A stretch of DNA of 64,000 nucleotides from Macrostomum lignano (Eukaryota): positions 372,001 to 436,000 of the forward strand of contig NIVC01000312.1 in the NCBI GenBank assembly GCA_002269645.1. The letters run 5' to 3'. Under the pieces are notes generated by a model, which made no database searches, was not told where the DNA came from, and worked only from the letters and a program-made list of their open reading frames with translations. A program made the translations under genes and the position numbers. Positions within the stretch are counted from its first letter, which is position 1. Each line of letters starts with the position of its first letter. Below are positions 1 through 64,000 of this stretch, in pieces.

Positions 1-261
1 CAAGGTGAGACGCAGATTTCCTTTCAAAACAGCGTGACCTAGCCGCTAGCTGTGCTGCTTAACCTGAAAATTCACTCAGAAGAACAGCTGCTTAATTCTT
101 GTTATCCAAAGATAACCCAAGGAAAAAGAAACTTGTGACATTATGTACTTTTGCAGTTACTTGCTTGCTTGTATGACATATTCCCAGATAGAAAGAGTAG
201 GAGATTATTGGTGAAATATGAGAGAGTTTGAGATCAAAATTGACGAGACAGAAAGGGTTTA

Positions 262-660
262 AGATGAAGGGATGGGCATGAAGAGATGGACAGGAAGGAA
301 CGTGAGATGAAGGGATGGACAGGAAAGGATGCGAGATGAAGGGATGAACATGAAGGGATAAACATGAAAGGATGGACAGAAAGGGATGTGAGATGAAGGG
401 ATGGAAAGGAAAGGATGTGAGATGAAGGGATTGAAAGGAAGGGATGTGAGATGAAGGGATGGAAAGGAAAGGATGTGAGATAAAGAGATAGCCTGGAAGT
501 GATATAAGATGAAGGGGTGTGAGATGAAGGGATGTGAGTTGAATGGGTGTGAGATGAAGGGGTGTGATATAATGGGATGGACAAGAAGGGATGTGAGATG
601 AAGGGGTGTGAGATAAAGGGGTGTGAGATAAAGGGATGAATAAGAAGGGATGTGAGATGA
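262..660. repeat. Purine-rich degenerate tandem repeat (GATGTGAGATGAAGGG core) in the TTC8 intron
   Basis: Directly visible recurring motif; explains ORFs 92..691, 234..665 and 259..714. Confidence 0.85.
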
Positions 661-732
661 AGCAAGGACAGAAAAGTACACAGTTACACATGGAGACTTT
701 CCTGACAGCACCAATCCGACCGCTTCCCGCAG

Positions 733-1056
733 GCGGTGGGAGACCTCAGCCTCTCCTACCAGGCGTTCCGCTTGGCCCTATCCTACAACAACGATCACGC
801 GGAGGCCTACAACAACTTGGGGGTGCTGGAACTGCGCCGCAACAATCTGGAGATGGCGCGCTCGTTTTTTCAAGCCGCCAGCACCCTCAGCCCGTCGATG
901 TTCGAGCCGCACTACAATGTGGCCATCATGGCCGAGCGCATGGGTGACCTTCAATCAGCCTACCAGTCGGTCAATCGGGCCCAGCAGTTTTTCCCCAACC
1001 ATTCCGATTCCAAGGATATGCTGAATGCGCTTAAAGTACATTTCTCTGAGATTTAA
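733..1056 (+). CDS. TTC8: Terminal coding exon of Bardet-Biedl syndrome 8 / tetratricopeptide repeat protein 8 (BBSome subunit); gene starts upstream of the window
   Basis: Acceptor ttcccgcAG at 731-732. Translation AVGDLSLSYQAFRLALSYNNDHAEAYNNLGVLE...FEPHYN...GDLQSAY...FPNHSDSKDMLNALKVHF closely matches the recalled BBS8 C-terminal TPRs. Upstream donor CAAG/GTGAGA at 4/5. AATAAA at 1148 and 1214. Confidence 0.9.
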   Translation, partial: AVGDLSLSYQAFRLALSYNNDHAEAYNNLGVLELRRNNLEMARSFFQAASTLSPSMFEPHYNVAIMAERMGDLQSAYQSVNRAQQFFPNHSDSKDMLNALKVHFSEI

Positions 1057-1293
1057 ACACAATTGATGCTCGAGTAAGGGTCGTGGAGATAGACTTCAAG
1101 ATTACACTGACGACATCTGCAATTTTACATTAAAATATCTGGTAAAAAATAAAATTCTAATACAATTGCACCTGTGATATAGGCTTTTTAAGTGCTATAT
1201 TACTGCGAGAACAAATAAAGCTAATCTCTGCTTTCAATGCTTTCACTTATAAAAGGATAGAAATTTCTTAATGTCTACTTAAAATTATTTGTG

Positions 1294-1492
<199 letters not shown>

Positions 1493-1888
1493 ATTGTGTC
1501 CCTATTCGATGAGCTCAAGCAATTAATTAACTCAGTGGCAGCCCTACAACCTGTGTTTATAAGACCTACAACTCTTGTCTCAGTGCCGCGTGATTAGGAA
1601 CGGTATTTGTCCCCGGGGCTGCAGCAGGGAGCCAGTTGTTTTTATTGGAGAGCTGCACAGATGAGAATTGAGGAGTATGTGGGAAGCTATCTATGTATCT
1701 ATCTATCTCTTATCTAAGTAAGATAATTAATTCTCATTGAGTGACGTCAAGCGCTTTATTTCAAGGATAAATGAACGAAGAAACTGAGAAGAAAACTCAT
1801 AGCTATGCAACACTTTCCGCATATATTTAATGATATTTGCTCTTATAGTTGGCTTTTTCGACTTCAAGGGTGTCAATTGCTCTTGGAC

Positions 1889-2482
1889 TTAATTCCGGTC
1901 AGAATCTCCTGCGCTCAAGCCGCGCTTCCAGAACGGAGCTCTCTTCCAGAACGGAGCTCTCTTCCAGAACGGAGCTCTCTTCCAGAACGGAGCTCTCTTC
2001 CAGAACGGAGCTCTCTTCCAGAACGGAGCTCGCTTCCAGAACGGAGCTCGCTTCCAGAATGGAGTCCGCTTCCAGAATGGGGCTCGCTTCCAGAACGGAG
2101 CCCGCTTCCAGAATGGAGCCCGCTTCCAGAATGGGGCTCGCTTCCAGAACGGAGCCCGCTTCCAGAACGGAGCCCGCTTCCAGAATGGGGCTCGCTTCCA
2201 GAATGGGGATCGCTTCGAGAATGGGGCTCGCTTCCAGAATGGGGCTCGCTTCCAGAACGGGGCTCGCTTCCAGAACGGAGCGCGCTTATTTTCGCCATGC
2301 AGTCCAGCAGTCGACCGGGCGATGATTTTCTTTGTCACATCCTCATTCAGGATACTACCGGTACTGCGCACCTCCCGTGTCAGGTGCCTGCTGGTGCTTT
2401 TCAAAGCAGAGGAGGCGTCATCCGCTGCAACAACCGCTAGAAGGACCGATGCGAACAACAATGTCAGCGACAACCTTGGCAT
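1889..2482 (-). CDS. Neuropeptide prohormone, 197 aa: signal peptide plus 20 KR-flanked tetrapeptides (17 APFW, 1 APFS, 1 SPFW, 1 TPFW), non-amidated
   Basis: Hydrophobic N-terminus MPRLSLTLLFASVLLAVVAA, a spacer ending in KR, then (xPFxKR)20. Repeat copies vary largely at synonymous positions (GCT/GCC, CCG/CCA, AGA/CGA/CGG). Acceptor ttgcAG 16 nt before the ATG; minus-strand AATAAA at 1755-1760. Confidence 0.9.
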   Translation of the reverse strand: MPRLSLTLLFASVLLAVVAADDASSALKSTSRHLTREVRSTGSILNEDVTKKIIARSTAGLHGENKRAPFWKRAPFWKRAPFWKRAPFSKRSPFWKRAPFWKRAPFWKRAPFWKRAPFWKRAPFWKRAPFWKRAPFWKRTPFWKRAPFWKRAPFWKRAPFWKRAPFWKRAPFWKRAPFWKRAPFWKRGLSAGDSDRN

Positions 2483-2591
2483 TGTAGCGCAGGTTTCACT
2501 GCAACATAGATTGAAAAAGTCGAACGTCTATTACGAGCGTAAATATCTATACGATGACATCTGAACATGAATGCATCAAAGACAGGTTTAC

Positions 2592-2692
2592 CTTTAAGGC
2601 TTTCGATACTGTCGATAATTCACAAAATATTTTGCCGCTAATCCGCCTTGTTGACTCAGAGTGGGGAGCGACTGTGAATTGCCGATTTTATA
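2592..2692 (-). promoter_or_regulatory. Putative TATA box and short 5'UTR exon of the prohormone gene
   Basis: Minus-strand TATAAAA at 2692-2686 and TGAGTCA (AP-1-like) nearby. Donor AAAG/GTAAAC at 2592/2591 pairs with the acceptor at 2500-2499, giving a 93-nt intron. Confidence 0.5.
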
Positions 2693-2819
2693 AGATGCCG
2701 ATGGATTGTCAGCCTTTGCCGATTTGCTGGAAGTCTGTGAGCTCTGGTTGGCTCGATGAATGCGGAGCTTTTGAGGGCTCGTGTCTTCGTTGTCTGCTTC
2801 CTGTCTTCTGAAATTTGTT

Positions 2820-4540
2820 TTAGTGTCTGGCTTAGTGCATAGTGACTTAGTGCACTTAGTGTCTTAGTGTCTGGCTTAGTGCATAGTGACTTAGTGCACT
2901 TAGTGTCTTAGTGTCTGGCTTAGTGCATAGTGACTTAGTGCACTTAGTGTCTTAGTGTCTGGCTTAGTGCATAGTGACTTAGTGCACTTAGTGTCTTAGT
3001 GTCTGGCTTAGTGCATAGTGACTTAGTGCACTTAGTGTCTTAGTGTCTGGCTTAGCGCACTAGTGACTTAAGTGCACTTAGTGTCTTAGTGTCTGGCTTA
3101 GTGCATAGTGACTTAGTGCACTTAGTGTCTTAGTGTCTGGCTTAGTGCACTAGTGACTTAGTGTCTGGCTTAGTGCACTAGTGACTTAAATGCACTTAGT
3201 GTCTTAGTGTCTGGCTTAGTGCACTAGTGACTTAGTGTCTGGCTTAGTGCACTAGTGACTTAGTGTCTGGCTTAGTGCACTTAGTGTCTTAGTGTCTGGC
3301 TTAGCGCACTAGTGACTTAAGTGCACTTAGTGTCTTAGTGTCTGGCTTAGCGCACTAGTGACTTAGTGCACTTAGTGTCTTAGTGTCTGGCTTAGTGCAT
3401 AGTGACTTAGTGCACTTAGTGTCTTAGTGTCTGGCTTAGTGCATAGTGACTTAGTGCACTTAGTGTCTTAGTGTCTGGCTTAGTGCATAGTGACTTAGTG
3501 CACTTAGTGTCTTAGTGTCTGGCTTAGCGCACTAGTGACTTAAGTGCACTTAGTGTCTTAGTGTCTGGCTTAGTGCATAGTGACTTAGTGCACTTAGTGT
3601 CTTAGTGTCTGGCTTAGTGCACTAGTGACTTAAGTGCACTTAGTGTCTTAGTGTCTGGCTTAGCGCACTAGTGACTTAAGTGCACTTAGTGTCTTAGTGT
3701 CTGGCTTAGCGCACTAGTGACTTAAGTGCACTTAGTGTCTTAGTGTCTGGCTTAGCGCACTAGTGACTTAAGTGCACTTAGTGTCTTAGTGTCTGGCTTA
3801 GCGCACTAGTGACTTAAGTGCACTTAGTGTCTTAGTGTCTGGCTTAGCGCACTAGTGACTTAGTGTCTGGCTTAGTGCACTAGTGACTTAAATGCACTTA
3901 GTGTCTTAGTGTCTGGCTTAGTGCACTAGTGACTTAGTGTCTGGCTTAGTGCACTAGTGACTTAAATGCACTTAGTGTCTTAGTGTCTGGCTTAGTGCAC
4001 TAGTGACTTAATGTCTGGCTTAGTGCACTAGTGACTTAGTGTCTGGCTTAGTGCACTTAGTGTCTTAGTGTCTGGCTTAGCGCACTAGTAACTTAAGTGC
4101 ACTTAGTGTCTTAGTGTCTGGCTTAGTGCACTAGTGACTTAGTGTCTGGCTTAGTGCACTAGTGACTTAGTGTCTGGCTTAGTGCACTAGTGACTTAGTG
4201 TCTGGCTTAGTGCACTTAGTGTCTTAGTGTCTGGCTTAGCGCACTAGTGACTTGGTGCACTTAGTGTCTTAGTGTCTGGCTTAGTGCATAGTGACTTGGT
4301 GCACTTAGTGTCTTAGTGTCTGGCTTAGTGCATAGTGACTTGGTGCACTTAGTGTCTTAGTGTCTGGCTTAGTGCATAGTGACTTGGTGCACTTAGTGTC
4401 TTAGTGTCTGGCTTAGTGCATAGTGACTTGGTGCACTTAGTGTCTTAGTGTCTGGCTTAGTGCATAGTGACTTGGTGCACTTAGTGTCTTAGTGTCTGGC
4501 TTAGTGCATAGTGACTTGGTGCACCTAATGTATTAGTGTC
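2820..4540. repeat. Minisatellite, about 43-44-bp unit built from TTAGTG submotifs (TTAGTGTCTGGCTTAGTGCATAGTGACTTAGTGCACTTAGTGTC)
   Basis: Visible tandem array of about 1.7 kb with variant units. Confidence 0.95.
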
Positions 4541-5136
4541 TGCGTACACTATTAAAACTAGTGCGGGATACGCCAAAGGCTTCTTCAACTGATCTAGCCC
4601 GTCCGACCAAGGCTCTTTGATGACACCAGAAGGTGATGCTCACTAGTTGAGTCCAGCATCTTTACGAAATCCCACTAAAAATCGAAATCACAGGCAACTA
4701 TAGCCATGGTGCAGCTTCATTCAGTAGACAAGCAGCGAATTAGCATCGAACGGCGAATTGAATTGTCTCTCACAGTGGGTGGAGCGACGGTTCGGCAATT
4801 TTTGTTCATTTACTCTCGTTTGGTCTGCGACTGGACTTCACCGGTTCTTTACAGGATATGTCAGCCGAGTCTGCAGCACAAGATTTCTAGGTGACACCGA
4901 CGATCCAGTTGGCATCAAAGACGTACTGGTTCCTGAGTTCATCTGCGAGGAGTTTGATTTGCCGACTAACGACTGTCGAGAAAATAAGACTGAAACACTA
5001 GAACTAAATTAGATGATAGATTGAATACTAAGAGGGGTGGAGTGCGCGACTAAAGAGAGAGGTGAGAATGGAGAGCCAATCAGAAGGCAGCAAGGGAGAG
5101 AGAGATAAGAATAACAAGATTGAGCTAGACAGAGAG

Positions 5137-5463
5137 CCTCTTCATATCGCCGGTTCGAAAAACGGAACCGGTTCCGAACCGGTTCGATGCTCTTCATATC
5201 GATGGTTCGAAAAAAAGAATCAGTTCCGGAACATGGCTCTGGTTCTAGAATATGGTTCGAGAAATTTTCTCGAACCGTTGTCATGCTTACACTTTAACAG
5301 TAAAATATATTTGAAATCGTCAATTTTTTATTATTGTTATATAATTATTCAGTTTTTTGTCATATCCAATAGGAAACAAAGTCAAAGAACGACAAAATTA
5401 AATTGTAAAGACTTTCAAACATAAAACGGGTTCGAAGCTTCTCATTTAACACTGGTTCTGGTT
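5137..5463. mobile_element. Possible small non-autonomous element rich in palindromic (A)ACCGGTT(C)/GGTTCGAA motifs
   Basis: Clustered palindromes such as ggaaccggttccgaaccggttcg. Flanks ctagacagagag (5125-5136) and ctagatagagag (5464-5475) match at 11/12. Confidence 0.3.
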
Positions 5464-6691
5464 CTAGATAGAGAGAGAAAACAGAGTAAACAGAGACAAG
5501 TGAAGGTGAACTAAGAAATGAATAGGAAAGTCGCGACACCGACGACCCTGATGTACAACGACTACTGGTGGAGTTCAAAGACTTCAGTAGAGTTCAAGAA
5601 AAAGCCGGGACTAACTCAGCTGCAACAGCCTGACTAACTCAGCCAGGACAGGGAGAGCTTTTGGCTTTGGTTTAGATGTGGAGGTCCTGCAGTTAAACCT
5701 GTGGTCCAGGCTTTGCGAGTGAGGCCCAGGCATCGGACTTGCTTCTCCATGAAAATTTCCTTTCCATCGAGGGTACGAGGGGCTTCATGGTCCAGAGTAG
5801 TCTAGTTTGTTGGTAGACATAACCGCTGTGGTTTTCGACTCTGAGAGTCTGAGACCAAGTCTGAGACCAGACACTCTCTGGACAGGTGCAATTTGTGAGC
5901 AAGGTGTGGTAGCCCTGGACTCTAAGCTCAATTCCTCAATTGACGCAAAAATAATTTGGCGATAAATACAACCAGGAGAAGTAGCACAACAGCTAATTGA
6001 CCCCTATAGTAACTAGTAGCTAGTAACTTCTAGTGGTCTTTGTGCGGACCTGGAGGAAATGGAATGAAGCAGCTAGTTAGTGAACACATCTACCGATGAA
6101 AATACCTCGTATTGGCTATCTCATGAAATGCCTGCATGGTTAAGGACAAAACAGACTAGCTAGAGCACATGTAGTAACTCAATACGCACAGCCTCATCAA
6201 GGTGCGGTGAATCAGCTAATAGTGAGAGCTGGCAAAAACAATTCTAGATAAGTGAGTCGAAATTTAGCATATGAAAAAGCATTTTTACAATTTTATCTGC
6301 AGGAACAGTTTTACATGCCCAGGTGAAAGAATTCACTCAGCTACAAAATTGTAGTTGATTTTTTCAACTCGGTGACTTTTACATGTATGTATTTAGGTAA
6401 AGCATTCTTTTAAGAATAAAAAATTTCTTGTTGTCATTTGTATGCACGGATAATAAATTCAAGAATGTATCATTCGACAAATTGAATGCTCTGGTATATT
6501 AATGTCTGAATTGAGATTAACTTTTTCACAGAAAGGAATGCTAGTTTTTGTTTAAATTAAAATTCCATTGTAGCAACTGAACTTCAATAAAAACGACTTT
6601 AAAAGCGTGGAACCATTTTATTATTTGAGAAACTTTAGAGCTACTTTTACCAGCCATAATTAATTTTTTTTATTAAACAGACAAACAAGCG

Positions 6692-9600
6692 ATGCAGAGG
6701 TCCTTAGCCACAAGCACTGCTGTCTTGCTGATTAGCGCTGCCATTTTGGCCAACTTCTTTACACACGTGGAGTCCCGTAAGTTGACAACTCAAGATGTTT
6801 TCTTGTGTGTTGCTTTTACTGTCAAATTGCAGATGATGTCAATCCTACATTGAATTAATTATCCGTCATGAGTCCACCTAGGATAAAACATACAAGTTAA
6901 GTAACTATTTTGGTAAATTTAGCTCGAAATGCATCAGCGAGGGGGGATCCGTAGGGAATTGCTGAGATGTCAAGACTCAGAGTATGATTGCTGAAATGCT
7001 GTGGCTCAAGACTCCTGGAAGAAAAGCTTCAATTCCAAAGCTCAAAGGGGATGCTGTCATGCTGATATCAACTAACAATAGTGACTGTAAAAGGTCAAAA
7101 GCTGCATGTTCTAGTTGATTCAAAAAATTAATTCCTTACCTTTTGCCCCCCCCTCAATGAGGGGCGAAGATTGCTAGTCCTATATACTAAATATAGTCCT
7201 TATGTATCTCCTTAATGTATTTTCTCCAACAGATTCTTCTTGACCAAACCTTAAGCAGCGCAATATCAAAAATGAAATTTTTGCGAAATCTGCTTCATTA
7301 CTCTTAATTTAGTCTTTTTTTCAATTTTTGTCGTCATTGGAAATAAGCATCGAAAAGACACGCATTTGATTTGTTTTCAAAATAACAAAAACTATCTGGG
7401 AATTAAAAATGCATAAATATCGTGGATTAGTTGCCAAAAAGTTGAGAAATTTCCACCTCAAGAATGCATTTTGAACCGAAACTGGTTTTTAGTGAAAGTT
7501 TATTGTGCGAGTGTAGCGCAATTCTTTCATCGCTGTCAGAGTTCTACATATTTTACCTATAAATGCGTTTACTTAACAACATATCACCATCTATCAATAC
7601 AACCGGTTCGCAATAAAAAACAATTCGAAAACAATTTCAGTCAGGATCAGCAAAAAATGTAAGTCTTTTCTTCTTTAAAATTATACTGCAAATACGCGTA
7701 CTCGTGGTATAGGCGTTGCTGCACTTGCAAGCCGCGCAATATCCCCCATTTTGACAATAAAGTTTTTGCCATAGACTACGATGCGGGGGGGAGTTGAACG
7801 CGTCTGACTCTTGCGCCACGAACATGAAGGAAGGAATAGAATGGAGTGCTAATCTGCACCAGTTATTTCTGTCTGTAACAGTAACAGTAATAAGTAACTC
7901 GGCGCCTCAGCCATTGATCAGGCTCTTACGCCACTAGTGAAAACTTAGATTCCAAATAGGGGGTGTACTTATGTACACAAAAAGCCAAGTTAGACTATAG
8001 AGGACTGTACAAAGGGCAATATCACAAAAACCAAACCTCCCCGGGGGTCAGTGACAGCGGTTCGACGAACCAGTCAGGGAGCCCGAGCCCAAAAACCAGG
8101 TTAGAAAGACCCCTTGCCTATTAGGGTTGGCCCCTAATCGAAAATCGAAAAATCGAAAACCTCCCCGGGGCCAGAGGGGGAGTGCGAACCAATCAGGGAA
8201 GCCCGTGCCTTCACCGGGTTAGGAAAGCCAAAAAAACCGGTCGTATGACCGCCCCCACGGCCGTGGCAACCCTCGAGGAACCTCCCCCAACTAAACCCCG
8301 GGTACTCTTGCCAGACAGTCTCTTATCTTTGAAGCGGCAGGAGGGCTAATCGCCGGGACTATTTCACCCTTTGCTTCGCCAACCCGCCATTTCTATAGTG
8401 ACCGTGCCAACGGTCTCGCCCTGCTCAGACTCAGTCCTGGTTCTGGCACACTCCAGCTTTAATAGGGTCGCTGGCTGTTCGCTCAGAGGGCACTTGAGGG
8501 AGACCGTCAAAGCACCAACTGGAACAGGTATAGGCCTGCCTTCCTATACAGCTACCCACAGCCCTTCCTGATCCACTATTACCCTCCAACCCAGCCTACT
8601 CACTCATTACAAGCTTTCAGCCAGGCAGAGACAAGTTTCACAGGGGTACTGCGGTTAGGCGTCTCTATGCGAGACAGAACCACCAGTTATTTCTGTCTCG
8701 CTCGACCTTCACTTTTAGCATCCCTTTCCTCCCGTTCCTCCCTATTGGCTCCATTTATACATTTCAGAGGTAATGTACTCGTATGTCTCACAACGGCAAC
8801 GTCTGCACAGAAAATGAGTGCTTATATTATTCTAGCTTTACCTAATTGCTCTGATGTGGCTTTAGACTGAGTCCTACCCACATTGCCGCTAGAGAGCAGT
8901 GGTCAACGCAGCGTGTTGGCACTTTTAACTATATTGTTTTCAGTCGTCTCATGCACTTATTACTGTTGCAGATGAGTACCAAGGTTGCTTCGCACTTATC
9001 CGAGAAGCACAAGCAATACCATTAGGGCACAAAGCAGCAAACTCATCCAAAATGACTGCGGACGTCTGCGCCGAGCACTGCGCCTGGGGTGACTACGCTT
9101 TCTTCGGACTAAAAGCCGGCTCAGAGTGCTGGTGCGGCAACCGAATTAAGTCAATCAAACTTCCACCTGAATTTTGCAACAGGATTTGCACTGGCAGCTT
9201 CTACGAAACATGCGGCGGAAGCAGTTATTTGCAAATTTACAAGGGAGTTAGTCTTGCCATCTTGAGGAAAAGGTGAGTCGTGTGCCATTGTTGAAACACC
9301 TCTCCACTACAGCACTCCACTACAGCACTCCACTACAGCACTCCACTACAGCACTCCACTACAGCACTCCACTACAGCACTCCACTACAGCACTCCACTA
9401 CAGCACTCCACTACAGCACTCCACTACAGCACTCCACTACAGCACTCCACTACAGCACTCCACTACAGCACTCCACTACAGCACTCCACTACAGCACTCC
9501 ACTACAGCACTCCACTACAGCACTCCACTACAGCACTCCACTACAGCACTCCACTACAGCACTCCACTACAGCACTCCACTACAGCATTACTCCACTACA

Positions 9601-9777
9601 GCACCTCTCTACTACAGCACCACTCTACTACAGCACTCCACTACAGCACCTCTCCACTACAGCACTCTACTACAGCATTACTTCACTACAGCATTCCACT
9701 ACAGCACCTCTCCACTCCACCACTCCACTAGTCAAGGACGGCTCCAACAAAATCCTACTGGCCCAGGCTGCCAATAA
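6692..9777 (+). CDS. Small secreted single-WSC-domain protein, about 143 aa; exons 6692-6776, 8972-9272, 9732-9777 (last exon tentative)
   Basis: Exon 1 encodes signal peptide MQRSLATSTAVLLISAAILANFFTHVES with donor C/GTAAGT (phase 1). Exon 2 follows acceptor ttgcAG (phase 1) and encodes YQGCF...MTADVCAEHC...YAFFGLKAGSECWCGN...CNRICTG...ETCGG..YLQIY, the 8-Cys WSC pattern; donor AG/GTGAGT at 9272/9273. Phase-2 acceptor ccactAG at 9730-9731. Confidence 0.8.
7875..8680 (-). mobile_element. 806-bp non-coding retroposed element (LINE-derived or SINE-like) in WSC-gene intron 1
   Basis: 18-bp direct repeat caccagttatttctgtct at 7857-7874 and 8681-8698; simple-repeat tail (TGTTAC/TTAC) at the minus-strand 3' end; internal partial duplication (about 8030-8110 vs 8155-8230). 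Confidence 0.7.
9300..9730. repeat. 13-bp minisatellite (CAGCACTCCACTA)n filling WSC-gene intron 2
   Basis: Visible tandem array; explains ORF 9273..9731. Confidence 0.95.
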
Positions 9778-10076
9778 TGCGGCCGTATACATAAGAGATT
9801 GTGCGCCAGAAGTTGCAACAACCAATATTCTTCCAACTTTTTCGGACTGCATATTAATGACACAAAATGTTCCGGAATGCTCGTGTTTGAAATATTGCTC
9901 TCTGATCAATCTAATAACCCAAAGCTGCATTCATAATGTGAGAGCCACAAAGAAACTAATTTCCTGCAATCTCAGCCTTTCTTTTTTTCCGTTAAAATTT
10001 TTTTGACAAACTCTCGGCTGATGCTAAGAAAAGCATGTCATTACTGTGTAGTGAATTGCTGGCATTTATGAGCTGA

Positions 10077-10854
10077 ACACAGCTGAATAACATATCTAAC
10101 AGCTGAATAACATATCTAACAGCTGAATAGCATATCTAACAGCTGAATAACATATCTAACAGCTGAATAACATATCTAACAGCTGAATAACATATCTAAC
10201 AGCTGAATAACATATCTAACAGCTGAATAGCATATCTAACAGCTGAATAACATATCTAACAGCTGAATAACATATCTAACAGCTGAATAACTTATCTAAC
10301 AGCTGAATAACATATCTAACAGCTGAATAGCATATCTAACAGCTGAATAACATATCTAACAGCTGAATAACATATCTAACAGCTGAATAACATATCTAAC
10401 AGCTGAATAGCATATCTAACAGCTGAATAACATATCTAACAGCTGAATAACATATCTAACAGCTGAATAACTTATCTAACAGCTGAATAACATATCTAAC
10501 AGCTGAATAGCATATCTAACAGCTGAATAACATATCTAACAGCTGAATAACATATCTAACAGCTGAATAACTTATCTAACAGCTGAATAACATATCTAAC
10601 AGCTGAATAGCATATCTAACAGCTGAATAGCATATCTAACAGCTGAATAGCATATCTAACAGCTGAATAACATATCTAACAGCTGAATAACATATCTAAC
10701 AGCTGAATAACATATCTAACAGCTGAATAACTTATCTAACAGCTGAATAACATATCTAACAGCTGAATAACTTATCTAACAGCTGAATAACATATCTAAC
10801 AGCTGAATAACATATCTAACAGCTGAATAACTTATCTAACAGCTGAATAACATA
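10077..10854. repeat. 20-bp minisatellite (ACAGCTGAATAACATATCTA)n
   Basis: Highly homogeneous visible array. Confidence 0.97.
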
Positions 10855-11019
10855 TTAAATCAAAAACGCATCAAAATCAAAACAGAAGAAGAACGGTGGG
10901 TAATATTTTGAGTTTTTATTGGATTAATAGAAAAAAGTGGATCAAGGCCAGATTTGGCGGTTTGTACATCTGTACATTAGGGCAGATGTATTCAATCATT
11001 GTTATTATTTACATTGATC

Positions 11020-11385
11020 TATAGTGCCTTGGTGTACTAGTGCCTTAGTGTACTAGTGATTTAGTGTACTAGTGCATTATTAGTGTACTAGTGACTTAGT
11101 ATACTATAGAATTAGTGTACTAGTGCCTTAGTGTACTACAGAATTAGTGTACTAGGGACTTAGTGTACTAGTGCATTATTGTACTAGTGACTTAGTATAC
11201 TATATAATTAGTGTACTAGTGCCTTAGTGTACTAGTGACTTAGTGTACTAGTGCATTATTGTACTAGTGACTTAGTGTACTAGTGCATTATTGTACTAGT
11301 GACTTAGTATACTATAGAATTAGTGTACTAGTGCCTTAGTGTACTACAGAATTAGTGTAGCGCCTTAGTGTACTAGTGCCTTAGT
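11020..11385. repeat. Degenerate TTAGTGTACTAGTG array related to the 2820-4540 array
   Basis: Shared TTAGTG, ACTAGT and GTGACTTAGT motifs. Confidence 0.85.
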
Positions 11386-12008
11386 GTTTTACTGATGAGA
11401 CGTACACGCTGACAGACCCGCTCGAACAGCAAGCTGACGTGGGAGCGCACTGGCCTACTGCTACCTTCAAGATAATCGACGATCGATTCACTATCGCGGC
11501 ACTGCATCGCCGCGCCGGCCTTGGTCTAACCAAACGACCTGTTTCACCGTCAGGAACTCCAGCTGGAAGCACGCATCATCCGCTCTGAGTACCTTAACAA
11601 CCTTACCGAGCACCCCCTAGTGCCTCAGCCGGTGCAGGAGGTGCTGATGCTGATCGTCTATTGTCTGCCCTTCTCAGAGTTCGACCCCCCGCTGATTCAA
11701 CAATTCCCGTAGGGCCAATTTTTTTTTTCGAACATTCGAAAAAAGTTGTTCAGTAGTGACTACTTACAGTAACTTGCTCGCGTGCATACAAATTTATTGA
11801 CGAAAATTCAATCAAAACGCGCGCTCTTCAAGTGTTACAGAAACTCCAGGCAAAAACGGAAAACTTGTGGAGTTGCTTTTATTTTTTTTACAAATTCGCG
11901 AAACTTTCAGCGCCGACTGGAGACACGTACGAGTTCCGTTAGTTCTTTTTGAAGAGAAAAAAAAACTATTTTTAAATGGTGTTTGAATGTTCCAAACGGG
12001 ACGGTTTT

Positions 12009-12422
12009 TCATTCGATTTCGTTGACATTTTTCACGATCCAGTCTACCAGTCGCTGTTTGATGCTATCGTAGCTCATGTTCTCGAAGTTCAGGTCGAGTC
12101 GCAGCGGCTCGTACTCAAAACCGGACGGTGCCCACATCTGGACGTAGGGCACGGTGACTACACCCTTCACCTCGGGTATGTTTGGCCGCTGACATTTCGA
12201 CGTGTCAAGTGCAGACATTCGGATGGCTAGCTTGGCGTTAACCAGGCCCTTGGACTTCCACTGGCCTAGAGACCATCTGCTCAGATCGTCGAAAATCGGT
12301 ATGAGCTTACTCTGACAGATCTGGCAGGTCTGGGCGCTGTAGAGCAGCACCTCGACTCGCTGGCTTCTGTACTTGTAGCGCACAATCTCATCTGCGCTGA
12401 TCCAGGCTAGCGAGGCAGCCAT
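12009..12422 (-). CDS. Single-exon thioredoxin-fold protein, 137 aa, with CxxC = CQIC
   Basis: VLLYSAQTCQICQSKLIPIFDDLS is a beta strand, CxxC and helix; VTVPYVQMW is a cis-Pro-like motif plus strand; C-terminal helix SYDSIKQRLVDWI. Non-repetitive ORF with ATG and stop. Confidence 0.72.
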   Translation of the reverse strand: MAASLAWISADEIVRYKYRSQRVEVLLYSAQTCQICQSKLIPIFDDLSRWSLGQWKSKGLVNAKLAIRMSALDTSKCQRPNIPEVKGVVTVPYVQMWAPSGFEYEPLRLDLNFENMSYDSIKQRLVDWIVKNVNEIE

Positions 12423-14094
12423 GACTGCTGGCCGGCTTTGACTAATCGGTCAATTGATAACTCTTGCTTAGCGCATGACTGGATGCATTATAATTAAATG
12501 CTTACTAGTAGCTCCTACTCGAACTGGCCATAGACTATACACACGAGTTCGAGTTGAAGGCGAGATGGGTTAAGTGCCAGGGCTATTTTTAGAACCCGCT
12601 TAGCAACTAAAACAATAGGGAAATATGCTATACGAGTAATAGAATTTGAGTTGAGTTGAATATTCGGCGAGTCGGGTTGTTGGATACAAAAGCGGGCCTT
12701 CTCTACTGACTATTGTCTCTCCTCTATTTGCTCATATATTGCGACATTCATATTGATAGTTTATACAGTATCAATTATTCAATTAATAAAGAAACTCAGA
12801 AAAATGGTTTAACTTGTATACATTGTATGAAATTATCGTTGAAAAAAAACTTTTTTTCAGTACAAAATGCTTCAAGCGGTATCTCAATTTTTATCAGTCT
12901 AATTTTCCACAGCTACGCTAACACGGTGGGAAGACGGCAGACAGACACAGACGCAGCCCCAAGGGAAGAAGCGCGTTGAGCCTCCGGACAGTTGCAGCAA
13001 ATAATTTAAACTCAGCTTTCTTATCTATACGTTGGATTTAATTCCTGCAAACGCTTTTGCTGTCCATGAATAACAGATAAAAACTGCTGTTTGAGGGAAT
13101 GGAGGGGGAATATTGCAGTGTGGGACGCTTAACTCTATTTGCAAACAAATTACACCACAGTTAATATCTCTGTGTCCCATGAATATCCTGCCCTGATAAG
13201 GAGGAACGCGAATTTCTGGGCTGCCTGTGTAATGAGTAGGGAAGAGGAGTCGTTTAGATAATAACTGAAGTCTCCCTGAAATCTCCTGAAAAAAACCCAG
13301 ATATGATCGAGAGGTTTGGTAGTTTGAGTTGAGTGAGAAATTTACACAAGTTTCTGTGCAGTGTTGAGGCTCTGGGATTCATTAAGGTTTCATTGAAAAA
13401 AATTTAATTTGAACTCAAAGCTTGATCTTTTTTAACTCGGTTCATAAATATTGTATCTCATCCCAGAAATTCTCTGGGATGAGAATTTCCCAAAATGAAT
13501 TGTGACCGCGCGCGCGGAATGGAACCAGGGGACAACGTAATTGTTCACCTTTGAGCTGCAGATGTTTTCCACTTTTAGCTGGTCTAAATTTACTTTCACA
13601 AAGTTTGCATACTAATGCAGTGTGCAGGAGTCCCAGTGCTTGCAAAAAGTTTTCGACTTGACTGACCAGGTGACCACTTGACCTTCTCTAGTCAACCTAC
13701 GCAGGCCTACCGTGGCTTAAGTGAAAGAGGAACCTAAATAATAGCCAAAATAAACGTTTTTTTCTTTTGCAGAAAGTACACTGTGTTGAGTTTATAGTGC
13801 TTTCGTAAGCCAATGTAATTACTAAGTATAGCTTAAATAAAGACATGGATTATGCAGGAAACCTTAAAGGACAACAGGGAATCTTACATCATGTATTGCA
13901 AATACTTTAACAAAAATATAAAGTACAGATGGCAGTTGTCAAGGATGGTCAATGCTTTAAATAGTACTTTTTTTACTTTGATTTGAGGAACCGGATGAAA
14001 AACTTGAACGATTCTATGAAATACAAAATAGAAAAATTGTGTTGCTGGAGCCAAACTACGAAGCAACATTAACAAAATATCCGGAATGCACGTT

Positions 14095-15040
14095 CACGAA
14101 CCGGAATTGCTCATTCACGATACTAAATTGCCATTCACGATCCTAGATTGTCATTCACGATCCTAGATTGCCATTCACGATCCTAGATTGCCATTCACGA
14201 TCCTAGATTTCCATTCACGATCCTAGATTGCCATTCACGATCCTAGATTTCCATTCACGATCCGGAATTGCTCATTCACGATCCTAAATTGCCATTCACA
14301 ATCTAAATTTCCATTCACGATCCTAGATTTCCATTCACGATCCTAGATTGCCATTAACAATTTTAAATTGCCATTCACGATACTGAATTGCCATTCACAA
14401 TCCTGAATTGCCATTTACGATATTGAATTGCCATTCACGATCCTAAATTGCCATTCACAATCTAAATTTCCATTCACGATCCTAGATTTCCATTCACGAT
14501 CCTAGATTGCCATTAACAATTTTAAATCGCCATTCACGATACTGAATTGCCATTCACGATACTGAATTGCCATTCACAATCCTGAATTGCCATTTACGAT
14601 ACTGAATTGCCATTCACGATCCGGAATTGCCATTTACGATACTGAATTGCCATTCACGATCTGGAATTGCTCATTCACGATCCTAAATTGCCATTCACAA
14701 TCTGAATTGCCTATTCACGATACTAAATTTCCATTCAAGATCCTAGATTGCCATTCACAATCTGAATTGCCATTCACGATACTAAATTGCCATTCACGAT
14801 CCTAGATTGCCATTCACAATCCTAGATTGCCATTCACGATCCTAGATTGCCATTCACGATCCTAGATTGCCATTTACGATCCTAGATTGCCATTCACGAT
14901 CCTAGATTTCCATTCACGATCTGAATTGCCATTCACGATCCTAGATTGCCATTCACGATCCTAGAATGCCATTCACGATCCTAGATTGCCATTCACGATC
15001 CCAGATTGCCATTCACGATCCCAGATTGCCATTCACGATT
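14095..15040. repeat. About 20-bp minisatellite (GATCCTAGATTGCCATTCAC)n downstream of PTF1A
   Basis: Visible tandem array. Confidence 0.95.
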
Positions 15041-15087
15041 AAGTCTTTCAATACAAATAATTTTCTAGCGCGCATCAAAATGAGGCA

Positions 15088-15250
15088 TCACAGCTGCTGC
15101 GACTCCGAAAAAGTGTTTCCAATTCCATCAGTCAGCCAGTCGCCGTCGCCGCACGTTTCACCGACGGCAAGGACGCCCGGCGTCCAGAGCGTCGCTCGGA
15201 CGCGACGACCACGACGTCGACGCAAGCGCCGCTGGCGTTGAGCATTTGAG

Positions 15251-15293
<43 letters not shown>

Positions 15294-18200
15294 GCTCCTC
15301 TTGCTGCTGATGAAGCAGAAACTCGTCCATGAGAGCGTCCGCGGCGCCGCGTCCACCATCGAGTAGTTGCTGCTCGACGTCCTCAGCCTCGTCCTCGTCG
15401 GTGTCCACGGTGGGGCACCGGATTCGACACTCCGGATCGAGAGTCTGCCGCTCGTCTCGCCAGGCCAGGGAGTGGCCCCACACCGGCAGGCCGGGACTCT
15501 GGGCTGCCGCAGATTCAGCCGCCCAGCAGGGGCTGGCGAGGACACGGGTTCGAATCTCCGATTGAGGCGTCGAGGTTGCGTCGAGCGAACCGGCTGAGGC
15601 TGTATCGGAATGACAGAATGAGATTCTGGATGAATGAGTGTGAGTCACTCTTTAACAGCTATTCGTCTCACTTTCCGCTCGCCCATCCACCCTCTCACCT
15701 TCTCCCCATCTCACACTCTCCCCATCTCACACTCTCCCCATCTCACCCTCTCCCCATCTCACCCCTCCCCATCTCACCCCTCCCCATCACACACTCTCCC
15801 CATCTCACCCTCTCCCCATCTCTCCCTCTCCCCATCTCACCCTCTTCTATCTCACCCTCTTCTATCTCACCCTCTTCTATCTCACCCTCTCCCCATCTCA
15901 CCCTCTTCTATCTCACCCCTCCCCATCTCACCCCTCCCCATCACACACTCTCCCCATCTCACCCTCTCCCCATCTCTCCCTCTCCCCATCTCACCCTCTT
16001 CTATCTCACCCTCTTCTATCTCACCCTCTTCTATCTCACCCTCTCCCCATCTCACCCTCTTCTATCTCACCCTCTCCCCATCTCACCCCTCCCTATCTCA
16101 CTCTCTCCCCATCTCACCCCTCCCCATCTCACCCTCTCCCCATCTCACCCTCTTCTATCTCACCCTCTTCTATCTCACCCTCTCCCCATCTCACCCTCTT
16201 CTATCTCACCCTCTCCCCATCTCACCCCTCCCTATCTCACCCTCTCCCCATCTCACCCTCTCCCCATCTCACCCTCTCCCCATCTCACCCCTCCCCATCT
16301 CACCCTTTCCCCATCTCACCTTCTTTCCATCTCACTCTCTCCCCGTTTTACCCTCTCCCCATCTCACCCTCTCTCCATCTCACCTTCTTTCCATCTCACT
16401 CTCTCCCCGTTTTACCCTCTCCCCATCTCACTCTCTCCCCGTCTCACTCTCTCCCCATCTCACCCTCTCCCTATCTCACCTTCTTTCCATCTCACTCTCT
16501 CCCCGTTTTACCCTCTCCCCATCTCACTCTCTCCCCATCTCACCCTCTCCCCATCTCACTCTCTCAGCCTCTTACCCTCTTACCCTCTCACGCACCCTCT
16601 CTCACTCTGTCATAACCTCTAATCTACTCTTCAATCAATCATAGTTTCCTATAAAACTCAGCAAATACAGTTCAGTTTTATAGATAGCCCTTGAAACTAT
16701 AGATGTAGGGACACAAGCCGATTTTAAGACACCTAACAATTTATATATCCACACGAAGAATCACGGAGCTCTTAGGAGGCCCAGTCAATCATGCTGAGAG
16801 ATAATTACTAATGTTCAATTTACACCCCTATACATAGAGAGTATGAGTCAACCTTCTCACCAAGAAAGATTAAAGATTTAAAATCCTCATTCAATAAACA
16901 TCCTATACTCAAAGCTGCACATCCTTTAAATATCTGAAAATCCGAATTTCGAATAATAAGTGCCTGTGTCTATTAGCTGACTTCCTAAAATCCTTTAATC
17001 TAACAAGACTCAAGCTCAACACACACACAGTTCTGCAGCTTGAATTCAATCTGTGTCTGAAACTCTCGGAAGGTTTCTTACATACTCGTATAGATTTATA
17101 CAAGTGAATTATTTGATTTTGGGCACGTGTCTCACAGAGACAGGCGGCGTGAATCTATTTATTCATTTATGGCTACTCATGCTGGACTGCTTGGCGCCTC
17201 ATTTGACTCATCCTGCATGCTTGGCGCCTCATTTGACTCATCCTGCATGCTTGGCGCCTCATTTGACTCATCCTGCATGCTTGGCGCCTCATTTGACTCA
17301 TCCTGCATGCTTGGCGCCTCATTTGACTCATCTTGCTTGGCGCCTCATTTGACTCATCTTGCTTGGCGCCTCATTTGACTCATCCTGCATGCTTGGCGCC
17401 TCATTTGACTCATCTTGCTTGGCGCCTCATTTGACTCATCTTGCTTGGCGCCTCATTTGACTCATCCTGCATGCTTGGCGCCTCATTTGACTCATCCTGC
17501 ATGCTTGGCGCCTCATTTGACTCATCCTGCATGCTTGGCGCCTCATTTGACTCATCCTGCATGCTTGGCGCCTCATTTGACTCATCCTGCATGCTTGGCG
17601 CCTCATTTGACTCATCCTGCATGCTTGGCGCCTCATTTGACTCATCCTGCATGCTTGGCGCCTCATTTGACTCATCCTGCATGCTTGGCGCCTCATTTGA
17701 CTCATCCTGCATGCTTGGCGCCTCATTTGACTCATCCTGCTTGGCACCTCATTTGACTCATCCTGCTTGGCGCCTCATTTGACTCATCCTGCATGCTTGG
17801 CGCCTCATTTGACTCATCCTGCTTGGCACCTCATTTGACTCATCCTGCTTGGCGCCTTACTCATGACCAACCTGACCAAAGCTAGAGTGTTCAAATAAAT
17901 CTTAGCCCGTCTGTTTCGTAAAATACGCAGGCAAAATGCCTTGTAACAATGCAGGACTTACAATTTGCGTTTCTATCGTTGCACTGCAGCTGCTGAAGTC
18001 CTTCATCATCTCCAGGTACAGCAGCACTATGACAGAGCAGTATCACTTTAGCCGGCTTCCGACTATTCAAGTGCGGGTTGGCTCGAGCTTCGCTGGCCTC
18101 CAGTTCGCGCAGCACCTCCGCCAGATTCTTTATGTACTGGATGGCGTACTTCAGCGTCTCCACTTTGGACAGCTTCCGATCCTCCTTCTGTTCGATCGGC

Positions 18201-18649
18201 AGTCGGCGTCGGAGACCGTCGAACGCGGCATTTATTGAGCGCATTCGTTTGCGCTCGCGCTGATTGGCCGCTCGGCGTTGGTGGATCCGACGGGAGCGGG
18301 CGTCCGTCATCTGCCTGCGATGCGGCCGCTGCTGCTGACGGTCCTGCGGCGCGGCTGCCTTGATACACTTTGCGCTATCCTTGATCGATGCCCGACACTC
18401 GATCGGCTGATCCAGATCGATGCTTGGATAGACTGCTTGATGCTGAGCCATCGGATGCTGGGAAATGTACTCAACAAACTGATGCTGATTCTGGTCGGTA
18501 AAGTTTGAGAACTGCTCAATAGGATAGCCGCAGGATTGATGATGCTGATTGACAGGCATTTGAAACTCTGTCGGGTAGTATGGAGCTTCTGTGTGGAATA
18601 GTGATTCACCCACTGAGCTCCAGTGCTGCTGCTGATTGTGAAGTTCCAT
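15088..18649 (-). CDS. PTF1A: Pancreas transcription factor 1a-type bHLH, 399 aa; exons 18649-17962 and 15599-15088
   Basis: bHLH RRAANQRERKRMRSINAAFDGLRRRLP...RKLSKVETLKYAIQYIKNL, then KVILLCH (cf. KVIICH). Donor T/GTAAGT (phase 1) and acceptor gatacAG/CC (phase 1). Exon 2 has GLPVWGHSLAWRDERQ (C1, cf. GLPPLAGHSLSWTDEKQ) and RATLWTP (C2, cf. TAKVWTPE). Confidence 0.9.
15690..16610. repeat. CT-rich degenerate array (CCCATCTCACCCTCT) in the PTF1A intron
   Basis: Visible; explains ORFs 15576..16622 and 15634..16644. Confidence 0.9.
17188..17857. repeat. 26-30-bp minisatellite (GCATGCTTGGCGCCTCATTTGACTCATCCT)n in the PTF1A intron
   Basis: Visible homogeneous array. Confidence 0.97.
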
Positions 18650-19124
18650 GCTATAGCAGGGGTTCGGCTCTGGTTCCCGGACAAGTTCCCATTTGGTGGA
18701 GTAAGTTCATTTAAATCGAGCGCGTGAGAAGGGGCTGGTCTGAACGGTCATTGGCGGAGGCGATGCGGCGGGCATTAGCTAATTGGTTGAGAGATTGAGT
18801 AGTCGGGGGGGAGGGGATACTCGTGTATTTGTTAAATTCTACTACTGCGAGCTAAAAAGGATTTAAACCTATCTTCATTTTCATAATCAATTCTATATTC
18901 TATACTGTTTCTATATTATTAAATAATGTATATGTAAGACTGACACACTGACTGAAGGATAACGTAGTCTAAGCTTGTGTTTATTCAATTACAGGATTTT
19001 TTTCTTTCTTTAACAAACACATTACATTTAAAAACGTATCTATGGAAATTTGTAATTTTACGTTAACTTAACTAACTGTGGCACTTCAAACACTTACCTG
19101 TTCTTAATGATCAGGGATACAGGA

Positions 19125-19405
19125 GGCAGGACAGAGGACAGAGGACAGAGGACAGAGGACAGAGGACAGAGGACAGAGGACAGAGGACAGAGGACAGAGG
19201 ACAGAGGACAGAGGACAGAGGACAGAGGACAGAGGACAGAGGACAGAGGACAGAGGACAGAGGACAGAGGACAGAGGACAGAGGACAGAGGACAGAGGAC
19301 AGAGGACAGAGGACAGAGGACAGAGGACAGAGGACAGAGGACAGAGGACAGAGGACAGAGGACAGAGGACAGAGGACAGAGGACAGAGGACAGAGGACAG
19401 AGGAC
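19125..19405. repeat. (GGACAGA)n 7-bp satellite
   Basis: Visible perfect array. Confidence 0.97.
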
Positions 19406-19623
19406 AACGAGTTCTGTTGCTCTCCTGAGGACAGAGGACAGAGGACAACGAGTTCTGTTGCTCTCCTAATTAGGGAATTAGGAGATAGAATCCCCTAATT
19501 CCCATGTTCTTTCGTCAGCCAGTCTTAAATAAGCAAGTCTCCTCGGGCATTCATTGAGGCTTGCTGAGCAGACTAGGCTCGGCAAAGATGGCTCTTGTAT
19601 TGTGTTGAGTATATAACTGATAA

Positions 19624-20132
19624 CAAACAGTCACAAACAGTGTCACAAACAGTGTCACAAACAGTGTCACAAACAGTGTCACAAACAGTGTCACAAACAG
19701 TGTCACAAACAGTGTCACAAACAGTGTCACAAACAGTGTCACAAGCAGTGTCACAAACAGTGTCACAAGCAGTGTCACAAACAGTGTCACAAACAGTGTC
19801 ACAAGCAGTGTCACAAACAGTGTCACAAACAGTGTCACAAACAGTGTCACAAACAGTGTCACAAACAGTGTCACAAACAGTGTCACAAACAGTGTCACAA
19901 GCAGTGTCACAAACAGTGTCACAAACAGTGTCACAAGCAGTGTCACAAACAGTGTCACAAGCAGTGTCACAAACAGTGTCACAAACAGTGTCACAAACAG
20001 TGTCACAAACAGTGTCACAAACAGTGTCACAAACAGTGTCACAAACAGTGTCACAAACAGTGTCACAAGCAGTGTCACAAACAGTGTCACAAACAGTGTC
20101 ACAAACAGTGCCACAAACAGTGTCACAAGCAG
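19624..20132. repeat. (CAAACAGTGTCA)n 12-bp satellite
   Basis: Visible array. Confidence 0.97.
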
Positions 20133-20839
20133 TACACATATAGGTTGAACACAAAGTTTCGCAGAATGAGTTAAAATTTCAATCTTGAATTCCTTCTGTT
20201 AAGTATGAGCTCAGTAAATTCAAACATCATTATAAATCACTAGAATAGAAAGAGAATATCCAGGACACGCTCCATCAACCGGTTCCCTTATCCCAGTCGC
20301 CAGCCAAGTGCCACCTGCAAGAATCGATCAACCGCGTCCTGAACTCAGAAATCAAGGGTTTTGAAGTCTCTGCTGTGAACTATATGAAACCAACTTTGAT
20401 GGCATTTTGAAATTTTTGATGCAGTCTTATTTAGCTAACACAGCCAGTGCAAACAGTCTGAAATTGAGATAAGAATTGTATATACTATTGAGAGGATGAA
20501 CTGTGGAATACAGACTCTTACACATCCTTAACAGATAAAGCTATTTATTGTGGGACTTGCACGGACGGTGCGGTGCGGTGCGCGCGTGCGGTCCAATGTT
20601 TAATCATTCCCATGGGGGGGGGGGTGCCCTATCTGTTTTAATAGCTCTGCCCACGTGCGCCAATCAGTTCGGCCCCGTGTGCCAGGCTCGCGAGAGTCTC
20701 GGTGAGAATTCTGTAAAGATCTTATAGTCCTGATTCTCGTCCCGGCCGCGCCCCCCACCCCATCCCTCAAAGTTGCGCTCCAACGAAAACTAAATGAACC
20801 AAGCCTGCGTATTGACAGGAGGAGCTCAGCTTATGCTTG

Positions 20840-21145
20840 AGAGTGGCGCCCAACAAGAGACAGTGAGATAGTGGCGCCCAACAAAAAACAGGTGAGACAG
20901 TGGCGCCCAACAAGAGACAGAGAGACAGTGGCGCCCAACAAGAGACAGAGAGACAGTGGCGCCAAACAAGAGACAGTGAGACAGTGGCGCCTAACAACAA
21001 CAAGAGACAGTGAGACAGTGGCGCCTAACAGCAACAAGAGACAGTGAGAGAGTAGCGCCTAACAATAACAAGAGACAGTGAGACAGTGGCGCCTAACAGC
21101 AACAAGAGACAGTGAGACAGTGGCGCCTAACAACAACAAGAGAAA
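20840..21145. repeat. Minisatellite (AAGAGACAGTGAGACAGTGGCGCCCAAC)
   Basis: Visible array. Confidence 0.9.
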
Positions 21146-21199
21146 GTGAGACAGTGGTGCGTAACAAAAGACAGTGAAAGAGTGGCGTCCAACAAGAAG

Positions 21200-22420
21200 G
21201 GGCAGGACCCAGAAGAGGGGGTCAGGACCCAGAAGAGGGGGCAGGACCCAGAAGAGGGGGCAGGACCCAGAAGAGGGGGTCAGGACCCAGAAGAGGGGGT
21301 CAGGACCCAGAAGAGGGGGTCAGGACCCAGAAGAGGGGGTCAGGACCCAGAAGAGGAGTCAGGACCCAGGAAGAGGGGGCAGGACCCAGAAGAGGGGGGC
21401 AGGACCCAGAAGAGGGGGGCAGGACCCAGAAGAGGGGGTCAGGACCCAGAAGAGGGGTCAGGACCTAGAAGAGGGCTCAGGACCCAAAAGAGGGGTCAGG
21501 ACCCAGAAAAGGGGGGGCAGGACCCAGAAGAGGGCTCAGGACCCAGAAGAGGGGGTCAGGACCCAGAAGAGGGGGCAGGACCCAGAAGAGGGGTCAGGAC
21601 CCAGAAGAGGGGGTCAGGACCCAGAAGAGGAGTCAGGACCTAGAAAAGGGGGGCAGGACCCAGAAGAGGGGTCAGGACCCAGAAGAGGGGGTCAGGACCC
21701 AGAAGAGGGGGCAGGACCCAGAAGAGGGGGTCAGGACCCAGAAGAGGGGGGCAGGACCCAGAAGAGGGGGTCAGGACCCAGAAGAGGGGGCAGGACCCAG
21801 AAGAGGGGGTCAGGACCCAGAAGAGGGGGTCAGGACCCAGAAGAGGAGTCAGGACCCAGAAGAGGGGGGCAGGACCCAGAAGAGGGGGTCAGGACCCAGA
21901 AGAGGGCTCAGGACCTAGAAGAGGGCTCAGGACCCAGAAGAGGGGTCAGGACCCAGAAGAGGGCTCAGGACCCAGAAGAGGGGTCAGGACCCAGAAGAGG
22001 GGGCAGGACCCAGAAGAGGGGTCAGGACCCAGAAGAGGGCTCAGGACCCAGAAGAGGGGGGCAGGACCCAGAAGAGGGCTCAGGACCCAGAAGAGGGGGC
22101 AGGACCCAGAAGAGGGCTCAGGACCCAGAAGAGGGGTCAGGACCCAGAAAAGGGGGGCAGGACCCAGAAGAGGGCTCAGGACCCAGAAGAGGGGTCAGGA
22201 CCCAGAAGAGGGGGGCAGGACCCAGAAGAGGGGGTCAGGACCCAGAAGAGGGGGGCAGGACCCAGAAGAGGGCTCAGGACCCAGAAGAGGGCTCAGGACC
22301 CAGAAGAGGGGGTCAGGACCCAGAAGAGGGCTCAGGACCCAGAAGAGGGCTCAGGACCCAGAAGAGGGGTCAGGACCCAGAAGAGGGGTCAGGACCCAGA
22401 AGAGGGGGGCAGGACCCTGA
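21200..22420. repeat. About 20-bp minisatellite (CAGGACCCAGAAGAGGGGG(T))n
   Basis: Visible array; explains ORF 21174..22451. Confidence 0.97.
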
Positions 22421-22831
22421 GGAATGCGTTGCTGAGCTGTATACATTTTGAGCTTTAAAAGTTATTTATTTAGCATTTCTGACTGTGGTACTTCCAGTAG
22501 TAAATAGGCACACTTAAATTTGTGTGATCGTTTCCAATTTCCCTATAGGTCCATATACGTAAACATCTTTAAACTTCCAGCTGATAGTAAGAAAAGAAAT
22601 AACTTTTCGAATAAAGACAAGGATTATAAATTTCTACGCAGAATAATTTAATTGCTAGTGTATTATCAACCGTCAGTGCTTGGCCCATAGAACACAGAGA
22701 AGGACTCAGAAAGTACTCCGATTCTATAGCGCTTCATACAGCTTATTCACACTCAAAAGACTCTCGACAAAATAGTATCAAATATAGTTGATCAGCAGAA
22801 ACATCCTAAACTCGTTCAGCTTAGGTAACAT

Positions 22832-24148
22832 ATGCACGAGGATTCGAACATGGCTAGCAACTATCAGATGCTCGAACACGTGCGGGCTCGCTACTCCAGG
22901 CTTCAGCACCAGCGCCAGCACGCCGAGGAGCAGCAAACGCACGCTCAGCAGCAGAAGCAGCAACAGCAACAACAACAGCAACAACAACAACAACAACAAC
23001 AGCAACAACAACATCAGCAACACCAGCAACTCAGTCGCAGTCGCGATCGCCGGTACCTTCTGCCTCCGCCACCGATCCGCAATCCTCTACTGGCTTCTCA
23101 GGACGTTGATCATTCTTTGCGACGCTTGCAAAGGCAGCAGCACCAGTTCCAAGGCGCACATCTGCAGCAGAAGGAGCCGCAGCAGCCTCAGAATGAAGCT
23201 CAGCAGCCTGAGAGAGAAGCTCAGCAGCCTCAAAAGGAAGCTCAGCAGCCTCAGACTCAGAAAGAGCCGCAGCAGCCCCAGAGTTCAGAGATGTTGCAGC
23301 GGTTTCTTGCCAGTCTCCCGTCGACGCCGCCGCCGCCGCTCAGACGGTCGCGCTCGCCGGCGCCCTGGTCGCAACGCCATCTCGCAACAAAGCTCGTCTC
23401 CCTGTCGCGGGCATCCCTCCTGGCTTTCCCTCCGACCACCAACACGGAGGCGGCGGTGCCCCCAGCCGACCAGGCCGCCTCAGCCGACGTGGCGACGGAT
23501 GCCGAGGCCAACTCGAGCAGCCTTGTGAGCTCCTCGTTCGACGCCGTGACCACGCTCGACGAGCCGACCGCGACCCGGCCAGCGCCAGCTCCGCCTCCTG
23601 ACCCGTCGCCGTCGCCTCGGCAGCACCGCCAGCAGCAGCCGTCGCTGCGCCGGTCTCGTCACACCGCGCGGATTCGCAGCTCCTCTCTGGAGATCCGCTC
23701 GATGCCGAGCTCGCCGTGGAGGGAGCAGCAGCGCCAGCCGCAGCTCAGAGACAACCTCACAGCGCCGCCGGTGCCGAAGCCGAGGTCGCGAAACCACGCA
23801 GCCGACGGGCCGAGCCATCGCGGCCGGTCCAACTCGAACAGCCGGCAGCCGGTCGAGCAGCAGACTCCAGTCTGCCAGGTGTTCCGCGTGACAGACGCGT
23901 CTGACGTTTTCAGCTCTCTGGTGACCAGGGAGGATCGCCGGCTGTTGAAAGTCCTCAGCCACTTCAGCTGCCAGGCCGAGGTTCTGGAGACGCTAAAGCT
24001 GCCTCGGCGGTGTCGCGGGGCGATCGTCAGCATCAGCGGGCCAGACTGGCGGCGGCTGAGCTGGTGCGTTGACAGACTTCAGAGCCTCTTTCCCGAGTGG
24101 GAGCTCAAGTTTCAAATGCGCAGCTGCTGCAGAACCCGGCTTTGTTAA
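22832..24148 (+). CDS. Intronless 438-aa Gln/Pro-rich disordered protein with a C-terminal degenerate type-I KH-like domain
   Basis: Long GC-rich ORF with polyQ and EAQQP repeats. C-terminus VFRV...SSLV-TRED-RRLLKVLSHFSCQAEV...IVSISGPDWRRLSWCVDRLQSL follows the KH beta-alpha-loop-alpha-beta-beta-alpha pattern but lacks GXXG. Confidence 0.65.
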   Translation: MHEDSNMASNYQMLEHVRARYSRLQHQRQHAEEQQTHAQQQKQQQQQQQQQQQQQQQQQQHQQHQQLSRSRDRRYLLPPPPIRNPLLASQDVDHSLRRLQRQQHQFQGAHLQQKEPQQPQNEAQQPEREAQQPQKEAQQPQTQKEPQQPQSSEMLQRFLASLPSTPPPPLRRSRSPAPWSQRHLATKLVSLSRASLLAFPPTTNTEAAVPPADQAASADVATDAEANSSSLVSSSFDAVTTLDEPTATRPAPAPPPDPSPSPRQHRQQQPSLRRSRHTARIRSSSLEIRSMPSSPWREQQRQPQLRDNLTAPPVPKPRSRNHAADGPSHRGRSNSNSRQPVEQQTPVCQVFRVTDASDVFSSLVTREDRRLLKVLSHFSCQAEVLETLKLPRRCRGAIVSISGPDWRRLSWCVDRLQSLFPEWELKFQMRSCCRTRLC

Positions 24149-25412
24149 AATGATCAGCTGGTTGGGATTTCAGTGATGCATCAGAGCACATCTGAGCAGG
24201 CCCCAAGTCCATCAGGCGCTGCAGACTCGCACCTTTCATTGTACACCGCAGGACAGATCGAGAAACGCGGGTTTCCAGTGAACTTTAATTCCGATCAAAT
24301 AAGATTGTGTCAGTCAATCTTAATCTTAACTGTTTAATTGGTTGTTACTTTTCGCATTAACTAAGGCAAGGGCCGCTATAGCTAATATTTTATGCAGCTT
24401 GTTATTCAGTTGTGATAGGTAGCAAAAAGGGAAATGTACAATTTTAGAATCTCAAGTTATTCAGCTTTCTGTTGCGCAGATGTAGACACACTACTGCCAA
24501 GTAGTATAGAATTGTTTTAAGAATTGTTTTGTCAGCAAGAGGTTCGTTTGCGATGCCTAGAAGCCAGTGTATTATGATGTGCTGTTTTTGGTTTCCTGTC
24601 ATTTGCGCAATTAGCTGTGTAGATATTAATAGGATGAGCTGTAGTTTCTATTGATGACAGACAGTCAAATGACAGTCAAAGGACTCGCTGTACACCCCGT
24701 GTGAGCGTGTCTGTGTACAGTATTTTGGCGCGCTTGTGTCTGCAATTGCGATTTAGTAACTGAGACTATATGATGAAGATCATCCAAAAAATGGAAATCT
24801 TCATGAAGAAAAGTGGCCTGCTAGGCTAAAGGTACCGCGGGATGATTTCCGGGATTCCGGGATTCTTGCTGCGCGCCAGCTGAGATAGAAATTGGGAATA
24901 GATCGGACAGAAGAGGAAAGAGGAGATGAGAGATGAGAGGTGAGATGAGATGAGAGAAAAGATAAGAGGAGAGATGAGAAGAGAGGAGAGGAGATGAGAG
25001 GAGACGGGGAGAGGAGAGAAAAGAGAGAAGAGAGGAAACAAACCCTTAACGAGCGGTTTGAAGGACCTCAGAGCCGGATAGAGAGGCTTCAAGGTCGCAT
25101 GTGGCCCGCGGGCCGGAGATTTCCGACCCCTGTGACGTGAAGGATCTTTGTTCTCGCAGCTAGTCCTCATTGTTTCCTAGGCCATAGAGTTTATGGTCTG
25201 CTAATCCAAATTTTGACAGGTGCTGCGCTTAAATTCTGGACTGGAACTTTCCGGAACAAACTTTTCGGTCTCCAGTTATCTTGTAAATTTCAGTTTAAGA
25301 CTAGCTTTATGTGTTCTTTGATTGCTTTCGCAACGCCAAAACTTCACTATAAACTGGGTCCCATGATGTCTCGTGATGATGGAGTCTGGAGACAGTCATG
25401 TATTGGCATGAT

Positions 25413-25653
25413 TGCAGCCTAGTGGTCAGAGCGTCGGACTCACGACTTGAAGGTCGTGGGTTCGATTCTCGGCCCACTCGGAACAATTTGTGTCTTGATT
25501 GAGCAAGACCCTTAACTCTGCATTGCTTCAGTTCACCCAGCTGTAAAATGGGTGCCAGCATTAGCTGGGGTAATTGAGGCTGTGTGTGGCGACCCCCCCA
25601 GTCGATCCTTGGACTGAACAGCCGTACGCAGCAGGTGTAATCAATTATTATTT
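25413..25653 (+). mobile_element. tRNA-derived SINE with CORE/Meta-like central domain
   Basis: A-box-like gcctagtggtcagagc; B-box ggttcgattc (25459-25468); body tgagcaag..cttaac...tgcttcagttcacccagctgtaaaatggg resembles the recalled CORE consensus; ATT/T tail; 10-bp TSD ttggcatgat at 25403-25412 and 25654-25663. Confidence 0.8.
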
Positions 25654-26274
25654 TTGGCATGATGAAATAGAAGCATCAGAAATAGTTTGACATCAGCAAA
25701 GAAACTTCGACAGCAGTAACCATACCAACAGAAGTGAATCAAAAGAACACGATTTTCATTACAATATTTTTCAACAATTTTAAAAACGCGGTATAAAATC
25801 ATTTTCGATTTCGATGCCGGCTTTATTATATAATGAAACAATAGCAATTTAAATCTAATTTAATATCCGAGCAAAGGCCAATGCAGATCAGAGCTGCCCA
25901 AGGCTTTCATAGATTCAAACGGAGGACTTCAGAACTGGAATATTTTCAAATTGGAAGATTAACAAACCAATCAGCAATCTACGATAACATTTGTTAGAAC
26001 GCTACTAACAGTAAGCTGTTGGAATATTCGCGGATAATTTTAGTTTTCAAAAAAGTCAACATGATAAAAATCAACTACAAATAATAAATAAACAATTCAT
26101 AATCTCTAATAGGAATGCCTTATTGAGAAATGTGACCTGCACAAATATGTATGTGAACTGTAACTAAATAGCTGATCACAGATATTCTTGACAATACACA
26201 TTACCGCACATTGTCTGAGCTGTTAAAAAGAAGCAATCCTTATGCTAGGAAACTTCTGAATGATGCGGACTCTG

Positions 26275-29200
26275 CTACTGCTGGCTCGTGCCCCGCTTGT
26301 CATCTGAAATTTATTTAGCAAACCAATTCATTTTTCCGATCATCATTACATAATGATAACCAATCGGAATCTGCACATTACCCACCCCAATCTGCACATT
26401 ACCAACCCCAATCTGCACATTACCCAGCACAATCTGCACATTACCCAATCCATTCTGCACATTACCCACCCAATCTGCACATTACCCACTACAATCTGCA
26501 CATTACCCACCCAATCTGCACATTACCCACTACAATCTGCACATTACCCACCCCAATCTGCACATTGCCAACCCCAATCTGCACATTACCCAGCACAATC
26601 TGCACATTACCCAATCCATTCTGCACATTACCCACTACAATCTGCACATTACCCACTACAATCTGCACATTACACACCCCAATCTGCACATTACCCACTC
26701 CAATCTGCACATTACCTAATCCATTCTGCACATTACCCACCCAATCTGCACATTATCCACCCCAATCTGCGCATTACCCACCCAATCTGCACATTAACCA
26801 GCACAATCTGCACATTACCCAATCCATTCTGCACACTACCCAACACAATCTACACATTACCCACTCCATTCTGCACATTACCCAACGCAATCTGCACATT
26901 ACCCACCGCAATCTGCACATTACCCACTCCATTCTGCACATTACCCAGCACAATCTGCACATTACCCAATCCATTCTGCACATTACCTATCCCAATCTGC
27001 ACATTACCCACCGCAATCTGCACATTACCCACTCCATTCTGCACATTACCCAACGCAATCTGCACATTACCCAATCCATTCTGCACATTACCTATCCCAA
27101 TCTGCACATTACCCACCACAATCTGCACATTACCTAATCCATTCTGCACATTACCCACCCAATCTGCACATTATCCACCCCAATCTGCGCATTACCCACC
27201 CAATCTGCACATTAACCAGCACAATCTGCACATTACCCAATCCATTCTGCACACTACCCAACACAATCTACACATTACCCACTCCATTCTGCACATTACC
27301 CAACGCAATCTGCACATTACCCACCGCAATCTGCACATTACCCACTCCATTCTGCACATTACCCAGCACAATCTGCACATTACCCAATCCATTCTGCACA
27401 TTACCTATCCCAATCTGCACATTACCCACCGCAATCTGCACATTACCCACTCCATTCTGCACATTACCCAACGCAATCTGCACATTACCCACCGCAATCT
27501 GCACATTACCCACTCCATTCTGCACATTACCCAACGCAATCTGCACATTACCCAATCCATTCTGCACATTACCTATCCCAATCTGCACATTACCCACCAC
27601 AATCTGCACATTAACCACCATAATCTGCACATTACCCCGTCGCTCACCCAAGCCGCGCAGCAGCCTCCGGCTAGTCGGGCTCAACGCGCGATCGGCTTCG
27701 CAGCCACCTGCGGTGCCCCGCCTCCTCCCTTGCAGTCGGTTGTCGCCGGCTTTGCCTTTGATCTGGCCGTCGGCATCGGCATCGCCGTTGCCTTCCCCGG
27801 CGCTATCGCCGACCTCGTCGTCGCCGACGGCCTCCTTGTCAGCCGGCCGGCGGCCCAGCAGGCTCTGGATGTCGGCCAGGGCGGCGCGGATGTCGTCGGC
27901 GCCGGCGCCGCCGTTGGATTTGCCTTCGTCGACAGGTGGCGGCTTTCGGCGAGGCTGCGGCGGCGCCTGCGGCTGTTGCTGGGGCAGCTGCTGGCGAAGC
28001 ACCTGCTGGCAAGCCGCCAGCTGCGCACGGAGTCGCCGATTCGCAGCCTCGGCCTGCGTCGGTTTTTTTTAATATGTTAAGAAAAATCCTCAGATCCGAA
28101 TCTAAAATCCTCAGATCCCAATCTAAAATCCTCAGATCCGAATCTAAAATCCTCAGATCCCAATCTAAAATCCTCAGATCCTAATCTAAAATCCTCAGAT
28201 CCCAATCTAAAATCCTCAGATCCCAATCTAAATCCTCCGATCAGAATCTAAAATCCTCAGATCCCAACTTCAAATCCCCTGATCAAATGGGATTTGATTT
28301 GACGTTGGGATCATGAAATTTGAGATTGGGATCAAATGGGATTTGATTTCAAATCAAATGGGATTTGATTTCAAACTTCAAATCCCCTGATCCAAATCTT
28401 AAATCCCATGATTCCAATCTTAATTCTTTAGATCCCAATTTCAAATCCTCAGATCCCAATCTAAAATCCTCAGATCCCAATCGAAAATCCTCAGATCCCA
28501 ACCTAAAATCCCCAGATTTTGCACCTGTCGAGCCGAGTTCGTGGCCTCCTTGCACTGCCTCGCCCAGGTGTCCAGCTCGGCCACCAGCCTCTCATTGTCA
28601 GCCTCCAGAGCCATCAGCCGGCGCTCCTGTAGCTGTTGCTGCCGGCGTTGCTGCTTTTTGGCCGCGGCAGAGGCGGCCGAGGCGGACGGGGCTGCCTGGT
28701 GACGGCGGGCAGCTGCTGCCGTGGCCTCCTCCGCCTCCTCCTTTGCTTTGAGCGCGTCCCTGGGTAGGGAGGACAATTAGCGACGGGTTTGTGCGGGAGT
28801 TCAGACTAGGATTCGAGTTTGGGATCATAGGATTTGAGATTTGGATCAAATGGGATTTGATATGGGGATCAAATGGGATTTGAGGTTGGGATCATGGGAT
28901 TTGAGGTTGGGATCATGGGATTTGATACTGGGATAATCGGATTCGAGGTTGGGATCAAGGGATTTGAGATAGGGATCATGGGATTGGAGATTGGGATCAT
29001 AGGATTTGAGATAGGGATCATGGGATTGGAGATTGGGATCAAATGGGATTTGAGATTGGGATCAAATGGGATTTGATATTGGGATCAAATGGGAATTGAG
29101 GTTGGGATCATGGGATTTGATACTGGGATAATCGGATTCGAGGTTGGGATCAAGGGATTTGAGATTGGGATCATGGGATTTGAGATTGGGATCATGGCAT

Positions 29201-32200
29201 TTGAGATTGGGATCAAATGTGATTTGATACTGCGATAATGGGATTCGAGGTTGGGATCATGGGATCATCGTATTATCCCATGATTGAGGTTGGGATCATG
29301 GGATTTGAGGTTGGGATCATGGGATTTGAGGTTGGGATAATACGATTTGGGATAGGGACCATGGAATTTGAGATTGGGGTCATGGGATTTAAGAAAGGGA
29401 TCATGGGATTTAAGAAAGGGATCATGGGATTTAAGAAAGCGATCATGGGATTTAAGAAAGCGATCATGGGATTGGAGATAAGGACCATGGGAATGATATT
29501 GGGATCACGGGATTTGAGGTTGGGATCATGGGATTCGATTTTTGGGTCATGAGATTTGAGTTTGGGATCAACTGAGATTTCAGACCTCGCCAGGGCCAGC
29601 TCCGCCCGGGTGTCCTTCAGTCTGGCGGCGAGTTCGGCCGCCCGCTTGCGCAGCGCCTCGGCCTCCCGGCCGCTGGCCACCCGAGCAGCTTCAGAGTCGG
29701 CCCGCAGCGCGGCCACCTCCAGCCGCGAGTCCTTGAGCTCCAAGTACAGCGAGTCGCGTTCAGCGGCGGCTCGCTCGAGCTCGGCAACGCCAAGGCGACC
29801 GCGAGACTCCAAAGCCGCCAGCTGGCCGCTGCGGTCCTCGAACAGGCTGACGAGGTGTCTGCGGATGCAAATGGATCGTCGGCTATTGAAGTTTGCCACT
29901 GTGTTGAAAACTTTGCAGTGTAAACTGCTGTCTCTGTTACAGCTCCAGCTCCCGACTTTTCACCCAGACAGTCAGCCGCGTTCAAAGCCGATTCTACCCA
30001 CCGGAAATCCACCCGAGGCCCCCTAAACCCGCCAGAGAACCAGCCCCTAAACCCTCCAGAAAATCCACCCTTAAACCCTCCAGAAAATCCACCCTTAAAC
30101 CCTCCAGAGAATCCGCCCCTTAACTCGGCAAAAATCCGCCCCTAAACCCGGCAGAAAATCCGCCCCTAAACCCGGCAGAAAATCCGCCCCTAAACCCGGC
30201 AGAAAATCCGCCCTAAACCCGGCAGAAAATCCGCCCCAAACCCGGCAGAAAATCCGCCTCTAAACCCGGCAGCAAATCCGCCCCTAAACCCGGCAGAAAA
30301 TCCGCCCCTAAACCCGGCAGAAAATCCGCCCCTAAACCCTCCAGAGAATCCGCCCCTTAACCCAGCAGAAAATCAGCCCTTAAACCCTCCAGAGAATCCG
30401 CCCTTAAACCCTCCAGAGAATCCGCCCCTTAACTCGGCAAAAATCCGCCCCTAAACCCGGCAGAAAATCCGCCCCTAAACCCGGCAGAAAATCCGCCCCT
30501 AAACCCGGCAGAAAATCCGCCCTAAACCCGGCAGAAAATCCGCCCCAAACCCGGCAGAAAATCCGCCTCTAAACCCGGCAGCAAATCCGCCCCTAAACCC
30601 GGCAGAAAATCCGCCCCTAAACCCGGCAGAAAATCCGCCCCTAAACCCTCCAGAGAATCCGCCCCTAAACCCACCAGAAAATCCGCCCCTTAACCCAGCA
30701 GAAAATCAGCCCCTTAACCCGGCAGAAAACACGCCTCCAGGCTGCACCTGTAGTCCTCCAGCACGCTCGCCAGCTGCTGCGCCCGCCCAGCCTCCTGCTC
30801 ATACTGCCTGTCCCGCTCAGCCGCCAGTCTCGCCACCTCCTCGTCCCGCTGCCGCAGTCGCTCAGTCAGGTGTCGGAGCTCCTCGTTGGAAGCGGACAGC
30901 CGCTCCTCAATCTCCAGCCGCTCCTCCGACTGATCGGCGAGGCGGCGCTCCAGAGCGGTCACGTCGGCTTTAACCGCCTGCAGCTCCTTGGCTTGCAGCT
31001 CGCAGCGCTCAGTCTCTGCCGCGAGCTGAGTTGCCAGGCTGCGGGACTGCGCCTGCGTGTACTGCTGCTCCTCTGCCAGGGCTTTGGTCACCTGATGGGG
31101 GCGGGCCGCGATTTCAATGCGTGACGAAGTTGTTAAATTCTGGAAATCTCACCCTGAGATCTCTTAACTGATGATTCAGAAATTTCACCCTGCATGGGAT
31201 CTCTTACTGATAATTCAGAAATTTAACCCTGAGATCTATCCATGATGAGTAAGAAATCTTACCCTTAGATCTCTTTTAATGATGATTCAGAAATCTCACC
31301 CTGAGATCTCTTAACTGGTGATTCAGAAATCTCACCCTGAGATCTCTTAACTGACGATTCAGAAATCACACCCTGAGATCTATTAACTGACGATTCAGAA
31401 ATCACACCCTGAGATCTATTAACTGACGATTCAGAAATCTCACCCTGAGATCTATTAACTGACGATTCAGAAATCTCACCCTGAGATCTCTTAACTGGTG
31501 ATTCAGAAATCAGACTCTTAGATCTCTTACTGTTGATTCAGAAATCTCACCTTGAGATTATTTTAATGACGATTCAGAAATCTCACCCTGAGATCTATTA
31601 ACTGACGATTCAGAAATCACACCCTGAGATTGCTTAATGATGATTTAGAAATCTCACCCTGAGATTATTTTAATGACGATTCAGAAATCTCACCCTGAGA
31701 TCTATTAACTGACGATTCAGAAATCTCACCCTTAGATCTCTTACTATTGAGTCAGAAATCTCACCTTGAGATTATTTTAATAACAATTCAGGAATCTCAC
31801 CCTGAGATCTCTTACTGATAATTCAGAAATTTCACCCTGAGATCTATCCATGATGAGTCAGAAATCTTACCCTTAGATCTCTTTTAATGATGATTCAGAA
31901 ATCTCACCCTGAGATCTCTTAACTGGTGATTCAGAAATCTCACCCTGAGATCTCTTAACTGACGATTCAGAAATCACACCCTGAGATCTGTTAACTGACG
32001 ATTCAGAAATCACACCCTGAGATATATTAACTGACGATTCAGAAATCTCACCCTGAGATCTATTAACTGACGATTCAGAAATCTCACCCTGGGATCTATT
32101 AACTGACGATTCAGAAATCTCACCCTGGGATCTATTAACTGACGATTCAGAAATCACACTCTTAGATCTCTTACTGTTGATTCAGAAATCTCACCCTGAG

Positions 32201-35200
32201 ATCTATTAACTGACGATTCAGAAATCTCACCCTGAGATCTATTAACTGACGATTCAGAAATCTCACCCTGAGATCTATTAACTGACGATTCAGAAATCAC
32301 ACTCTTAGATCTCTTACTGTTGATTCAGAAATCTCACCTTGAGATTATTTTAATGAGGATTCAGAAATCTCACCCTGAGATCTATTAACTGACGATTCAG
32401 AAATCACACCCTGAGATTGCTTAATGATGATTTAGAAATCTCACCCTGAGATTATTTTAATAACAATTCAGGAATCTCACCCTGAGATCTCTTACTGATA
32501 ATTCAGAAATCTCACCTTGAGATTATTTTAATGACGATTCAGAAATCTCACCCTGAGATCTATTAACTGACGATTCAGAAATCACACCCTGAGATTGCTT
32601 AATGATGATTTAGAAATCTCACCTTGAGATTATTTTAATAACAATTCAGGAATCTCACCCTGAGATCTCTTACTGATAATTCAGAAATCTCACCCTGAGA
32701 CCCGCCTGTCTCACCTGCTCCTTAGTAAGCGAGTCGGACTCCTCTTTCAGCGCCTCAATCAGGGCCCTGAGTTCGGCCACTTCAGTAGACTTGGCAGTCA
32801 GTTTAGTCTTGACCTCGTGCAGCTCGGTCTCAGCCGAGTCTCTGGCCTCGGAGAGCTCGTCCCGTTCCGCCTTCAACTCTTCAACCTCAGCCTCGGCGGA
32901 CTTGAGCCTCGGCTCGATCAGCGCTGACTCTTTGATTGCCTCCTCTCTGAGTCGCTTGGACTCCGCCAGCTCAGTCTGAGTCGAGTCCAGGCCCGACTCG
33001 AGAGCCGATCGCTTCGATTCCCAGGCTTTCCTGTCTCGGTCGTAGTCGTCAATTAGGCGGGACAAGGTGGACTCGAGTTCGGCCACTCGGCTGGACCGGG
33101 AGTCCGCCTTCGAGCGCAGCTGCTCGGCCTCTCGACGGGCATCTTCGGCTACGAGTTCCAGTCTGCAGTGGCGGAGGGGACGTTGAGGAGGGGACTGTTT
33201 GATTTACTAATAGTAGTAAGTTGCTTTTTGAGGTGAGAGGGTGAGAGGGTGAGAGGGTGAGAGGATGAGAGGGTGAGAGGGTGACAGAGTGAGATGGTGA
33301 GAGGGTGACAGGGTGAGAGGGTGACAGAGTGAGAGGGTGACAGGGTGAGAGGGTGACAGAGTGAGAGGGTGACAGGGTGACAGGGTGACAGGGTTACAGG
33401 GTGAGAGGGTGACAGAGTGAGAGGGTGAGAGGGTGACAGGGTGAGAGGGTGAGAGGGTGAGATGGTGACAGGGTGACCGGGTGAGATGGTGAGATGGTGA
33501 CAGGGAGACAGAGTGAGAGGGTGAGATGGTGACAGGGTGAGAGGGTGAGAGGGTGACCGGGTGAGAGGATGAGATGGTGACAGGGTGAGAGGGTGACAGA
33601 GTGAGAGTGAGAGGGTGACAGAGTGAGAGTGAGAGGGTGACAGAGTGAGAGGGTGACAAGGGTGAAAGGGTGAGAGGGTGAGAGGGGCGATGGAGGCGAG
33701 AGGAGAGGTGGGGCAGCGGAGTTGAGATGCTCAGTACAGAATTTGTCAAATTTGACCTTCTCTGTTCCTCAGCCGATCTGTCCCGCAGTTTCCTGAGCTC
33801 GGCCTCGTACTGGTCAGCTGACTCGCTGCACCGGCGTTGCCAGGCGGCCTCCAGCTCGGACTTCTCGGCCAGGAAGGAGCGGCGCGACTCGGACAGTTCG
33901 TGCTCCAGAGATCCGATGTCGCGCAGCCGATCCTCGATCTCAGCTGAGAACTCTTGCAGGCATCTGGGCGGGGAGGAGAGAGCGCGAATCGTTGAATAGG
34001 GATTTTTATAGTACATGTTTTGATTTTTTATAAACCCAGTGAAAAAGAAATCCTAGGATTTATAAAATCATCTGATTAGTTTGATTGGGAAAATTTCAGA
34101 CAACCTAAAATTGTGGGGATTCCAAGCATGGGGAATTCCAAGCAAGGAGAACTCAAAACAGGGGGAATCCCAAACATAGGGAATCCAAACAGGGGAAACC
34201 CCAAAAAGGGAAATTTCAAACTTGGGGAACTCCAAGGAGGGGGAATCTCAAGAATGTGGGAATCTGGAGCATGGGGGAATACCAGTCATGGGGAATTCCA
34301 AGCAGGGGAACCTCAATCAGGGCAAATCCCAAGAATGTGGGAATCTCAAGAATGGGGGAACCCCAAGCATGTAGGAATTTCATGCAGGGGGAATCTCAAG
34401 CATGTGGGAATCTCAAGAATGGGGGAATTCCAAGCAGGGGAATTCAAAGCAGGGGGAATCCCAAATTGGAGAATTCTAATCATGGGGAATTCCTAGCAGG
34501 GGGAATCCTAAGCATGTGGAAATTCCAAGCAGGAGGAAGCCCAAATAGGGGAATTCTAATCATGGGGAATTCCAAGCAGGGGGAATCCCAAGAATGAGGG
34601 AATGTAGAGTATTATACCTCCCAAGAAACGTCATACAAATTGTTAACATACTACTTCTACATTTTTATTCAGTAGTATACTAAGTAGCATGTATAAAGTT
34701 AAGTACTGAATCACAGATATATTTTAATCAACCAATCACAAGAGAGTAAAGTCAAACATGTTACTTTTTGCAAACGATCAATCACGTGTGACCTACAATT
34801 GTCAGTTCAAACCCCATCTGCGATTCATCATTCGGCGTGCACCCGGATGAACCAATCAAAGGTAACCAAAAATAACCCAGCTACGGTAACCAATCATGCG
34901 CGCTTACACTAGACTAGTGGCCTAACTTTCTACCCTGTCATGCTTGACAACCAAAGCGTGACCCTTTGACATTTACGAAAATGTGATGGACGACCTCGCG
35001 AGGGGTCAGTTTGCCGATAAATACAAGGGGTCCGTAGCGGACCCAGAGCCAACAAACGAACCTCCAGAAGGAGGAGCTCCGAAGAGGAAGCCTTAGGAGG
35101 ACTTCCTGCAGACCAAGTCAATCGAGACTCGGCTGAGTTCTTGCGGTAAGCCTTACTCATTTGCGCCCGTTGTTTGAGTCGACTCATTATTGTTGTTGAG

Positions 35201-38200
35201 TTTGAGTCTGTTGAGACTCTTGAGTCTATTGAGACTCCATTGTTTGTAGTCTCCAGAAGGACTACCCTGATAGATCTTAGAGGACTATCAGTGATTACCG
35301 GAGCTATACTTAGAGTGCGTTAAGGCACTGCTAGAAGGAGAATACTTATTTTGAACCGCAGTTTGGCGCAGGGTTCCCATTGTTAATACGAAGCTTCCGA
35401 TTGGTTCGAATGACAAGATTCCAGCAGGAAACGACTTCATTGGAAGTAAAGAGGAACCTGGACCAGGACAACTAAATCTAGACGTCTAAACAGATTGAAA
35501 CTACGCAAAGGAAGAGCTCTCCAAAACAGGACTCAAGGTAATAAATACCTTCAATTGATTACTGGGTTGCCTAGCAGTAGCTAGAATTGATTGTTCTTTG
35601 ATTACTGAGAAAGGTATTAGTAATAAGGAACACATCGGGAATTCCAAGCAGGGGGAATCCCAAGCAGGGGGAATCCCAAGCAGGGGAATCCCAAGCAGGG
35701 GGAATCCCAAGCAGGGGAATCCCAAGCAGGGGGAATCCCAAGCAGGGGAATCCCAAGCAGGGGGAATCCCAAGCAGGGGAATCCCAAGCAGGGGGAATCC
35801 CAAGCAGGGGGAATCCCAAGCAGGGGGAATCCCAAGCAGGGGAATCCCAAGCAGGGGATTCCAAGCAGGGGGAATCCCAAGCAGGGGGAATCCCAAGCAG
35901 GGGAATCCCAAGCAGGGGAAATCCTAAGTACTGGGAGAGTGGAATTCCAAGAACGCCTACCTCTCCAGTGTGGTCGCCAGCACGCCGTCTTCCTGTTGCG
36001 ACACAGGCTCGCCCTCGACGAACGGCCGTCCACCTCGACGCCGCGTCTCCACGTCGGCCAGCACGCCGCGAACGTCGGCGAGGGCCGCCTCCAGGCCGAA
36101 CTGGCGCCTCTTGGCCGTGTCCAGCCTCCGGTTGGTCTCCAGGAGGGCCGCCTCCTGCTCCCTGTTAGCCGCCTGCAGCGCCTCAACCGAAGCCTGCAGC
36201 CGACCAATCAGGTCGTCCTGCGCGGCCGCCTCCCTCGCTCGCTGATTGGCCAGCGACTCTCGCTGTCCGTTGGCCTCCATCAGGCGAGCCCGCAGGCCGT
36301 CCAGCTGCGCCCGGAGCTCCGCCTTCTCCCTCAGCTGGCGGTCGTGAGCGGAGCGCAGCTCTCGGCGCAGATGCTCGGCCTGCTCGCGGGATTCGCGCAG
36401 CTCGCGCTCGGCTGAAGCTGGTGGCAAGAGAACCTCTGTGCGGGACAGTCGGGCTGACTGCTGCTGATGATGGGGCTGGTAGTAGCCGGAGTGATGAAGC
36501 GGAGAGGCTGAGCTGGTGTAGTGCAGTCGCTGCTGAAGATTCGTAGCCGCTGCAGCTTGAGCGTCCAGTTTGCTGCTGAAGCGAAAAAGCAGTTCGACGC
36601 CCAAGGCTCGATTCCAAGTGCAGTCACATTAATTCGAGGCTAAATTGGAATCTCGGCTTGGCTCTGCCCTCGTGCAATTAAGGGCCGACCAGGGCGATAA
36701 ATAAAGTCAGGGCCCCTGTACATTCCTGTGTGAGGGTGTGCCTGTGCGTACGTATCCGCGTACTTGTGTGCCTGCTCAGGGGAGTCGGCGAAATGGGCAG
36801 CAATGCCTCTCGCCGGTTGTGTGACAATGTCGCTTAAATTTCTACAGGGTCCCTACACCCCGCGTCTCGAGCTAAAAAAGTTTGAGAAGTTTCTCACCTC
36901 ATTGTGTCCAACTCGTGCTGCTCCGCGCTGCTGTCAGCCAGGTGATGGTAGTCTGAGGGCTGCAAACAAAAGCAAAAGCAAAATATGTCGGTTTTTAACA
37001 ACTTCCCGATATGTATCGAAGCAAATATTTCGAAGCGTGAAGTATTCAATAAAATCGCTCACCCGACTGCCAGCACCGCCAGGTCCGGCAAGAATTGCGT
37101 CGACCGACGAACTGCGTTGGTTTCCCCTGTAGGGACTGCGGCTCTGATCTGCAATGCCGTGTAACCTCTTCATCATTTTCATCCATGGAAAATGCAGAAG
37201 AAGCCAACTCTCTGATCCAATGTGAAGGGAAATGTCAGATAACAAAGGGAAACGTCAGATACAAAGGAAAATGTCAGATACAAACAAAGAGAAATGTCAG
37301 ATACAGACAAAGGGAAATGTCAGATACAGACAAAGGGAAATGTCAGATACAGACAAAGGGAAATGTCAGATACCAGCAAAGGGAAATGTCAGATACAGAC
37401 AAAGGGAAATGTCAGATACCAGCAAAGGGAAATGTCAGATACAGACAAAGGGAAATGTCAGATACCAGCAAAGGGAAATGTCAGATACAGACAAAGAAAA
37501 ATTTCAGATGCAAATGAAGGGAAATGTCAGATACCGAAAATAGGAAATGTCAGATACCAACAAAGGGAAATGTCAGATACCAAAAATGGGAAATGTCAGA
37601 TACAGACAAAGAGAAATGTCAGATACAAAGGGAAATGTCAGATACCAACAAAGGGAAATGTCAGATACCACAAATGGGAAATGTCAGATACCACAAATGG
37701 GAAATGTCAGATACCACAAATGGGAAATGTCAGATACCAACAAAGGGAAATGTCAGATACAAACAAAGAGAAATGTCAGATACAAACAAAGAGAAATGTC
37801 AGATACAAACAAAGGAAAATGTCAGATACAAAGGAAAATGTCAGATACCAACAAAGAGAAATGTCAGATACAGACAAAGAGAAATGTCAGATACAAACAA
37901 AGAGAAATGTCAGATCCCAATATGGGAAAAAACTGGTTATCCCAAACCGAGCAGAAAGCTGACCTCGACTCCTGCCGGCGCGGCTGTGAGGTCGCGATGA
38001 AGAATCATAAAACGTTGGCGTATCTGGTGGAGGCGGCGGCTGCGGCGGTCTCTGAGTTACTGCGGGCAATTTTTTTTGTTGTTGATGCTTTTAAGTGCGA
38101 AATTTATTGGATGTTCGTGGCCAACTGTGAAGGAGGTTTTGCAAGTGTAAGTATAGAAAAGGAGCAGAAAAAGTGCTTAGAAAAAGAGCAGAGATAGATA

Positions 38201-39339
38201 TAGAGCACTATTTGTGTAAGTTTCACAGTAGTAAATTACCTGAGTCTGTTTGGTTTCTATCTGAAAACTCTGAGGATGCAATTAATGAGTTGGAAATTAA
38301 TAGTCGTAGTGATAAGACCAATAATATATAGGACGAACGAAAACAATTACTTTGATGATGCAATAACAATGCGGATAAAACAAAACAATGCGGATAACAC
38401 CTCACACGGGGTGTACAGCAGCTCACACGGGGTGTACAGCAGCTCACACGGGGTGTACAGCAGCTCACACGGGGTGTACAGCAGCTCACACGGGGTGTAC
38501 AGCAGCTCACACGGGGTGTACAGCAGCTCACACGGGGTGTACAGCAGCTCACACGGGGTGTACAGCAGCTCACACGGGGTGTACAGCAGCTCACACGGGG
38601 TGTACAGCAGCTCACACGGGGTGTACAGCAGCTCACACGGGGTGTATAGCAGCTCACACGGGGTGTACAGCAGCTCACACGGGGTGTACAGCAGCCCTTG
38701 CCTTTGCTTTAGTTACTTAAACATTGAGAGGAGAGAGAGAGAGAAGGGGGAAAAGAGAGGAGAGAAGAGAGAGAACAGTCAAATATAGGCAACCAAGTTG
38801 ATATTCAGTGAATGCCTACAAATAAATTCTGCAGAACACTATTCATGGTTGCATTCCTGTAGCTTAACACCAGGTGTGATAGATAAACTCAACAACATTA
38901 AAAAGTCGCTACCTTTTAGAGTGCGCAGTAAATTCCAGCTCTTTTGAGTGACGCAACTTGCGCCACGCGACGCAGAGTTGGGCTTGGGTGAGGAGGGATT
39001 AGGAAGAGCGGAGGGCGGATTGAAGCTTCCGCCCGATTGTCATTGTTTTTTCAAGTATTTTTCAATATCAAAATGGTTGGCCAGGTGATAGACGCTGGTC
39101 GAAAGACACTGCTCACTGGGGCAAAGGTTGGCGACTTTTTAATAATGTTGCTGAGTATACAAGTTGTCAGCCACGCCACTCCCAAAGCCACTGACGCGGC
39201 CCTTGCACTCACCATCGGACAGAATTTCATCAACCTGCGACCTCAAAATCGAGCCCTCCAATTCCAGTTGGCGAATCTGGTCGTCAAGCGATGCCCCGTC
39301 GTGAGCAGCTGGCAAACCGGCCGACATGTAGGAAGCCAT
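26275..39339 (-). CDS. CCDC158: CCDC158-like coiled-coil protein, 975 aa, 12 coding exons: 39339-39213, 38059-37964, 37148-37063, 36959-36898, 36575-35961, 33963-33757, 33162-32715, 31091-30748, 29858-29586, 28759-28525, 28053-27648, 26303-26275
   Basis: All 11 introns are GT-AG with matching phases; the exons total 2928 nt, in frame to TAG. Segments align by eye to recalled CCDC158: RAREAAAQDDLIGRLQASVEALQAA vs RRRESQSQEDLRNQLQNTVHELEAA; LEAALADVRGVLADVE vs HEGVLQEIRSILVDFE; AELESTLSRL vs SDLESTVSQL; QLAACQQVLRQQ vs QFAECQDIIQRQ. Confidence 0.75.
26375..27635. repeat. 21-bp minisatellite (CACATTACCCACCCCAATCTG) with a 418-bp higher-order duplication; CCDC158-like intron 11
   Basis: Visible; identical ORFs 26774..26983 and 27192..27401 are offset by 418 bp. 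Confidence 0.95.
28080..28520. repeat. 21-bp array (GATCCCAATCTAAAATCCTCA) with a short internal inverted block; intron 10
   Basis: Visible; orientation flips around 28285-28365. Confidence 0.9.
28805..29575. repeat. 21-bp array (GGGATTTGAGATTGGGATCAT), inverted relative to 28080-28520; intron 9
   Basis: Its reverse complement, TGATCCCAATCTCAAATCCC, matches the intron-10 unit. Confidence 0.9.
30015..30720. repeat. About 23-bp minisatellite (CCCCTAAACCCGGCAGAAAATCCG); intron 8
   Basis: Visible array with block duplication. Confidence 0.95.
31140..32700. repeat. 36-bp minisatellite (GATTCAGAAATCTCACCCTGAGATCTATTAACTGAC); intron 7
   Basis: Visible array. Confidence 0.95.
33230..33690. repeat. 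(GAGAGGGTGA/CAGGGTGA)n array; intron 6
   Basis: Visible array. Confidence 0.93.
34110..34600. repeat. Degenerate GGGGGAAT(T/C)CCAAGCA array, left half; intron 5
   Basis: Visible; same unit as 35637-35925. Confidence 0.88.
34603..35636 (+). mobile_element. About 1.03-kb unique insertion splitting the intron-5 array; LTR-like
   Basis: Starts TGT; GGGAA flanks both sides (34598-34602, 35637-35641); three CCAATCA motifs precede a TATA-like gataaata. The 3' terminus (acatc) is not canonical CA. Confidence 0.45.
35637..35925. repeat. Homogeneous (GGGGGAATCCCAAGCA)n array, right half; intron 5
   Basis: Visible array. Confidence 0.95.
37225..37920. repeat. About 22-bp minisatellite (AAAGGGAAATGTCAGATACAGAC); intron 2
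   Basis: Visible array. Confidence 0.93.
38398..38697. repeat. 21-bp minisatellite (CAGCTCACACGGGGTGTACAG); intron 1
   Basis: Visible near-perfect array. Confidence 0.97.
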
Positions 39340-39474
39340 GCGGGAGCCTCAGACTCAAGCTAAGCGCTTTTCAATAATCTGCTGCGGTTTTTTCTTGCTG
39401 AAATTTAATGCGTTTGGTCAAAGGTGGCAGTCTGCATGTCCATTCCGCTGAACCACTCAGGCATGCACGCTCAC

Positions 39475-40510
39475 ACAAAGTGTACAGCTGCCCCTGTATC
39501 TTTCTTATCATCAGGCATGTACACTTTCTGTACGACCCCCCAGGGTGTACAGCCGCCCCTGTAGCTTTCTTGTCATCAGACATGTACACTTTCTGTACGA
39601 CCCCCCCCCCCAGGGGCAGGGTGTACAGCCGCCCCTGTAGCTTTCTTATCATCAGGCATGTACACTTTCTGTACGACCCACCCCCCAGTGTGTACAGCCG
39701 CCCCTGTAGCTTTCTTGTCATCAGGCATGTACACTTTCTGTACGACCCCCCCAGGGTGTATAGCCGCCCCTGTAGCTTTCTTATCATCAGGCATGTACAC
39801 TTTCTGTACGACCCCCCCAGGGTATGCAGCCGCCCCTGTAGCTTTCTTGTCATCAGGCATGATGTACAACAACAACAACTTTCTGTACGACCCCCCCCAG
39901 GGTGTACAGCCGCCCCTGTAGCTTTCTTATCATCAGGCATGTACACTTTCTGTACGACCCCCCCCAGGGTGTACAGCCGCCCCTGTAGCTTTCTTGTCAT
40001 CAGGCATGTACACTTTCTGTACGACCCCCCCCAGGGTGTACAGCCGCCCCTGTAGCTTTCTTGTCATCAGGCATGTACACTTTCTGTACGACCCCCCCCA
40101 GGGTGTACAGCTGCCCCTGTAGCTTTCTTGTCATCAGGCATGTACACTTTCTGTACGACCCCCAGGGTGTGCAGCCGCCCCTGTATCTTTCTTGTCATCA
40201 GGCATGATGTACAACAACAACAACTTTCTGTACGACCCCCCCAGGGTGTACAGCCGCACCTGTAGCTTTCTTATCATCAGGCATGTACACTTTCTGTACG
40301 ATTCCCCCCCAGGGTGTACAGCCGCCCCTGTAGCTTTCTTATCATCAGGCATGTACACTTTCTGTACGACCCCCCCCCAGGGTGTACAGCCGCCCCTGTA
40401 GCTTTCTTATCATCAGGCATGTACACTTTCTGTACGACCCCCCCAGGGTGTACAGCCGCCCCTGTAGCTTTCTTATCATCAGGCATGTACACTTTCTGTA
40501 CGAAGCCCCC
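39475..40510. repeat. About 62-66-bp minisatellite (CAGGGTGTACAGCCGCCCCTGTAGCTTTCTTATCATCAGGCATGTACACTTTCTGTACGACCCCC), probably in the 5'UTR intron of the CCDC158-like gene
   Basis: Visible array lying between minus-strand acceptor tttcAG (39399-39398) and candidate donor GCT/GTGAGA (about 40681/40680). Confidence 0.93.
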
Positions 40511-41099
40511 CCCCCTAAATTAACGTCATGGCCGCACACTTACTACACTTCCTAATTGCTTTAGTTAATTATAAGTTATTTTAATGAGAAACTTCTCACC
40601 CAGCGTCCATTTCAAATAAAACTAATTACCCTGCAAAACTGTATTTCTTTTCAAAGACTAGATTAAGACAGGTTTCTCACAGCACCACCGAGTCAAAGTA
40701 CGAGTATAGCTCAGCTCAGCCGGGGGGGTTCTATTTGGCTAAATAGATTGAGATAAACCGGGTGTGTGCACGCGTTCAAACAATGCTAGAATAGAAATTG
40801 AGTATAATACACACATCAGAGACACACAGACCCTCATCATTCGCTACTCGCTTGAGCAGCCTGCCTGGAATTTTGGAATGTTTTCATGGTCAGTTTAAAA
40901 ACTTTGCGAGTTAAACAGATAAATAGTGGCCTTTACATAGAGCGGAGTACTCAAAGTTAAGGTTTTCTAAGGGTTAGCTTAAATGGCGACATTAATAAAC
41001 AAATACTTAGTCTTTCTATTCATCTGTCAGGGGCGTGGCGTGGCCATGATGGGCATCGGCCTTCAACAATGACATGGTGCAGAAGCCCCTTTTAATAAA

Positions 41100-41850
41100 A
41101 TAGCACCCCCCCTCAATAACTAAATGGCGCCCTTCTCCCTCAATAATGAAATGGCGCCCTTCTCCCTCAATAATGAAATGGCGCCCTTCTCCCTCAATAA
41201 TGAAATGGCGCCCTTCTCCCTCAATAATGAAATGGCGCCCTTCCCCCTCAATAACTAAATGGCGCCCTTCTCCCTCAATAATGAAATGGCGCCCTTCTCC
41301 CTCAATAATGAAATGGCGCCCTTCTCCCTCAATAATGAAATGGCGCCCTTCTCCCTCAATAATGAAATGGCGCCCTTCTCTCCCAATAATGAAATGGCGC
41401 CCTTCTCCCCCAATAATGAAATGGCGCCCTTCTCCCTGAATAATGAAATAGCGCCCCCTCAATAATGAAATGGCGCCCTTCTCCCCCAATAATGAAATGG
41501 CGCCCTTCTCCCTCAATAATGAAATGGCGCCCTTCTCCCCCAATAATCAAATAGCGCCCCCTCAATAATGAAATGGCGCCCTTCTCCCTCAATAATGAAA
41601 TGGCGCCCTTCTCCCTCAATAATGAAATGGCGCCCTTCTCCCTCAATAATGAAATGGCGCCCCCCCTCAATAATGAAATGGCGCCCTTCTCCCTCAATAA
41701 TGAAATGGCGCCCCCTCAATAATGAAATGGCGCCCCCCTCAACAATAAATGGCGCCTCTTAATAATGAAATGAAGCCCCTCAAAATGAAATGTCATCCCC
41801 CAATAATGAAGTTGCACCCCCCAATAATGAAATGGCGCCCTTCTCTAACA
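41100..41850. repeat. 27-bp minisatellite (AATAATGAAATGGCGCCCTTCTCCCTC)
   Basis: Visible array. Confidence 0.95.
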
Positions 41851-43814
41851 AAACCCAAATTACAAAGTATCTTCACCTCACAATCACAATTTCTCCCCTT
41901 TTTTAGTTCTGCCTATATTTTTGCCAAATCAATTTGTTACCAATTAAATGAAAGTTAAATTGAATATTCAAAAGTTTAAATATAAAATTTAAATAAAACG
42001 AAAAATTACATTTGGATAGTAGTTACTTCACTAGCTTTTTAAATATAACAAAAACTCATTTTAAAAAATAAACTTTTAAATAAGCATTTAGATTATTATG
42101 TTATATACCATATGAGTTACAATTTATAATTTGAAACTAGACTTAAATTATTTTTTAAACCACGAGAATATATTTAAAGGCATGCTTTTCATGCCTTTTA
42201 AATAGGTAAATAAGTAAAAAAATATAATAAAAATAATGTACAAGCTATTATTTTTATTTTGTATTAGCAACAAATATTCTTTCTAACTGAATAAGAGACA
42301 TAGCAGAGGGAACTTTAAAAGGATTATTTTTATAAAATAGAAAGAGAAGCAGCTGATTGAATCTATACTGTAGAGCAAAGAAATGTTATATTTAATTAAT
42401 ATTATCTACAATAGTCCTATATCAATATTTAGCTCGTAAAGGCTTTGCCTAATAATTTTACATAACTGCCATCCAACTCTGAAATTGCAACTGACATAAG
42501 TTTCATAAACTTAAAAAAAATTATTATCTTGCACAAATACCTTTTAAACAAAAACAGCATTTTAGGAATTAATAAGTAGCTACATGCAAAATATTTCGAA
42601 AAAAAACGAAATTGAATTAAGGTAGCAATCAAAAAGGTTTATACATAATTCCGAATTTGATTATTATTACCCAGTCTGAAAAAATGGTATGGAAAACAAA
42701 CGTAAGCAAACATATTACGAAATGAATGATTTTCTCTGGTGCTCCGTCAAATTTCACGAAATAAGTGTCATTTTCGAAATGATGAGATCATTTGGTTTAG
42801 TTATAGTAAGACAATCAGCGTTTTTTCTGTTTCTGTTCTGTTCCCCTCAATAATGAGAAGACAGACTTTTCTGTTAATATTAAACACTAAAAGTCCTAAA
42901 TATATAGTTTTATTATCGCCACATATCATCAGCACTAGTAATCAGCAATGTCAGCATCACAACGTGAAGAAACAGCAGTACGAACAACACAAAATGTTTA
43001 AAAAAATAACGTCCGTTTGCATGTTGAAAAACTAGAGTAGCGCAAAACTAATAAACAATATTATTTCAAACAGAACCTGATTATTATTGTATGAGCTTTT
43101 GCTATAGTTGCCTGAAAGCAGCTCAGTCTAGTAAGCCCTTGGTTCTTTTTAAAGCGATACTATTTGTTAAAATATGCTAATTCTTCATTTTGTAATAAAA
43201 TTATTATCGCTTCATAGCACTACTGGGGAGTAGAATTTTCTTATCACATCCTCATCTGATACTTTTAACAACTCAGCCGTCTGTAGTACTAAATTAAAAA
43301 ATATATAGGCGAAAAGGCTTAGGTTCCTGTTTATGCACTGTCTACACACGCGATCGTACCTTACGTGCGGATCCATCATGCATGAGTACGCGCTTAAATT
43401 TATCTCATCAAGATCGAAACGTTTCATTTGAAACGTTTAAACCATCCAAAAATTAACATTTAATTGTACGATATTATACTATAAGATGCATTAAGTAACA
43501 CAATTCGATCGCATTATATCTCATGCAGTTAATCAAAAAACGTTTGAAGACTAGCTTATATTACATGCACTGCGCTGTACAGCGCTGTACACTAAATGCA
43601 CATGCTATATCTCGTATATTCATGCCCGGTTGAGAAACAACAATTGAGTTGTAAGTATAGCGGTACATCATGTACTTGTACAATTTACCAACCTGTGTGT
43701 ATAGCTTGTGCAAGTAAGCCTTTACACTACGTGTATGTTATTCTCTATACAGATTGCAATTTTGAAAGCGCGGGGAGACGATTTTCAACGCGAGGATGAA
43801 CGGCTGCCAGCTGC

Positions 43815-44015
43815 CAGTCGGCTGTCAAATTGTCGGCAGTCAAGTTGTCGGCCGTCAAATTGTCGGCAGTCAAATTGTCGGCAGTCAAATTGTCGACAGT
43901 CAAATTGTCGGCAGTCAAATTGTCGGCAGTCAAATTGTCGGCAGTCAAATTGTCGGCAGTCAAATTGTCGGCAGTCAAATTGTCGGCAGTCAAATTGTCG
44001 GCAGTCAAATTGTCG
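43815..44015. repeat. 15-bp minisatellite (GTCAAATTGTCGGCA)n
   Basis: Visible array. Confidence 0.96.
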
Positions 44016-44581
44016 TAGAACCCTAAAAGTCCCTACCAGCACGAACAGCTTATAACCTGATACGACAGCCAGAACTTAATTTCTATTCTAATGTACATGT
44101 AAAGTGGACCAACATCCAGCTCCTGCATTCCGGCCTCTATTTTAGGGGAGTAGCAAAGTCATAAAACTGTCGATCTGTAAGCGTCTGCCTAGCCTAGTCC
44201 ATAGCCATACAATTTACTCAGCTAAAGGCTCTCGGAGAATTGGCAGTTCAAGAGAATGGCCCAAGAGAATATAGCCAAGCACAAAACCGAGAAAAGCGAG
44301 CTACGACAGGGGGGAGAGAGAGGACAGATGAGCAAGCATAAACCCTCTGGAGTCCCCCGTGTTATTTCCGTCTGTTAGTCTGTCTGTTAAGGCTATTGGC
44401 TGGGTAACGGTAGTCGCAGTCCTCATTCGTACCCCTTGCCCCGATGTAAACTCGTACACAGTGAGATGGACTGAATGAACTCGATGTAGCTTACTACTTA
44501 CTTACTACTGACGGGGGGCGCAGGCGCCGCGAATAGGCCGCGAGGCCCCTATCGCAACCCCAAGGTAAAAGAGCACAAGGA

Positions 44582-49459
<4,878 letters not shown>

Positions 49460-51152
49460 TTATCCCAGGATTGCTCCCAGGCGAGGCTCCGGCAGGCCCC
49501 CGGTCCACACTCTGCAAGATCAGGGGGCGGGAGGCCGGCTGCGGGCTTGGGACACAGGCGCCAGGTCGAGTTGACAGCCGACGCCCGAGCCCTCCCCCAC
49601 AAGAGCGGCCCTCGAGAACCCGTGTGGTACCAGTTGCAACTAAGGGCTGTCGATGGGTAGTTGGCGCTTAGCCAGCAGCCAACTACTTAGCAGCCACCTG
49701 CCCCGCAAAAAAGCAGCAGGGGGGATCCCTCCCCCACCAGCAGACCAAGACGAGGAAGCTAGCCGCTTCCACGCCAGGCCGATGTAGCTTGACTTGATCT
49801 ATATTATTTACCTTAACTTGCCTTGATTATTAACAAATTAAACCCGGTGGAGGTAAGTACTCGTAAATTTGGTATTATTTATTCTTGACGCTGAAATGCC
49901 ATATGTGTTAGGGGCTCTTGGAAAGCATGAGTTGGAAAGCATGAAGAGTACTCTCTAGGAGCCCTGCTGGGTTGCTGGGTTTCACTCCTGGCTCCTAAAC
50001 ACTCCTATATCAATAAAGAGTTGGCTATTGGAAATACATATTTCAGGTCTGGATGACCATGCAGTTGTTTTTTATCAAATCTGGATGCTGCTTCCTCGTA
50101 CAGATGGCCCTAGAAACCAAAGCTCAAGTCTTATCCATATCTGTGTACAATAGAAGTACGTCAGACCGAATCCTTTCTGACAAGAGGCTTAATGAAATCG
50201 CTATTTCCAATTACTAAAACTTCCTGTTGTAATCGATTGAGGATACATGTACGCACATATTTATCAATGTCAATATTGGTGTGAAAGTATAAACAGTATT
50301 TCTTTCCTCATTGATTCAGGTCTAAAATATTTGCTAAGAATTAAGTACAGCGATTGTTACTTGAATGGTAAAAAACTTGGTGGCTTGCTGCATGCTCTGC
50401 ACTTTATAGGTTTTTTTCCGGTCAATTAGCAAAATAGCCCCAACTCAAGTGCTCATGTGAATTACTCAGTTCAATTATGGAATTTACAAGTCAAGTGACA
50501 ACATGCCAAATTAAATTGCAAATTGCCAATTGTTTCATAATGTGTTCTCTTCTGCTCAAGGTATTGTATAACGAACACAATGATATAATTGGCACGTGAC
50601 TTGGCTATATTGACAGATAAACTGAATTTTATGCACCTGAGTTTGCTACATAGCTATCCCGTAACAGCAATGTCGGTGATATGAAAAAGTACATATTTGT
50701 CATCGACGTCGTTATATGTAGTAGTAGGTAAGTAGTCGTCGTTAGCCGCCGTCGTCATATTGCTGTAGGGGTATGTTAAATTTGAGTTGAATATCATGGG
50801 CTACTTGACCGGGAAATCCTATAATAGCATGCTGCCCTTCTAAAAATATTGCGCAACATGCACTCACGCCTTCTTCTATAGATACACTCCCTCACTCTCA
50901 GGACAGACTTGAGGTCCCAGTCAAGGCTCGTTCAAATCGGCCGTCAAATATGGCGATCACCACACGTACTGAAGTACATCAATTTTCATTCCTTTGTACG
51001 TTGGTTGAGTGATCTGACGGCAGTGTGAATTGGGCAGCTTTACGCATCGAATTCCACAACCAATTTCAGCCGGCACCACGCATGAGACCAGTTTGTGAGC
51101 TAGAACTGGATCCTATGCTATTATAGATACAGTCATCACAACAGCGATCACA

Positions 51153-51936
51153 ATGCGATTCCAGAAGAAGACTCTAATATTCTTCACCATCATGCTACCG
51201 ACGATCATATTATGCATTATTCTGTTCCTCATTGCCTACTCCGGGCCGAAGCCGTCGCCCTACTGGCAGACAACGGGCGAGGAAGACATGTCAGACTTGC
51301 ACCGTCGCCGACTCATTACCTGGGGCGAGTGCTCGGCCAGCCCGACTCTGCAAGCCGTTGTAGCTGTTGAGTCTGGCCAATCGGACGCGTCCGGCAGGGC
51401 GTCGCTTCGTCGATCGTGGCCTTGGCCAACTGAGCAACCTGCTGTAGCGCAGTTAATTTTCTTCATTCGCTATTCTGTTAATGCTAGCTGGGAGGATATT
51501 GTGCAGGAGTTCTATGCTCACAACGATTTGGTGCTGGATTCTGAGCAGCATCATAAGCAATTGTCAGAGTCTACACCGGACCGGAATGCCACTCAAATCG
51601 GTGAGTCAGAGCTGCTAACCGCAGCGACAGCCTGGATGCAGCGTTACTGTCCGTCAGTTCGCTACCTTCTGTACGCCGATATTGCCACCACTCTAGCTGC
51701 AGCCGAAACTGTTGCCATGGTTACTAGACTATCTGACTAACAAGACAGTGCCGCCTAATAGGAAGTCACCTCCATTGCTAGGGCGGTGTCTCCTTATTGC
51801 TGACGGTCACAGGACCATTGTGAAAAATATTAACAGGGATAACAATTTGAATATAAGAAACAATAATGACAGAAATGTGTCTTGGTCACAGAATGAAAGT
51901 TCTGGGTTATTAAATTATGAACAATTATGCCTATAA
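51153..51936 (+). pseudogene. Degenerate or frameshifted GT31 (beta-1,3-galactosyltransferase-like) type II membrane protein
   Basis: N-terminal TM anchor; GRASLRRSW (cf. RR.AIR.TW); LIFFI; IVQEFYAHNDLV (cf. E..Y.DI); AWMQRYCPSVRYLLYAD (cf. WV..YCP.A.YVLKTDDD). The expected continuation PWLLDYL..PLLGRC is in another frame (ORF 51712..51936). No DxD motif and no C-terminal half. Confidence 0.5.
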
Positions 51937-52209
51937 TAAGCTTCATTATTTCAAAGTTAAAGTTTTTTTTAAATTCCGCAATCTTAATTTGTTTCGACTG
52001 CGATCAGAAAAATTAAAAGAAATAAAACCTTTTTATTGGAAATTTTTAAGGGAGTGCCTTTGCTAAAATTTGAAGTTACTATGTAATTTTCTTCTATTAT
52101 TTTCAATATAGATTTTGTCGTGGAAATAACACAAAGAATTGAAATTTAGTAAATTTCCTTTGAAATTTTAAGTATTGAGTACATGGATCTATGAAATATT
52201 TCTTCAAAA

Positions 52210-53390
52210 TTCCTGCCTGAGAATCTACCCCATAGATCTCTCCCTGAGAATCTACCCCATACATTAGATCTTTCCTTGAGAATCTACCCCATACATTAGA
52301 TCTCTCCCTGAGAATCTACCCCATAGATCTCTCCCTAAGAATCTACCCCAAAGATCTCTCCCTGAGAATCTGCCCCATAGATCTCTCCCTAAGAATCTAA
52401 CCCATAGATCTCTCCCTAAGAATCTACCCCATAGATCTCTCCTAAGAATCTAACCCTTATATCTCTCCCTGAGAATCTAACCCATAGATCTCTCTGAGAA
52501 TCTAACCCATAGATCTCTCTCTGAGAATCTAACCCATAGATCTCTCCCTAAGAATCTACCCCATAGATCTCTCCCTGAGAATCTAACCCATAGATCTCTC
52601 CCTGAGAATCTAACCCATAGATCTCTCTCTGAGAATCTAACTCATAGATCTCTCCCTGAGAATCTAACCCATAGATCTCTCTCTGAGAATCTAACCCATA
52701 GATCTCTCTCTGAGAATCTAACCCATAGATCTCTCCCTGAGAATCTAACCCATAGATCTCTCCCTGAGAATCTAACTCATAGATCTCTCCCTGAGAATTT
52801 AACCCATAGATCTCTCCCTGAGAATCTAACCCATAGTTCTCTTTCTGAAAATCTAACCCATAGATCTCTCCCTGAGAATCTAACCCATAGATCTCTCTCT
52901 GAGAATCTAACCCATAGATCTCTCCCTGAGAATCTAACCCATAGATCTCTCTCTGAGAATCTAACCCATAGATCTCTCTCTGAGAATCTAACCCATAGAT
53001 CTCTCTCTGAGAATCTAACCCATAGATCTCTCTCTTAGAATCTACCCCATAGATCTCTCTCTTAGAATCTACCCCATAGATCTCTCCCTAAGAATCTACC
53101 CCATAGATCTCTCTCTTAGAATCTACCCCATAGATCTCTCCCTGAGAATCTACCCCATAGATCTCTCTCTCTTAGAATCTACCCCATAGATCTCTCCCTG
53201 AGAATCTAACCCATAGATCTCTCCCTGAGAATCTAACCCATAGATCTCTCCCTAAGAATCTACCCCATAGATCTCTCCCTGAGAATCTAACCCATAGATC
53301 TCTCTCTGAGAATCTAACCCATAGATCTCTCCCTGAGAATCTAACCCATAGATCTCTCCCTAAGAATCTATCCCATAAATCTAACCCTGA
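52210..53390. repeat. 27-bp minisatellite (CCTGAGAATCTAACCCATAGATCTCTC)
   Basis: Visible array. Confidence 0.96.
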
Positions 53391-53801
53391 GAATCCAACA
53401 AGGAAATCGTCTTGCCCCCGAAATCTTTCTTTTAGACAATCTACCACAGAATATCTCACCATGAGAATTCCACTAAAATAAAAATGAGTTGTCAATAACT
53501 GTTTATCTCTGCGATGTGTTTCGAAGAATTCGCCACTTTCGACTCTGGCCACTCCCGGATCCAACAGTGTTAAAGCATCGTGCTGGTTATACCATTACAA
53601 TAAAATTGTCAAAATATGGTAAACCAGATTTATCAACAATTTCATATTAAAAGTTTCTTATATATTCTGTTACTAATTTAGCAATGTCCAATCATAGTCA
53701 TTTCATTGCTATATACACATAGATAAGTCTTAATGCAGTGCAGCTAACTAATAGTTGCTGATATGCCTATTATTCAAGCGTTCATATAGTAATCAATTTG
53801 G

Positions 53802-55848
53802 TGATGTAACCGCCCTTGTCGCCTGTCCGCTCCGTAGAGAGACGAACGCATGACTAGAGGGGGCAATGACCGTAGGCTGCCTATGACCGGGCAATGACCT
53901 GACGGACCTCCAGCAACAGACTGTCCCGCCCACATGATTGATAGCTTTGGTAGCGCTTTGTGACCAGAGGGCCAAGGATCCACATGGACCCCACCTGTAG
54001 CCAAGGTGCAATAGTTGGTCACTCGGTCATAGTATGACCGAGTGGCTGCCACCACTATGTGACCTGGCGCACCTGGATCTTTCTACCAGACCTCTCGAGG
54101 CTAGAGCCCCGCCTGGGATGGTTACCAGGAGATTTAGGCTAACAGGGGAGACACATGCAGCCGAGTACAGGGACTCTGCTTGGGGCATGATCGGGAACTC
54201 TGGGCTCAATCTGGAGGATTTCTCAGCAGGGGATCCTTTGTGGCTGTGAGCGAGGCTGACTTGCGACTTTGATTACTAAGAGTAGTATGAGGCGAACATG
54301 TACTGTCTATAGTTTAGATTGCTCAGGGCGAAGGGACGCGTCAGCATGGGGTTGCAACCTTCCTACTGCCATTCTGTGCCAAGACTCGCTAATCCCTCTA
54401 CTGCACGCATACACGGCCCCGCAGCACGCACTCACAGGCGAGCTTTGCACGGGGAGAGGCCATTAGCTTACCCAAACTTCCCTATGCTTTGCCACCCCGG
54501 GAGAAAGGCTTAGCAAGCCATGAGTGAAATGATGGTGAAAGAGTGAATAATGATGAGGTTAGTTAATAGTTAATAATTAGGCCCTTAGGCAAATAATCAG
54601 GCAATTAGGCGGCTTCACTATTGAGTAAAAATACAGCAAAAGGTACGGTATCACAACTGGCTCAGCTCTCTAATCAGACAATGGAAAATAGGCAAACTCC
54701 GGATAAGCAAAGGCAATTAGAGCACAAATCAGTAACAGGAACTTACCGGCAGCTGCGCAGAGAGAGAGAGAGGCACCGAGGGCGGCTGTAGGCTGCAGTC
54801 AGGCGGACCGTGAAGCGGACGGAGGCGGACCGACGAGGCGCTGGTGTAGATCAGGCGAAGCTGATGATGCTGGGCGGTGTCAGACCGCTGGCCGATAGGC
54901 GAGCTCACTTGGGGAGCTGAAGATAACTTGGCGGTAACAGACCGCGAACCGGCAGGGATTCGTCTTATAGACGAATGGGTCAGAACTCAGTCTGACGGCA
55001 AGTATAAAGAGAGACTAGGAGCCCGAAGGTGGGCAAAAGTGGCAAAAGCGGCAAAAGAGCTGAGGATTCTCATGCCGAAATCGCTTCCTTTTATAGCCTT
55101 CCCAGCCGCCGCTCCAAGGTCGTTTCCATGACTCCCTCTCTCTGATTGGCTGCCGGCAGAATGACGTCAGAATGAGTCATGATGAGAAGCATGAGACCGG
55201 CATAGCAACATGAGAATTAGAGAAATTGCGCAATCCGGAGGCGGGGTGGGGGGATAATTGGCGCAGCGGGAGGTCGCGAAAGTGTTGCGCAAGCAAACAT
55301 TGAGAACAATGGGGCTGGGGTCGAGAACAAAGGAATTGGAAATCGGGGATAATTGGGGAGAATCAAGAACAATGGCGTGAGAAAATGTTGCGCAAGAGAG
55401 GGGGATGAGTCATCGATGAGTCACCGAGGGGGAGAAGGGGTCACACGACTTGCGTCACCGTTTGGGAGTTTGAGAGGGGATGGGGAGGCGGTGAGCACAC
55501 AAAATACTGTAAGTAGACACAGAGAAAGAGGGGACAGCGCAGGAAAAGAGTGCAGAGGGAGACAAAAAGAGGGGAGATAGGGAAAGTACAAGAAAACCAG
55601 GACGGAAAACAGGAGAGATAGGGTAGAGGGGAGGGTACAGAGAGGGATAGGGGGCTCCGGAAAGGCAGGTGTGGCGGCAGGGGAGACGGAACCAAGGCAG
55701 CAGGGGGGTGCAGCAGAGCGGGAGTCTCCAGGCCTGGTCGGAGACGTGGCCGAGTCTCGACAGCTCTGTGCAGGGGGGTACACGGGATAGGAGGCACTTA
55801 CGAAAAAGTTCCCATGCCCTATCCCGCGACCAGAGCGTGGTTACATCA
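53802..55848 (-). mobile_element. Probable solo LTR, about 2.05 kb
   Basis: Termini TGATGTAACC...GGTTACATCA (10-bp inverted repeat, TG..CA); flanks ttgg and atgg match at 3/4; minus-strand promoter array of AP-1 TGAGTCA, CRE TGACGTCA, CCAAT (about 55145) and TATAAAA (55095-55089); no coding domain recognised. Confidence 0.6.
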
Positions 55849-55951
55849 ATGGTAATAATTATAATTAATTAGGTGTTTATTGATGATAGACATTTCAGCA
55901 ACGAGAATAACTATACTGCTATTTAGATAGATTTGCATGTGGCTACATGTA

Positions 55952-56352
55952 TCGCTTTTGACGGTCTAAATGGGAATTCGGACAGTCAAAACCGGACGCC
56001 GTAGACATTCAAGACAGGCTACAGACTCTGGCTGCTTGGGAATGCACAGACATAGAATGTGGAATATGAACAAACGAAAATGGTAAAAGCCATTCAAAAC
56101 GGGAATTCACCCAATTTATTGTATTTTTTATATCTCAGGAAGGAGGGACACAGAGTTATAAAATCTCAGTCCGATTACCCTTTTGAATGGCCTTTTTCCA
56201 TATTGAATGACCAAAGTTATAGTCTATGGCCAAGCCTCCCTCAGTAGACTTTGCTTAACTGCTAAAGTCCATGACTAGGGTGAGATCTGTGACGTGGCTT
56301 GAATGTCTATGGCGTCCCATTTTAAGTGTCCCAATTAGATCGTCAAAAGCGA
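55952..56352. mobile_element. Old MITE with long imperfect TIRs and TA TSD
   Basis: TA-tcgcttttgacggtctaaatggga...ggacgccgtagacattcaag matches the reverse complement of cttgaatgtctatggcgtcc...tcccaattagatcgtcaaaagcga-TA. Confidence 0.7.
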
Positions 56353-56728
56353 TATTAAACTGGAATATTTGAAACTCGTATCGTCAGTGAATAAAATATG
56401 ATCTAAAGAATGTATAGCGCAGGATAGGACTTCGCCATAGACAATTTCGTTTGAGAAAAATTCGCGCTAAAAAACTCCGATTTTTATGTTCTATGCTCAT
56501 TTCTAAGAAATGAGTCCTTCAGCTACTTCAGCTGTCCATGCATTTACATGTATATGTACATACACTGAGTACGCACGTACAGTTAAAATATGACCCACAA
56601 ATTGGGGTTACAATTGCAAAGCAAAAAACACAGGAATCTATCATAAATAAACAGCTAGTCAAAGTGAAAGAAGGCAGAGTGTAAGTCACAAGTTACATGT
56701 ACGACTGTTTGGGTAGTTTGAATAACTG

Positions 56729-59700
56729 TCAGTTGATCCTATTCACCATCTCGAAAGTTGTGAAACTTCGCTGGACCCAAGGCGAGGAGCCGTTAACTTT
56801 GATATTACTTGCTTCTTTAAAGAATGTGGACGTTGCTAAGCCTTTTTTCTGAACTGCCGGAAGCTTCAGTCGAGTTGTCGAGGATGTCGACTGGTTCGAC
56901 AAAACGCCGCCTCCGCCGTGTAGCTTGTCGAATCTGCCGGAGGAATCGATCTGCAGCCGGCGCACCGTCGCCAACACTTCGCCGCGTCGCCAACGCTTCC
57001 AGTCGGTCTGGCCCTGACAGGCCCGGCGAAGACGCTTATCCGACGGCTGTTGGACGGCGGCGACAGTGGCGGCTGCTGTTGCGGCGTCGGGAGTCAGGAC
57101 CGACAGCAGGGTGGCGCGGGAGACGGCCAACACGTGACAGCCGCGGCTCACCAAACGGAAGGCGCGAGTGGCGTCTGGACCGGCAGCCAGGCCCTGAGCA
57201 GAATGAACAGATTTGTAATTACAGCTTGATTGATACTTAGCGTTACAGCGAAAGTTTAGCTCCATGCAGAGTTTACAAAAGCCGCCGTGCAAACAAAACT
57301 ATATGAAATTTTATAGCCACAAGTGGATTCCAACTCAAGCTCTGAAACCGAAGCGAGGGACTCGGTGTGGGATAAAGTTGCATTTCTCTAGTTGACTTGT
57401 CGGACTTCGGCCTCTTTCCAGTGCTACATCCCCTTTTGATGACCTCATAGAATTTAAACTTTCCAAAGCATCTTACGATCATGCAACTCACAAAAGCACT
57501 GCCGGGCACCAGACGGCCAACTTTAGCCATGAGGCAGTCGGGCTCGTTTAGCAGTCTATAGCAGTCGGCTGAACCGGACATCAGAAACCAGACGCAGTCG
57601 GTTCGACGCGAGTCCGACACAATCTGACAGCCGTCCAGATAGTCCAGCTGAACGCAACTGCTGGCAAGGCTGTTGATCTTAGCCTCAGCCGGTTCGGGCT
57701 CGACAGACTGCGGTTCTGACTCCGTCTCGGTGCGAGATCCGTCTTCGCTGACAGCTGGCTGTCTAGCTGGTGACGCGAGGCTTGACAATAGTGGCACACG
57801 TCTGAAGATTGTTGGACGTTTTTCTAGGATAAACGATTGTTGATTCTCATTATCTGAAATAAAACTATTGATCAAGCGGTACCTATCGTGTAAAAAAGCC
57901 CGACGATGGACGCAACCCTGAGCCCGATCAAAATCTGATAACTTGTAAACGTAGTTTCAAAAGCTTTTGAGTCTAACATCAATCAGTTCGGTTGTAAAAA
58001 AAATTTACGACATTTTCCCTGAATACTCATTGGATTTAGTTTCAATCAATACATGAAATATTGCTATAAATACCTTAAAAATTGAACAGTCTGCTCAACT
58101 CTAGCCCTAAAGTACGCAGCCAGACCAGACTCAGCGAAGCACTCATCGTAGATAATTAGCAACTCCGTCAGCTGCGTCTCCGTAGTAACGGTGGCATTTC
58201 GATTTGTCTCCAAAAGCAACGCTCTCTCGCCGAATGCGTCGCCTTTGCGCAGGCGAACGGACTCTGAGCCGGCGTCCGTGCTGGCCGCCGTTCTGACCAC
58301 GACACCGCCCGAGAAGATCATGTAAAATGAGTAGCCGATGTGGCCCTCGCGAAGTACGTCGCGGCCCTTCTCTAGCCTGGGGAGGCAGAATTGTTTTATT
58401 TAAAATCTATCGCATGTAATTGATGGTAAAATAGTATTATCTTACCACGTAAACAATAAGTCGCTGACACTGGGGACTTAATTTAATTAAACCAATTGAC
58501 ATTCACCCGACGTACATGTATATCATCGTCAGCTGTCGGCGTATTCTAAAAATAGCCATTTGCCAGTGACGACCTTTGACATTAGCGATGTCGGGTACGT
58601 CGACAGACATTGGAATGTTGCAGGGGTTAGTGTGACTAGTGGAAGAATAAGAACAAACGAAGGACTCCGAATAATGTGTAAATTGTATTGACCCCATTTT
58701 TTACGTTAAATTCATTCCAGAGATCATTACATCGAACCGTTTTGGCGGTTAAGTCTCGATTGTGTTTCTATAACTATTTTTAATTTTAATAATGTCTATA
58801 AGCTGCCGAATCAATTCTTGGACCTTACTCGACTGAGAATTATTCATTACGAGTATTATTTAATTGAATTTTACACGTTCGTAAGTCACGGAAAAACTAA
58901 TGGTTCTGTCTATGGATTTGAAAATGCATATACAGAACTGTGTTGTCTCATCATTTCGAGGGCGCCACTAAGCATTAACCATAGACGAAACTAGCGGGCT
59001 TTTAGTTAGCACTAAACTGACCATATCTCATATTTTCAAGACTTCTGCATTGCAAATAAAACAAGTGTTACAAGTTCTATTTTAGCCCGTACATGTAGTT
59101 ATTAGAAGCTATAGATACTACACCATTTTACCCTCGATTTTGAACAAGGAGAACTTCGAAACTGACAAACTCCTCTTCAATATTGACACTCTATGGTCGG
59201 GCACTCAAAATCTACAATCAATATTGACAGATCAAGCTTCATTTTTGACAAACTCTGGTTCAATTTTGACAATGCACGTTTAGTCAACTTCTCCTGGGAG
59301 AATTCGGTAACAAAGTAATCCAATGAAAGCCTGAACGGGGCTGAAGTGAGCTGTGCAAAATCAGCTTATTCTGACTTTGCTTTTTGGATCTACAAGTATT
59401 GATAAAATTTATTTTTCTCTATCCTTTACACACAGACTAAAATAGCCTGACTGGTTGGGCTGCAAAGTCTGATTCTATTTTGACAGAGTTGCTTCAAAAC
59501 TGACACTCTATGGTTTGTGTACCCAAAAAGTCCGCTTCATTTTTGACAACTCCGAATCAATATTGAACAGTTAACAATCGATTTTGACTAAGACATTTTT
59601 TGAAATAGATTTTAACAATTTTTACTACGATTTCTCTCTTGAGGGGGGGTACTTGCTATTTGGGAGAAGGGGTACTGGCTGCATGTATCTACGAGTACAT

Positions 59701-61600
59701 GTATGGGAATATTTCTATCCAGGGATGCTTGCTATCTGGGTGGATGTTTGCTACCTGGATGATGCTTGCTATCTGCAAGATGCTTGCTATCTGGGTGAAT
59801 GCTTGCTATCTGGGTGAATGCTTGCTATCTGGGTAGATGCTTCTATCTGAGGGATGCTTGCTATCTGGGTGAATGCTTGCTATCTGCAAGATGCTTGCTA
59901 TCTGCAAGATGCTTGCTATCTGCAAGATGCTTGCTATCTGCAAGATGCTTGCTATCTGCAGGATGCTTGCTATCTGGGTGTATGCTTGCTATCTGGGTGA
60001 ATGCTTGCTATCTGGGTGTATGCTTGCTATCTGGGTGGATGCTTGCTATCTGGGTGGATGCTTGCTAGCAGATAGCAAGCATCCCTCAGATAGAAGCATC
60101 TACCCAGATAGCAAGCGTGCACCCAGATAGCAAGCGTGCACCCAGATAGCAAGCATCCACCCAGATAGCAAGCATACACCCAGATAGCAAGCATCCTGCA
60201 GATAGCAAGCATCTTGCAGATAGCAAGCATCTTGCAGATAGCAAGCATTCACCCAGATAGCAAGCATCCCTCAGATAGAAGCATCTACCCAGATAGCAAG
60301 CATTCACCCAGATAGCAAGCATTCACCCAGATAGCAAGCATCTTGCAGATAGCAAGCATCATCCAGGTAGCAAACATCCACCCAGATAGCAAGCATCCCT
60401 GGATAGAAATATTCCCATACATGTACTCGTAGATACATGCAGCCAGTACCCCTTCTCCCAAATAGCAAGTACCCCCCTCAAGAGAGAAATCGTAGTAAAA
60501 ATTGTTAAAATCTATTTCAAAAAATGTCTTAGTCAAAATCGATTGTTAACTGTTCAATATTGATTCGGAGTTGTCAAAAATGAAGCGGACTTTTTGGGTA
60601 CACAAACCATAGAGTGTCAGTTTTGAAGCAACTCTGTCAAAATAGAATCAGACTTTGCAGCCCAACCAGTCAGGCTATTTTAGTCTGTGTGTAAAGGATA
60701 GAGAAAAATAAATTTTATCAATACTTGTAGATCCAAAAAGCAAAGTCAGAATAAGCTGATTTTGCACAGCTCACTTCAGCCCCGTTCAGGCTTTCATTGG
60801 ATTACTTTGTTACCGAATTCTCCCAGGAGAAGTTGACTAAACGTGCATTGTCAAAATTGAACCAGAGTTTGTCAAAAATGAAGCTTGATCTGTCAATATT
60901 GATTGTAGATTTTGAGTGCCCGACCATAGAGTGTCAATATTGAAGAGGAGTTTGTCAGTTTCGAAGTTCTCCTTGTTCAAAATCGAGGGTAAAATGGTGT
61001 ATGCCTACTATGTACATGTATGTTCGTGAAGCTGTATCCTTCGAAGTTTTTTCAGTGTTGACTGTGTAGATAATTTATATCTGACCAACCTCATGTAGAA
61101 GGCCTGCTCAGCCAGTCGTTGCAGCAACTGCTCCGGCAGTCGTCTGCAAAACTTCAACTGTCGCATCAGCGTCCTGATACAGTCGACATCATCGCTTGTT
61201 CGATGCTGCGGCAGGCGCAGCACGGGCCCGATTGCGTACCTGGGCCAGCGATACTCATCGCCGGTACTAAATCGATACTCGGCAGCGTCGAATTCCAGGT
61301 AGCCATCGGATTCTGAGTAGAACCTGGCCAGACTTGGCTGCTGCTGCGCCGCTGTGGCAGCCGCTGTCGATAGGGGCGCGTGGACGCCGGCTTCGCGGGC
61401 GCACTGGGAGAAAGCCAGACTGACTCGGCAGAGCACCCGAACAACGGTGGCTTTGCGACGGAGCAGGCCCTGCAGCTGATGCCGGTGCTCTCGACTCGGT
61501 TGTTGATCGTCAGGCTTCTGCTGCAACTGCGTCTGGTTTTGTGGCACTCCGGCTCGCTGCTGTTCAACATCACTTTGCTGCTGTTGTTGTTGGATGCAGT
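56729..61600 (-). CDS. Tandem cyclic-nucleotide-binding-domain protein (CNBD1/CNBD2-like); exons about 61600-61090 (5' end uncertain), 58376-58074, 57801-57492, 57193-56729
   Basis: Phase-consistent GT-AG junctions (phases 2, 2, 0). CNB1: RTSDDV..IRTLMRQLKFCRRLP...VLREGHIGYSFYMIFSG.V...GDAFGERALL..TNRNATV. CNB2: RVPLLSS...CVWFLMSGSADC...GSAF/GL...RAFRLVSRGCHVL. Tail PSDKRL...WKRWR. No in-frame ATG found for the first exon. Confidence 0.75.
59121..60999. mobile_element. Foldback element: about 1.9-kb near-perfect palindrome with internal 20-bp subrepeats and TA flanks, in the CNBD-gene intron
   Basis: TA-caccattttaccctcgattttgaacaagg... mirrors ...ccttgttcaaaatcgagggtaaaatggtg-TA; duplicate opposite-strand ORFs 59584..59817 and 60285..60536; orientation flips at tgctagca (60064-60071). 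Confidence 0.9.
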
Positions 61601-63059
61601 TACAGTTTTAAAATATTGAAACGTAGAACGTAGCATGCCATATAAGCGTAGAGCAAATGAAGAATTCTGTGCTAATTAGCTATTAATTCCTGTCGCTTCT
61701 AATGAGATTTGAGTCGAAGTTTTTCTACTGCGCAATGTTTTTTTAATTAGGTCAGTCTTTTTCTTGCCAAAATTCTTAGAAAATTCTCTACGTCTTAAGC
61801 CTCATAAGCTTTGTGTCGTACGTTGACCCAGCTAGTGGCGGCAATGCCGTGCAGCAATCAGACGTTCTATCGATGTCGCCGACAAACATGTACTTTTACA
61901 TTCCATCCATGGATAACAACGTCATACGAATTGAACGTCGGTGTAATGTTAAAGTACATATTATTCGACGACGTCGGGAAAGTCGGATTGCTGTACAGGA
62001 ATGTGACGCCTTTTATGGCATTTGATCGATTAGGTTGGGTAGGTTGTGTTATGAAATGTATCCAGTACACCCTGTGTGAGCGTGTTATATAAGTGCATGC
62101 CTGCCTACAGCAGAATTTTAACTTTTATTATGCTTCCACTTCATATTTCCATACTGACGACTATATAATTTTAGCAAAGTGGGTTACTGCAGTACTCAAA
62201 TCTCATTATCAATGCTCAAGGAGCATTAGAAGTAGACTTCTAAATGATGTCCAGCAGTTTTATAATTTGTCTCAGTTTTCCTGAATGAATCATAGGCTAA
62301 CACGAGCGTAATAGTAACATTAAAGGTTAAATCAAAATTTAGATCGCAATTTCACGCATATAGTGAGGAACATTTTTGCAGCAAGTTAGCTACGTAGGAA
62401 CAAAAAATTAAGATCCCATGAGTTCGACTTTTACTCACCGGATTTGTTAAAGTCTGAACAGTTTCAGCGTTATGAGACATTTTCTAAGTTCATAAGAGTA
62501 TAACCTGATTTATTATTGGAGCTGAGTTGTATTGCAAATCCAGATTAGAATCTTTTCTCCGATTTAGCCAGAAACCTTTCCTTTTCTTGGTCCTTAACTC
62601 GTCAAATTACTTCAGGCCGCGTTACAGGCATTGGTCGAGAGCGAGTTTTGAGCCAATAAAAGCAAATTTGCACACTCACGCATTAGCGCATATAACATTA
62701 ATTATGTATTGTTTGCGCAAGCGAGCTGCACAAGTACATGCATTGGCCCGAAATGACGCATTACATGTGTATAGACTTTGGGCACTGAAAAGACGAATTA
62801 TTGTAGACAAACTTGTGTAAGCGGCAGAATGTTGGCTAACTTTACTCACAGAGCCAGGAGAGGAAGTTAGCTAGCTAAAAGCTCGCTTCCCTGAGAATAT
62901 CTCTGTGTGCTTAGAAACCATGCAGAACCCTGTGAATGTGATGTGTGCGCTTTTGGCGAATGTTTAATTAGATATAGTGATTCGTATTTTGGCTAACTAT
63001 ATAACTACAGCCGTCCAAGTGACTGAAGAACCCTTCTTTGTGCAGTGGTTATTTCGCAT

Positions 63060-63570
63060 ATTGAAAGCTGATTTCGGGTCTTTCGGTTGACTCTCCTGAG
63101 TATCTTTTAAGCTCTCTCTGAGTGTCTTTTAGGTGTGACTCTTTTAAGTGTTTTCGGTTGACGTTCTTGAGCGCCTTTTAAGGGATTCTTAAGCGTATTT
63201 TAGGGTGACTTTCTAAAGTGTCTCTCTAGAGTGTGGGATTTTGAGCGTCTTTTAAGTGCCTCTCGAGTGTCTTTCGGGTGACTCTCTTAAACGTCTTTTA
63301 AGTGCCTCTCGAGTGTCTTTTGGGTGACTCTCTTGAGTGTATTTTAAGTGCCTCTCGAGTGTCTTTCGGGTGACTCTCTTGAGTGTCTTTTAAGTGCCTC
63401 TCGAGTGTCTATCGGGTGACTCTCTTTTAAGTGACCCTCGAGTGTCTTTCGGGTGACTCTCGAGTGTCTTTCGGGTGACTCTCTTGAGTGTCTTTCGGGC
63501 GACTATCTTGAGTGTCTTTAGGGTGACTCTCTTGAGTGTCTTTTAAGTGACTTTTTTAGGACTGAGTGCC
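63060..63570. repeat. Degenerate array (GGGTGACTCTCTTGAGTGTCTTTTAAGTGCCTCTCGAGTGTCTTTC)
   Basis: Visible recurring motif. Confidence 0.8.
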
Positions 63571-64000
63571 TTTTAGGTAACTATTTGACAGTTTAAATTA
63601 CGACTATTAAATATAGGGGTTTTGGAGATCGTATTAAGGATACATGTAGCTCCGTAAGCTTCTAAAGTGACAGTTCAAGTGTGTTGCAAAAGATTCTCAT
63701 AGCACTTAAGTGCTCAGATTTTTCGGCTGTTCACACAATCGCGCAAATGAAATATGAAAGTATTTTATTTAAGTGAGGTACAAAATGACAAATAAAACGC
63801 ATTTTCTACATTACACAACAAATTTTATAAGAAAAAGTGATTTCGACTTGCTGTCCTGATTAAGTCAGTGCAAAACGCATTGGATATACGCTGTATAACG
63901 ACTTTATTCAATTACCAAAATGTCAATGATATACATGTTAAAATTGTCTCTGTTAACTGTTAACGAGAAAAAGCTTTAAAAAGTTTTGATAAAGCTGTGC

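Follow-up and report, generated by a model that had tools for sequence, protein, structure and literature searches.

A predicted multi-copy precursor of APFW peptides in the free-living flatworm Macrostomum lignano and its relationship to tapeworm peptide precursors

An open reading frame (ORF) on the minus strand of a Macrostomum lignano contig (positions 1889-2482 of the window, i.e. of the 64-kb stretch of DNA analysed, contig positions 372,001-436,000) probably represents a functional gene with a single coding exon, whose product would be a multi-copy, prohormone-type precursor belonging to a flatworm family of peptides that end in Phe-Trp (FW). The probability of this reading is put at about 0.75. 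The exact precursor protein is encoded on contig NIVC01000312.1 of assembly GCA_002269645.1, which is described in the literature as the Mlig_3_7 assembly of this free-living flatworm. By sequence relationship, the gene is the Macrostomum member of an FW family that also occurs in tapeworms and not the founder of a new family, and among the members found it is the first that we could find from a free-living flatworm.

Anatomy of the precursor and its gene

The complete single-exon coding sequence (1889..2482, minus strand) specifies 197 amino acids followed by a TAA stop codon. The N-terminus of the precursor, MPRLSLTLLFASVLLAVVAADD, has one basic residue and then a 17-residue hydrophobic core. 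By the heuristic criteria used here for both signal-peptide and cleavage calls, this start is a textbook signal peptide (aa 1-20; 2423..2482, minus strand) with the n-region MPR, the core LSLTLLFASVLLAVVAA and V/A at -3/-1. The signal peptide reads MPRLSLTLLFASVLLAVVA(A), i.e. aa 1-19/20, with cleavage predicted after A19 or A20. The best 12-mer of the hydrophobic core had a mean Kyte-Doolittle value of 2.93, and the other members of the FW family gave values of 2.5-3.1. A spacer propeptide of 45 aa (aa 21-65; 2288..2422, minus strand) follows and ends in ...AGLHGEN before the first KR.

The array itself (aa 66-187; 1922..2287, minus strand) comprises 20 repeats of 18 bp, each encoding KR and a tetrapeptide, and a closing KR. 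Seventeen of the tetrapeptides are APFW and the remaining three, also on the minus strand, are APFS (2233-2216), SPFW (2215-2198) and TPFW (2071-2054). FW forms the C-terminal end in 19 of the 20 units, APFS being the exception, and in none of the 20 does Gly stand ahead of the dibasic site. The protein closes with the tail peptide GLSAGDSDRN (aa 188-197; 1892..1921, minus strand). The first-pass annotation had counted 20 KR-bounded tetrapeptides in this ORF, 17 of them APFW, behind a signal peptide and a spacer, and had proposed a non-amidated product; its counts are correct, both of the N-terminal elements were found and, with the Gly donor absent from all units, free-acid APFW is predicted. 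The five 3'-most units of the array are identical in DNA, indicating recent unequal crossing-over, and we conclude that the copy number is still shifting by this route while the peptide is retained.

The APFW gene is a compact unit of ~1 kb between repeat blocks, limited upstream by a 1.7-kb block of a 44-bp minisatellite (2816..4542, unstranded, from TRF) and downstream by a (TAGA)n tract (1294-1491). Minisatellites are abundant in the 64-kb window, in which TRF recorded 79 tandem arrays, and no second copy of the APFW array was detected elsewhere within it. Several sequence motifs on the minus strand are consistent with a transcription unit. A TATAAAA motif (2686..2692), a candidate core promoter, lies ~200 nt upstream of the ATG, and a candidate non-coding first exon (5'UTR; 2592..2662) was drawn with its 5' end guessed at ~30 nt downstream of this motif. 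The candidate exon contains no ATG and has the 3' edge AAG/GTAAAC. It borders on a 93-nt GT..AG interval (2499..2591) that holds all four of the upstream ATGs and is a candidate for a 5'UTR intron or for a portion of an outron. The acceptor of this interval, TTGCAG at 2504-2499, agrees with the motif [T/C]TNCAG of M. lignano spliced-leader (SL) trans-splice acceptors (PMC8629364); because of this fit the candidate intron could instead be an outron, with SL trans-splicing at 2498 explaining the sequence just as well. An AATAAA polyadenylation motif (1755..1760) is found 128 nt past the stop codon, with ATTAAA (1831-1826) as an alternative. Where a TATA box, a 5'UTR intron and a polyA signal had initially been listed for this gene, the motifs are present in the sequence, and the candidate intron fits an outron equally.

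Relatives in tapeworms

The Macrostomum protein was used alone as a query against 5.8 billion proteins. The best match among these was P0001 of the tapeworm Dibothriocephalus latus (E = 3.6e-5), with the peptides KR-SPHFW-KR-YHAFW-KR-SPAFW-KR-SAFW-KR-APFW. The D. latus gene model fuses two tandem genes, each with a single exon and a signal peptide of its own, and in the second of these genes the cleavage sites are degenerate. HMMER was also run exhaustively over 1.84 billion representatives, where P0001 scored E = 1.1e-5 and 178 matches were obtained; nearly all were unrelated periodic low-complexity proteins, which were dropped by motif screening. Only P0001, P0012 and P0118 among the 178 combine a signal peptide with at least three FW-dibasic units. 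P0012, encoded on a 660-bp environmental contig (E = 2e-16), has the units QFW, APFW, DPFW, EAFW, APFW, EAFW, EPFW and EAFW, followed by KR-DGN, and P0118, from an SRA assembly, has ARFW, APQNSFW, ANFW, ...NSAFW and VNFW-stop.

Profile searches added two genes of Schistocephalus solidus (precursor VDL91578.1), Spirometra (KAL7063363.1) and the second D. latus gene (D. latus precursors P0001/P0156). They also reached, at E = 2e-8, Echinococcus granulosus (CDS16177.1, UniProt A0A068WEX8), E. multilocularis (CDS40984.1), Taenia solium (TsM_000200800) and T. asiatica (A0A0R3W293), and the Echinococcus/Taenia units read ...SPFW-KR-SSFW/SDFW-KR-YGNQAFW-KRR-ANFW/ENFW-stop. The remaining additions are three proteins from environmental or SRA sequences, whose xxD(S/A)FW peptides are longer. 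All FW relatives whose source is known come from flatworms. In UniProt, the entries for E. granulosus and T. asiatica are called 'Neuropeptide', a label that may be automatic, and the S. solidus protein is entered in UniProt as 'RxLR effector protein', an automatic and evidently wrong name. The cestode FW precursors presumably correspond to an npp family of Koziol et al. 2016.

Across 13 precursors, FW ends 80 of the 91 dibasic-bounded pieces and Gly ends none of the 91. An N-terminal Ala-Pro is not conserved across the family (e.g. SPHFW, YHAFW, SAFW, SSFW, ANFW, EAFW). The Macrostomum precursor has the features of the FW family, i.e. a signal peptide, KR-bounded FW peptides, no Gly and a detectable sequence relationship. 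In common with the cestode precursors, a signal peptide is followed by a spacer and then by KR-bounded short peptides ending in Phe-Trp, again with no Gly; the coding region of the D. latus FW gene is likewise a single exon, and identical peptides are present, namely APFW in D. latus and SPFW in Echinococcus and Taenia. Differences are found in the number and variety of peptides, in the C-terminus and in the spacer. Cestode precursors hold 4-6 different peptides of 4-7 residues, whereas Macrostomum holds 20 near-identical tetrapeptides, and this amplification is the unusual feature of the Macrostomum gene. The last cestode peptide ends the protein (FW-stop) whereas Macrostomum adds KR and a 10-aa tail, KR plus GLSAGDSDRN as compared to KR-DGN in the environmental homologue P0012. 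The spacer is strongly acidic in cestodes but not in Macrostomum and the spacers are not alignable; the spacer end of Macrostomum, ...AGLHGEN-KR, may be compared with EALHGE-KR in homologue P0118. The sequence signal linking Macrostomum to the cestodes derives from a short repeated motif, and convergence is a formal possibility.

Pfam scans of the Macrostomum precursor and of three FW relatives gave no family match. An FWKR-type precursor was absent from the Collins 2010 planarian prohormone supplement, the matches of the protein and profile searches included no trematode protein, and no FW-type peptide occurred in the schistosome neuropeptide literature examined. Full-text literature searches for the Macrostomum and cestode peptides and for the gene and protein accessions returned nothing relevant, and a Macrostomum neuropeptidome publication was not found in the literature search. 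The first-pass annotation had proposed a new neuropeptide family, while holding that a match to an already named flatworm precursor would count against novelty only. Novelty was not borne out, given that D. latus was the best match, that profiles reach more cestodes and that two of the proteins are named 'Neuropeptide' in UniProt; the homologue search that had been recommended, once run, found cestodes with the same architecture and on that reckoning leaves the rest of the proposal untouched. Since tapeworms share the FW family with an early-branching flatworm that is free-living, the family would go back to the common ancestor of the Rhabditophora.

Coding frame, chance repeat or another peptide family

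A satellite-rich genome could produce an ORF of this kind fortuitously from an 18-bp minisatellite, with no protein being made. The 79 tandem arrays of the window are in keeping with such an origin, and the APFW array (1923-2287 in TRF, 18 bp) contains no stop codon in any of its six frames, with overlapping ORFs of 127-211 aa on both strands, so that openness alone is no evidence for coding. Apart from the KRAPFW frame, these overlapping ORFs, among them one of 211 aa on the plus strand (1805-2440), were rejected as artefacts of the stop-free repeat unit. The KRAPFW ORF, however, runs past the upstream edge of the array and through 195 nt of unique sequence, where its start ATG has A at -3 and is directly followed by the signal peptide.

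Differences between copies were examined by frame. The KRAPFW frame exhibited 26 synonymous versus 3 non-synonymous differences. Four of the remaining frames had 1-6 synonymous and 23-27 non-synonymous differences, and the fifth, which is directly antisense (QNGARF), showed only a weaker echo of the KRAPFW bias (20 versus 8 differences; of its 7 distinct alleles, 3 are synonymous). The raw count of 26 versus 3 (P ~1e-14) was dropped as a statistic, since propagation of variants between copies inflates such counts, and for the same reason the statistics rest on distinct alleles. Among other in-frame arrays used as a control, the array at 19630-20133 gave P = 2e-8 from one propagated variant. 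Five synonymous alleles were present in the KRAPFW frame (Arg CGA/CGG/CGC/AGA, Ala GCT/GCC, Pro CCG/CCA), four of them in several copies, and the three non-synonymous alleles were all singletons. A share of 5 synonymous in 8 distinct alleles has a binomial P of 0.016. All four of the common variant alleles are synonymous, and in the KRAPFW frame only (P ~0.002; ~0.014 after six-frame correction). After correction for six frames, the per-allele evidence for selection becomes modest, at about 0.01-0.1 according to the statistic chosen, indicating a frame-specific constraint on KRAPFW that is suggestive rather than overwhelming.

As a metagenome control, the pattern FWKRxxFWKRxxFWKR was searched across 241 million records. 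This produced 27 contigs, all of them short open stretches within perfect minisatellites, and no signal peptide or spacer was present upstream of the pattern in any of the 27. The exact DNA pattern of the APFW array had no match in JGI metagenomes. Minisatellites encoding xxFWKR do arise by chance in environmental eukaryotic DNA, but the Macrostomum locus is unlike these chance arrays in each of the control features, and seven or more named flatworm species have the same architecture in a non-repetitive version. Set against the unique 5' extension, a synonymous bias greatest in the KRAPFW frame and these homologues, a fortuitous origin of the ORF is considered extremely improbable.

The family to which the peptide belongs is a separate matter, as the trochozoan APGWamide/RGWamide peptides might have their flatworm counterpart in APFW, or APFW might be achatin-like and carry a D-amino acid, both being resemblances to which attention had been drawn at the outset. 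Precursors of molluscan APGWamide and annelid RGWamide, like that of Macrostomum, contain multi-copy tetrapeptides with KR flanks, an Ala-Pro start and a Trp end. In the full HMMER scan the Tritonia APGWamide precursor (ABU82758.1, P0096; repeat KRAPGWGKR) aligned to the Macrostomum protein with E = 2.8e-5 and a KR-AP-x-W periodicity in common. Pairwise scores against Macrostomum were about equal for the Tritonia precursor and a cestode FW precursor (50 and 48 bits), so raw similarity cannot decide. The Tritonia alignment, however, can be made only by opening gaps of one residue in almost all units, and its score comes solely from KR, AP and W. In APGWamide precursors APGW is followed by Gly and becomes amidated, whereas all Macrostomum units except APFS read W-K-R, with no Gly between Trp and the dibasic site; likewise, position 3 is Gly in the x-x-G-W motif and Phe in 20 of the 20 Macrostomum units. 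An amidated C-terminal Trp also marks the Wamide/myoinhibitory peptide superfamily, and here again the Macrostomum units lack the Gly donor. The elements that the FW family keeps are FW and the lack of Gly, not AP. The C-terminal Trp-amide by which APGWamides are defined (PMC7270403) does not correspond to the predicted Macrostomum products, and the resemblance to them is judged superficial on account of the missing Gly donor, the Phe at position 3 and the variability of AP in the relatives.

Achatin, like APFW, is a free-acid tetrapeptide that is KR-flanked and multi-copy. It carries D-Phe at position 2, which is the usual isomerisation site in achatin-type peptides, and we know of no D-Pro isomerisation in this peptide class. 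Position 2 of APFW is Pro and is variable in the homologues, and no support was obtained for the suggested D-amino acid. The N-terminus of achatin is Gly-Phe whereas the conserved FW element of the APFW family is C-terminal, and the Macrostomum units, A-P-F-W, lack the achatin motif G-F-(G/A)-x; nor do they match the GFGN/GF-x-x tetrapeptide by which achatin is defined (PMC6188537). This resemblance is also superficial, and it is regarded as very unlikely that APFW is a counterpart of APGWamide/RGWamide or an achatin-like peptide. The nearest design analogues of the APFW precursor outside flatworms are those of the acoelomorph AWDF and LWDY peptides (Thiel et al. 2018, PMC6188537), i.e. clade-restricted multi-copy precursors with evenly spaced paracopies, whose peptides are short, are given without an amide suffix and have an aromatic last residue. 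Processing of AWDF/LWDY was confirmed by LC-MS/MS in acoels (PMC6188537). These peptides have another motif and belong to another phylum, making the analogy one of design and not of homology. A wider scenario, under which ...Phe-Trp-COOH would be an ancient rhabditophoran signalling system in Macrostomorpha and Cestoda, lost or unrecognisable in triclads and trematodes, and a de-amidated, diverged counterpart of the trochozoan APGWamide/RGWamide system with Macrostomum APFW nearest to an ancestral AP-x-W, seems to us quite doubtful.

Predicted processing, signalling role and use

From the observed ORF anatomy, frame-specific constraint and homologues, we infer a course of processing, secretion, neuronal expression and receptor action. 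The signal peptide would direct the 197-aa protein into the secretory pathway, where a PC2-type prohormone convertase would cleave after each Lys-Arg and a carboxypeptidase E-type enzyme would trim the basic residues. The predicted products with a free C-terminus are 17 copies of Ala-Pro-Phe-Trp-OH and one copy each of SPFW, TPFW and APFS, which would stay in the free-acid form because no Gly precedes any KR; two larger flanking peptides would also be released. The tetrapeptides may then be kept in secretory vesicles until their release, most probably by neurons, to signal between cells through a receptor, and the high copy number would provide more peptide per transcript. The C-terminal Phe-Trp-COOH, rather than Ala-Pro, is the likely pharmacophore or receptor-recognition element. 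The generic features of a convertase-processed precursor, i.e. a signal peptide and regular dibasic sites, are present, and a PC2 homologue exists in M. lignano, where it is expressed in the nervous system and RNAi is lethal (PMC4490696).

APFW is probably a neuronal peptide, judging from an architecture that, as read from the sequence, is that of a classic multi-copy neuropeptide precursor. The gene could also be real, and its product secreted and cleaved, in a non-neuronal setting, e.g. as a prostate or seminal-fluid allohormone, a pheromone or a defensive/antimicrobial secretion of this flatworm, which is hermaphroditic. The sequence specifies no cell type, non-neuronal cells also cleave KR repeats with furin-/kexin-type enzymes (the HMMER scan itself picked up P0121, a repeat protein of the Kex2 type from a fungus), and the gene is isolated between satellites with uninformative neighbours. 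The precursor architecture nevertheless points towards neurons, as does the name 'Neuropeptide' given to cestode homologues, and conservation from Macrostomorpha to the parasitic Cestoda favours endogenous signalling over a lifestyle-specific secretion. A non-neuronal role is thus viewed as unlikely.

For an FW family otherwise known only as un- or barely annotated tapeworm genes, M. lignano offers an experimental handle through routine transgenesis and RNAi. Macrostomum APFW is the four-residue version of the family-wide motif. With 17 identical copies, the tetrapeptide lends itself readily to mass spectrometry, to the raising of antibodies and to receptor deorphanisation; an FW receptor identified by such work would be a candidate target for anthelmintics against cestodes. 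The gene extends the catalogues of flatworm neuropeptides incrementally and introduces no new principle. Trimming of the peptides by X-Pro/X-Ala dipeptidyl peptidases to the dipeptide Phe-Trp was considered, given how often units begin with AP, SP, TP, DP, EP or EA, and was set aside as speculation, as many cestode units (AS, SS, AN, YH) do not fit.

Tandem, divergent and possible further relatives of the peptide gene

The Dibothriocephalus latus protein P0001 is deposited as a gene model that fuses two tandem single-exon genes for FW precursors (i.e. with KR-bounded peptides ending in Phe-Trp). These genes lie ~5 kb apart on UYRU01043596.1, at positions 5778-6132 and 11340-11669. Most cleavage sites are gone from the downstream copy, where KR is replaced by ER, KQ, KH or GK, and its sequence has the appearance of a decaying paralogue. 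The Schistocephalus solidus FW precursors P0154 and P0155 carry the automatic name 'RxLR effector protein' in UniRef (A0A183SLU5). This name is a misannotation: the protein is short, secreted and rich in Arg.

In two anonymous FW-type precursors, P0157 (L005/L006) and P0161, the C-terminus is extended by the same conserved segment, ...(L/V)IDENTN(E/D)GM..., which ends in RPEFNPTGW. The flatworm FW proteins have no such extension. A parallel set of large precursors from SRA assemblies, P0006/P0152 (571 aa) and P0034 (472 aa), was also observed. In this set as many as 22 peptides lie between KR sites and have Phe-Tyr at their C-terminus (APFY, AAFY, ALFY, ...SSFY and ...SAFY), with Gly absent as in the FW family. 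The set may represent a sister group of the FW precursors in which Tyr takes the final position.

Overlapping ORFs and minisatellites

The 18-bp unit of the peptide gene contains no stop codon in any of the six frames and hence gives rise to another five overlapping ORFs, 127-211 aa in length (LPERSS, SRTELA etc.), one at 1805-2440 on the forward strand and the others across 1849-2325. Stop-free repeat ORFs likewise arise from many further arrays of the window, and ORF-based annotation would be misled by those of the 18-bp array. TRF detected 79 arrays in the 64 kb, many of 0.3-1.7 kb, an extreme minisatellite density that is consistent with the repeat-rich M. lignano genome.

Other genes and elements

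A 252-aa bHLH ORF at 17891-18649 on the reverse strand has a clear DNA-binding domain (Pfam HLH, E = 7e-17) and is a transcription-factor gene, ~15 kb from the peptide gene. A non-LTR retrotransposon-like element occupies 44582-49321 on the same strand and comprises upstream ORFs and an 813-aa ORF with reverse transcriptase (Pfam, E = 1e-30) and RNase H (Pfam, E = 7e-13) domains.
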